Source of the DNA: a virus | Strand: one strand, 5' to 3' | Virus record (IMG/VR): IMGVR_UViG_3300032770_000007 | Coordinates: 32,001 to 96,000 of that record | DNA length: 64,000 bases | In this document: positions 1 to 64,000 of the stretch, piece by piece | How positions within the stretch are numbered: the stretch's first letter is position 1 | Layout of the letters: the number at the start of each line of letters is the position of its first letter | The notes under the pieces: model-generated | Database searches by the model: none | What the model was told of the DNA's origin: nothing | What the model saw: the letters and a program-made list of their open reading frames with translations, nothing else | Translations under genes and position numbers: made by a program

Positions 1-144
1 AGGCTGAAACCGACCAATCACCACAGCAAGGTCTGCTTGTGGCAACTCAATAGTCTTATCTGACCAAGATTTTGATTTAGATTTCATAGAGGTCTATCCT
101 CCTAAGTTTTCAAGAACAAACAGTCTATCTGTTTCTGGCATTAT

Positions 145-390
145 TTAGTTTGGACGTTTTTTAGAATAATCCCATTCCCACACTTCATCATCACGTACAC
201 TACTTGAATAAACATTATTACCACGACGATATATCTTTTCTAACCAACGCCAATCACCATATCCTAAATGAACAGGATACCAAGTAAAATATATGTGCCA
301 TGTCTGAAGATAGATTCTACGGTTAGACTCTCTTTGAGCCGCAAACAATCTTCTTCTATCAGGATCACCAAATAGCCAACCTAGTTTCAT
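145..390 (-). CDS. hypothetical protein
   Basis: 81 aa ORF co-oriented with its neighbours; no recognised motif. Confidence 0.55.
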   Translation of the reverse strand: MKLGWLFGDPDRRRLFAAQRESNRRIYLQTWHIYFTWYPVHLGYGDWRWLEKIYRRGNNVYSSSVRDDEVWEWDYSKKRPN

Positions 391-527
391 TTATTGCCAC
401 CCATTAATACACCACATAACAAAAATGACTAGAAAAAGTGCAATAGCAAAAGCCTGAATGAAACCCAACAAATTCATAAAAAAATGATTAGTGGGTGTTT
501 CTTGTTCAGGTTGTTTACCAAAGTAAA

Positions 528-771
528 TCATTATTGCTCCCATTACCCGCGATTCTGGTCTATGCTATCATTTGTCTCAGTTATTTCTAACTGGCTTTTC
601 AGCTGCCCCAACCCGTAATCTCGCCGAGTAAGGTCATCAATCACTGTTTGGGTTGCTGCCTCGGATGTTGTGGTCACTGACTTTCATCTCCCACAGAGCA
701 TTTACCGTTACTCTAAGCAGTCGCGAAGTTCCTCGATGAATATTCACCGCGATAGCTCGGAGCAATAATGA
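528..771 (-). ncRNA. rnpB: RNase P RNA, compact (~244 nt)
   Basis: 13-bp P1 (528-540/759-771); P2 GCUAUC/GAUAGC; GAGGA-ACUUCGCGA pairs with ACCAGAA-UCGCGGGU as P4 with a bulged U; P15 CAACCC/GGGUUG; P18 with GAAA tetraloop followed by AGACAAAU. Confidence 0.85.
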
Positions 772-774
772 ATT

Positions 775-1008
775 TTAGTGTAACCTCCAATAACTCATTC
801 CATAATGGTTTTCCATGCGGCCATACATTGAATGGCCATGATACCAATATGTGCCATAATAAGGACCAGGAACCCATACGCCATTATACCAATAGCCATC
901 CATGCCCATGATAACTCCTGGTGGAAATACAACCTCTGATCTAACCATGGGTGGAGCAACCACACAACCAGATAAAATCAGAACCAATAAACCAAGCAAC
1001 AGTCTCAT
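775..1008 (-). CDS. putative small lipoprotein
   Basis: hydrophobic signal and LSGC lipobox; Trp/Tyr/Gly-rich tail. Confidence 0.6.
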   Translation of the reverse strand: MRLLLGLLVLILSGCVVAPPMVRSEVVFPPGVIMGMDGYWYNGVWVPGPYYGTYWYHGHSMYGRMENHYGMSYWRLH

Positions 1009-1220
1009 TTGAGCTCCTTAATGTTCATATCTAACATTTCCTTCAAATACTTCATAGCCAAGTCCAAATATCTATGTTGTTCTCTTGTCAGCATTATATT
1101 TGAGGCATCAATTTGTTCAATATAGTTTTGTACATTGCGCAACCTGTCTCTAAACTGTCCAGAATCTTTTATGAGTTCTTCTGCCCAGGCCTGAACTTTT
1201 TTCTTAAAATCATTTTCCAT
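1005..1220 (-). CDS. hypothetical protein
   Basis: ORF; start probably MENDF at 1220. Confidence 0.5.
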   Translation of the reverse strand: MENDFKKKVQAWAEELIKDSGQFRDRLRNVQNYIEQIDASNIMLTREQHRYLDLAMKYLKEMLDMNIKELK

Positions 1221-1311
1221 AATGTCTCCTGGTGCCAGTACACAGACTTGCACTGTGATTTCTTGCTTACGAAACAAGTGTTCTGCTACTTGAACCATAC
1301 TGGCCAATATT

Positions 1312-1396
1312 TGGTGCTCGTGACAGGATTTGAACCTGCAAGACCGAAGTCAGTGGTTTTTAAGACCACCATGTATACCCATTCCACCACACGAGC
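1312..1396 (-). tRNA. tRNA-Leu(TAA)
   Basis: cloverleaf, loop CT-TAA-AA, long variable arm, encoded CCA. Confidence 0.92.
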
Positions 1397-1400
1397 ATTG

Positions 1401-1991
1401 TTAATCTAGCTTAATCTTACCATCCACAAACAATCTTGAAGTTTTTGGAATCTTTGACTCCAAAAAGTCCATTTGATCTGCTAAAATATTTCTATTCTTC
1501 AAAACATACTTTTCAGCCAAAGTTGGAACATAAGGAACATACAGCAGCATCATACCTGCTTCTTCAGGAGTTCTATCAGCCTTTTTGTGATTGCATCCCT
1601 TACAAGCAGTGACTGTATTCATCCAAATATTTTTACCACCTCTTGAACGAGGAAGTACATGGTCAATAGTAAGTTTGTGATTATGAAACTTATTCCCACA
1701 AAAGGCGCAAAGATATCTATCACGCGCATAAAGAATGTCCCTTTCAGTGTAGGCAGTTGTCTTTGACAACCACTTTTCACCAACCAATGGACCAGTAACA
1801 CCAATCACTGGATTGATGTTGATGCGTGAGATTTCTCCATCCTTATTCTTACCACCAGTAAATGTCTTAACAGTATCTCCTACTGTCCAGACCACCTTGT
1901 CTCTGGCATAGTAACAACAGGCCACTTCGAATCCCTGCCATTCGCGAGGATTACCCGCCGCATCAGTTATCAATATTTGTACCGGCAACAC
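1401..1991 (-). CDS. HNH endonuclease (McrA-like)
   Basis: CAFC...TIDHVLPRSRGG...N...ACKGCNHKK. Confidence 0.85.
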   Translation of the reverse strand: MLPVQILITDAAGNPREWQGFEVACCYYARDKVVWTVGDTVKTFTGGKNKDGEISRININPVIGVTGPLVGEKWLSKTTAYTERDILYARDRYLCAFCGNKFHNHKLTIDHVLPRSRGGKNIWMNTVTACKGCNHKKADRTPEEAGMMLLYVPYVPTLAEKYVLKNRNILADQMDFLESKIPKTSRLFVDGKIKLD

Positions 1992-2556
1992 TTTCTTTTC
2001 TCCTTTTCCAAATCTCTTTCATCATTTTGCTTTTGTTTATACGATACTCTTCTGATCTAATACAACCTTTAGCATTCTGATTTCCTAACTTAGTCAAAGA
2101 TAACTTTGCTCTAACCTCTAATCTTTTATTAGGACTATCTTCTCCCCTCAAAATGGGTAATCTATTTCCCCAACCTTCTTCAATAGCCTTTGTTCTTATA
2201 TAGGCTTTATGAGTTTCAGTATGCTTTCTTCCTCTATTCCTTTCACCAACTTTACGTTTCATTATCTCGGTACGTTTTTTGCCTTTATTTCCTTTGCTTA
2301 TCTTCTTTTTACTTTCTTCTGTATGTTTAATCAATTTTCTGGCTTCTTCTAACTGCCTCAAAATAACTTCTTCGTGCCCAATCATGCCAGCTAAACCTTT
2401 CCAAGCTATTTCATCTTGCCATCTTCCATATTTTTCAAATAACACCTTATGAGCATCAGCATGATCTTTTACAGACACTTCTATTAAATTAGAAGTGTCA
2501 TCTGATCCTCCCATATGTTTCGGAACAATATGATGTTTATGTTTGACAGTATTCAT
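1963..2556 (-). CDS. HNH homing endonuclease with NUMOD3-like repeats
   Basis: HKHHIVPKHMGGSDDTSNL..H..AH; HTEESKKKIS repeats. Confidence 0.85.
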   Translation of the reverse strand: MNTVKHKHHIVPKHMGGSDDTSNLIEVSVKDHADAHKVLFEKYGRWQDEIAWKGLAGMIGHEEVILRQLEEARKLIKHTEESKKKISKGNKGKKRTEIMKRKVGERNRGRKHTETHKAYIRTKAIEEGWGNRLPILRGEDSPNKRLEVRAKLSLTKLGNQNAKGCIRSEEYRINKSKMMKEIWKRRKESVAGTNIDN

Positions 2557-2576
2557 AGTTTATTTAGCACAAAACC

Positions 2577-2605
2577 ATTATAAACTGAATATCTGTAAGA
2601 GTATT
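2577..2605 (-). promoter_or_regulatory. sigma70-like promoter with CTCTTACAGATATTC motif
   Basis: AATACT-17bp-TATAAT; spacer nearly identical to that at 56197-56225. Confidence 0.5.
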
Positions 2606-2632
2606 ATCTAAATGAGTATGTGGCTGATCTCA

Positions 2633-2902
2633 TTAGATAAAACCCAAGATATTGTTATCTTCAATCATGATTTCATCTGATGCTAAACCTGGCATGCCTG
2701 GATGCAAAGCACCATTCTTCAAATAGGTCACCTTGACACCTTTGGCGAAGTTATGAAATACTTTATCTTCTCTCTTACCTGCTGTAGGACCAACCTCTAC
2801 AACCTCTCCAACTCCATAAACAGGATGCTCACTAATCAATACACGACCTGGAGCCTTCTGTTCAACCACTCTCAAAATCACTCTATTATATGTAGGAAAC
2901 AT
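2633..2902 (-). CDS. GroES-like co-chaperonin
   Basis: PTYNRVILR...GEVVEVGP...EDNNILGFI matches the GroES pattern. Confidence 0.7.
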   Translation of the reverse strand: MFPTYNRVILRVVEQKAPGRVLISEHPVYGVGEVVEVGPTAGKREDKVFHNFAKGVKVTYLKNGALHPGMPGLASDEIMIEDNNILGFI

Positions 2903-3079
2903 AATCTAAACTCCCCTTATAAAAACCATTCTGTCTCTGTCAAAAGCTGTCTGCCCTCATTCATTGTTTTCTTGCTACGAACCCATGTCTCAAAAGATGG
3001 AGGAGTACCAGCATAGTTCATAAATGCTATACGATATTCTTCAGCATATTTCTCATATTCTTCTGTCGTCAAAACTATG

Positions 3080-3421
3080 TCAGGTTCTTGTGCTATCTTG
3101 ATTGTCATTTTCAACTCCTGCTTGATCTAAATCAAAATCTGCTAATGAAGGTATGTATTTCTTTAGTTTGGTTATCTTCTTACGGACAGCAGCATCCAAA
3201 ATCTTTTCATTCAAAATTTCTGGATATTTATTACTAATGATTATCACTGTCGCAATGACATCACCAACTTCTTGTTGAAAACTTTCTAACTTTGTTTTGC
3301 CATTGATGTAAATAGTATCCCAACCAAATTGGTCTGCTTTGAAATATGCCTGAATGACTTCAGCACATTCCTCGCAAAGTTTCTTCAACAAAAGTTTCTG
3401 TTCATCATTCATGGGATACAT
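3080..3421 (-). CDS. MazG-like NTP pyrophosphohydrolase
   Basis: EECAEV...QEVGDV. Confidence 0.65.
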   Translation of the reverse strand: MYPMNDEQKLLLKKLCEECAEVIQAYFKADQFGWDTIYINGKTKLESFQQEVGDVIATVIIISNKYPEILNEKILDAAVRKKITKLKKYIPSLADFDLDQAGVENDNQDSTRT

Positions 3422-4192
3422 GCTCCACCATAACTAAAAAAGGCTGCATAATTTGTGTTAATATTGGCTGTTGTATTTGCTTCTGGTTGTTTTACAAAAC
3501 CAGAATTTTTGTAATGATAATCTGTTAAAAATGTGAGCAAACAATAGTCATGATATACATTCTCACGATAAGTTACTGCAGTGGCTCGGTCATAGTATAA
3601 TGACTTTTTACAAACTGGACAACTTTTCCTAAGAACTTCAAGATTGTTCTCATAATGCCAATAAACTTCTGGCTCACTATTTGTGTTATCCATTAAGCCT
3701 CCCTATTATATTTAGCAACTAGTTTAGCTTTGGATCTCCCACACTTTCATAATAATATTTGCCTTCACATAATGCTACATAAATCTCGCCCAAATCTTCT
3801 TGAGCAGCCTTTATAACTTCATCCTTGTTAAACCCATTGGTCTGAGATAGTTCATGAAGTTGAACACCCAAAGTATTCAACAATGCCCAAACTGTGACCC
3901 CAGCATGCTGTTCTTGATCACAAACAACTTCAATCTTAGATTGAAGTTCATCAGCCTTTTCATAGAACTCCTCAGACTCAGCTTCTGATATTTCCAAATC
4001 TTCCTTACTATATGTATTCATATTACTCCTCAAATTTATCTGGACCTGTTAAGGTACTTAGCTGTTCTCTTGTAATGTACCAATGCCAATAAAGAGAACC
4101 ACACTTAGGACAACCTGGTCCATAATATTGTCCAAACTGGCCCACACCATCAAACCAGCGATGATAACATTTATAACAAATCATCATACAAG

Positions 4193-4633
4193 TCATATAA
4201 CAATCAACTTCGTTCTCTTACCTAATGATGCAGCATACTTCATAGTCCAACAACCACCTGACTTAATGTGATCTGAAGTGTGACAATGGTAGCAAGAAGA
4301 AAATCTCATGTCATTGTAACCAGGTGGATATTCTTTCACAGTTATACAAACAACCAAATCAGATGCCTTAGCAATCTGAATATTGCGTTGCTTGTAACCA
4401 CCTTCCCATCTTTCAATCTTTGGTGGAAACTCTCTGGTTGAAATACCAAGACTCTTGGCCTCTTCTATGGCCCAAATATCTATCCCTCCTCTTGGACAAG
4501 CACCAGAAACCACTTCACCCAAAGCATAACTAACCAGTTCCTCGTTACAGATTTGCCGGATTGCTGCTCTGGCCTTTGCTTCTGTTTCTGGAGTAAACTT
4601 TATGGATTCACTGCCAACAATGCCTATGATCAT
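4193..4633 (-). CDS. SLOG/DprA-like protein
   Basis: IGIVGS...VSGACPRGGID...RNIQIA...GG..TM..A. Confidence 0.6.
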   Translation of the reverse strand: MIIGIVGSESIKFTPETEAKARAAIRQICNEELVSYALGEVVSGACPRGGIDIWAIEEAKSLGISTREFPPKIERWEGGYKQRNIQIAKASDLVVCITVKEYPPGYNDMRFSSCYHCHTSDHIKSGGCWTMKYAASLGKRTKLIVI

Positions 4634-4998
4634 AATATATCTTTCAAAACTGCAGCTACATGCTCAGCATATAGAATTTTGTTTCTAATCTTGCCTCGAG
4701 CAGCTGGATGAATAATCTTCAAATGAGGTATCTTTGCTCTGGTAAGTCTCTTTGATGCCTTTGCTCCCATGGCTACAATTGGTCCTTTGTGGTTTCTTAT
4801 TCTTGTAATGGCGCCGCGTTCAAAAGCATTATCAAATATCCTTGGTCCTCTGAAGCCAATCATTTCAAATGCATCAAATAACTGTTTGGCTGCTAGTCTG
4901 CCATTTTCCCAACGGACATTCATCCGGATAGCGGTTTTTGATCTCTTTTCGCCTACAAATAAAATAATGTTCATTCTAATATCGCAATTCGTTTCCAT
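4630..4998 (-). CDS. hypothetical protein, possibly UDG-like fold
   Basis: ILFVGE...IVAMG..A...IIHPAAR. Confidence 0.45.
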   Translation of the reverse strand: METNCDIRMNIILFVGEKRSKTAIRMNVRWENGRLAAKQLFDAFEMIGFRGPRIFDNAFERGAITRIRNHKGPIVAMGAKASKRLTRAKIPHLKIIHPAARGKIRNKILYAEHVAAVLKDIL

Positions 4999-5418
4999 TC
5001 ACCACAATATTCATCCAATGGTACTGGTGGATGCTCCCATTGAGTATAGGGCGATCCGCTGGCATGTGCATAAATAACAGGTATAAGCGGATAGCGATGA
5101 CATCGTTTTGGAGCATCAGGAAAATCATCTGGAAATATTAATGACTTATCTTTCCTAGCAAAATGACAGTTTCCGCAACACCTAGACATTAGAATATATC
5201 AATGATAAGAAGAGTGATCTATGAACCTCGAACATTTACTTTATCCATCATATGAACTAAAGCACGAATGGTTTCTTCTGCTGAAAGATCAGTTTGCTTA
5301 ACCTGGTTTTCAACCAAGATAGTATAGACGTCGGGTCCATGCTCTTGTTCAAAATGAGTAGGACTAGAAATCACCCTAATCTTTCGGTCTGATGTTTCGG
5401 CGACTAGCATTCTTATCC

Positions 5419-6333
5419 TTACATATCAATCTTGTCACGGAATCCCTGAAACACTGGGAACCGAGGCAAATCCTTTACACCAACTTCAAAATAGCGGTAC
5501 TTGATAAACTTGCCATTCAAAGCAGATCGATGACGCCAATATTTCTTTCTCTCATCAGCATCAAAACCAGTGCCAACATTGAACCGGACACCAGTCTTCA
5601 AATCCTCAACAATGAAAGAGCCCAGAGTACCTTTACCAACCATGCCATCCTTTTTGCTGGAACGTTCTGTGTGACCAAAAACATCCAGAGTGGCCTCATT
5701 AGTATTCTCTAACTCCTCCACTGCTCCTACAATCACTGCCTCACTATCCTTAAATCGGCGGACCTTCAGCATGAATCCCTCATTGGCTGTAGAGCGGCCG
5801 AACTTATAGGGTGAATCCAGACTACGCAGAATCAGTCCCTCATAACCAAGCTGAAGGACCTTCTCCTCATAGGCACGCAGAGCAGTATCATCATTGATCT
5901 GAACCTGCTGCAAAATCACTACACGATGTGGTAGTTCTTTACAAGTAGGATAACCAGATCGCCATTTGCCCTGAAGCAATCTCTGATTGCGCTGAACAAA
6001 GGTCTCATTTGGAAAATTTACCATGTCAAAAACATAAAACATAAAGTCTGGCTGTCCTTCAATGGACATCACCGCACTATTGGTGACACGGTAGACATCC
6101 TTAGCATTCGGTGAACCAACAATCAGTTCACCATCCAGACCTTCAAGTTCAGGATACTGAGAAAACCATAGCTCAACAAATTTGTTTGGAAACAGTTTTC
6201 CTGACCTGGAAAAGATTTGGGCGACTCCATTCACCTTTTCTACAATCCCACGGACACCATCCAGTTTGGCACTAGCCATAACTGGATATCTAATAACCTC
6301 TGGAGCCTCAACAGCAAGCATGGGCTTTTTCAT
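5419..6333 (-). CDS. ATP-dependent DNA ligase
   Basis: KLDG, DGEL, FYVFD, EGLILR and LK motifs; OB-fold C-terminus PRFPVF. Confidence 0.93.
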   Translation of the reverse strand: MKKPMLAVEAPEVIRYPVMASAKLDGVRGIVEKVNGVAQIFSRSGKLFPNKFVELWFSQYPELEGLDGELIVGSPNAKDVYRVTNSAVMSIEGQPDFMFYVFDMVNFPNETFVQRNQRLLQGKWRSGYPTCKELPHRVVILQQVQINDDTALRAYEEKVLQLGYEGLILRSLDSPYKFGRSTANEGFMLKVRRFKDSEAVIVGAVEELENTNEATLDVFGHTERSSKKDGMVGKGTLGSFIVEDLKTGVRFNVGTGFDADERKKYWRHRSALNGKFIKYRYFEVGVKDLPRFPVFQGFRDKIDM

Positions 6334-6992
6334 GTGTAAATCACCGCGTCATCATTCTCATTAATAAAATCAATACAGGCTCGATTCAGTGCGGCCGCAA
6401 AGCGATCTGCTACTTCCTTTGAAAGGCATGAGCCTATGGTAAAGTCAGTGTTGTGAGTTTTAATCTCCCAAAACTCCTCTGGATTCACATTCGGATTAGC
6501 ATCCGCTAATACTACTCCAGGGACGGGCACTACATGAAAAGGATGCCAGTACTTAGCCATGATGAGACACCTTCGCCAAATATTGGGCAATAGTATTATG
6601 AACTACAGAAGACAAATTACCAAGTGATACATCGCTGAAACTAGGACCATAGTTATTCAAACGACCATGCTTTTCAGCCTCAACGATAGTTTGTAAAAGA
6701 GTCAACAACTCATCTCGTTCCTTACGAGCAACATCACGCTGACGTGTCAGATTTGTTATGATGTGTTGGTAATCTGAAGGAGATACAGTCTTCATATCAC
6801 CAGATCATACACACTTACGTAAAATTCACCAGGTTCGCCATTGAGATGAGTAAGCTGGCCCACTAATACAGTATCACCATCAATTTCGAGGACTTCAACA
6901 TACTCAGCAACTGACCCCAAAACGGCATTAGCCTTTAGGGTAACTATCTGACCAACCTCTAAGCTCATTATTGTCTCCTACCTAATGAAGAC

Positions 6993-7031
6993 CATTATAC
7001 TCTTACAGAGATAGGAAGTAAAGCACTATAA
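6993..7031 (-). promoter_or_regulatory. early-type promoter, copy 1 of a 39-bp repeat
   Basis: TTTACT-17bp-TATAAT; one mismatch versus 21478-21516. Confidence 0.75.
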
Positions 7032-7050
7032 ATGATTGTAAATCAATATG

Positions 7051-7476
7051 TTAGGATGGATTATCTGGAAGAATGGCATCTTTTTGAATTTCTTGCCACA
7101 AATCTTCATCATTTTTGACTTCAACCTTGATGTTTTGAAGTTCTCTTTGGACCTTTTCATCAATAGCAGCCTGCTGTCCGGAACGACGGCGAAACTCCAT
7201 TTGTCTCCAGTCCTCAAACTCTTTAGTCTTAGTCATGCGCACAAAGGCCATTTGTCTGTTCTGTCTTTGAGAACGTGTGTCCTCAGCATAACCACGAGCA
7301 CCTGAAGGAGGATGCTTGCAATGCACTGCTGATGATGTTTTATTTTTCGCCTGACCACCATGGCCAGTCCCTCTTGTATAAGACCACTCACAATCTTTGG
7401 CTGTGACTGAAAACAGAAGTCTACGGGATTCAACTATATTACCTGGCTTTAAATTTTTTATGTTTATTGAGCTCAT
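7051..7476 (-). CDS. GGQ peptidyl-tRNA hydrolase domain protein (ArfB/RF-1 domain family)
   Basis: TRGTGHGGQAKNKTSSAV...RSQRQNR; no codon-recognition domain. Confidence 0.85.
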   Translation of the reverse strand: MSSINIKNLKPGNIVESRRLLFSVTAKDCEWSYTRGTGHGGQAKNKTSSAVHCKHPPSGARGYAEDTRSQRQNRQMAFVRMTKTKEFEDWRQMEFRRRSGQQAAIDEKVQRELQNIKVEVKNDEDLWQEIQKDAILPDNPS

Positions 7477-8045
7477 AGGCTAAACAGATTGTTCGTTTTT
7501 TAGTGAAATAATTTCTGGACCACTTTAACCAAGTCACAGGATATTTAGCATTGAAAGCAGAAGGATGAACTAGTTTGAATCGTATATAAGGCTCATACCA
7601 ACCAGTAAAGGTGTGATCAATCATGAATCTAGAACAGTCAGGAGGATCCCAACGACTATGTCTTCTTTTTTTCATTAACTATTTGCATCAACTGATTGGT
7701 AATAATCGTGGCCTTGACTATTTCTTCTTGTGGCCGTTCATCATATCCATAACAGTTTTCAACCATATATATATGGTTGAATTCAACCATATAACCTGCT
7801 TCTCTAGCAGCAATATGTAATTCATCAATGGTATTGTCCCAAAGACAACGAACTTTTTGATTATTATATGTTAGAGTAACCATAGTATAAACCATAGTAT
7901 ACCAGGTATAGGCGCTGGTGCAATTGACCATCATATCTGTAAAAGTACGATGAGTTATAACCTCTAGTATATCTCTAAGTTCATCCTCATATATTTTGAT
8001 ATTATCATTTGACATAATATTTCCTGAAAACAGAAGCATTTATAT

Positions 8046-8121
8046 TGGAACCCCCGACAGGACTCAAACCTGCATTTACCTGGTTCGTAGCCAGGGCCGT
8101 ATTCATTCCGGTCACGAGGGC
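8046..8121 (-). tRNA. tRNA-Arg(ACG)
   Basis: loop CT-ACG-AA, CCA. Confidence 0.9.
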
Positions 8122-8126
8122 AAAAC

Positions 8127-8202
8127 TGGATCCATCACTGGGACTCAAACCCAGATTTGTGCCTTACCAAAGCACTGTCCTAATCACTTGGACGATGACG
8201 GA
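8127..8202 (-). tRNA. tRNA-Thr(GGT), atypical body
   Basis: loop TT-GGT-AA, U1-A72, U73, CCA. Confidence 0.8.
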
Positions 8203-8704
8203 AAATATTTCCTATGATCCTACCTGAAGGCAAATGAATCCATTGACTAATGCCTTCTATGGTAATAACTCTTATATCTCTACCTGTATCATGAACCTTA
8301 TCTATCTTAGGATCAAACTCATGAACATCGCCGGTGCATTCATCAAGAATGAATGTAGGAACACCAAAGTAATAAGGAGACACCAAATCCTGTTGTGAAA
8401 AATATTGCGAATAGTAATCATTTGAACAAGGATGGGTGTGATATAGACCTTTCAACGTTGCTCCTGGTAAAAGAAGCCTAGTCACATCAACAGTTACTGC
8501 TGCTACATTCTTATTAGTAACAGGAAACATAGAATATTGATATTGACCTTTATAAAGGACAATGATGCCACCATATTCCCACTTCTTGGCATCGTCTATT
8601 TTATTGATATATTTCAAAGCATGAATAGCTGTAGTCTCTAGTTCATTTGACATTGATATCATGGGAACTAATAAAAAGAGACTAAGGAAGATAGCTTTGA
8701 GCAT
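8180..8704 (-). CDS. JAB/MPN-like protein with signal peptide
   Basis: EYGG...YHTHP...FSQQD; hydrophobic N-terminus. Confidence 0.6.
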   Translation of the reverse strand: MLKAIFLSLFLLVPMISMSNELETTAIHALKYINKIDDAKKWEYGGIIVLYKGQYQYSMFPVTNKNVAAVTVDVTRLLLPGATLKGLYHTHPCSNDYYSQYFSQQDLVSPYYFGVPTFILDECTGDVHEFDPKIDKVHDTGRDIRVITIEGISQWIHLPSGRIIGNIFRHRPSD

Positions 8705-8716
8705 TCAATATTTAGG

Positions 8717-8810
8717 GTTTCAAACTACCTCTTGTTCAATGAGGATCGCCTGCCAGCGACTATACAACACATAGGTGGCAGCCAGGATAAGTTGTATTAG
8801 AGTTTGAAAC
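8717..8810 (-). ncRNA. unassigned four-way-junction RNA with kissing loops
   Basis: 10-bp closing stem, three hairpins, loops CUGCCA and UGGCAG complementary. Confidence 0.55.
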
Positions 8811-8814
8811 ATTC

Positions 8815-8888
8815 TGGTAGTGAAGGATGGTTATGCTCCATCGTCTATGGCTTATGAAACCACCGCTCTCCTATTGAGCTACTTCACC
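8815..8888 (-). tRNA. tRNA-Met(CAT), elongator (Ile2 not excluded)
   Basis: loop TT-CAT-AA, CCA. Confidence 0.85.
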
Positions 8889-8893
8889 AAATT

Positions 8894-8970
8894 TGGTGCC
8901 TCCACCAGGATTTGAACCCGGACCCTACCGCTTAAAAGGCGGAGCTCTATCACACTTGAGTTATGGAGGC
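8894..8970 (-). tRNA. tRNA-Lys(TTT)
   Basis: loop CT-TTT-AA, CCA. Confidence 0.9.
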
Positions 8971-8976
8971 ATGAAT

Positions 8977-9052
8977 TGGTAGGTCCAGTCGGAACTGCCC
9001 CGACATCCAACACTTTAAGAGAGTGAGCTCTATCTGATTGAGTTATGGACCT
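8977..9052 (-). tRNA. tRNA-Lys(CTT)
   Basis: loop CT-CTT-AA, CCA. Confidence 0.88.
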
Positions 9053-9057
9053 GAAAA

Positions 9058-9136
9058 TGGTGCGCGGATGTGGAATCGAACCACATTCTCAACTTCTTCA
9101 GAGTTGCGCTGATGTCACCAGACTAGCTCTCCACGC
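9058..9136 (-). tRNA. tRNA-Phe(GAA)
   Basis: loop CT-GAA-GA, CCA. Confidence 0.9.
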
Positions 9137-9747
9137 ATGAATTTTTCATAATCTTCTTTTTCTAAAATGATTAGTTTTCGTTCAGGATAGGTGGCAAGAA
9201 TAATATTCATTTTCTTTCGGTCATTACCCCACCAATAACCTTTTATCTCTAACCAAATATCCAACATCGGAAGATAAAAATCTGGCGCATATGATTTCCA
9301 TTGGCCATCCATTTGATATTTCCAAACATCATTATTTGTTGATGGTTTATTCCATTGAATATTAAGTTCATTTAGTTTAGTAGCTATATCGCGTTCCCAA
9401 GTACCTTGAACTTTTATTCCAGAAACTTCATACCATTTGGATTTACCACCACGATTGTGTAAGGACTGTTCAATACTCAATCGTTGTCTTGCTTCAAGAC
9501 ACATAGGTGGAGGTTTCCAACCCTTATTCACTCTATCTCGAAGTTCTATAGCAACATTTGCCGCATATGCAGCTACTCTGTTATCAGTTTCTTTTGATAG
9601 ACCTCTGTTCCAAGCCTTTCTGGGTTGTTTAGGAAGTATACTAGTGCTAATATTAGCACAACCTTTCTTAGTATGCCAATATAATCCACTAGTAGTTGTT
9701 TCCTTATGACAACTTATACAAGAACACCTAAGTTTATATTTGTCCAT
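9115..9747 (-). CDS. PD-(D/E)xK endonuclease, putative homing endonuclease
   Basis: GTWE...YAPDFYL...WLEIKG; KAWNRG motif; CTAAATA upstream at 9755-9761. Confidence 0.75.
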   Translation of the reverse strand: MDKYKLRCSCISCHKETTTSGLYWHTKKGCANISTSILPKQPRKAWNRGLSKETDNRVAAYAANVAIELRDRVNKGWKPPPMCLEARQRLSIEQSLHNRGGKSKWYEVSGIKVQGTWERDIATKLNELNIQWNKPSTNNDVWKYQMDGQWKSYAPDFYLPMLDIWLEIKGYWWGNDRKKMNIILATYPERKLIILEKEDYEKFMRGELVW

Positions 9748-9798
9748 ATGAATTTATTTAGTACAGGGACGTGCTAATCTGTCTCAGCTAAGAACGCT

Positions 9799-9875
9799 TG
9801 GTGCCCCCGACAGGAGTCGAACCTGTAAAACCTTGTTTTTGAAACAAGTACGTATACCATTTCCGTCACAAGGGC
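9799..9875 (-). tRNA. tRNA-Leu(CAA), short variable region
   Basis: loop TT-CAA-AA, A73, CCA. Confidence 0.88.
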
Positions 9876-9879
9876 ATAT

Positions 9880-16028: not shown

Positions 16029-16274
16029 GTATAATATTGTCTCCTTCAACTTCAAGAAGGCATATTATACGTCAAAAATCTACTAAGTAAAGCTTATTTA
16101 GCCCAACAATATCAATCAGTTATACAATATCAAAACAAGTTATTGATTTTCAATCAAATATAGTCTGCTGCTGTTTCGGCCATCTGGATTTTATGGCCTT
16201 GCGATAAGTTCAAAGTATCGCAACTCTTGAAAGCGAGAGGCACGCAGCAACTCCTTGGTGTTTATTTAGCTGGC

Positions 16275-16967
16275 TTAACATGGATTTTTGATAACAACAC
16301 AATCTTTGTAACCAGGAACATGACCAAATCCGCAATCACAACAAAATACTTCTCGAAGACAACCTTCCATTATTTTATTATGACTAAAGCCACACTGTGG
16401 ACAAAAACTTTCTTTCAACTGTTCAGATTTTTCATGAAACGGATTTCTTGCCTTAGATTTCGTAACAGTTTTTCTAGTGCGTCGTTTGATAGACGTGCTG
16501 CGCCTTTTGGACTTACGTGTATTTCGCTCCCTGACTTTGTTAACATAACGTTCCTCAAGTTTCTTGAAATTTGTTTGTATAATCTCTTTGAGAGGGATCT
16601 CATACCTATTAGCAAGCTTGACAATATAGTATAATACATCGCCCATTTCCTCTTTCAACTTTTCTTTGTCTAAAATGTTTTTCTTTGGATCTCTGGCATG
16701 CTTCTTTAGCAATTCAAGAACTTCACCACATTCACCAGCCAGACCCATGGCCATGATATAATCATTTCTCCAGGACTTCCTACTATACTTTCCATATCCC
16801 CAGATATGTTCTACCCAGGCACTGAAAGCCTTTAGAAATGCTTCATCGCTATAGTTCAAATAACTATGAAAGGATACCCTAAGTTTGATATCTTCAATAT
16901 CCTGCATCAGATAACCCTCAATGAAACCAATACTATTGTCAGGAAGCCCATCAATACCAAAATCCAA
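16275..16967 (-). CDS. MazG-like pyrophosphohydrolase with C-terminal Zn ribbon
   Basis: GLAGECGEV..KK...EEMGDVLYY; CPQC and CDCG. Confidence 0.8.
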   Translation of the reverse strand: MDFGIDGLPDNSIGFIEGYLMQDIEDIKLRVSFHSYLNYSDEAFLKAFSAWVEHIWGYGKYSRKSWRNDYIMAMGLAGECGEVLELLKKHARDPKKNILDKEKLKEEMGDVLYYIVKLANRYEIPLKEIIQTNFKKLEERYVNKVRERNTRKSKRRSTSIKRRTRKTVTKSKARNPFHEKSEQLKESFCPQCGFSHNKIMEGCLREVFCCDCGFGHVPGYKDCVVIKNPC

Positions 16968-16986
16968 CCCACTCTTACAAATTTAA

Positions 16987-17256
16987 TCACTTTATTTCCT
17001 TCATTTGTTTAGCAATATCAGCATAGGCTACAGGCATTCTTGGAATGGTATAACCTTCTGTTTCAATCCAAAGTTTGGCACCACAAGAAAGAGGATTGTC
17101 TGGTTGATAGACCAAAGAACAAGGACCAACCATGTCTATGGCCATGCAATAGATTACTTCCTTCGTTTCTGTATCTTCTATACGGATAGGAGGAAGCTTG
17201 TTACCATATTTCTTGTTATGACGGATGACCTGTTGATTAACGTGTATTCTTTTCAT
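16987..17256 (-). CDS. hypothetical phage protein
   Basis: IHVNQ...PLSCGAKLWIET. Confidence 0.65.
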   Translation of the reverse strand: MKRIHVNQQVIRHNKKYGNKLPPIRIEDTETKEVIYCMAIDMVGPCSLVYQPDNPLSCGAKLWIETEGYTIPRMPVAYADIAKQMKEIK

Positions 17257-17755
17257 GCTTATAATAGTCTGGTAATATAAGTTGTTTCATTTCATTAGAC
17301 CAGTTCTTGGTCATCATATAATAAGCTTCCATTTCCTTCTTGGAAGGGACTTGGTCTTTCTTCTTGAATGGTATCACATTAGCCATGATAGTTCTTCCAT
17401 TTTTTTGGAATATCCTCACACATCATATAAATCATACCAACCACCAAAGGTAGAGCCAATAAGGACCAAAGATTGATACGTGCTGCCAAAATCAACAAAC
17501 CTATTGCTGATAAACCCCACCATATAGTGAATATTATATCTAAAAGCCAAAACTCCCAAGCACTCTTTTTCATAACTATACCTTTTCTATAAAACCTTTT
17601 CTATAAACTCTACCTGTGCCCAAGGCACCAAATCTGATTTGTAAACAGTCAATGCACGAAGTTCTACATACCCACCAGTGATGGCCATGATCTTGCGTTC
17701 ACCAGTAATCACTCCCATGCGAACTTTCCAAACCTCTCCAACTTTAATAGATTGA

Positions 17756-18295
17756 TCAGTCATTATCTTGCTCCAATTCGCGTGCTTCTGTACGTGCTTC
17801 ATCCCGTTCGCGCTTCTCCGGTCCGGCGAGAGCGGCGCGCGCAATGTCGATAGCGTTCTGGATATTAGCCATCAAACGATCTTTGGTTGCGATACTGCCG
17901 CATTGATTGAGCTTCGCGCCGATCTGCTCCAGCGCTGCGCGCAAGTGCTCATTTTCCTTTGCCAAATCAGCAACGATAGTCATCATTTTGTGTTTTGAAT
18001 CTTTCTTTGTTTCTACCTCGCGTTCCAAGCGGTCTATATCATGACATGCAGCATCCCAATTAGCACGCATATTCTTACAATCTGATTCAAGAGAAGCAAT
18101 CTTCCTATCCTGTATCTCAATTACACTAGCAGCCTGATCAACCTCTTCATCAGTAGTAAAACTACTACAAGGACAAGTAGGACCACACCTACAACCTTCT
18201 GGACGACTACAACCACCAGAATAACAACCACAACGGCATTCACCGCGTAGACGTTCAATCAATTCATCATTTGTACTCATCGTGTAAACCACCAA
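17756..18295 (-). CDS. Cys-rich coiled-coil hypothetical protein
   Basis: ORF; GC-rich 3' part. Confidence 0.55.
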   Translation of the reverse strand: MVVYTMSTNDELIERLRGECRCGCYSGGCSRPEGCRCGPTCPCSSFTTDEEVDQAASVIEIQDRKIASLESDCKNMRANWDAACHDIDRLEREVETKKDSKHKMMTIVADLAKENEHLRAALEQIGAKLNQCGSIATKDRLMANIQNAIDIARAALAGPEKRERDEARTEARELEQDND

Positions 18296-18971
18296 ATAAG
18301 TAATGCGACTGCTCCTGCACTATAAGCAAGAGCAACACCACGAACATATCCGCGCCAAAAAGGAGTTAGTCGTTTCACTTTAAATTCTCTGTATAGAATG
18401 AAAGTAAATAAACAATACCTTCACCAGATACTTTATAAAAGATTTGGAGTCTGCATCCTCATGGATACTTACAACTTTAACTTTCTTTCCATTGACTTTG
18501 CGATCCTTAGACGCAATCTCCAAAACCTGACCAACTGTAAAGGTATTCATTAGTCCTCTGGAATCAGTTCAAGCACATCACTACGAACCCAGATTGTTTC
18601 ACCAAGCAAAGAACGACGAACACCCACAAACTTTTCGCCATCAACATATTTAACCTGGTTCTTGGAAATGATATATTCCAAACCATTCAATTTGTTTCGA
18701 TAGCGTCTAATACTAGCAGCTGCTGATTTCATATTTTGTTCTTCCAACCAAAGTATATCTTGATCAGTAAAATCTATAGTAAATTTCTTGAATTTTTTAT
18801 TCATCAAATCCTTCATTTGGATTCCAACGCCATTTTTCCTTCTTGCCTACCTTATGAATCCTCTTTCCACCATCACCAGCATGGCGATCATTCTTTCTTT
18901 TCTTCTTGCGCTTTTCCTTCTGTTCAAAATGATCACTGATAAAACCTTCTGGATCTTTATCTTCTACTTCA

Positions 18972-19472
18972 TCAATCATGGCGTTCATGATCCTTCCAAT
19001 GCTCCTTAAATCGTTCTATTAAATGTTGTTGACGACCAAATGCTTCAATCTCTTCTGGACTTTCATAGTATCCATCAGAGTCCCCAGGTTTGGGTTCTTC
19101 AAATATTTCGCCTTTGTAACAATAACGTGTATCATCAATCTCAACCAACTCACCAGATAAATATTGTTTGACATGGACCAATTCATGAAAAAGATATTCT
19201 AATATAAGTTGCGTTCTTTTTAACTGGTTTTTTACTTCTGGTTTAAAAAATTCTTTGTTCACCCAAATATAGCATCTTTTTCTTTTACCAGTACCATCAT
19301 AATGACATGTTCCAGCATTGTCCTTGTCTTCTTCAGATGGCATGCTAAAATTGATTATAATAGAACAATTTTTCTTATATAGATCATCCAACAGATAATC
19401 TAAAGTGAATTTGGTAGCATAACGTATCAGTGTCCTATCACTTTTAGAGAAGTGCCCACGTATGAGGATCAT
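18972..19472 (-). CDS. putative zinc metallopeptidase
   Basis: HELVH..Q and PEEIEAF. Confidence 0.75.
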   Translation of the reverse strand: MILIRGHFSKSDRTLIRYATKFTLDYLLDDLYKKNCSIIINFSMPSEEDKDNAGTCHYDGTGKRKRCYIWVNKEFFKPEVKNQLKRTQLILEYLFHELVHVKQYLSGELVEIDDTRYCYKGEIFEEPKPGDSDGYYESPEEIEAFGRQQHLIERFKEHWKDHERHD

Positions 19473-20023
19473 GTGCCATAAAGCCTCCTAACTGGATGCA
19501 TTATTTAGCACAACACCATATTTTAGACAGCATTCTCCTCATTCCATGACTTAATAACATCACTCCAAAGCCAACGCATGAAGAGAACTCCAAGACCAAA
19601 TCCACCAAGAAGACCAAGCAAAAACATATTAAACATCATAAAGTTACCTTGAATTCTCTGTTTTAGGTTGCCAAATCAATTCACCATTCTGATCTTTCAA
19701 CTCATCCCAAGAAGTCTTGTGATTGAGTGGACGATCATTATAGTAGATACTTTGATATGCAAATGGATCATTTTCTTCAGCTGAATAGAAATCTTCATCA
19801 GCTGTTGGTTCTATTTTCTGTAACCAGGCTACAGGACAGGCACCCAATGTTCCATCAATATCAACTTCAACAAAAAGTATATTCTTATGCACACCATGAA
19901 TACCAAAATCTAGCTGGCCTGTTTCAATGCCTGACTTCACTATGGCTATAACACCATACAACTTTTGTGCTGATGTCTTACAATACCACTCAGGTGGCAC
20001 ATAGTAACAAAGGTCTCCTTTCT

Positions 20024-21004
20024 TTAACATTTGTCTACCTTCAAAAGGATTGTATGTTTATTTATTCTACCACTAGTCTTGGTAGGCTTTGTGCTCAAAG
20101 CATCAACAATCTTTCTGGCCTGACGGGATGTCATGTCCAGGACCTTGGGCAATACTTCCAAAGGTTTCCTGAGCATTTTGGTTGTAGAGGTAGAGGTATC
20201 AAAGTTCTGAATAGTAGTACTCTTGACTGTCAGTCCTTCACCTTCCCTAGCCATATAATGCGTCAGGTATCTGTACTGTGTATTGAATGTCCACAAACTC
20301 TTAGCACCAATCAAGGAAGTAGGATCAATGGACTCAACCTTGAACTGGTCTGACTTCTTCATGTAGTTCAAGGCACCCACAACTTTCTCAGGCTTGAGTA
20401 CCTTTTGCTTCCTGGGTGCACGGATAGCATTCTTGTTTTTACGAATGCGCTCCAGGTCAGTCAGTACCTGTTCATATACCTCTGGCTTTTCCAACTGTGT
20501 TTGGATAAGCTTGATTTCCTCAACCATGTAACCTACATGGAGAGGCTTTACACCAAGACTATTAGCAAACTCATACCAGTTAGCATCACCAGCCGTGTTA
20601 GCATCCATGCGACTTTCAATCGCACCAACATAGTCCAAAGCTTTGGCTTTGGTAGCAGCCTGGATGTCAAACTTTGGCTTCTCTGCTTGCTTTACTTCAA
20701 GCTTGGCTGTATGCTCCTTGAACAGTGACTTCATCTCAAGATAAGTCTTCTGTTCCTTTTCTGGAAATAGGAAGCCTCGACTGAGCAATCGCTCAGCCCA
20801 GGCTAGTGTCTGGAACCGCGTAGCAGTCACGACATCGGTATCCAGATATTCTGATGCCTTCTTGTCTGAAGCATTATCATTGTACCAACGGAAGGCCTGT
20901 ATAAGACCTGCTGTAGTCAAAGTTGTCGGTGTGTTGGCTAGTGGCTCAGATAGAAAAGGAGGTGTGGGTAGTTCCAACGCATATGAACGTGCCATTTTAG
21001 ACAA
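20024..21004 (-). CDS. hypothetical protein of T4-like phages
   Basis: 326 aa ORF ending GRINKHTILLK. Confidence 0.7.
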   Translation of the reverse strand: MSKMARSYALELPTPPFLSEPLANTPTTLTTAGLIQAFRWYNDNASDKKASEYLDTDVVTATRFQTLAWAERLLSRGFLFPEKEQKTYLEMKSLFKEHTAKLEVKQAEKPKFDIQAATKAKALDYVGAIESRMDANTAGDANWYEFANSLGVKPLHVGYMVEEIKLIQTQLEKPEVYEQVLTDLERIRKNKNAIRAPRKQKVLKPEKVVGALNYMKKSDQFKVESIDPTSLIGAKSLWTFNTQYRYLTHYMAREGEGLTVKSTTIQNFDTSTSTTKMLRKPLEVLPKVLDMTSRQARKIVDALSTKPTKTSGRINKHTILLKVDKC

Positions 21005-21477
21005 TCTCCGTCTCGCGCTCTTCTATGGTGATCGTATCACCCAACTCAAGTTCAATAGTTGACCAAAGTGCTGGCAGGCAATCATGACCAAAGCCTGCTG
21101 GTGACTTCCGTAATGAGATCCGATCTAACTCACAACCAAGGCTATTTCGTAAAACAGCCTCACGGATGGTCCTGAACTCACTCATCGTACTTCTCCTGGC
21201 GGACGAGGAGAGACCAACGCACGCCTATTTCGACACCAGTCGCAACCACCATCACTTTCTGGGTCAGAAGTGTCATCAGAGGTGCAATCCGGACACAGAG
21301 CTTCTTGCAGTGCCGCGCGCAGCTGGTCGCGCTCCTCCCAAAGCTTCTCGATGGCTTCGCGTGCCTCGGTGCTCAATTCATCTGGCGTGTCATCCTCATT
21401 GAAGACTTCGGCCAGTCGGTTACACAACCCATGTAAATCACGTTTAGTGTTCATGGTTATCTCCTACTTGAGGTAAT

Positions 21478-21516
21478 CATTATACTCTTACAGAGACAGG
21501 AAGTAAAGCACTATAA
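21478..21516 (-). promoter_or_regulatory. early-type promoter, copy 2 of a 39-bp repeat
   Basis: TTTACT-17bp-TATAAT. Confidence 0.75.
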
Positions 21517-21531
21517 CTTGTGTAATATCAA

Positions 21532-21810
21532 TCAGTTGTGATCTACTTGAATTTCGAGTTCAGTCTTTCTTCTTGGACTGGTATGAATGATAACGTCCTT
21601 GACTCTATCTACCCTGAATGATCTCCAGTCTTCCTTATCCAAATCCCACACACTTATTTTTTCTCTGTTGGTACTGACAATGTCTTCAAACATTTCATAG
21701 AGAGTACAATTCATTACTCTTTCCTCACCATTCATTTTGGTAAAGGTCACGGTAACTTCGGGATAGGCATGAAGAATATTCATCAAACTATCATAATCAA
21801 ACTCACTCAT
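21532..21810 (-). CDS. WYL-like/SH3-fold protein
   Basis: VTFTKMNGEERVMNCT...VWDLDKEDWRSFR. Confidence 0.7.
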   Translation of the reverse strand: MSEFDYDSLMNILHAYPEVTVTFTKMNGEERVMNCTLYEMFEDIVSTNREKISVWDLDKEDWRSFRVDRVKDVIIHTSPRRKTELEIQVDHN

Positions 21811-22461
21811 ACCTCTTCAACCTCATCCCAAGATTTGAAAGCACAAGAAAGACGAAAGTCCTCTATATCATCCTTCTCTGGTTGCTCATAAAACTCTAAA
21901 ACTCCGGCATCATTTACTTCCATGTGATTAGCCTTGAGTCTCTTCTTTGTTTTCTTGATAGTAACTTCATATGTTTTCATAATGATTCACTCACAATATT
22001 GTTTGCTTTGACTGCACTAAAAATCAAACAACCTGCATTATAACGCATTTCTCGATGCTTTCTATCTGAAATCAACTTATCTTTCTTCTCTTTTAGAAGT
22101 TTGAAATACTCTAATGCTTTATGTGGAAATCTTTCAGCAGTCATGTAATAGATTTCAATATCCTGACACACCAAAGCAGCCACCTGCCTATATTGATCTG
22201 GATCATTATCCTGAATATCATCACTCATGATTTTCACTAATCCCCTTCAGACCAAATTTAATGATTTCAATAAGTCCCTGACGATTCAACACAACTGGTC
22301 TAGAAGTATCTGTCAGCTGATCTCTGAAGATAAAGGTCAAACCACCACCGGTGTTCAAGTTGATATCTACCAACTCTTCCTTTGGATTATCAAAATACAA
22401 ATTCAAAGCATCCTTGGCTCTTTCATGACCAATGGAACACTGATATACAACTTTCTTTTCT

Positions 22462-23424
22462 TTAGCCATTCAATCTACTCCTAAAATAATGAACTGTCTT
22501 CTCTAAGCCTTCATCCAAAGAAACTTTTGGTGACCAGCCTAACTCATTGATTGCTGATATGTCTGGACGACGACGTTCTGGATCATCTTCAGGCAATGGC
22601 TGATATACTATATTACTGGTAGATTTTGTAATAGTCAATATTTTCTCTGCCAATTCATTCATGGTTATCTCTTGTGGATTACCCAGATTGACTGGCGTCT
22701 TGGTATTACTAATCATCAAAGTCAAAATAGCCTGTATCAAATCATCAATATAACACATAGAACGTGTTTGATTTCCAGAACCACAGATAGTCAATGACTC
22801 TCCTCTAAGTGCCTGTACTATTAGATTACTTACTACCCGACCATCATTTATGGCCATGTTGGGTCCATAGGTATTGAAAATCCTACCTATGCGAATATCA
22901 ACCATGTCCTTGAAAATATAGCAAAGAGTTTCTCCTACTCGTTTACCTTCATCATAACAGGCTCTAGGACCATAGGGATTGACATTGCCCCAATAAGATT
23001 CAGGTTGTGGATGCACACTCGGATTGCCATATACTTCAGAAGTAGATGCCTGAAAATATCTTGCTCTGGTTATAGAGGCTATTTCCAAAGCATTAGTTGT
23101 GCCCTGAGTACAGGTCAATACCGTGCCATAAGGATCACTCTGGTAATGTACCGGAGAGGCTGGACAGGCAAGATTGAACACTACATTGATATGATCTTCT
23201 TTATACTGGCCATATTTCTCAAGAAAATATTGATCTGTAATGTCTATTTTATGAAACTTCAATCTTTCATTATAATGCTGGTCCCAAATATCTTCAATAT
23301 TTGATAGACTGCCTGTCTGGAGATTATCAACTATTTCTATCTCATTATACTGAGAACTATTAATCAAATATTTACTTAGATTAGAACCAATGAAACCACA
23401 TCCACCCAAAATCAAATAACGCAT
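22462..23424 (-). CDS. UDP-glucuronate decarboxylase (UXS-like SDR)
   Basis: GGCGFIG, LACPASPVHYQ, STSEVYG, YDEGKR, GRVVSN. Confidence 0.9.
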   Translation of the reverse strand: MRYLILGGCGFIGSNLSKYLINSSQYNEIEIVDNLQTGSLSNIEDIWDQHYNERLKFHKIDITDQYFLEKYGQYKEDHINVVFNLACPASPVHYQSDPYGTVLTCTQGTTNALEIASITRARYFQASTSEVYGNPSVHPQPESYWGNVNPYGPRACYDEGKRVGETLCYIFKDMVDIRIGRIFNTYGPNMAINDGRVVSNLIVQALRGESLTICGSGNQTRSMCYIDDLIQAILTLMISNTKTPVNLGNPQEITMNELAEKILTITKSTSNIVYQPLPEDDPERRRPDISAINELGWSPKVSLDEGLEKTVHYFRSRLNG

Positions 23425-23929
23425 TATATAACCTCAAGTATATTGAAACTCAAATGCTCCCTTATCAAACTTTAGCTGATCATCAATAAGAGTAACCTTC
23501 AAACTCTTCAACATGTCTAGAATGATTTGAAATCCTGAAAGAGATTTCTTAATAACAATGCCTTGACTACCAGAAGAAATTTGATTTTTCACAAAGGTCA
23601 AAGGATCACCAAGGTAAGTCTGAAAATAAACAATGTTCCAAACTTCCTTTTCATTCTCTAACTCACTCTCAAACAATACAACCAACCAGCGATCCATGTC
23701 CAGTTCTTCATTGTGTTCATATTTATGGCCATCCCCGAGATGGATAAAATGATACTTATAGACATTCGTCTCAGGCTTGATATCCTTTTTGAAATAGATA
23801 CCATCAACTGTCTTGCCATTGAAAATGTCTGAAACTTTCACAGAAGTTGCAAATTTAATAGTATCCATAGATCCGTGATACCTCTTTCTGCTCTTTGGTA
23901 TTTATGGTCACTGTCATTATAGTTTGCGG

Positions 23930-24234
23930 ATGGAATGGTCTGTCTAAGACTGCCCCTCGGTTGTAAATCCGATTATACAGTCTTAGACAGTATTGCAGTA
24001 TTTGCGGCCGGTGCCATAGATCTGCTATTTGGTTCAGGACAACCTGAGAAATTCATCTCAGGATATTCACTCATTTGCTTCTTGTGGGCATTCAATGAGT
24101 AAATAACTTTCTCACTCGGTTCAGGTTTTATTGTCCTGTCTGCCCCACTTGTAGTGTCCGTGAGGGCTCACTAATGACTACCAACCAAATAGCAGTCTTA
24201 GTCTCTGGTTTTTGCAGAGGATCTCTTATTCCAT
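23930..24234. other. highly paired non-coding element (ncRNA or origin)
   Basis: two 13-bp perfect stems plus nested stems. Confidence 0.5.
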
Positions 24235-24401
24235 GAATATTTCAATGCCAGTAGGCATGTTTTGTAATATTATGTATTCTTGTATGTCGTGTAATAGTTG
24301 TGTGTATAAGTATTCGCATTTGTCACAACATTCCCAGGGAGGGCAATGGCATTCCATGGCTCTCTCGCCAACGGATATGCTCTCTATGAGATTATTGTTT
24401 G

Positions 24402-24998
24402 TCATATATGGGATTGTGTATATTGTCCGTATTTTGCTATGAAATAACTGTCTATAATGTCTGAAATAGGACTAGATATTTTGGTTCTCTTAGGGTAGAA
24501 TATTTTATTAATATCTGGATTGTTTTGTTTAAGAAATGCATCATACATCATTTGTTTGTCTGCATTGCCTTTGTCAGTTGCAAACTTTTTGATTACAGTA
24601 GGAGGGATGGTATTCAATAGCCAGCCTTTTTGATGTACCTTATGTTTGAATAGACCAGTGGCCTCTGCGATATTGAAGACTCTACCCTTGGAACCTAAAG
24701 AGTAATCTTCTAGATAGATAGTTGGTTTGGTATTTGGTTCATAATGATAAGAATAATCTGTAATGAATTGTATCAAAGTATTACTAATATTATCATAGCG
24801 TTCTTCTGCAGATTTGTATAAGAGATGCCTTGAAGGTCTTATCCAGGTATCTGACATAAAATCAAATGGAGTTGATGAATCAGCAATAAATTTGAAATGA
24901 GATAGTTTGAAAGTGTCTCTTAGTACACAAATACAAGGACAGGTGATGCTGAAATCAACTCCAATTATCATTAGTTTCACTTGCCTCATCGTCATCAC
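24402..24998 (-). CDS. RuvC-like nuclease
   Basis: IIGVDFS, LEDY, IKKFATDKGNADK, DIIDS. Confidence 0.75.
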   Translation of the reverse strand: MMTMRQVKLMIIGVDFSITCPCICVLRDTFKLSHFKFIADSSTPFDFMSDTWIRPSRHLLYKSAEERYDNISNTLIQFITDYSYHYEPNTKPTIYLEDYSLGSKGRVFNIAEATGLFKHKVHQKGWLLNTIPPTVIKKFATDKGNADKQMMYDAFLKQNNPDINKIFYPKRTKISSPISDIIDSYFIAKYGQYTQSHI

Positions 24999-25308
24999 TT
25001 TCTAATAGATCGCCATCATCCTCATCAATAACTTCTCCACAGAAAGGGCAATAGGATGGGGTCATTTTAGTGTTTTCCTCTGAGAACTTGATTGTGAAAT
25101 CTACATCACAAGGAAAACAAAATAATATCACAGATTTCTTACTCATAACTCTTTTTGCCTCTACGTCCAGTTCGTTTAAATGTCCAACCACTTGGTGGTT
25201 TACGATGAAGGTTTTGCCAAGTTGCGGCACAACTTTTATTACAAAATATATTGATACGATTATGTGCGGTATTTGGCTTAATCTCTTCTTTACCACATTG
25301 TTTACATA

Positions 25309-27183
25309 TTATATCTCACATACCCCAGAAACGCATGCAAGAGTATGACTATTTTTAGTTGTATCAGTTTCCTCTTTGAAGTTGGTCCAATCAATATCAA
25401 CATTCATTTCTTTTACAAAACTTTCATATTCTTCTTTTGTAATCTCTGTATAAGGTGCTTGACGATAAGAGCCATTATCTCTGGGCAAGAAACTAACACC
25501 AGATAGTATCTGAATGTTCTTATAGCACCAGGTTCCCACCTCTAACCATTCATCCTCACCGACGTATATAGTGATACTTGGTTTGTGTTCACACCAATGT
25601 TCTTGATAAACCTTCCAGAGTTCTAGTTGTTGAATGGCAGAACGATCATTTCTTGTGATTGCTCCATTAGGCGCCTTGATTGGAAATGAGAACACCCAAT
25701 TGGTTTTTTGATAGAAATCTTCTTCAGCCTTGAAGCCAGATTTGATCATGTAATCAGCCAAAGGATCCTTCTTATCCATCCTCACTCTGCGTATATAGTA
25801 AGCTGAGTATCTAGGATGGATCCCAGAGGCACTATCTACCAATTGTGATACTGTTCCTGATGGTTTGATGCAGGTAATGGCTGCTGATGGATTGATACCC
25901 ATGTAACCAGCAAATTCTTTATTGGTTGATACTGCTACTTCTCGCATTTCATCTAATATATTTGGATTTACTCCAGAATTCAATAGAGAGTTATCCATGA
26001 TCCCTGTAAGACTAACACCAAGCAATCTTTCTTCTTCAGTATTTGTTTTCCATTTCTTATTGAGATAACGAAAATCTGAAAGAGTTGATTGAAGGGTTCC
26101 TAATATAGAAGCCAATCTAATTTTTTTCTTAATATCATTCAAAGTATCTTCTGCTCTAATGACTACTTCTGAAAGATTACAGAACTGATAAGGACGTAGA
26201 ATGATTTCAGAACAAGGATTGGTACCATATTCTATTTCAACATCACGTCTACCATATTTTGCGGCTTGTTGCTGAGAAGCCTTTCTACTAAAGATCCCTC
26301 TTTCACCAGAATGACTTTCAAACAGACTGAGCCATTCTTTCATAAAGATACCTATTTCGGGTTTCTGTTCATAGACGGCCGAATTATTTGAAAGAGCTCT
26401 GTGAGCATTCTTATTCCACCATTCACCAAACTTAGCCAATCTCATATGATCATCATTCAGATCACTAAGAGATATGAGAGCAGAACGTCTGACTCCTCCA
26501 CTGACAACCACATCAGCAACTTTACAAACCAAATCATGGCATTCTATTGTTGTTAGTTTTCTACCTTTGGCTCTGGCAAATAGATCAATGGTATAATTGA
26601 GTAGATCAACTAGTGGTTCTGGACCTGATGATCTACCACCAAAAGTTTTCAATCTTGCACCAGCTGGTCTAAGTTTTGATACATCCCACTTAGGAACCTT
26701 ACCAGAATACAATAAAGAAAGAAACTCTCTATAACCTGATGCCCAACCAATACGACTATCCTTAAAAATAATAGTGGTATCAGTAGGATGAAACTCATCA
26801 GGAACTTCTGGAAGTTTATTTGTGTATCGACTTTCAATAGAAAATCCTACACCAGTCCCGCACATTAAGATATACATTATTTCATCAAATGCTTTTACAT
26901 TGTCTATTGTTACATAAGAACAATTATATCCAGCGCATTGATCTATATCAAGAGCATCACCAGCAGTCATTAGTGCTCTCATTGAAGGCATGACTTCAAG
27001 ATTCAAAATGGCCGCATGAAGTTCATCCCAAGGGATCTTCCTTGATCCGGCGGAAATTCTATTCTTGAAGTATTTGATATATCTCGTTATTGTTTCTTCC
27101 CAAGTTTCTCTTCTTCCCAAGTCATCATAAAATCGTGCATATTTGGATACATGTATCCAACTTTGATAGGAGGTTGGTAGCAT
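25309..27183 (-). CDS. nrdJ: class II (B12-dependent) ribonucleotide reductase
   Basis: YNC, GGVRRSA, TNPCSE, CNLSE, IKPSGT, C-terminal CVSGVCEI; no small subunit nearby. Confidence 0.9.
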   Translation of the reverse strand: MLPTSYQSWIHVSKYARFYDDLGRRETWEETITRYIKYFKNRISAGSRKIPWDELHAAILNLEVMPSMRALMTAGDALDIDQCAGYNCSYVTIDNVKAFDEIMYILMCGTGVGFSIESRYTNKLPEVPDEFHPTDTTIIFKDSRIGWASGYREFLSLLYSGKVPKWDVSKLRPAGARLKTFGGRSSGPEPLVDLLNYTIDLFARAKGRKLTTIECHDLVCKVADVVVSGGVRRSALISLSDLNDDHMRLAKFGEWWNKNAHRALSNNSAVYEQKPEIGIFMKEWLSLFESHSGERGIFSRKASQQQAAKYGRRDVEIEYGTNPCSEIILRPYQFCNLSEVVIRAEDTLNDIKKKIRLASILGTLQSTLSDFRYLNKKWKTNTEEERLLGVSLTGIMDNSLLNSGVNPNILDEMREVAVSTNKEFAGYMGINPSAAITCIKPSGTVSQLVDSASGIHPRYSAYYIRRVRMDKKDPLADYMIKSGFKAEEDFYQKTNWVFSFPIKAPNGAITRNDRSAIQQLELWKVYQEHWCEHKPSITIYVGEDEWLEVGTWCYKNIQILSGVSFLPRDNGSYRQAPYTEITKEEYESFVKEMNVDIDWTNFKEETDTTKNSHTLACVSGVCEI

Positions 27184-27242
27184 TATTTGCCTTTTTATTT
27201 CGAAGGGTTTTTGTTATGTGATATACTTAGTAAAACTAAGTC

Positions 27243-27923
27243 TTAGTTTTCAATAAAAGCTTTGACTGCTCTAGGCACAATAGGAGTTATCAAATCAATC
27301 ATAGCCTTAGCATAAACTCTTATTTCCATTTGAGCATGCTCATGTAGTCTTAGTTTCAAAAAATGAAATAAATTATGTAGATCAACTGTAGCAAACATTC
27401 TACTATAAGTTGATAATGGTAATACAGTCCTGGCTAGTTCTCTAGGACAATTGGATTCAATCAACCTCTTATAGACTTTGAAAGAATCTTTACAACTAAG
27501 TTCTATTGATTTACCTAGAATCTGAGAAAAAGGATGCTCTTCAGTAGTCCTCATTTGTTTATTTGAAGAACTTTGAGTTGTTATATTCTTGAGATCAGGA
27601 ACATAAAATCCTTCATCAAGTTCAGTATATCTGCCACTGATTTCATTATAGGACCAGGTGCGATGTCTATGCCACTGTCTGAATACAAATATGGGTGCCT
27701 TGACTTCAAAGGTAAATATTACACTTTCAAATGGGGAAGTATGTTTATTCTTCCAAAGATATTGTATTAGTTTTTCATCCTTCTTTTCATCACCTTCTCT
27801 CCAATCAGCATTGTAAGATACTCTTGCTGAACGAACAATACTCAAATCATCTCCCATGCTATCAACTAATCTAACAAAACCAGGCTCACCATCAACACAA
27901 GGCAACACATCAATCTTTTCCAT
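27243..27923 (-). CDS. thyX: FAD-dependent thymidylate synthase
   Basis: HTSPFE, RQWHRHR-x7-SGRY, HAQMEIR. Confidence 0.95.
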   Translation of the reverse strand: MEKIDVLPCVDGEPGFVRLVDSMGDDLSIVRSARVSYNADWREGDEKKDEKLIQYLWKNKHTSPFESVIFTFEVKAPIFVFRQWHRHRTWSYNEISGRYTELDEGFYVPDLKNITTQSSSNKQMRTTEEHPFSQILGKSIELSCKDSFKVYKRLIESNCPRELARTVLPLSTYSRMFATVDLHNLFHFLKLRLHEHAQMEIRVYAKAMIDLITPIVPRAVKAFIEN

Positions 27924-28671
27924 TCATTTTACTCCAAAATATAAGTTCCCATCTACCATCCAGGTGTTCAACTAATGCTGAACAAGATTCAACCCAATCA
28001 CCTGTATTCATATAGGTGAAAGTATCTTCTATGATAATGGGTTTGTGGATATGACCACAAATCACTCCATTGTAATCTCTCTTTTCAGCATAATGGCGCA
28101 GGTGTTCTTCAAATTTATTAATGAATTGAACTGCCTCTTTAACCTTATGCTTTAAAAACAGACTCAATGACCAATAATCTTTTCCTAATAAATTTCTAAA
28201 CCAATTGAACTTGTCATTGATTATAAGTAATATTTCATATGCCCAATCTCCAAGGTGACTCAACCAACCCAACTTCATGAAATGATCAAACAAATCACCA
28301 TGGATAACCAAATACTTTTTACCATTTATTCCTGTATATACAAACTGATTATCAATATGTACATTACCAAAGTTCAAAGAATGTTTGATGAAAGGTCTAA
28401 CAAATTCATCATGGTTTCCAATAGCCCAATAGACTTTGGTTCCTTCTTTGGCTTTTTTCAAAATATGATGTATTACATTTACATGCGTCTGAGGAAAATA
28501 CCAACGACGATGAAGAGCCCATCCATCAATGATATCTCCAATCAGATACAAATTTTCACAATCATGAAAGCTTAAAAAATTATCTAGTAAGGTACTCTTA
28601 CAACCTCTGGTTCCTAAATGGGTATCACTAATAAAGATAGATTTATATTTGATCTTAGCTGGTACCTTCAT
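27910..28671 (-). CDS. metallophosphoesterase, UDP-2,3-diacylglucosamine hydrolase-like
   Basis: SDTHLG, GDIID, GNHD, HGD, GHIH, NTGDWVE. Confidence 0.85.
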   Translation of the reverse strand: MKVPAKIKYKSIFISDTHLGTRGCKSTLLDNFLSFHDCENLYLIGDIIDGWALHRRWYFPQTHVNVIHHILKKAKEGTKVYWAIGNHDEFVRPFIKHSLNFGNVHIDNQFVYTGINGKKYLVIHGDLFDHFMKLGWLSHLGDWAYEILLIINDKFNWFRNLLGKDYWSLSLFLKHKVKEAVQFINKFEEHLRHYAEKRDYNGVICGHIHKPIIIEDTFTYMNTGDWVESCSALVEHLDGRWELIFWSKMNGKD

Positions 28672-28700
28672 TGCATACTCGTTTTGTCCTTGTCATCTAT

Positions 28701-29765
28701 TTACCACCTTTTCCAGCAATCAAAATAGATTTGAGCCATAGTTCCTTGATAAGTATGCGTTTTCATAATAGAATGTATTTCTGGAATAGAAATACCATTA
28801 ATAACCATCTCATTAATATCTTTACCATTAATGTCATCTGGCCAAATAACTACAAAATGACCAGCCGCAATGCTATCTTGAATGTGTCTAACGATTTCCT
28901 TATTCCTGGGTTCATTATCATAAACCAGAATCAAATCACCACAATCAGGATAAGCCTGTTTAAAATCTCTTGCTAACAGATCCAGACTGGCATCACCAGA
29001 AGCAATAGCATTATCTAAAAACATGCTATCTATTTCACCTTCAGTAATATAGATTGGTCCTGGGTGAATATCTTTCAAACCGAACAACTTGCGACTATTC
29101 TCTTCACCAGCAATCCTGGTCTTTATATAGCGCAACTTATTTCCGGCTGCCAGACCTCTACCACAAACATGGGTAATATTACCATTCAAATCAGTTAGGA
29201 ACCAAACTAATCTAGGATCCTTTTCTACTAACTCTTTCTTATGCTGGGGATAAAAGTTATCCATGTATTTCTTGAAGTCATTGGTATAATATAAATCTGG
29301 CCAATGTTCTTTTGGTATCTTACGATTTACCACATACCAACGCGCATAATGTTCTTCTGGTAATTTATCAATAGGTTGAATAGAGTTATCATCGAGTTCT
29401 ATTAGTCGTTGTCTAAGTTTGTCAGGCGTAATATCTTTTTTGATAATAGTATTTTCTGTCTTTTTTGGGTTCCAATCATTTCTTTTTTTTCTATTGACAA
29501 ACTTCTCTAAGACATATTCTCTATGATAAACTGGATCTATATTCTTTAACAAAAAACTGAAAGTGGCTGAAGTACCACAATTGTGGCAATGATATCTAAG
29601 ATTATTATCAGCCTCATAGACATAGCCTCTTGCCTTCAGATTATTAATCTGACTATCCCCACAGATAGGACAAGAAAAGTTGAATAGATTAGTGCGCTTC
29701 TCTTTGAAGTTGCGCAATCTATTAGAAATAAGTAAAAGATATTTTCTATCTATCCAAAGACCCAT
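28701..29765 (-). CDS. DNA primase (gp61-like)
   Basis: CPICGDS/CHNC zinc domain; TOPRIM EGEID, YDNE, KDINE. Confidence 0.93.
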   Translation of the reverse strand: MGLWIDRKYLLLISNRLRNFKEKRTNLFNFSCPICGDSQINNLKARGYVYEADNNLRYHCHNCGTSATFSFLLKNIDPVYHREYVLEKFVNRKKRNDWNPKKTENTIIKKDITPDKLRQRLIELDDNSIQPIDKLPEEHYARWYVVNRKIPKEHWPDLYYTNDFKKYMDNFYPQHKKELVEKDPRLVWFLTDLNGNITHVCGRGLAAGNKLRYIKTRIAGEENSRKLFGLKDIHPGPIYITEGEIDSMFLDNAIASGDASLDLLARDFKQAYPDCGDLILVYDNEPRNKEIVRHIQDSIAAGHFVVIWPDDINGKDINEMVINGISIPEIHSIMKTHTYQGTMAQIYFDCWKRW

Positions 29766-30327
29766 GATATCTTCTCAATGCAGCTATTCGTAACTTTTCT
29801 TTATGTTCTGGAGATTTGGGTTTGCCTTTCAACGCTAAACTATGTTTTTGTTTAGATTCTTCACTAAGTGTCCAAGTTTTTCCAAGACAAGAATGATGAC
29901 CTTTGCCGAACTGATTTCCCATCATTTGAATTCTACGTTTTTCACGTATATCTAATCGTTGATTCATTTTAGCAGTTTGGGGTTTAGGTAATCCTTTATG
30001 ACCCATACCAATTTTACGTTTATGTTCTTCACTTTTAGGACCAGAAGTACCTTCTCCGCCATTAGTATGATTCAACAAAGGCCCTTGATCTAAATCTCTT
30101 CGCCCAAATATTGCTATTAGATCCTGTTCAAACCAAAAAGCATCTGATTCAGAATCTACATAAGCGATTTCTATTAAATGATGTAATCCCATTTCATTTA
30201 GTATTCTAATACGACCTTGAACAAATTTATTATGCGAACCAAGATCATATATCCGTTTACCTTGACCTTTACCAACATAAAAAGGAAGACGTGTTCTTGG
30301 ATCAATGTATAGATACGTATAGAACAT
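29746..30327 (-). CDS. GIY-YIG-like homing endonuclease with NUMOD3 repeats
   Basis: YTYLY...FYVGKG...E...N.T.GGEG; SEEHKRKI repeats. Confidence 0.8.
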   Translation of the reverse strand: MFYTYLYIDPRTRLPFYVGKGQGKRIYDLGSHNKFVQGRIRILNEMGLHHLIEIAYVDSESDAFWFEQDLIAIFGRRDLDQGPLLNHTNGGEGTSGPKSEEHKRKIGMGHKGLPKPQTAKMNQRLDIREKRRIQMMGNQFGKGHHSCLGKTWTLSEESKQKHSLALKGKPKSPEHKEKLRIAALRRYHGSLDR

Positions 30328-30725
30328 TATATACTGAATATGTGAAAGAGTTTAGGCTTTGAGTTTGCTTTCTGCTTCGAGAGCTCTTTGACGCCAGTAA
30401 TCTCTTCTTCTATAGGCCATTGCTATCATTTGCTCAACACAGCTGGTGCCATCACCAGGCCAAGCAGGCACACTACCTTGATGTAATAAAGCATCTAGAA
30501 TAGCAATCATGCAATCAGCACTATTATATTCTATATCATAATCAGCTACCCAACAATCACCATTCCATCCTCTCCAAAGTGCCTGATACATTCCATGCTT
30601 ATAATCATATTTTTCTTTAAACAACGCATCAAAGTTCTTACTAATTTTTCCCTCAGCCACAGCCTTATCATAGGCTGCTTCAATCTCAGGATTATATGTC
30701 TTTTTATAGTTTTCTAGAGTATCAC

Positions 30726-31001
30726 TCATTTGCCACCCTTGGTAATATTTTTGGCAGTGTTTATTATCCATTGCTGGAGATTGGTAAGTTCTGTAGCATT
30801 TTCCTTGGCTATTTCATTGTTCTTTGTAGCTATAGATAATGCTGTCTTAGCATCAGTTCCAGCATCCCCAGGTATGGTTAATAGAGGCTTAGCAGGAACC
30901 ATTATTTCTGCTGGAGGAGTGGGCATGTATGGAGTTTGTACTTCTACTCTGGTAGTGGTACAGCCAACCAATAATAGAGACAATAATATAAGTAATCTCA
31001 T
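30726..31001 (-). CDS. o-spanin
   Basis: LVGC lipobox, Pro-rich, follows i-spanin. Confidence 0.75.
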   Translation of the reverse strand: MRLLILLSLLLVGCTTTRVEVQTPYMPTPPAEIMVPAKPLLTIPGDAGTDAKTALSIATKNNEIAKENATELTNLQQWIINTAKNITKGGK

Positions 31002-31390
31002 TTGGTTGCTCCTGTTACTGATTGATTATACAAGTCTACCCATTCTTGACTTAGAGCACAAGAAGTAGTTCCATTTTGATTTGTAAGTATAGTCAATGAA
31101 TTTGCTGCTATCTCAGCCAACTTCTTTTGAATAGCAGCATTTGAATCTTGTAAGGTTTTGATTTGACCTTGTAACTGATTCACTGAAGTCGCATCAACGA
31201 CAGTCTGCGTTTTTTGAATATCAATAGTCTTGTTCTGATCTTTGATTATTTGAGCAGCCTGTTTAGCTTCTTCATGCTGTTCACCTTTTATCCAACCACC
31301 ACAAAATGCTCCTCCTACGATCAGGATTATTAGTCCTACTCGTATCAAAAGAGCATAAGGTTCTGGTATTAAACTTTCAATGAGATTCAT
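30998..31390 (-). CDS. i-spanin
   Basis: N-terminal TM, coiled coil, C-terminal C.L...W..LYN. Confidence 0.75.
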   Translation of the reverse strand: MNLIESLIPEPYALLIRVGLIILIVGGAFCGGWIKGEQHEEAKQAAQIIKDQNKTIDIQKTQTVVDATSVNQLQGQIKTLQDSNAAIQKKLAEIAANSLTILTNQNGTTSCALSQEWVDLYNQSVTGATK

Positions 31391-31405
31391 AATAAAAACT
31401 CCATA

Positions 31406-31693
31406 TTAGCCATTCTGGCTTGATGTATTTTGTCCTGGCTCTGTATCCTGCTTAAGTTTGATAGTTACTCCAGCTGCACCCATGATCGTACCAAAACCAA
31501 TAGACCAATTTATATAGTCAAATGGTAGACCCTTATGAAGGACATTCCAGGCTGTCATTGCTAGGTAAAATATTGAACCAAAGAACCAAGATACTCTGGC
31601 TAGATCATATGTCTGTCCATCAATACCAGTCAAACAATGCTTGATTAAAGTATCAAGCAACTTAGGAAGTTTAGGAAATTTTATTCTTCTCAT
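31406..31693 (-). CDS. putative holin
   Basis: two TM segments, between endolysin and spanins. Confidence 0.6.
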   Translation of the reverse strand: MRRIKFPKLPKLLDTLIKHCLTGIDGQTYDLARVSWFFGSIFYLAMTAWNVLHKGLPFDYINWSIGFGTIMGAAGVTIKLKQDTEPGQNTSSQNG

Positions 31694-32178
31694 ATAGCCT
31701 GCCCATCAGTTACCCAATATTTGTAGTTGTGAAAAAACTGTCCCTGTGTTGCTGCTCCAAGAGGAGTGTTATAATATTCCTTGTAATAGTTCCAAAGACC
31801 ATTCAAATCAGTGGCAGAAGGTAATGTACCAGGTTTTCTGGCATAATGTACTCTGGCCATTGCGATGGCATATGGATCATTATTTATGAGAACTTCTGCG
31901 GTATTGTTTCCGCCTGCCAAATCTTTGATTTGTCCTGATAGATCATCATGATATTTGAGATAATTTGTCCAGATATCATCATGGTCCTCTTTTTCCATTT
32001 GAAATATGCCTCTAGCAGGACCATTGCTCTGAACTCTAAATGTTCCAAAGGCACTTTCCTGCGCACAGGTAGCCAATAGAAGTTCTTCAGCATTTGAGCT
32101 GTAAAGATTTAGTGGTTTGAGAGTTGATTCAATCAGATATCTTAAATTTGATGGAGTATATGGCAAATAGGTAGTCAC
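31690..32178 (-). CDS. endolysin, lysozyme-like fold
   Basis: TCAQES...GPARGIFQME...YYKEYYNT. Confidence 0.75.
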   Translation of the reverse strand: MTTYLPYTPSNLRYLIESTLKPLNLYSSNAEELLLATCAQESAFGTFRVQSNGPARGIFQMEKEDHDDIWTNYLKYHDDLSGQIKDLAGGNNTAEVLINNDPYAIAMARVHYARKPGTLPSATDLNGLWNYYKEYYNTPLGAATQGQFFHNYKYWVTDGQAI

Positions 32179-32386
32179 TTCTCACCTCATAAATTATCAC
32201 TTACCAATCCATTAACATTATATGGTGGCTTTGCTCTTTTCAAAAACTTTTTGGTTCTGTCTTTGAAGTTTTTCTTCATTTTCATCACTGGATCAAAACC
32301 AGCTACTGGACCAGCAGCAGGAGCAGCATTGGTGAAGCCACCAGTACCAGCTGCCATTACAGCACCGCCATCTTCTTTGATTATCT

Positions 32387-32773
32387 TCATTTAAGTTCTT
32401 TCAAAACCTCTATGGCTTTTGGATCCAGATTATATTCATCCACTACTATATCTTGTCCATTCACTCCATAAACAACTGGAGGAGCAAAACCCAAATAATC
32501 TACAAATGGCAACAGTACCTCTAAATCTTTATGCTCTAACTTGAAGAATAATAATCTTGTCCCTTCTGGTCCAAATACATTATAGAATATTACCAAATGG
32601 TTCAAGATTAATCGTTCTTTCAAAATTCCTGTTGTATAATATTTCGTCAATAACCTCTTGATATATTGTATACGATTTATATCTTCTTCAAATTCATTCC
32701 AAACCGCATTTGGTTTGTCATATGCTTTTGCTGCTATCAATAAAAAGTTGTTCGCGGTAACATTATCTATCAC
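32387..32773 (-). CDS. conserved T4-like hypothetical protein
   Basis: ERLILNHLVIFYNVFG. Confidence 0.7.
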   Translation of the reverse strand: MIDNVTANNFLLIAAKAYDKPNAVWNEFEEDINRIQYIKRLLTKYYTTGILKERLILNHLVIFYNVFGPEGTRLLFFKLEHKDLEVLLPFVDYLGFAPPVVYGVNGQDIVVDEYNLDPKAIEVLKELK

Positions 32774-33154
32774 AATCTCACTCTATTTCTGCTTTGCGTG
32801 TCCTCAGGTGATGTTGCCCTTGCCAAATCTGTTCTTCATCCCCACCCAGACTATCTAATATATCTAACTCTTCAGGTGTAGTCAGTGTTGCATATACATT
32901 ATATTTAGCAGACACTTCTTCGTCCAAATCAGTATCAAAAATGACATGTAGATAATAGGGAGGTTCTTCTATCCCATCAAATAAAATCTTGAAACATAAT
33001 TCATCATCAAAGTTATCTATTACAGGAGCAGTTACTCCATGAGTTTCTAACTTGAGAGCAACAGCATGCCAGGCATCTGGAATGCTATCAAATGTTTGAT
33101 CTGATAAAGTATCCAGATCATTGTTTAGATTATCTACATCAGCTTCTAACATAT

Positions 33155-33682
33155 CTAAAATCCATGTAGTTTGAGTTTTGAAATGGAATCTGCGGCCGAA
33201 GTATGGAGGATTCCTATACCTCTATTCTTCATCCATTCCTGAATATTTTGATTTGTATCATCAATAAGAATATTACTTATCACGTTTCTGTTCTCTATTT
33301 TGGTAGCATAGTTCTGTTTATGTTCTCTAAAGACAGCATGAAAATGATCTTTAGGTATACCAAGATACTTTTCACACCAAATCCATTTACCTTCACGAGC
33401 ATATCTTTGAGAACTTTCTGATGGTGGTTCACCATTGATCCCTCTAGGAACTGCTGTCAAAATATGTGGCTCATAAGGAACAACATAGTTCCATAGAGTA
33501 TGAAAGTCTCTAGTTGGTGGTAGATTTTCCCAAAAGTTAGGACATTCAAATACTCTATGATTTCTGGCTAACTTTTCTTGCCTCGAAACAGGAGCATTCC
33601 AATCTATTCCGGTTAGTAGTTTTACTCCTCTTACAAAATCAACCAGGACCCCATCCATATCAACATATAGCGTAGCACGCAT
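33155..33682 (-). CDS. HAD-family 5'(3')-deoxyribonucleotidase
   Basis: DMDGVLVDF, ILTA, K, ILIDD. Confidence 0.85.
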   Translation of the reverse strand: MRATLYVDMDGVLVDFVRGVKLLTGIDWNAPVSRQEKLARNHRVFECPNFWENLPPTRDFHTLWNYVVPYEPHILTAVPRGINGEPPSESSQRYAREGKWIWCEKYLGIPKDHFHAVFREHKQNYATKIENRNVISNILIDDTNQNIQEWMKNRGIGILHTSAADSISKLKLHGF

Positions 33683-35289
33683 TATCTACCTCTATTTCCT
33701 AATGCTGATATTGCTTTGCTCTTGTTTAGTTTCAAAGTTGGTTTAGTATCAATAGGATTTGCTTTTGAACCAGTAGCAGTATAGCCACGGAACTGACCCA
33801 AGAACTTCTTGCGCTTACCTTCATCAATAATCATATCTTCTTTGAGTGTCTTAGCGCGATCCTTTCTAACTATATGAAACTCTCCAGCATCATCCCTAAT
33901 ATGTAGTTCAGTTTTGAAAGGAACCAATTGGCTGAAGGTATGTTCACGATGAACACTATGAACAGTCCCTGTTTTGTAACTATTTGTCTCAGGATGAAAA
34001 TATTTCACTTTTTTACCAACCCAAGGATGATTATTGATTTGACCTGCTTTGGTTATTCTACCTTCATCAATGATCATATCTTCATTCAATTCAAAATGAG
34101 AAATAGTTGACAGTTTTTCAGGAGTTGGATGACCAACTAAAGCATGATGATATAACTTGACATTTTTTACATTGTGTGCTTTTTCAACGTGAGTAATACG
34201 TTGAGCCATTGTCCATCCTGGAGAATGAGTAAAAGTATTATCATATGTCTTTTGAAGTTCCATACGAGTTGGTCCTGTATGTGCTTCTGTTATTCCATGC
34301 TGTTTACGCAATCTCATAATACCACCATGAGCCACATTGCCTGGTGCTACATACTTATGAGCATCCTTGATGTGCTGAGCATGATAATGAGTACCGCCAC
34401 CAGGTGTAGAATATTGTCTTTCAGAAGCATTTAGTTTATCAACAATACCCTTTGCTTCTGTTGGTGTATAGAGTTTTGGTTCATCACTTTTTGGCCAGGC
34501 ATTCTGACGACCACGACCAGCATTACCTATCACTACATGAGTTGCTTCTTCTTCATTCATTATTGATTCAGCAATCCAACCACCTACATGCCAATGAGTC
34601 TTACCTTTATGAGCATGTAATGGTCCCCATTTCTTAGTATGATCTAAATGATAATCATGAATTTTATTTAGATCGGTATGTGGCGTCTGATGATGTTCAA
34701 CTTTAGCACGGGATAGCTGAGTATCTTCATCATATGCACCACCTTCACCATGCTTAAAGCCGCTTCTATGAACATTATTGATATGATCTTGAACATGCTT
34801 TACGGTTGGAAATTTGTCAATAGGAAAGTTAGCATTATAATTATGTGCACCTTCTGTTAAAGATTCTTCTTTCAACTTTTTGTTAGCCAAAGCCACTCCC
34901 TTGGCTCTTTTGTCTGCCATCTTCTTATGCTTTTCTGCACTAATGTTATCAATACCATATTGATTGGCATAATCTACAGCATGCTTGATTCCAGAGACCT
35001 GTGCTTTCCAACGATAGTTGTCAAGAGTTTTCTTTGAGATTTCTGTTATAGTTTCTTCATCCATGTCAGTATATCTTTTTCTTTCTTCATCATGATGTGC
35101 GGTCACTTCTGATTTGGCAACAGGATAGTTACTCAAACCATTGTTGATCAAAACGTGGGAACCAAAGTCTTGTTTCACGACTCCAAAACCACCCACATGC
35201 TTCACGCACGTGCCCACCCAATCAGAAGGATGGCCATCTTTCCAACCTTCTGTTAGTGTTTCTAATCTGATCTGTAGGAATGATTTCAT
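33682..35289 (-). CDS. putative internal head polyprotein
   Basis: MKSF start; repeated (I/L)xE linkers between His-rich modules. Confidence 0.6.
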   Translation of the reverse strand: MKSFLQIRLETLTEGWKDGHPSDWVGTCVKHVGGFGVVKQDFGSHVLINNGLSNYPVAKSEVTAHHDEERKRYTDMDEETITEISKKTLDNYRWKAQVSGIKHAVDYANQYGIDNISAEKHKKMADKRAKGVALANKKLKEESLTEGAHNYNANFPIDKFPTVKHVQDHINNVHRSGFKHGEGGAYDEDTQLSRAKVEHHQTPHTDLNKIHDYHLDHTKKWGPLHAHKGKTHWHVGGWIAESIMNEEEATHVVIGNAGRGRQNAWPKSDEPKLYTPTEAKGIVDKLNASERQYSTPGGGTHYHAQHIKDAHKYVAPGNVAHGGIMRLRKQHGITEAHTGPTRMELQKTYDNTFTHSPGWTMAQRITHVEKAHNVKNVKLYHHALVGHPTPEKLSTISHFELNEDMIIDEGRITKAGQINNHPWVGKKVKYFHPETNSYKTGTVHSVHREHTFSQLVPFKTELHIRDDAGEFHIVRKDRAKTLKEDMIIDEGKRKKFLGQFRGYTATGSKANPIDTKPTLKLNKSKAISALGNRGR

Positions 35290-35747
35290 TACTTTGATCC
35301 TTGATCCTTTGCTTTGGTCCTCAATGCTGAATATTTCTGAGCAACACGACTCTGGGCTGGACCTATGTGAATAGGTTCTTTGTTCTTTTTATTATCAAGG
35401 AGATGAGTTCCCTTGAAATCTTCTCTAACAGGATTCACTGGCTCAGCCGCTGCTGCTACCTGAGCAGTTCTCACTGTTCTGATTAGTTGATCATGAAGTT
35501 TGTGTTGAAATTCAGCAGCCTTCAAGTGAGCCTCAGCAGCACCCTTATAATCTCCTAGCATACCCAAACGAGTTGCCTCATTTGCATATTGTCTTGCTAG
35601 TTCACCACAATTTTCACCATCATAGGCACCAGAACCAGAAATACTGATCTCCTCTGCCATGGCTGGATCAATCTTTGACTTTCTTGCCTCAGCATAAGCT
35701 TCTTTGAAACTCTGACTTACTTTATTATCTTCTGAAAAAATACTCAT
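35289..35747 (-). CDS. hypothetical, possible virion protein
   Basis: ORF with SFKEAYAE motif. Confidence 0.55.
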   Translation of the reverse strand: MSIFSEDNKVSQSFKEAYAEARKSKIDPAMAEEISISGSGAYDGENCGELARQYANEATRLGMLGDYKGAAEAHLKAAEFQHKLHDQLIRTVRTAQVAAAAEPVNPVREDFKGTHLLDNKKNKEPIHIGPAQSRVAQKYSALRTKAKDQGSK

Positions 35748-35749
35748 GT

Positions 35750-38128
35750 TTACTTAGTCTCCCAGAACTTGATGTCTGTGGGCTTCAAACCCTCTTGTAA
35801 TGTAATAGCACCTTTGCGTTCAAACTTCAAACAGGTTACATTGTCTCCATCTTTCACATAGACGTTATACTGCTTATTTGAACGAAATGGTTTATTAGTC
35901 TTTATGACTCTACCTTCATATATAGTCTCTTCACCTTCTACTCCCCAATCTTCATAGACTTCAGGAGTTGTATATGAAAGATCAGGTGATTTCAAAGAAT
36001 AATCTTGACGAAAATCTTTGAATGATTTCTCTTCACTATTCATGCTCATGGTTGTAGAAATGCCCTGGTTACTACCATCAGCCTTTACAGAACTAGTTCT
36101 AAATGTCTTTACAGCTTTCTTTGGTTTACCTGGTTTGACTGCTTCATCCATCCACCAAACCTTTGGTTTGATATGATGCCAAATATTTTTGTGTTTTTCA
36201 TGGTGAGAATGAACAGCAGCAATCGCTTCTTCATATTCTGCCTGTCTTCCATGACCTTCAGCTTTACTTACTTCATGTGCAAGACGATTATGTTCCTTCT
36301 GGACATCGGCAATATGTGTTTTGAATTCCTTATGCTTTGTGCGCTTTGCTAGTTTTTCAAGTCTATCTTGTTCTCTTGATTTTTGTTTATTGGCCTTATT
36401 TTCAGCAGCCCATTGAGCAAATACTCCATGACCTTCACCAATCGTGCCAACACCAGCCATGTCATCCCCTTGACGAGCATCAGTATGAGTTGCTGGAGCC
36501 TTGGCTGCTTTTCTAGGCTTATATTTTACATTGGCCGTGCCTGGAGTTGCGGCCAATGGATTTGTTCCATTGGCACCTTGAGCAGCAAAAGCACCACCAA
36601 CACTATCTGATGGACGGATTGTGCCAAGAGTTGAAGGAGCCTTCACAGGAGTTACACCTGATGGCTTATTTTGGTTACTAGTTTTCCAAAGAGTAGCCTC
36701 TGATGTAGAAGTTATTCCAGCACCAATATCAGCATGAAAAGTTGAGTTGCCAGGAATGGCTGTCCCTGGCAACTTTGTTACCTTGGTTTTACGAAACTTC
36801 TTGAAACCTGTTTCTTCTTTCAAACGACTTGCACCAGTGCTAGAAGGATCATGGGGACCAGTAGCTATGACCTTTGGAGCATAGGGAACCTGGATAGTTG
36901 AAGCATTAGTTCTTAGTCTACCAGTCTTAGTATCTCTTACAAATCTGCTTGATTTATTATTTTTCTGATTAGGATTTTTAGGAGTTGGTTGTGAAGTGGT
37001 ATTCGTTGATACTGATGTTCCTGGAGTTTCATTCAAAAACTCTGCTACTGTTTCATTGATAGATTTTTGACCAGTATAGAAACCAGTGATCAAATCATTT
37101 AGTTCATCAAACCATAGTTGTGTTTGTTCTGTTCTCAAAGGACTGCTATTATCAAAGATAGTAAACAGATTGAATTCATCATTCAGAACTTTAGCATTAT
37201 ATAAAGAACGAGTATATTTCTCTAATCTAACTTCTTCAGTGATAGTCTTGGCACCTAGTTTGATTCTTTGCTCATTTCTTGCCTGACTAACTTCATCAGT
37301 TGTGTAAACATATACACCAGCAGTTCTATAGCCTACTGTCTCAAGCACTTTCTTGGTTAAAGTTATCTTCTTGAAATCATCAGCATTACCATTGACAATC
37401 AATGGCTCACCTTGATTGACTTCTGCAACATTCTTTTGTTCATTGATAGCCTTGTAGAGTTTTTCTAGATTTATCTCAACCAGACTTTCATCATTGAGAA
37501 CAGTTTCCCTTAGGAGAGCATCCTTGCCTGATCCTGGACCACCAATAAGGAACAAAGCAGTATACTGTTCAGCCTTTAGACCTTTTCTTGTTGCCATGTA
37601 TAACTCTTTCGCATGTTGCTTGCTTGGAACTCCTTTACGGAAACTTTCAAAATCACCTTTTTGAGCATGCTCTCGCATCTTTGAAGCACTCATACCTTCA
37701 ACACCTTCTGAATCAGGATCTCTATGACCAGCTGAAACAACATGAATATTATCAAAGGTATATTCATGTCCATTATATTTATGAAGTAGGTTATGAAAGG
37801 ACTTGACTCTGTCTTCACCCACAACCATTGTAACTCTTTTATGTCCCATCTTTTGTAAATGCTTCATTGCATCCAATGGTGTCTTGATCTCAGCACCAGG
37901 ATGAACATTTGTCCCTGGCAACATTGATTGAATGAAATGAACTTTGTCTCTGTGGGTTAGAGGATTTTTCTTGTTGTCATGGGTACCAGAAACAAATACA
38001 TAATGATTTGCCCCATGATGTCTAGCTAACTGTTTGACGTGGTTTATTAGTTTGGCATGTCCTGATGTTGGTGGGTTCATCCTACCGAACGTAAACACCG
38101 CCGCTTCTTTGACTTCTGGTTTTTCCAT
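35750..38128 (-). CDS. cytidyltransferase-like (HIGH) domain fused to P-loop kinase and low-complexity tail
   Basis: FTFGRMNPPTSGH, MSASKMR, GGPGSGK. Confidence 0.8.
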   Translation of the reverse strand: MEKPEVKEAAVFTFGRMNPPTSGHAKLINHVKQLARHHGANHYVFVSGTHDNKKNPLTHRDKVHFIQSMLPGTNVHPGAEIKTPLDAMKHLQKMGHKRVTMVVGEDRVKSFHNLLHKYNGHEYTFDNIHVVSAGHRDPDSEGVEGMSASKMREHAQKGDFESFRKGVPSKQHAKELYMATRKGLKAEQYTALFLIGGPGSGKDALLRETVLNDESLVEINLEKLYKAINEQKNVAEVNQGEPLIVNGNADDFKKITLTKKVLETVGYRTAGVYVYTTDEVSQARNEQRIKLGAKTITEEVRLEKYTRSLYNAKVLNDEFNLFTIFDNSSPLRTEQTQLWFDELNDLITGFYTGQKSINETVAEFLNETPGTSVSTNTTSQPTPKNPNQKNNKSSRFVRDTKTGRLRTNASTIQVPYAPKVIATGPHDPSSTGASRLKEETGFKKFRKTKVTKLPGTAIPGNSTFHADIGAGITSTSEATLWKTSNQNKPSGVTPVKAPSTLGTIRPSDSVGGAFAAQGANGTNPLAATPGTANVKYKPRKAAKAPATHTDARQGDDMAGVGTIGEGHGVFAQWAAENKANKQKSREQDRLEKLAKRTKHKEFKTHIADVQKEHNRLAHEVSKAEGHGRQAEYEEAIAAVHSHHEKHKNIWHHIKPKVWWMDEAVKPGKPKKAVKTFRTSSVKADGSNQGISTTMSMNSEEKSFKDFRQDYSLKSPDLSYTTPEVYEDWGVEGEETIYEGRVIKTNKPFRSNKQYNVYVKDGDNVTCLKFERKGAITLQEGLKPTDIKFWETK

Positions 38129-38157
38129 CGCAAACTCTGTGTTGCCTGTATAATCAA

Positions 38158-39321
38158 CTATTTATGCTTTGAGAGATTTATTCTACTAAAGCCTTCTCTA
38201 TTGACTAGTTTTGAAGGAAAACCATGATGAATGGCCACAAATCCTTCTCCTGGACCTTCTCTACCATCAACACTGGTCACATAATGATTGGTCTTATCTA
38301 GAGCATCAATAAGAACATTCTTGGCTTGTTGTAAGTGATGATGTAGATCAAAGAGGCTTTGATATTTTTCATGGTGTTCATCCATGTGATTGAGATGAGA
38401 CAGAAGTTGTTCTTTCTTCTTCAATCTACCTGCCACAGTTTTCAACTTATCAGCCTCTTGTTTGTAATAGTTTGTAATAGAAGCCTTTAGACCAATGGCT
38501 GTAGGTTTCTCACCATTTCTTACAGTATCATTGATATATTTCTTGATGAAGTTAGCATGACCTACTGTTTCTTTGAATGTCTCTGGATGAGCCTTTAGAT
38601 AGGTCTTTTCAGCATCAGTTATATGTTTGGTGAAATTATTATCAAAATCTTCTCCACCCAAAGATTTATCCAAATGGAAATTAGGATCAATCAAATGAAC
38701 TGATCTGCTACCACGAAAGTTGTGCAAATCTGGTTCAAATCCAGCCGTCATTGATCCTAAATCTTTCCCATGATATTTGGTATGGACTACTATACCTATT
38801 TGAGCATGCTTAATCTTTTCTGCTTCTGGATCTTTCTTTTTGATACTATACATCAAGGTATTTGGAGTGAAATGATATGCCTTATCATCCTCATGTATAG
38901 TATCTTTATTGTACATGAAATCACCCTGATAAACTCCTGTATGAGGAACTACTCTTACCAAATGTTCTCTAGCTGATTTTAGTTTGGCTGCTAACTCTGG
39001 TCTATCAGAATAATGCTTTTCAATATCAGCTTCTGTGAAGTTTAAAGTTGGTTTGTCAGAAAGAACAGCCTTGGTGCCAACAAAGAACTTACCAGTCTTA
39101 GGATCATGCCCAAAGACGATAGAAGGACTACCATCAAACTTTGTAGTGATTTTTGTAGTGGATGGTTTGCCTAAAATACGATCATGAACAGAATGAAGGA
39201 GGTCTTTGACATGTTGGTACCCACGAGCATCATCCTGCAAAATATGATCTTCTACATGCTCTAAGTGTTTCAGTTTTCCAAAAGAATCTAAACTCTCTGC
39301 AATATATTGTTTGAAACTCAC
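38158..39321 (-). CDS. conserved T4-like protein with ligase-like motifs
   Basis: HLEHVED, TKFDG, QGDF, EGFV, KLV; MSFKQYIAE start. Confidence 0.7.
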   Translation of the reverse strand: MSFKQYIAESLDSFGKLKHLEHVEDHILQDDARGYQHVKDLLHSVHDRILGKPSTTKITTKFDGSPSIVFGHDPKTGKFFVGTKAVLSDKPTLNFTEADIEKHYSDRPELAAKLKSAREHLVRVVPHTGVYQGDFMYNKDTIHEDDKAYHFTPNTLMYSIKKKDPEAEKIKHAQIGIVVHTKYHGKDLGSMTAGFEPDLHNFRGSRSVHLIDPNFHLDKSLGGEDFDNNFTKHITDAEKTYLKAHPETFKETVGHANFIKKYINDTVRNGEKPTAIGLKASITNYYKQEADKLKTVAGRLKKKEQLLSHLNHMDEHHEKYQSLFDLHHHLQQAKNVLIDALDKTNHYVTSVDGREGPGEGFVAIHHGFPSKLVNREGFSRINLSKHK

Positions 39322-39507
39322 TCTATCTCCGTTATCTTATCTTTCTTGATTAATGTTAAAATCGTTTCAGTCAAAGCAATCTCATGTCTAACATAATTCA
39401 TTTCTATCAATAACTTATCCAAACATTCTTGATAATAGGCCAACTCTTTTTCCTTTCGTTTCTTTAGATCCAAGACGTCTTTGAGTAAAATAATTTGACC
39501 CATAAGC

Positions 39508-40386
39508 TTATGCGAGCAAAGTATTGTATAGGTTCTCTCCCAAATATTTAGCATTATAGCCAAGTGATGTAAGTTTGTCTATGTTCATGTAGAAAGATTT
39601 GATTTGCACCAGATCATGGAACTCTTTTGGTTTGATGAATTTGATCATACTTTTTGAACCAAGTACTCTTCTAGCATAGTAAAGAATATCTGCAAAATAC
39701 CAAGATTGGCCATTACCAATGTTATAAATCTCATCATATTTGCCTTGATCTATGACAAGATTTATTGCATTTACGCAATCTTCAATATGGATATAATCTC
39801 TATAAAACCTACCATCATTATATACCTCAATGTCCCTCTCTGCCTTGATCTCATTGATGAGATATTGTAATGCATTCTTCTTTTGGGATACTTTCTTGTC
39901 TCCTGGACCCACAACATTAGCAAGTCTAAGAATACGATAGTTTAATCCAAAGGTTTCACAATAAGAAATCAATAACTGTTCAGCACATCGCTTGGTTATG
40001 CTATAAAATCCTTTTGGATCACAAATAGCATCCTCTTTTACATCCTCTGGTACTTGTTGATTGCCATATACGAACCAGGAAGAGATTAGATTATATACAC
40101 AATCAGCAGATTTGACATTACGCGCGAACTTACGCCAGTTATCCAAAGTGGTCATCAATACATTCAGATTTGTATCTATGTCTAAATGAGAGTTATCAAA
40201 AATATTGTAGTTGTGAACTGTTGAAATAAAGTTGATAACATTGGGTGTATAGATTTCATAGTCATCACGATGATTTCTACTTGACCAGTTAGGATCATGG
40301 GTACTCGCATCCAGACTATTCCAATAATGACTCCCTACAAAACCAAAACCACCCAGAACAGTTATTGCTTTCATACTGGATCCCAA
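39508..40386 (-). CDS. NAD-dependent epimerase/dehydratase
   Basis: GGFGFVG, SS, YSITK. Confidence 0.85.
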   Translation of the reverse strand: MGSSMKAITVLGGFGFVGSHYWNSLDASTHDPNWSSRNHRDDYEIYTPNVINFISTVHNYNIFDNSHLDIDTNLNVLMTTLDNWRKFARNVKSADCVYNLISSWFVYGNQQVPEDVKEDAICDPKGFYSITKRCAEQLLISYCETFGLNYRILRLANVVGPGDKKVSQKKNALQYLINEIKAERDIEVYNDGRFYRDYIHIEDCVNAINLVIDQGKYDEIYNIGNGQSWYFADILYYARRVLGSKSMIKFIKPKEFHDLVQIKSFYMNIDKLTSLGYNAKYLGENLYNTLLA

Positions 40387-41711
40387 GAAGCAAATACCTC
40401 TCCAATATATTTGATAATTTGATCATTATAGAAAGGAGGGCACCCAATAAAGAATACATGGGATAATGCCATGTTAGCATTTGGAAACTTAGTAGCATCA
40501 CCTAAATGCTTATATCCAGGATGGACCAAAATGTTCCCAGCAAAATAGTTTCTAGTTTGAACCTTATTTGCTTCTAAATGATTGACTAAAGATTGTTTGG
40601 TTTCTGGATCATTGCAAATAATAGGCACCCCAAACCAAGAAGGTTCAGATATTATTTTAGTATTATATATTGATTCAAAAGGTATTGCTGTTCTAATGCC
40701 ATCATAATAGTTAACAATCTCTTCTAACTTCAAGAAGTTTTCTTTTCTTTTACGTTCAATTTCTGGCCATTTTTCCAGTTGGGCCAAACCAATGGCTCCC
40801 TGAAGATCAAGAGGCTTAAGATTATAGCCCATGTTCTCAAATATGTATTTGTGATCCATGACCACATCCACACCTTCATCCTCAAGCCATTTTGAAAATC
40901 TGGTGCCACAGGTTCCACAGGCCAAAAGATTGGCCTGACCTACACAATGACAGGCTCTACCCCACCAAGATACACTACGAGCAGTCTTCATCAGTTCTTC
41001 ATCATCAGAACACACCATACCACCTTCACCTGTAGTGATATGATGAGCAGGATAGAATGAAGTAGTCCAAGCAGTATAAAAGTCTGTAATAAGTTTACCA
41101 TTCCATTTTGAACCCAGACTGTCGCAGTTATCACCAATCAACATTACTCCATATCTCTTTGAAATATCGAGTAGCTTGTCCATGTTTGGAGGATTGCCAA
41201 GCACAGGACTTACAAAAATAGCCTTGGTTTTCTCTGTCAATGCTGAGCGTATATCTCCAACATTAAAGTTCAAAGTAGCCATTTCAATATCAACAAAGAC
41301 TGGCTTCAGACCATTTTGAACAATAGGAGCAATGGTTGTAGGAAATCCAACAGGAGATACTATGATCTCATCTCCATCTACCCAACCAAATCTTTTCTTC
41401 AGAGCAGTAATTAAAACGAGATTAGCAGAACTACCACTATTGACCATGTGGGAATGTTTGACATTGAACACTTTAGAGAATATATTCTGGAATCTAAAAA
41501 CATATGTTCCAGTAGTCAACCAAGAACCAGTTAGAAAAGCTTCCATGGCCATTTCAAGTTCCCTATGATCCCAATAAGGACCAGAATAAGGAATCAATGT
41601 CTTGCCTGGAACAAAATCTTTCATTCCATGAAGATACTTTGGCTTGGCTAATCTAGCCAATTTTTCTATGTGGTGATAGATAGTATGAGTATCTACTCTT
41701 TCTATATTCAC
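40371..41711 (-). CDS. PLP-dependent NDP-4-keto-6-deoxyglucose 3-dehydratase (RfbH/DdhC-like)
   Basis: NSGSSAN, SFYPAHHITTGEGG (His replacing the Schiff-base Lys), Cys cluster CHC..C..C. Confidence 0.88.
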   Translation of the reverse strand: MNIERVDTHTIYHHIEKLARLAKPKYLHGMKDFVPGKTLIPYSGPYWDHRELEMAMEAFLTGSWLTTGTYVFRFQNIFSKVFNVKHSHMVNSGSSANLVLITALKKRFGWVDGDEIIVSPVGFPTTIAPIVQNGLKPVFVDIEMATLNFNVGDIRSALTEKTKAIFVSPVLGNPPNMDKLLDISKRYGVMLIGDNCDSLGSKWNGKLITDFYTAWTTSFYPAHHITTGEGGMVCSDDEELMKTARSVSWWGRACHCVGQANLLACGTCGTRFSKWLEDEGVDVVMDHKYIFENMGYNLKPLDLQGAIGLAQLEKWPEIERKRKENFLKLEEIVNYYDGIRTAIPFESIYNTKIISEPSWFGVPIICNDPETKQSLVNHLEANKVQTRNYFAGNILVHPGYKHLGDATKFPNANMALSHVFFIGCPPFYNDQIIKYIGEVFASWDPV

Positions 41712-42718
41712 TTCTTTGCTCCTAGTTTATATCGCTCTATCTGCTGCTGACTTTTATACCAGTTGATTGTCTTCCTCAATCCTTCTACTAATGGTGTTTG
41801 CGCAGGTAGTTCTCCCAATGAACGTAATTTTTCTGTTTCTACTCTATATTTCAAATCATGACCCAATCTATCATTTACCATTTCAATATCAACTGTAGAA
41901 TCCATCATATTCAAAATCAAATCAACCAAATCTAGATTATTGATGTCTGGTCCAGGACCACCAATATTATATTTTTCTCCAACCATCCCTTCTTTGATTA
42001 TAAGATCAAGTGCCTTACAAACATCAGTTACATATACCCAATCCCTTTCATTCAGTCCACTTCCATATATAGGAATATTTTTGCCATTTAAGGCATTTGT
42101 AATAGTTTTAGCAATAAATTTTTCTACATGCTGTCTTGGTCCATAGGTATTGGAGCCATTTGTAATGGTATATGGCACCTGATAAGTAGATCCCCAGGCT
42201 ATGACAAAACATTCAGCTGCAGCCTTAGAAGCAGCATATGGAGAGTTTGGATGAAATGGATCATGCTCCATGAATGGAGCTGGACCATCAGGATCTCTAC
42301 CAAGAGGCAAACTACCATATACCTCATCAGTTGAAATATGAATTAGTTTTGATTTATGTTTAGCTATTCTAAGAGCCTCTAAAAGATGGATAGTACCATT
42401 GATATTTGTTTTGATGAATGGAGCTTTATCATTGATAGAGTTATCTACATGGGTCTCAGCAGCAAAATGAACAGTATGTTGTGGTTTATATTCATCAATA
42501 ATATTTGCTATACTCTCAATATTCCAATCCCAAACAAGATCACAATAAGCATAATGTTTATATCTAGTAGTATCTATACCAAACAAATTGTGGTTATGGG
42601 CCGCATAAGTCATTTTGTCTATGTTGAGGATGAACAAATCTTGATATTTGCTCATCATATAATGAATAAAATTAGAACCAATAAAGCCACAACCACCCGT
42701 AACTAACATATATTTCAT
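41708..42718 (-). CDS. rmlB: dTDP-glucose 4,6-dehydratase
   Basis: GGCGFIG, HFAAETHVDNS, STDEVYG, YAASK. Confidence 0.9.
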   Translation of the reverse strand: MKYMLVTGGCGFIGSNFIHYMMSKYQDLFILNIDKMTYAAHNHNLFGIDTTRYKHYAYCDLVWDWNIESIANIIDEYKPQHTVHFAAETHVDNSINDKAPFIKTNINGTIHLLEALRIAKHKSKLIHISTDEVYGSLPLGRDPDGPAPFMEHDPFHPNSPYAASKAAAECFVIAWGSTYQVPYTITNGSNTYGPRQHVEKFIAKTITNALNGKNIPIYGSGLNERDWVYVTDVCKALDLIIKEGMVGEKYNIGGPGPDINNLDLVDLILNMMDSTVDIEMVNDRLGHDLKYRVETEKLRSLGELPAQTPLVEGLRKTINWYKSQQQIERYKLGAKK

Positions 42719-42735
42719 AATATAAATCCTTTATT

Positions 42736-44052
42736 TTACTTGTTCATTCTAAATGATATTTTCTTTAGTCCTGGCATACCAGCATTAGCATTGTATTCAA
42801 ATCGAAAATCTGAACTATCGAAATCTTTGACCAAATATTCTACAGTCTTGAGAGTCTTGTTGATCTTCATAAAAATCTGGGTCACTTTGATTTTCTTGGC
42901 TGCATCATTTAGCACACTTAAATAGGTGTTATTTTTATTTAGTTCATCAATCAAATGATAACCTAGAGGAGATATTATTAATCCCCATCTCTTGGCCTTG
43001 TTCTTGACTATTCTATCTGCTATTTCATCTGATGCTCTTCTGTTTGCTGACTGATAGAATCCTTCTAGATCACTCAATATGGCTCTGAATGTTCTATATC
43101 CACTCAACGCATTTTCGCAATCTTGAGCAGTAAAATCTTTTTTGAAAAAATGTTTCTTTAGCCAAAGATAACCAGGAGTACCAATATCTCTTGAAGCAGA
43201 AATAATACCATCAACCACACTATTATCTTTGATGGCTATCACTGCCTTTCGAGCATTTTCTTTTTGACCACTAAACTTCATCTTTTCTAATTCATTAGCA
43301 ATAGTATCTATACTAGGTGGGGCACCTTCATTGGCTTTGGCTGATATAGATATCTTTTCATTCTTATCAACATTAGCAATGTAGTCTACCAATCTTTGAT
43401 TTGATGCTATAGGATAAGTTATGGATTGTACTTTTGGTTTATATACTACCATGAACCATAATGCTCCAGACACTTCACCAAAATCTTTTGCTATTACATT
43501 CAAATCTGAATCACTAATAGTTTCTATGGCCTTGGATTGAATTTTACCAGATCCCAAAGAGGCTTGTAAAAGATCACCAAGAAATTTCTTCACATTATCA
43601 TCTACAGACCTGATATTATGAATACAGTTTATCGCCTTGTTTAGAAATTGGTTTCTATCTAGTGTCTGTCCACCCAATCCTAGTTTATCAGGAGTGAGAT
43701 CCTTTGGTCTAATAGATCCAGTTGATCTTGTAGCCAGAACAAAGTAAATCTTGTCACCTTTTTTAGCACCTTGTATATCTTGAAGTATGGTTAGTTCTTT
43801 AGTAGGATATGAACCAGAAATCTTTTGACTGCTATCTTGTAAGTTAGAAGGTAAGATTGAATTTAGGAGTTTCGCTACATCACCTTTATAGCTAATACGG
43901 AGGTGTGGACCACCTCTGGATGATTTAATCGGTTCAATGCCTTTCTTTTCTAGATGATATTTGAAATAGTTTATGATAGATATTTGATTTTCTTTTTTCG
44001 TAACTACCGTCATGACAAGTCCTTTTTTTGAAAGAAATATCATATATGTCAA
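42736..44052 (-). CDS. hypothetical protein, possible PD-(D/E)xK nuclease
   Basis: DFGE...LVDY...ISAK; basic; TATAAATA upstream. Confidence 0.55.
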   Translation of the reverse strand: MTYMIFLSKKGLVMTVVTKKENQISIINYFKYHLEKKGIEPIKSSRGGPHLRISYKGDVAKLLNSILPSNLQDSSQKISGSYPTKELTILQDIQGAKKGDKIYFVLATRSTGSIRPKDLTPDKLGLGGQTLDRNQFLNKAINCIHNIRSVDDNVKKFLGDLLQASLGSGKIQSKAIETISDSDLNVIAKDFGEVSGALWFMVVYKPKVQSITYPIASNQRLVDYIANVDKNEKISISAKANEGAPPSIDTIANELEKMKFSGQKENARKAVIAIKDNSVVDGIISASRDIGTPGYLWLKKHFFKKDFTAQDCENALSGYRTFRAILSDLEGFYQSANRRASDEIADRIVKNKAKRWGLIISPLGYHLIDELNKNNTYLSVLNDAAKKIKVTQIFMKINKTLKTVEYLVKDFDSSDFRFEYNANAGMPGLKKISFRMNK

Positions 44053-44063
44053 TGATTTAGTGT

Positions 44064-44071
44064 TATTTATA
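44064..44071 (-). promoter_or_regulatory. T4-type late promoter
   Basis: TATAAATA; (C/A)TAAATA variants at 2561, 8709, 9755, 12572 and 14173. Confidence 0.6.
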
Positions 44072-44096
44072 AAGATTCTCGTATCAAATATAAAAT

Positions 44097-45521
44097 TTAT
44101 ACTATTCCATCAAACTTTTTCTTAGAAAGATCAGTTATCGTCTTCATAACTTCTACAATATCAGTATTTTTTATAAAATCATCTGGGTCTGGTGTTTGAT
44201 GAGCATCCTGAATGTTTTGTTGTTTATCATCAACATCATAAAGTCTTTGTTTATCTCTATCTACTCCAACTACAAATCGTTTGTTTCTAGTCACATCAGC
44301 ATATCTTGATTTGATTTGTTTCACGACCAATTGATTGAGTTTTTCTAGTTCTTCTGAATTGATCATCACTACCATCCAGTCTGCAGTGGCTGGTAAACCA
44401 AAGCTTTCAGCCACATCAGTCATATCTGGATCAGAACTAGAGAACCCATCCCTGGTAAGCTGAGTGGCTGTCAATATTGGTAGATCAGTTTCTACAGCCA
44501 ATCCTCTGAATTCTTCAGCAATGGCCTTGATATAGGTGTAACTATTGATATTAGAACCAGGCTTGATTCTGCTTGAACAACAGATATTGATATAGTCAAT
44601 GATGACAATATCCGGATAAAACTTCTTCTTCAACTTACATTCATTCAGGAGTGCTTTGAAATGATGGGCCCCAGCTGAGGCTGTAGGATATTCTTTGACG
44701 ATTAGCTTGCCTTTGATATTCTGTTTAAGCTTACCAATCTTGCGATCATAATCTTCTTTGGTAATGCTTTCTATATCATCCAAACCAATATTCAAAAGAT
44801 TAGCATCAATCCTTTGTGCTATCCTCTCTTGTGCCATTTCTAGGGTGATATAGAGAACATTAAGATTTTGAGCCAAGTAAGAAGAGGCCATGTGACAAAG
44901 AGCAAGTGTTTTGCCAACATTCACTCCACCAAGCAAAACATTTAGTGTCTTCTTAGGCAACCCACCCTTGGTTATCTTATTGAACATTGTTAGATCAAAT
45001 GGAACTCTTTGCTCTATATGATGATAGTATTCATAACGACTATTAGCATCCTCAAGATAATCATGTCCCACATTTGGATCGAAGGAAATAGCCAAGGCAT
45101 CAGAAAGAATCTTTGGAATCATCCCTTTGCCTTTGTTCTTATCTTGACCATCCATGATGTGAATACTGTCAAGGATAGCATTATGAAGAGCTCGTTCCTG
45201 GCAGAACTTCTCTGTTTCATCTATTAGCCACTTTAGGTCTTTTGTTTCTGCTGGCTTTGATACTTCTTTTATTAGATTAGAAACAGATTTGAAATCCGTC
45301 TCACTAATCTTATCCTTTCCATTGAAGATAACAGAAAGTGCCTCACTGGTTGGAGGCATGTTATATTTGGTTATGTAAGAATGAATTTCCTCAAATAAAA
45401 GTTTTTCTGCATTGTCTCCAAAAAATTCACTCTTCAGATACGGAATTACTTTTCTTATGTAAGGCTCTGTTTGTATCAGGTTCTTCAAAATAAGTGTTTC
45501 GATCTTCACAATATTCCTCAC
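44097..45521 (-). CDS. replicative helicase (gp41-like)
   Basis: GGVNVGKT, ITLEM, IDY, ATQLTR, AESFGLPATAD. Confidence 0.95.
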   Translation of the reverse strand: MRNIVKIETLILKNLIQTEPYIRKVIPYLKSEFFGDNAEKLLFEEIHSYITKYNMPPTSEALSVIFNGKDKISETDFKSVSNLIKEVSKPAETKDLKWLIDETEKFCQERALHNAILDSIHIMDGQDKNKGKGMIPKILSDALAISFDPNVGHDYLEDANSRYEYYHHIEQRVPFDLTMFNKITKGGLPKKTLNVLLGGVNVGKTLALCHMASSYLAQNLNVLYITLEMAQERIAQRIDANLLNIGLDDIESITKEDYDRKIGKLKQNIKGKLIVKEYPTASAGAHHFKALLNECKLKKKFYPDIVIIDYINICCSSRIKPGSNINSYTYIKAIAEEFRGLAVETDLPILTATQLTRDGFSSSDPDMTDVAESFGLPATADWMVVMINSEELEKLNQLVVKQIKSRYADVTRNKRFVVGVDRDKQRLYDVDDKQQNIQDAHQTPDPDDFIKNTDIVEVMKTITDLSKKKFDGIV

Positions 45522-45838
45522 CAGGCTTTATACCCATTTGAATAGTTTCTTCATCACTATATAATCGCTCTAATATATCTAAGAGTATATGATGAGCAAT
45601 CTTGCGAAATTTTTTATGGTTGATTTGTCTAATAGTCAAATATGAATATATAGCTGTTTCAAATCTAATGCTGTGTTTTCTTATAGAAACTTTGGTAAAA
45701 TAGAAAGTAATGCCTTTGAATTTACCCCTCAATATTCTCCAAACCTGGACTGGTGCTCTATCTCTCAATCCTGAGTTTTCTGGCGGATAATGAATACATT
45801 CAGGACGATAATATCTTCCCTGGGCATAATACCAATGA

Positions 45839-46900
45839 TCAAACTTCTGTTTCATCAACAGGAACATTTTCACCTTCTCCATATTTGAATAGCTTACCAG
45901 CAGCCACATCAATAGCATCAAGAACAGACTTATCAAACCACTTCTCAGGTTCTCTATAGATTACACTTTCAAATCCAGACTTACCATTTGGAAACTTATA
46001 CTTGGTGCTGATCTTTTCTACCACACCACCCTGTTCAGCAATATCAAGTAAACCATAATATCTGTCTAAACCTCTTGTATGATCAAATAGAGTAATGATC
46101 TTCTTTTCTTCACGAGTAAATCTGGACTTATCTATCTTTACAGATATTAGAGCACCTGTAACCTGGTTGTCTGTATCCTTCTTCTTTGATTTGCTAAGAT
46201 AGGTAATAATAGAAGCAGCATACTTCAGGCCACCACCACCAGACATTTCCTTTGTTGGTACATAGGACCCAACAACCTCATATGTATGATTGGTTACGAT
46301 CATTGGTACTTTAGCTCTATTCAACTTCAACGTGATTGCTCTGAAAGCACCACGAATAAGTTGAGTTCTGGTCATGTCTCTGGTATCTTTACCTTCAGCC
46401 ATGTCATTGACTTCTTTATTAGTAGAAACATTACCAAGGCTATCTAAAATGATTAGTAATGGTTTTCTATCTGATTCAGGAGTACTCAAATAATCATTCA
46501 AGACTTTGATGGCCTGAGTTCTAAACTCTTGAATGGTGATGACAGGTAAAATAAAGAATCTTTCTGTATCTATTGATCTAGCCTTGAGCAAATCTGTTGT
46601 TTGTTTGCTATTATCCAAAGCACCTTCACTTTCAAAACAAATCACTGCTCCATCTTCATACATTTCTTGAAAGTGTCGAGCAATGGATAAGGCATAGAAA
46701 CTTTTGCCTGTGCTTTCTTCACCAGCCAGAGCAGTTACCTTATTGTTCGGCATACCGCCATAGATAGTACCAGATAAAAGAGCATTCAAAGCATAAGAAC
46801 CAGTATCAACAAACTGAGCTACATTTTCTAAACCTTCAGAAACTTTATGAGCAAACTCATTACCTGCTTTTTGTACTAACTGTTCAAAGAACTTTGGCAT
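45839..46900 (-). CDS. uvsX: RecA-like recombinase
   Basis: AGEESTGKS, LDSLG, DMTR, MSGGGGLKYAAS. Confidence 0.93.
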   Translation of the reverse strand: MPKFFEQLVQKAGNEFAHKVSEGLENVAQFVDTGSYALNALLSGTIYGGMPNNKVTALAGEESTGKSFYALSIARHFQEMYEDGAVICFESEGALDNSKQTTDLLKARSIDTERFFILPVITIQEFRTQAIKVLNDYLSTPESDRKPLLIILDSLGNVSTNKEVNDMAEGKDTRDMTRTQLIRGAFRAITLKLNRAKVPMIVTNHTYEVVGSYVPTKEMSGGGGLKYAASIITYLSKSKKKDTDNQVTGALISVKIDKSRFTREEKKIITLFDHTRGLDRYYGLLDIAEQGGVVEKISTKYKFPNGKSGFESVIYREPEKWFDKSVLDAIDVAAGKLFKYGEGENVPVDETEV

Positions 46901-47423
46901 TTGATTTCTTACCTTCTATCACATAAACAATCTTTGGTGGATCTCTTAGACCTTTTAGAACTCTTATAGCTTCACTCTTACCAGTTACTTGGACTACTTC
47001 TCTCCAGTCATTATCCCACCATTCTTTACCTCTACCATAAACTTTTTTCCTTAAAACTGGTGGCCAATATTTTTGCACTGACCAGGTATCTGCTGGTAAT
47101 GGTACTGTTGTACCATCACGCCATATTGTTGGTACTGTTCCGCAAGTTATATTTGTCTTATGATAAAATGCAGTAACAATAGATACTAAACGATAACCTT
47201 GTTCCCAATCATCTGGTCGTTTAGGTTCTGGAGGATCTATTGAAGCTTTTCTATTAAACCAAATCATGATTTACCTTTTTACCTTTATCAAGACCAACAT
47301 AATATCCAGATATGTAACTACCCAATAGACAACCCATTATTATCCAATACTGAAGTGTATTTGTTACGTCTACGATAGTGAAACAAGCAATCGAAAGAAA
47401 AACAAAATAAAGTATATACGCAA

Positions 47424-49976
47424 TCATGAGAAAAAATCCTCTAAACTATCTGTTTCTTCTAACTGCCAACCAATAGCATCCAAAATAATCATCAAAGGTT
47501 GAATGAATGTCTTATTGAATTGGGCTTCATAATCAATATATTTCTCTAATCCAAATTCATCTGGAATTTGGTCTAAGAAAGCAATCACCTTGGATTGAAA
47601 TGGATTGGGCTCTTTCAATAAGATATATTTGATCTTATCTCTTGCCTTGATCAACTCATATTTCTTATCCAAACCAAAATATTGAATATAGTGATTGAAA
47701 ACCAATGCACCTTTCACATGGATAGGAGTGCCTGTTCTATATATAGTCTTTTTGTCTGTATAGTCATCCAACAAGTCACTCATTCCAGTAGGTGAGGCTA
47801 TCTTAATCATGGGCTGTATTTTGAATTCTTTTCTAAAACTTTCAACAAAGGTTATGAGTTTGACTTTGTCTTTGTGAGATAGAATAAAACTCACAGCCTC
47901 TTTCAACTTATCTCTACAAAATTTTGGTCTATCAGTTCTAACTGCAGCCCAACCAGTAATCTTGATATCTGGTTTATCATATTCAACACCTTCATTATTA
48001 TAGACACTAAGAATATAGTTCTTCTTGGCGGCCCAAATGGCTTGGTCTGCTATGGCCTCTCTCTTCATGATCATTTTTTGATCATAGGCATTCACATAGG
48101 TAGCCAGGTCTATATAAGATTGATCTATGAATGGTCTAATCTTTTGTTCACAAATTCTATCAATCGTTGCTACTATCTCTTTTGGATCTTTGTCTTCTAT
48201 ACCCAACTTCTTAATCAAAGGAGCCAAAGACAAATATACAGAATCAGTATCAGAAGCTAGAACATAATCTGTATTAGAAGTACCAAGAACTTTGTTAAGA
48301 TATTGATTGATAGATTTCTGGATCCAACGAATAGACAGCTGCCCAGAAAGTGTAACAGCCTCTGCTATTCTTACATCAAAGAAGCGAAAGTATTTGTTAG
48401 CAATAGAACCATAGGCACTATTCAGAGTAACCTTGAGTGCCATTTGAAGTGACTTATATCTCCCTGCAAGAGCCTTTAGCCTGACTTTCTCATTAGGGTC
48501 TGTAGTATGCTCTATTTCCTTCTTTGTTTCTATTTCTAAGTTTTTATATCTGGCTCTTTCTTTGAACATTTCCTCCATGATTTCCCCAAGAAAACCTCTC
48601 TTATCAGTTCTAAACAACTGACCATTTGGAGTCAAAGTAAGCTTCTTAGAAGTCAACCAAGAAAGATCAGGTTGTCTATTCAAAAGAGTATCTACATTGA
48701 TTGGGTTTACTCTCATCCATTCTTTTATATCTTCATCATAATCATCAGGCTGAACTAAAGTTTCTGGTGATAGATTGTACATCATTATCAAATGTGGATA
48801 CAGAGAAGTCAAGTCAAAACTCACTAACCAGTTATACCAACCAGGTCTGGGTTCTTTTACATAGGCACCTTCAATGGCCTGCCATTTAGCACCATCAGTA
48901 GAAGGAGGAACTATTATAGAACGTTCTTTAAGCTTGTTATAAATCCTAGCATCCCAAATACGACCCTGGGATAACACATCATCAATATTGACTTTGTTCA
49001 TATAGGCCAGTGTCATGGCCAGATTAACCAAACGCAATTTGTCTTCTATTCCAACAACCAACTCAACATCATTGATGTTATATTCTATGAATAGTTGATG
49101 GTTTTGAGTTCTGAGCTGATGGAGATCCTTGTAACCCAAAGAACGATAATCAACCTTATGCTTCCCTAGCTCTACTGTTGCTATGTTCTCCAACATATAA
49201 GATTCTTGATTGGGTTGAGGAGCATATTTCTTATACAAAGCAATATAATCTAAAGAGTTTATGCCTTGGAGAGTATATGTTTGAAACTCTCTATTACCCA
49301 ATCTTTGAGACCAAGTATTAATGTTATTCCAGGGAGATAGTTTTGCTGCTGTAGCTGCTCCTAATAGTTTTGTAATCCTATTAACCAAATATGGAATATC
49401 AAAGATTTCAGTATTCCAACCAGTCAGAACATCAGGACAACAGCCATTCCAAAGAGCCAGAAATTTCTGAATAAGGTCTATTTCATCCTTACATTGAAAG
49501 TATTTGATATCATTCCTCTTTGAAACAAAAGGTTCATAACCAAATACAAAGTAAGTATCCATCAAATGAACTGTAATGGCTGTGATCTGTTGATCTGCCT
49601 TTTCAGGCATAGGGAAACCATTAGAACTATCTACTTCAATATCAATGATGCCTGTTGTTATTTTGCTAGCATCAAAGTCAATAATGCCTGGAAAATTGTC
49701 TGCTATGAAAGCATATTGCCAGCGCTGATTACCATAGATTTTGAAGTTAGAAACACCTTCATATTGTTTTACAAATGCTCTAGCATCCCAAATGGTCTGG
49801 AACTGTTTCTCTTCAAGATTGAAACCTTCTAAAGAAGTCCATTTGGTAAGCCTGTTTGTATTTACATACAACTTAGGCTTGTAAGTTATCTTCTTCTTGA
49901 CTTTTTGGCCATCCTGAATTCCCCGATACAGAATATCCTTGCCATCCAAGACAACTGAAGTGTAAAAATCAGACAT
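47424..49976 (-). CDS. family B DNA polymerase (gp43-like)
   Basis: DIEV exonuclease, FDLTSLYP, KVTLNSAYG, SDTDS. Confidence 0.96.
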   Translation of the reverse strand: MSDFYTSVVLDGKDILYRGIQDGQKVKKKITYKPKLYVNTNRLTKWTSLEGFNLEEKQFQTIWDARAFVKQYEGVSNFKIYGNQRWQYAFIADNFPGIIDFDASKITTGIIDIEVDSSNGFPMPEKADQQITAITVHLMDTYFVFGYEPFVSKRNDIKYFQCKDEIDLIQKFLALWNGCCPDVLTGWNTEIFDIPYLVNRITKLLGAATAAKLSPWNNINTWSQRLGNREFQTYTLQGINSLDYIALYKKYAPQPNQESYMLENIATVELGKHKVDYRSLGYKDLHQLRTQNHQLFIEYNINDVELVVGIEDKLRLVNLAMTLAYMNKVNIDDVLSQGRIWDARIYNKLKERSIIVPPSTDGAKWQAIEGAYVKEPRPGWYNWLVSFDLTSLYPHLIMMYNLSPETLVQPDDYDEDIKEWMRVNPINVDTLLNRQPDLSWLTSKKLTLTPNGQLFRTDKRGFLGEIMEEMFKERARYKNLEIETKKEIEHTTDPNEKVRLKALAGRYKSLQMALKVTLNSAYGSIANKYFRFFDVRIAEAVTLSGQLSIRWIQKSINQYLNKVLGTSNTDYVLASDTDSVYLSLAPLIKKLGIEDKDPKEIVATIDRICEQKIRPFIDQSYIDLATYVNAYDQKMIMKREAIADQAIWAAKKNYILSVYNNEGVEYDKPDIKITGWAAVRTDRPKFCRDKLKEAVSFILSHKDKVKLITFVESFRKEFKIQPMIKIASPTGMSDLLDDYTDKKTIYRTGTPIHVKGALVFNHYIQYFGLDKKYELIKARDKIKYILLKEPNPFQSKVIAFLDQIPDEFGLEKYIDYEAQFNKTFIQPLMIILDAIGWQLEETDSLEDFFS

Positions 49977-49979
49977 TCT

Positions 49980-50294
49980 TTAACCAGTAATAAGTTGCTT
50001 GCTTGGTGTTACTAGATTGCTTGTTTGTTGTTTGTAAACAGAGGTGAGTTGTTCTGTTGGTCTGGCATAATAAACGATATGAGTTCTTTGAAACTCTTTC
50101 ATTTTTCCAGACAAGGGATTATAGGGTAACAAACCATATCCAATCCTCTTGGTATCTTGATCTAACTGATAAACAATAGTAAGGATATTATCTAAATGAA
50201 TTTCTTTATCATTTATTAATTTTACAAGTCCAATAAGTTCTTCACCTGTAATCAATTTGATTACGGCAACATCATCAATTTTAAATTCTATCAT
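49980..50294 (-). CDS. Sm-like small protein
   Basis: IKLITGEELIG; typical position upstream of gp43. Confidence 0.6.
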   Translation of the reverse strand: MIEFKIDDVAVIKLITGEELIGLVKLINDKEIHLDNILTIVYQLDQDTKRIGYGLLPYNPLSGKMKEFQRTHIVYYARPTEQLTSVYKQQTSNLVTPSKQLITG

Positions 50295-50513
50295 ATAACC
50301 TCATTATTTGCTGTGAGTGCTTCCTGCGTCGCATCATCCACTACTTCACCAGATCCAAATTTGGCTCTCATCTTTTTATTTCTAACTTCAATCTCATTGC
50401 AATGAGCAGAAATAAATATCCGTCTAATCTCGCCATCTCTATGAGGATCACCAGTACTAGATAGTGATAACATTCTCTTAAATCTACGAGGCAACTTTGC
50501 CTGGTAGTCTGAT

Positions 50514-51257
50514 CTATTCGCCATTTACTTTCACCAAATCCTTACCCATAGTCAATACTTCTTCACATTTTGTTTTGAACCGATCAAACTGACCTTCATG
50601 GAAACTCTGGAACATATGCCACACCATATCTTCTCCACCAACAGGAAACCCATAGGTCGTGCCAATTCCATAATGATATTCTGGTTGTTCATCCTTCAAT
50701 GGCCAATAAGGCCTGGTATCAGTTTCCCAGGCCATCCGAAATGGAGGAGCATCAAAACGTTTTGGCATTATTAATGCTACTGGCACACCAGCTTCTTCTG
50801 CTTTAAATGTCCATTCTTCTGCTACATCCCCCCTGGCTGTGGGTCTGGCTGATGGCTTGCCAATCTTGAGAAAAGTATCTATTGACAATGCTACAGCAGG
50901 AGATCCAGCATATATGTGCTGATTGTTCTGTATATGATTGGATCTCTGAGCATTACCAACTATATTACCTTGTTTTGCTGTAAGAATATACTCATCCATT
51001 GCAGCAGGATGTAGAGGGATACAGTCTATATCCATGAACATTACCACATCAGGAGAACCAAGCTTTTGTGTAATATCATTCTTAGGATCAATACAAGCAT
51101 TCATCACAAAATCCATGGAGCTTCCATGATCTGATTGTGTCTGAATATAAAAGAACTTGTAATTTTTCTGATTGAATTTTTGATTTACTTTAGCATGAAG
51201 TTCCAACATTTCTCTGGGTATGTTGGACATATAAAATGCGATAATTGCTGCGTTCAT
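50514..51257 (-). CDS. putative glycosyltransferase (GT-A)
   Basis: VMFMDIDCIP, RGDVAE. Confidence 0.6.
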   Translation of the reverse strand: MNAAIIAFYMSNIPREMLELHAKVNQKFNQKNYKFFYIQTQSDHGSSMDFVMNACIDPKNDITQKLGSPDVVMFMDIDCIPLHPAAMDEYILTAKQGNIVGNAQRSNHIQNNQHIYAGSPAVALSIDTFLKIGKPSARPTARGDVAEEWTFKAEEAGVPVALIMPKRFDAPPFRMAWETDTRPYWPLKDEQPEYHYGIGTTYGFPVGGEDMVWHMFQSFHEGQFDRFKTKCEEVLTMGKDLVKVNGE

Positions 51258-51805
51258 ATATTTTTCCGTTTTGGTTTCTTCATAGATTGTTTTACGATAC
51301 TAGATCGACCACGTTCATAACCACCACAAGGGATTTCACCTTTCTTTATTCTGATTTCTTCTACACCATTCGTTATCCACATAGTATCATAATGCGGATG
51401 TTCACCTGGTTTATAAGTCTTACCAAACATAGGATTATTTTTACCAGAAAAATCTGCATGATATTTCTTCAAATTTTCTCTATGATCCAAAGACTTGGGT
51501 TTACGCATCTTCTGTTTAGTTGCGGCAGATTTCTTTATACCAGTTGTTGATTTTGAAATCTTTCTTTTTATTTCATCTGACATAGGATGACTATTAGCTA
51601 TTTTAGCGGCCAAGATTATAGCTTCAGCACGTCCTATTTGACCACTCAATGTTTTCCAAGCAATCCAATCTTTGGCATCCTTCATTATAATAGCGCGATT
51701 TCTATGAGCTAATGCGTGTTGAATGATAGTTAGTGGATAAAGATTTTCTTTATCATTTGTGCCACCCGCATGCTTGGGTATAATATGATGATTATGTAAT
51801 ATCAT
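51254..51805 (-). CDS. HNH homing endonuclease (NUMOD-like tail)
   Basis: HHIIPKHAGGTNDKENL..H..AH; GKNNPMFGK; WITNG. Confidence 0.85.
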   Translation of the reverse strand: MILHNHHIIPKHAGGTNDKENLYPLTIIQHALAHRNRAIIMKDAKDWIAWKTLSGQIGRAEAIILAAKIANSHPMSDEIKRKISKSTTGIKKSAATKQKMRKPKSLDHRENLKKYHADFSGKNNPMFGKTYKPGEHPHYDTMWITNGVEEIRIKKGEIPCGGYERGRSSIVKQSMKKPKRKNI

Positions 51806-52432
51806 TTACAGCGGTTTTATCCATACAAATTTTTCACCTTTTTTCATATAACCAGGAACCATTTCTGCTGCAGCAGTAGCAACAGGACCATAGTTGATAT
51901 CATCACCTATTAGAACACCACCTGGTCTCAAAATGGGTAACCAGTTCTTTAGATCCAATTTAACTGATTCATAATCATGAGCAGCATCAATATAAATGAT
52001 GTCTGCTAGAATCTGTGCTCTTTTTATAACTACAGCAGCATTTATTGAATCAATAGGGAAAGGAGTAATAATGTTCTGTAAACCAGTCTGAATAATATTA
52101 GAAAGAAACTGCCTATAAACATTTGGTCTTCCATTTTCAAAAATAACCATGGGAGCTGCCCCACCACGCCAATGCTCTTCTGAACCCAAGAAGGTATCAA
52201 CACAAACTACTTCTACATTAGGATTTTGCATTATAGCCAGGTTAGCCATGTGACGAGCACTTGCGCCCATCCAGGTGCCAACTTCTATAATAAGTTCTGG
52301 TTTTATAATGTTGATATATTCAGCAAAAACTACAGAATGTGATGCCCAACCATGAGCATTCAATGGCAAAATAGGTTCAGGATTTAGATATGGATCATGC
52401 GTCCCAAATAGATACTGTCTTACTTTACCCAA
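51806..52432 (-). CDS. class I SAM-dependent methyltransferase
   Basis: IEVGTWMGAS, IYIDAAHDY, LRPGG..GDD. Confidence 0.85.
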   Translation of the reverse strand: MGKVRQYLFGTHDPYLNPEPILPLNAHGWASHSVVFAEYINIIKPELIIEVGTWMGASARHMANLAIMQNPNVEVVCVDTFLGSEEHWRGGAAPMVIFENGRPNVYRQFLSNIIQTGLQNIITPFPIDSINAAVVIKRAQILADIIYIDAAHDYESVKLDLKNWLPILRPGGVLIGDDINYGPVATAAAEMVPGYMKKGEKFVWIKPL

Positions 52433-53154
52433 GGGAGTTTTCCATTATATTTTTGTAGCATAGCTTCATTACCTCTAGAGAAGAAATCTGCTTTGACAGA
52501 TAGAGCAGAGTTTCCCACAGTATAATTCACTGTGTATTTATGGCTGCTATGACATTGGGATCCAACTTTATCTAAACCATATTTCATTGCTCTATCTACT
52601 TCCATTTGGCCAGGTTCTCTAAACTTGCGATGCATTAGAGGAGTGATAGCCAAAGCAAGAACCTTTGGTAAGAAATAACAATTCATATCTACAAAATAGT
52701 CATTAGGGTTTAGAATAGAAGGCCATTCACCCAGACTCTCACAGTTATCCTGACATAGAAAAGTTCCAGATTGATCTATTATATTTCTAAATGAATAAAC
52801 CCAATGCATTCCCCATGGAAACTCTTTCAATCTATCAAAACAAGATTGAATGTGATCTGGTGTGAAAGTGTTATCATCATCCAAAAAACAAACAATATCA
52901 CCTTTGGCCAAATATACACCAGCCGCCAGATTGCGATGACCATTATATCTATCTTTACCAGTAGAATAGGGTAAAGCCACTATGCTGATTTCCTTTGGTT
53001 GATCTGGTAAAGCAGCAAGAACCATGTTATGATATGGTGACCCATCAACAACCAACAAATGCTGAATATCTGAATAAGTTTGATTTTGTACAGATTGAAG
53101 ACAGTTTTTCAACAGAGGACTACCCACTGTTGATGTAATCACAGTTACTTTCAT
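52420..53154 (-). CDS. glycosyltransferase family 2
   Basis: SVQNQTY, VVDG, RN, FLDDD. Confidence 0.85.
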   Translation of the reverse strand: MKVTVITSTVGSPLLKNCLQSVQNQTYSDIQHLLVVDGSPYHNMVLAALPDQPKEISIVALPYSTGKDRYNGHRNLAAGVYLAKGDIVCFLDDDNTFTPDHIQSCFDRLKEFPWGMHWVYSFRNIIDQSGTFLCQDNCESLGEWPSILNPNDYFVDMNCYFLPKVLALAITPLMHRKFREPGQMEVDRAMKYGLDKVGSQCHSSHKYTVNYTVGNSALSVKADFFSRGNEAMLQKYNGKLPWVK

Positions 53155-53560
53155 ATTACTTCTTCTTATTCTTCCAACGTTTCAATCTCTTCTTACTACC
53201 TATTTTAGCACGACCCTTACCACGTCTATTCAACCCCACACCACTACCCATTTATTTCTCCTCACCCAATACGATAATATTTTGTATTTCCTGAAAATAT
53301 AGTATTGCCTGAATATGATATTGTAACAGAAGCAACCTTTTCATAGTTTTGATCCCAATAATAAGCAGTTAGTGGTTCCTTTATCAATAACTCACCACCA
53401 GATACCATGCCCAATTGTGGTATACCTGCATCATATCCTATTTTGATAGAATATGGTTCACAGGTATACTTTAGTCCTTTTTCAGTAAGTTCTGTAATGG
53501 TAAGTATTCTATTAGAATGCTTTTCTAGAAACTTATCACCAACTTTTACATTATCAAAAA

Positions 53561-54337
53561 TCATAAAGTTGTTTTACTTTCTGTATTTGATGTTCCTTTG
53601 ATTGATGTATTTGACATTCCAGCAATCATTTCACGGTCTTCTGCTGTAAAGTTCAATGCACCAGCAGTAGCAATTGCGCCCCTAGCAGAACGATACATTT
53701 TCACCTTTTCACCCAAAGTGGTATAGGTGCCACCAACAGAAGCAGCATCACAAGTATATTGGGCTGATGAGTTAAAATTAAATCCCATAGCAACACCTTC
53801 AGCAATAGCATCCATGTTAGCACCCAGGAACAAAAATCCCCAAGAATAAACACTCTGTTGATGCTTTATCATTTCTTGGATTTTGGCCTTAGTAAATCTT
53901 GTAGAAGCATTCTCTTGACCATCAGTAATAACCACAAAAAGAACCTTAGCTGGTCTGACAGCTTCTGGCATTTCAGCCAACTTGGCTCCAGTCTTTAAAA
54001 TAGCATCACCAATACTATCAAGTAATGGGGTGCTGCCACCAGGGACAAATGTTTTATCTGATAGAGGCTCAACGACCTGAATATTACTAAAATCATTTAA
54101 AATAGTAATGGGATTGTGAATATAAGGGACCACAGGCATTGCAATCCCACTCCAGGCACCAGCTCCTGGAGTAAATTTACCTGAACTAAAATGGATCTGA
54201 GTTAGAGTTGCCTTGCCAGGTGCCTCTTGCTGCTGCTTCAAAAATGTATTGAAACCACCAATAGTATCTTCTCTAATATTAGCCATAGAGCCTGAACTGT
54301 CTAGAACGACAGTGATATGTGTATAATCTTGGTTCAT
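53561..54337 (-). CDS. vWA domain protein
   Basis: DSSGSM MIDAS, TPLLD, TDGQEN. Confidence 0.85.
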   Translation of the reverse strand: MNQDYTHITVVLDSSGSMANIREDTIGGFNTFLKQQQEAPGKATLTQIHFSSGKFTPGAGAWSGIAMPVVPYIHNPITILNDFSNIQVVEPLSDKTFVPGGSTPLLDSIGDAILKTGAKLAEMPEAVRPAKVLFVVITDGQENASTRFTKAKIQEMIKHQQSVYSWGFLFLGANMDAIAEGVAMGFNFNSSAQYTCDAASVGGTYTTLGEKVKMYRSARGAIATAGALNFTAEDREMIAGMSNTSIKGTSNTESKTTL

Positions 54338-55140
54338 TATTCTACCTCTATTTCAAAATATTTGTTACAATCAAAGTTTGGATTTTCATTACCATAACCA
54401 TGAGGATTACATAGAACTCTACATTCGCCAATCATGTAATCCATACTATCATGAGTGTGTCCATGCACCCAATACTTTATAACAGGGTTATTTATGATGA
54501 AATCTTCTAGTTGGGTATTGTGAAATGCATAGTTAATCTGATTATCTTCGCCACCCCATTTTGGATGAGAAGATTTCATTGATGGAGTATGATGCGTCAT
54601 TATAATAAACTTTTCATTTGGTTCTGTAGAGTCAATACACTCCTTCAGAAAAGTTGTATGTTCTCTATTGAGCACCCAGGCATCATCTGGAGTGAAAGCT
54701 TTATCACCATTTCTAATAGCCTGATGATCATTCATTCCCCAATGAGCTGCAGCCATAGCTTCTGAGTCACTATTATTATAATCTGTCCATAATGAACTCA
54801 TTAATAACGTCCAATCTTTAGCCAATGATATACTAAAATCATTATGAAGATTGAAGAATGGATATTCCTCAACTCTATCTAATAGATTATCAAAACTAGT
54901 TTGAATATTCCCACCATAATATTCATGATTGCCTGGGATCATGAAAACTTGTTTGTATTTGCTAAATTCATGTTCCATGAGTTCAAAGAACTTATGAGCC
55001 TCACCACGTCTTACAAGACTATTGATGACAACTATATCTCCAGCAAGCAATAGAACATCACCACCAGGAAGAGTAAAGTTCTTCCTTAGTCCATGTTCGC
55101 AATGGAGATCAGAAACATAACTTATTTTCATACTACGCAT
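54337..55140 (-). CDS. metallophosphoesterase
   Basis: SDLH, AGD, GNHE, HH, HGHTH. Confidence 0.88.
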   Translation of the reverse strand: MRSMKISYVSDLHCEHGLRKNFTLPGGDVLLLAGDIVVINSLVRRGEAHKFFELMEHEFSKYKQVFMIPGNHEYYGGNIQTSFDNLLDRVEEYPFFNLHNDFSISLAKDWTLLMSSLWTDYNNSDSEAMAAAHWGMNDHQAIRNGDKAFTPDDAWVLNREHTTFLKECIDSTEPNEKFIIMTHHTPSMKSSHPKWGGEDNQINYAFHNTQLEDFIINNPVIKYWVHGHTHDSMDYMIGECRVLCNPHGYGNENPNFDCNKYFEIEVE

Positions 55141-55670
55141 GGTATATAATTTGTATTAATAGCAGCAACTGGTCTATCACCAGGGATTATCCATGGCCAT
55201 GGAATAGTTGTTCTCAAAACACCAGCCTCTTTGAACATGACTCCAGCATAATTCAAATCATAATGAACGCCTTTACCTATGCCAGCAAAAGTAACATCAG
55301 GCCCAATGACTTCAATAATACCTGATTGGATGAATGCTCTGGAACAGGCTTCACAAGGAGAAGGATCCCAGTTCAAATAGGCTCTAGCTCCTCTGAGTTG
55401 AATACCTTTTCTAGCAGCATTATAGCAAGCATTTCTCTCAGCATGCTCTACCCAAGAGTATTTCTGAGGACGTTCCCAACGATCAAACTTATAGAGAGTA
55501 TCACACCAATGGCCTTCAATCTCAATCACTCCTCGAGGGAAACCATTGAAACCAATACTAAGCACAACGTTGTCTTCATCAACTATAACACAACCAACTT
55601 TGGTTGATGGGTCTTTAGATTTCTGTGCTACCATGATTGCCATCGTAATAAAATATTCATCCCAATTCAT
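55128..55670 (-). CDS. dCMP deaminase
   Basis: SKDPSTKVG, HAE, PCEAC. Confidence 0.9.
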   Translation of the reverse strand: MNWDEYFITMAIMVAQKSKDPSTKVGCVIVDEDNVVLSIGFNGFPRGVIEIEGHWCDTLYKFDRWERPQKYSWVEHAERNACYNAARKGIQLRGARAYLNWDPSPCEACSRAFIQSGIIEVIGPDVTFAGIGKGVHYDLNYAGVMFKEAGVLRTTIPWPWIIPGDRPVAAINTNYIPCVV

Positions 55671-56193
55671 TATTTTTCCTCATCATATCTAGATATACAT
55701 CATGCTGATACCAAATCCCAGTCTTTGGATCAGGTACAAATCCCCAATCCATGTTGTGGGTTTTTCCTCTGGTAAAGAGAGTCCAGGTCTCTCCAGGATT
55801 TGGAACTTCTACCCAATGGAGATCCTGTGGCACAGTAATCTTATCAGGCATGCCATTAAGATAAGAGACCCATTTACCACCTCTAACAAATCTTGAATGC
55901 CCAGGACCACGCCAATGAGTACCCCAGGGAGTATGCTCCCAGTAACCACCTTTCAAAATGATGGAGTGATACCAAAACCATGGATGATTATGAAAGACTG
56001 GATCATCAGAACGCAAAAACCTATGCAAAAAGGTATTGAATGGAATATCTTTGCGTTCACGCTTGACACTATCGGGCCAAACTAGATAATATCTTTCTAA
56101 GTATTCTTCTACATCATCTCGATCTTTGATGATGAGTTTTCTACCTTTCTTATCTAGTTGATTTAGAGCATATTTTACAAGAGATTTCATCAT
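55657..56193 (-). CDS. cupin-like protein
   Basis: HNHPW..GGYWE...H; start moved downstream of the promoter. Confidence 0.65.
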   Translation of the reverse strand: MMKSLVKYALNQLDKKGRKLIIKDRDDVEEYLERYYLVWPDSVKRERKDIPFNTFLHRFLRSDDPVFHNHPWFWYHSIILKGGYWEHTPWGTHWRGPGHSRFVRGGKWVSYLNGMPDKITVPQDLHWVEVPNPGETWTLFTRGKTHNMDWGFVPDPKTGIWYQHDVYLDMMRKNNELG

Positions 56194-56196
56194 ACC

Positions 56197-56225
56197 ATTA
56201 TATAAAGAATATCTGTAAGAGTCAA
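56197..56225 (-). promoter_or_regulatory. sigma70-type promoter
   Basis: TTGACT-17bp-TATAAT. Confidence 0.75.
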
Positions 56226-56342
56226 TGAATTCCAACTATTCTGAGTATCAACCAATACAAAAACCATAATGTAAGTGTTATCCCTGCTCCGATCCCAGCA
56301 ATGAATATACACATTGCCAAGAGAAGGGACATAAATCACCCA

Positions 56343-56741
56343 TTAATTTTTGTTATTTCCGATAGAATATTTAGCCACTAGTGTCCAGTTACCCTTGTCT
56401 TTGAAAGGGATTATTTTAATCTGAGACATATTAATCTGTTCTTTGATGCTTTCTGGATTGACCACAGTTATCAAACCCCACTGCTGCAATAGATCACAAA
56501 TCTTGTTTCTGCGAGCAATGTCATTATCATCCAAAGAACTAGGTTTGCCATCAAGCAAAAACATTTCTTTGAAATGTACGAGATAGTAATTGCCTCTTTT
56601 ATGGAGTATATGACAAGATTGATATAGAGTATTGGCTTGTTTATTTGCCACACCTATTCTTGTCAATGTTTCTCGAACTTTGAGGAAGTCATCATCATTA
56701 GCCAACTTTATTTCTACACCCACATCCATGACAGTCTCCAA
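56343..56741 (-). CDS. regA: translational repressor RegA
   Basis: FLKVRETLTRIG..LYQSCHILHK.G.Y..VHFKE. Confidence 0.95.
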   Translation of the reverse strand: METVMDVGVEIKLANDDDFLKVRETLTRIGVANKQANTLYQSCHILHKRGNYYLVHFKEMFLLDGKPSSLDDNDIARRNKICDLLQQWGLITVVNPESIKEQINMSQIKIIPFKDKGNWTLVAKYSIGNNKN

Positions 56742-56773
56742 TCTTATTGTTAGTCACTGTCATATTTATGGTA

Positions 56774-57154
56774 TTACAAATCCTGATATAACTTCCTGAT
56801 GGAACTAAGTTGTTCTTCAGTAAGGATATTCAATGCCTGGAGAGCCTTGGTTTGAGAATAACCAAAATGCCTCATGACTAGTTTGATATCTTCATTATTC
56901 TGTTTCTTTGGCCAAGGTACAAAGTTTCTCTTGCGCGCTCGAATAGACTTCAAAAGATACTCATACTGAGCCTTCTTAGGCAAATGATAGAGCCCATTCA
57001 TTTCATTAGCAAAGAATAAACAATCCTGATGAAGTGATAGGGCTCTATTGACCATGAAAGCATTATAGTCTTTCTCATCCAATTCATCTCGAATGAGATA
57101 TTTCTTGGTTTCCATTATAGAAGGAAGCCATTCCTTGAAGAGATCAATTGCCAT
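56774..57154 (-). CDS. clamp loader small subunit (gp62-like)
   Basis: FMVNRALS..D...ANEMN; synteny. Confidence 0.9.
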   Translation of the reverse strand: MAIDLFKEWLPSIMETKKYLIRDELDEKDYNAFMVNRALSLHQDCLFFANEMNGLYHLPKKAQYEYLLKSIRARKRNFVPWPKKQNNEDIKLVMRHFGYSQTKALQALNILTEEQLSSIRKLYQDL

Positions 57155-58157
57155 TTTATTTGAAAATATAGATTATGGATGTGCAACTAGCCATCCCCAA
57201 AAACATCAATGTGAGACAAATCCAGGCTACTATTTGAACTCGTTCACTCATATTATCTCTTTGGTAATGGAGTTACTGTGAGTTTATCATAGGTCTCCAT
57301 AATCTTCTCAAGTTCTTCATGAGTTAGATTACTAACAGAAGCGATTTCTGTAATAGACCAGGCTCTGATTTCTATGTTCCAGTTGATAAACACAGACCAG
57401 GTTCCATCATCATTCATTTCTAGTTTGACTTTTCTCATAATCAATCCTTATTGCGATTACCTTCTTTCACCATCATAAAAATGAAAAAAGAAAATACACC
57501 AATCATACACAATATTTGTACTACAACTGGAGGTAAAAACATTATGGCTAATGCGGATAATCCCAGTGCAACCCACAATATGAGAATCCCTATCAAACCT
57601 GCTTTAGTCGATGTTTTCATGGTGTATTACAGTTTGCTGTTGTTTCAGTCACGGTAACAGTATCATTCAATGTTCTGTCTACCTGATCCTGAAGCTCATT
57701 CATTTCATCTTCAGTCAGATTAACTGTTTCTAAAATAGAAGTCAGCCATTTGGCTGTATATTGTTTATCTCCAACAATCAATATTGTTGGCGTGTTATTT
57801 ATTACGTCTGGAGGAGTGTATATAATCTTTCTCATTTACCTTTACCTTCAACCTGATCTGTATGAGTACCTTCAACTGCAAAAACTGAATAGATAGCTAT
57901 TGATGCCATTGTTACAAAAAATGAAAGAAATATCCACATCGTTACATTAGGAAAATAGACTATCCCTGATATAAATGCTAAGAGAAATAACCAAAGTCCA
58001 ATAACCGCAATAATACCTCTCATATAAAGTGCTACAGAAATCCATAAAAAGACACATATGCCCAAAGCACTCCAAAAACTCAAAAATATAAACAATGTTA
58101 TATGGGTGCCTATTATGGCCCAAAATAGAAGAATGTATAATATTGCTTTTAGGCGAC

Positions 58158-64000: not shown

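Follow-up and report, generated by a model that had tools for sequence, protein, structure and literature searches.

A size-reduced RNase P-like RNA with a bacterial catalytic-domain layout in a phage genome, with relatives on viral contigs

To our knowledge, the gene for RNase P RNA is regarded as confined to cells and organelles. In the cellular enzymes the specificity domain of this RNA reads the tRNA elbow; engineered mini-RNAs and the archaeal type T have until now been the means of asking how minimal this domain may become. The cellular forms with which the present locus can be compared are type A (rnpB; E. coli M1 RNA; Rfam family RF00010), type B (RF00011), and the minimal type T of the Thermoproteaceae, an archaeal RNA that is encoded on the chromosome and acts with archaeal proteins.

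For viruses, we found in print a single encoded RNase P-like RNA, that of camelpox/orthopoxvirus (PMC3001073). It is reported there to show no pre-tRNA processing in vitro; it differs from the RNA described here in that it belongs to a eukaryotic virus, shows a partial structural likeness only, and has no link to tRNA genes. Theta (HDV-like) ribozymes, according to PMC10879173, adjoin phage tRNA genes and have been proposed to lessen dependence on host RNases. They would share with the present RNA the status of phage-encoded ribozymes tied to phage tRNA maturation, but they are small, cleave themselves in cis on 3' trailers, have an unrelated fold, and are not trans-acting 5' enzymes. For phage-encoded RNase P RNA no published description was found in the literature searched, most subscription journals lying outside its coverage, and the precedent for phage rnpB genes that the original prediction had allowed for was not found there either. 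The available portions of the main texts of PMC7162821, PMC7824862 and PMC13282480 (supplements aside) make no mention of such an RNA, and none is described in those of PMC11143913 and PMC7191817 (huge-phage supplements could list ncRNAs).

Here we describe an RNase P-like RNA of 244 nt in a viral record (IMGVR_UViG_3300032770_000007), of which a 64-kb stretch, called the window below, was analysed. By aligning the RNA to known families, gathering its relatives from viral contigs, and examining the covariation of its helices—assisted by an analysis of the surrounding genes—we weigh the possible roles of such an RNA in a phage.

The RNA at 528-771 and its helices

Our analysis confirmed that the minus strand of the window carries, at 528-771, an RNA of 244 nt laid out like the catalytic domain of bacterial RNase P RNA. 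RNA positions are given as 772 minus the window coordinate, such that RNA 1 is window 771 and RNA 244 is window 528; all features of the RNA named below lie on the minus strand. When all 4227 Rfam families were scanned in E-value mode, RF00011 gave the best Rfam match and the best match within the RNase P clan, aligning end-to-end at 538-764 (32.4 bits, E 2.9e-7, cut-off 97) and covering both P4 strands, P3, P18 and J18/2. The Infernal search suggested when the RNA was first proposed thus does bring both strands of P4 into a covariance-model alignment, at a sub-threshold score. At gathering thresholds, Rfam returns no RNase P and 22 tRNA matches in the whole window; the threshold of RF00010 (100 bits) is not reached by the window RNA, and a search of the whole record with RF00011 gave nothing at E <= 0.001.

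A covariance model of the family itself, R1 (220 positions, built from 26 relatives with the window sequence left out), scores 103.9 bits on the window (E 1.2e-28) at 538-763, from model position 1 to 220 of 220. The second-best match in the 64-kb window reaches 10.7 bits, and all matches other than the first (at most 10.7 bits, E of at least 0.054) were dismissed as noise. The RNA folds with a minimum free energy of -77.9 kcal/mol; 200 shuffles give -60.1 +/- 4.5 (z = -3.95), and none of them is as good. The R1 score, the end-to-end alignment to RF00011, and a covarying family on viral contigs bear out the claim of a size-reduced phage RNase P RNA. The region had also been called ORF-free: it contains no ORF of at least 60 aa, but mechanically called ORFs of up to 54 aa overlap it.

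The stretches aligned by R1 and RF00011 are extended to the full 528-771 by P1, a 13-bp duplex (-20.9 kcal/mol) between RNA 1-13 (759-771) and RNA 232-244 (528-540), inside whose 3' strand the downstream 50-aa ORF (391-543) begins. P2 pairs GCUAUC (RNA 16-21, 751-756) with GAUAGC (RNA 203-208, 564-569), and P3 is a hairpin, CGGUGA-AUAU-UCAUCG (RNA 23-38, 734-749), aligned to P3 of RF00011. J3/4 (AGGAA) and the 5' strand of P4 (A43-A51) occupy 721-733, and the 3' strand of P4, UCGCGGGU (RNA 220-227, 545-552), is placed by the RF00011 alignment, by pairing and by covariation; A43 C44 U45 C47 G48 C49 G50 A51 form 8 of 8 pairs with U220-U227, while U46 (window 726) is bulged.

P5 joins CUGCUU (RNA 52-57, 715-720) to AGGCAG (RNA 111-116, 656-661). 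Just 53 nt (RNA 58-110, 662-714) lie between its strands, in agreement with the short specificity domain originally claimed; this stub, whose exact fold we infer, is the least confidently aligned part of the window RNA in R1 (posterior about 0.5). It can be drawn as a window-specific hairpin, AGAGUA/UGCUCU (695-714), followed by an arm, GUGG-GA-[GAU GAAA GUC]-AGUGA-CCAC (670-694), a drawing based on likeness to the homologue in phage DLP6 and to members L044/L059. P8, the usual receptor of L18, appears to be absent, or at best represented by the hairpin at 695-714.

Beyond P5, J5/15 (CAA, RNA 117-119, 653-655) leads into P15. A P15 is present as predicted, but not in the form AACCC/GGGUU, which we rejected, as it places A.G or G.G at one pair in 13 of 32 rows; better is CCCA (RNA 120-123, 649-652) with UGGG (RNA 162-165, 607-610), that is, C120-A123 with U162-G165, which covaries and leaves G158-U161 unpaired. 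These unpaired nucleotides are L15 (GGGU, RNA 158-161, 611-614), a candidate docking site for the 3'-CCA of tRNA, GGU in L15 being the CCA-binding site of type A RNase P. Between J5/15 and L15 stands a P16/P17-like hairpin with stem GUGAUU/GAUUAC (RNA 128-157, 615-644), its names following the RF00010 alignment of a relative. An extra hairpin, GCU-GAAA-AGC (RNA 169-178, 594-603), separates P15 from P18 (CAGUUA-GAAA-UAACUG, RNA 179-194, 578-593), which aligns to P18 of RF00011. J18/2, AGACAAAU (RNA 195-202, 570-577), fits the Rfam consensus AGAuAgAU, and J2/4 (RNA 209-219, 553-563) includes CCAGAA (ACCAGAA), aligned to ACAaAA of RF00011. P1, P2, P3, the bulged-U P4, P5, the GNRA-capped P18, J18/2 and J2/4 can all be read directly in the sequence, as the original prediction stated.

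Within J2/4, position 214 of the window RNA is C, whereas A stands there in 37 of 38 rows (the ACAGAA segment), a substitution that counts against reading the RNA as an active enzyme.

Relatives, covariation and type

A pattern scan of viral contigs yielded 36 relatives, and R1 was searched against 209 fetched loci and four whole records, in which other full-length members score 52-197 bits. Family members occur in huge phages of 735 kb and 635 kb, and the cultured Stenotrophomonas phage DLP6 has a homologue in its complete genome (KU682439.2, 105779-106012), within a gap that the GenBank record leaves unannotated. Among 14 members besides the window RNA, one reached an Rfam gathering score, and for eight there was no match to RNase P within the E-value limits used. 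RF00010 scored 105.5 bits on L037 (above the cut-off of 100), 84.9 on L041 and 70.7 on L016, and L075 matched best to the archaeal family RF00373 (40.7 bits, below the cut-off of 84). Against the GenBank phage set, no match was obtained with the window RNA (blastn), with the first 20 kb of the window (megablast), or with the L016 and L037 RNAs; a search for relatives via the neighbouring DNA ligase gave one distant locus (26% identity), at which the RNA is absent. The window RNA is one member of a large phage RNA family that routine annotation has mostly overlooked. The reduced form, which had been thought unusual, is the rule within this family.

The helices covary throughout. Pairing is seen in 91.2% of the cells of the model-fitted alignment, whereas slid partners reach 36-43%; two-sided changes occur in 45 of 54 pairs. 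A plain MAFFT alignment gives 93.8%, compared with 31-45% for slid controls. P1, whose sequence covaries completely across the family, forms own-flank duplexes averaging -13.8 kcal/mol, while those of cross-paired flanks average -3.9. P2, which covaries, has 6 of 6 pairs in 25 of 27 sequences of the MAFFT alignment, and P3 pairs in 97.6% of cells with two-sided changes in three of four pairs. In P5 the inner four pairs all covary and are present in 27 of 27 sequences; the family's equivalent of the stub, a 5-bp arm with an inner hairpin, covaries as well. The middle pair of P15 is AU in 6 cases, UA in 6, CG in 13, GC in 7 and UG in 1; P16 pairs in 98.3% of cells, P17 in 97.7% and P18 in 94%. 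The extra hairpin between P15 and P18, found in most but not all members, pairs in 85.9% of cells and covaries at 3 of 3 pairs. For P4, 99% of family cells pair and six of eight pairs change on both sides; the proposed departure of P4 with compensatory changes therefore holds, P4 being altered at six of eight pairs with pairing kept.

These figures carry some conditions of sampling: P4 pairing served as a filter for choosing relatives, and GAGGAA, which is invariant in the family, and J18/2 belonged to the search pattern, so that their invariance is not independent evidence. Invariance outside that pattern is seen for GCAA and for the GGU of L15: all 37 of 37 rows keep G159, G160 and U161, and 38 of 38 keep A118 and A119 of J5/15. 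It has to be considered whether such an RNA is a relic in decay, descended from a host rnpB fragment that was acquired along with tRNA genes and is losing its function: no cellular class A RNA is as short, the score falls under the Rfam threshold, and on the L046 contig a second copy no longer has J3/4 and the 5' strand of P4. Decay is nonetheless very unlikely, as dozens of divergent copies keep all core helices by compensatory change, together with the core nucleotides, unlike pseudogenes, and as the record of the window RNA holds a single intact copy.

Of the type A features, P15, an internal loop L15 with GGU, and P16/P17 follow one another, as judged by family covariation and by the alignment of L15 GGGU with CGGGUa of the RF00010 consensus; P18 has a GNRA cap. 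As in bacterial RNase P RNA of any type, a P1-P2-P3 stack closes the molecule, and P4 forms a pseudoknot with one U bulged, between J3/4 (AGGAA) and an ACAGAA-like J2/4. A complete specificity domain (P7-P14 with the J11/12 and J12/13 modules) is absent, Rfam aligning 8+10+15 nt to stretches of 22+19+103 model positions. The window RNA has in common with type A P1, P2, P3, P5, P15, P16/17, P18 and the bulged-U P4 pseudoknot, as well as J3/4 GAGGAA, J5/15 GCAA, L15 CGGGU, and the J18/2 and J2/4 consensus. It differs in its length (244 nt, against 367 model positions of RF00010), in the 53-nt stub that replaces P7-P14, in a P4 changed with compensation at six of eight pairs, in the extra hairpin between P15 and P18, in scoring far below the gathering score, and in being phage-encoded, not cellular.

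Like type B, the window RNA has a hairpin at the P15.1 position, after which comes a P18 with a GNRA cap, but it is without P5.1 and P10.1 (no sequence for P5.1 lies between P5 and the stub), and the covariation of the family is that of the type-A internal-loop P15/L15/P16, not of the type-B hairpin P15. Type B was rejected as an assignment: RF00011 scores 32.4 bits against 97, and the hairpin-type P15 pairing clashes at one pair in 13 of 32 relatives. In contrast to the archaeal type T, the phage RNAs would be of bacterial type A descent, with a small P10/11-P12-like arm kept. We regard it as moderately probable that they make up a distinct, phage-specific class of RNase P RNA, of type A descent and about 200-250 nt in length, with a one-arm specificity domain, and catalytically active during infection with host RnpA or with no protein.

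Genomic setting and proposed function

The phage is an environmental one of T4-like kind. The window encodes a T4-type DNA polymerase, a DnaB-like helicase, a primase and an RNR, which match phage families; the record is about 69% complete. That the RNase P RNA is a cellular one, from a bacterium with a small genome whose DNA was mis-binned as viral, might be suggested by three short class A RNAs above the Rfam threshold on bacterial MAG contigs (L085, L123 and L184), and by the label 'provirus' that IMG/VR gives to three family records. With such replication genes in the window, and with the family present in the complete genome of the isolated phage DLP6, this explanation is extremely improbable.

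According to ARAGORN, 26 minus-strand tRNA calls form an array reaching 15501, the last and nearest to the RNA being Thr-CGU (1230-1304) and Leu-UAA (1312-1396); the RNA gene follows directly behind this array. An encoded CCA ends 25 of the 27 tRNA calls in the window. A rule coupling L15 GGU to an encoded CCA was tried and dropped: across the family loci 93 of 244 tRNAs encode CCA, all or none per phage.

Upstream, a 77-aa ORF ends at 775. A scan for promoters and terminators found no site on the strand of the RNA that flanks it. A single sigma-70-like site was detected at 1120-1093, and sites are no more numerous than shuffling would lead one to expect. That the gene has no promoter- or terminator-like site of its own and is squeezed between small ORFs counts against the active-enzyme reading.

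We hypothesize that the RNA at 528-771 is an RNase P RNA of reduced size and type A origin, and that it is probably an active ribozyme that matures phage pre-tRNAs together with host RnpA. It retains the entire catalytic domain: P1-P5, the bulged-U P4 pseudoknot, P15/L15 (GGU)/P16-17, P18, J18/2 and J2/4. The RNA would be transcribed with the co-oriented tRNA genes and small ORFs and then excised from the transcript; it would fold around P4, bind the RnpA protein of the host, and cut the short A/U-rich 5' leaders of phage pre-tRNAs at +1, with the acceptor stem and 3' end of the pre-tRNA docked at L15. Since the specificity domain is nearly gone, weak substrate binding is predicted, a point against this reading. 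The outcome would be an extra or host-independent capacity for tRNA maturation during infection.

An active ribozyme of RNase P type could also act chiefly on substrates other than tRNA (the polycistronic transcript, tRNA-like elements, or other phage ncRNAs) and so control the expression of neighbouring genes. The position of the gene between small ORFs, where its 3' strand overlaps a start codon, would suit such a role, as would the 11 of 32 family loci with no tRNA in the fetched stretch; but these stretches span 2-15 kb, and absent tRNAs may simply lie outside them. Where tRNA genes are seen, at 21 of 32 loci, they are many and all on the strand of the RNA, and no sequence points to another substrate; we therefore consider this role quite improbable.

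The choice of host RnpA as partner follows from its absence in the phage: no RnpA gene was found in the record, although, at about 69% completeness, one could lie in the missing part. Use of host RnpA by the phage RNA would be fitting with this absence. RnpA is encoded in only 1 of 34 family-bearing records, the huge phage LR745206.1, where RNA and RnpA are both present; with none in the other 33, any protein partner there must be the host's. The same count, with the reduction of the substrate-reading domain, would also suit a decoy, an RNA catalytically dead or of irrelevant activity that binds host RnpA or pre-tRNAs and so diverts or throttles host tRNA maturation. The camelpox virus RNA, for which PMC3001073 reports no detectable activity, is a precedent. 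A protein decoy, however, needs neither an invariant L15 GGU, nor a compensated bulged-U P4, nor invariant J5/15 adenines; the genes sit inside co-oriented tRNA arrays, as expected of an enzyme co-produced with its substrates, and one huge phage has the RNA plus RnpA. We hold the decoy to be unlikely, and maturation of phage pre-tRNAs is the reading that we prefer.

The hosts possess an RNase P of their own, and what a second one would be needed for is unexplained, which also counts against an active enzyme.

Implications for large phages

The finding exposes a gap in annotation, most of the members put to Rfam lying below the gathering score and the DLP6 copy being unannotated; as DLP6 and its host are both in culture, function is directly testable. 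The family offers dozens of natural experiments on the minimal specificity domain of a bacterial-type RNase P, and it indicates that the near-universal P4 sequence may be rewritten if pairing and the bulged U are kept. The ribozyme would join the tRNAs, the tmRNA and the tRNA-modifying enzymes among the translation-related functions of large phages. If the proposed function is true, large phages, from T4-like phages such as the present one to a 735-kb phage and DLP6, would own a tRNA 5'-maturation enzyme, and the RNA would be the first virus-encoded trans-acting ribozyme known from the core machinery of translation maturation.

The window RNA and its Rfam matches

The 244-nt RNA at 528-771 of the window is a homologue of RNase P RNA encoded on the minus strand, with RNA position 1 at 771 and position 244 at 528. 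When that strand is read, the RNase P elements listed in the original prediction are visible: a 13-bp P1 (RNA 1-13 with 232-244, -20.9 kcal/mol), P2 (GCUAUC/GAUAGC), a P3 hairpin, GAGGAA followed by the P4 5' strand (A43 C44 U45 [U46] C47 G48 C49 G50 A51), P5 (CUGCUU/AGGCAG), a GAAA-capped P18, J18/2 (AGACAAAU) and J2/4 (CCAGAA). P4 forms 8 of 8 pairs with U220-U227, leaving U46 bulged, and the stability of the whole fold (-77.9 kcal/mol) exceeds chance (-60.1 +/- 4.5 for shuffles, with 0/200 equalling it). Small ORFs on the same strand flank the RNA closely on both sides: a 77-aa frame at 775-1008 (-), with a lipoprotein-like start (MRLLLGLLVLILSGC), ends 4 nt before P1, and a hydrophobic 50-aa frame lies downstream at 391-543 (-). 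The ATG of the latter falls within the P1 3' strand, so that excision of the RNA would cut the message. The region had been described as ORF-free, which holds for frames of at least 60 aa, none of which lies inside, but not for this shorter frame, which begins at 543.

At Rfam curated thresholds the window yields 22 tRNA matches only, and no RNase P RNA. In Rfam E-value mode (window 400-900) the sole meaningful match is the class B model RF00011 (32.4 bits vs a cut-off of 97, E 2.9e-7), aligned end to end (model 1-365, window 538-764, minus strand) and covering P1/P2, P3, J3/4 with the P4 5' strand, P18, J18/2 and the P4 3' strand, while nearly all of the model's specificity-domain blocks are deleted. 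RF00011 aligns both P4 strands, so that one outcome named as counting against the original prediction, the failure of a covariance model to align the P4 regions, did not occur.

Relatives on phage genomes and covariation of the helices

Among 50,697 GenBank phage records blastn found no relatives of the window RNA, and IMG/VR was therefore scanned with a core-motif pattern (GAGGAA..UC, gap, AGA.A.AUGA, gap, CAGAA). Of the 82 matched stretches, 36 form at least 7 of the 8 P4 pairs in a register identical to that of the window RNA (33 form all 8), where chance would by a rough estimate supply fewer than 2; the P4 sequences are diverse (for example AGGUCAGGA/UCCUGCCU, ACCUCUAGA/UCUAGGGU and AACUCCAAA/UUUGGGUU). 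A covariance model (R1) built from 26 relatives' sequences, with the window sequence left out, matches the window RNA over its full length (103.9 bits, E 1.2e-28), the runner-up in the 64 kb scoring 10.7 bits. Run over 85 sources (886,513 bases), R1 finds the window and each of the 36 P4-positive loci, together with the window's overlap in contig L001 and a second copy in contig L046, and 0 of the 46 remaining pattern matches; the window's record holds one copy only. Three metagenome contigs carry the window's exact P4 strands, and all three are full-length R1 matches (152-160 bits). The second match on L046, a 488-kb viral contig, spans 173 nt at 1888-2060 (-) (82.1 bits), some 320 nt away from that contig's full copy (2380-2614); it passes from P3 directly to the stub, without GAGGAA and the P4 5' strand, and is either a decayed paralogue or an RNA serving some other role.

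Covariation across the helices is strong. In the model-fitted alignment, with P4 added as a pseudoknot, 91.2% of cells are paired (36-43% when slid by 1-3 columns), 45 of 54 pairs have changed on both sides, and 0/500 shuffles attain the observed covariation score. A plain MAFFT alignment, fitted to no structure and assessed for P2, P4, P5, the specificity-domain stub arm and its inner hairpin, P15 and P17, gives 93.8% paired cells (31-45% when slid by 1-3 columns), 25 of 33 pairs changed on both sides and again 0/500 shuffles; the P4 percentage is circular, because P4 pairing served as the filter for selecting relatives, and the other helices were unselected. The register of P1 varies between members, and duplexes of a sequence's own 5' and 3' flanks average -13.8 kcal/mol vs -3.9 +/- 2.6 for cross-sequence flanks, passing the 5th percentile in 22/27. 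Outside the search pattern, A118 and A119 of J5/15 are invariant in 38/38 rows, and G159, G160 and U161 in 37/37. The catalytic domain is intact and covarying, and the covariation opposes the reading of these RNAs as decaying relics, which we disfavour.

The RNA is of phage origin; mis-binned cellular DNA is likewise disfavoured, being opposed by the phage genes. The window comes from a 125,827-base IMG/VR virus contig with an estimated completeness of 69%, and 8 of 10 large window ORFs match phage protein families, including T4-type DNA polymerase (at most 45.3% identical to T4-like cyanophage polymerases), DnaB-like helicase, primase and ribonucleotide reductase. By blastn the RNA of locus L027 touched three 'uncultured phage' records, and full-length R1 copies are present in each published record searched: LR756501.1 (735,411 bases, 173.9 bits), LR745206.1 (634,780 bases, 121.1 bits) and Stenotrophomonas phage vB_SmaS-DLP_6 (DLP6; KU682439.2 105779-106012, 112.2 bits), where the RNA occupies a stretch left without annotation, flanked by CDS AAY80_165 and tRNA-Arg within the tRNA array. 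Rfam gives no match for the 735-kb phage copy.

On bacterial and archaeal genome contigs the pattern scan found at least 120 stretches; among the matches listed, 6 pass the P4 test and 5 are plausible. Bacterial-MAG contigs carry three RNAs, each about 235-250 nt long (L085:3702-3942, L123:1749-1997 and L184:2043-2277), that exceed the Rfam class A threshold (126, 141 and 109 bits) and have a canonical AAGUCCGGA-type P4, with tRNAs near two of the three; these are either cellular RNase P RNAs of unusually small size or additional phage or prophage copies.

Type A descent and the specificity-domain stub

The family descends from type A, even though the best Rfam match of the window RNA is class B. 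Among 11 relatives run through Rfam, the class A model RF00010 is the best match for four (L037, 105.5 bits, exceeding the cut-off of 100; L041, 84.9; L016, 70.7; L033, 65.9), an archaeal model for one (L075, 40.7 bits), and six have no RNase P match at E <= 0.01; the DLP6 RNA scores 54.7 bits against RF00010, below threshold. The names P15, P16, P17, L15 (CGGGUa) and P18 come from the alignment of L016 to RF00010. In the window P15 pairs C120-A123 with U162-G165, its middle pair being AU, UA, CG, GC or UG across the family. The alternative AACCC/GGGUU, given by the MFE fold and agreeing with the Rfam class B placement, would put A.G or G.G at one pair in 13/32 rows. As P15 is C120-A123/U162-G165 and AACCC/GGGUU clashes in relatives, G158-U161 reads as an unpaired, type-A-like GGGU in the 3' strand of an internal loop. 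In E. coli RNase P, the GGU of L15 binds the tRNA 3' CCA.

Between the P5 strands the family retains a 5-bp arm (for example GGUAG/CUACC) enclosing GA, a variable hairpin and a GUUAnnA-like strand, and both helices covary; the arm is probably a remnant of P10/11, J11/12, P12 and J12/13. The window's 53-nt stub is the worst-fitted portion of the R1 alignment. By likeness to DLP6, L044 and L059 it may be drawn as GUGG-GA-[GAU GAAA GUC]-AGUGA-CCAC, with a 6-bp hairpin peculiar to the window (RNA 58-77) in front of it; GG..AUG/CAUCC is a possible alternative pairing.

tRNA arrays, protein partner and proposed role

The RNA is co-located with tRNA genes. Of the 27 tRNAs that ARAGORN calls in the window, 26 share the RNA's strand (1230-15501) and 25 have encoded CCA ends, with A/U-rich spacers of 5-8 nt; about 460 nt separate the last tRNA gene from the RNA downstream of it. 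The only plus-strand call (Phe, no CCA, 8770-8851 (+)) overlaps an Rfam minus-strand tRNA (8818-8888, 57.4 bits) and is probably spurious. Amid the tRNA genes, a pair of overlapping ORFs, each about 196 aa long, at 1401-2556 (-) carries HNH-like motifs by eye and could encode homing endonucleases. Across the family, 21/32 loci have tRNA genes in the fetched stretch, all on the RNA's strand, and tmRNA genes lie in the same tRNA arrays on two viral contigs (L077:5000-5380 and L041:1-209). CCA is encoded in 93/244 family tRNAs and is all-or-none per phage (26/26 in DLP6, 20/20 in L050 and in L077; 0/14 in L032, 0/21 in L046, 1/28 in L041), and so does not track the ribozyme.

The mini RNase P RNA usually occurs without a phage-encoded protein partner. 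With a PF00825 search that matched 10/14 control genomes, RnpA was found neither in the window's record (69% complete by estimate) nor in 28 further family records, and it did not turn up in 4/5 others, among them the complete genome of DLP6 and two IMG/VR genomes with a completeness rating of 100%. The exception, 1/34 records, is LR745206.1, where a 115-aa open frame scores 49 bits vs a cut-off of 22.3. This 635-kb record, with the loci L213 (76444-76752 (+)) and L210 (502066-502272), is the only one of the 34 to bear both the RNA and an RnpA-family protein, which might together form a complete phage RNase P holoenzyme.

No description of a phage-encoded RNase P RNA was found in the main texts of papers, mostly from outside subscription journals, and by term look-up RNase P is mentioned neither in the 2020 huge-phage paper nor in two jumbo-phage overviews. 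Closest in print are the archaeal minimal type T RNase P RNA (PMC7191817), HDV-like theta ribozymes adjoining phage tRNAs (PMC10879173) and an RNase P-like RNA of camelpox virus, for which a lack of activity in vitro is reported (PMC3001073). The last is a cautionary precedent for the rival view that the RNA is a decoy for RnpA or for substrate; another rival is that it acts on substrates other than tRNAs. On the favoured reading, the window RNA would be made together with the tRNA array, assemble with host RnpA and take the 5' leaders off phage pre-tRNAs.
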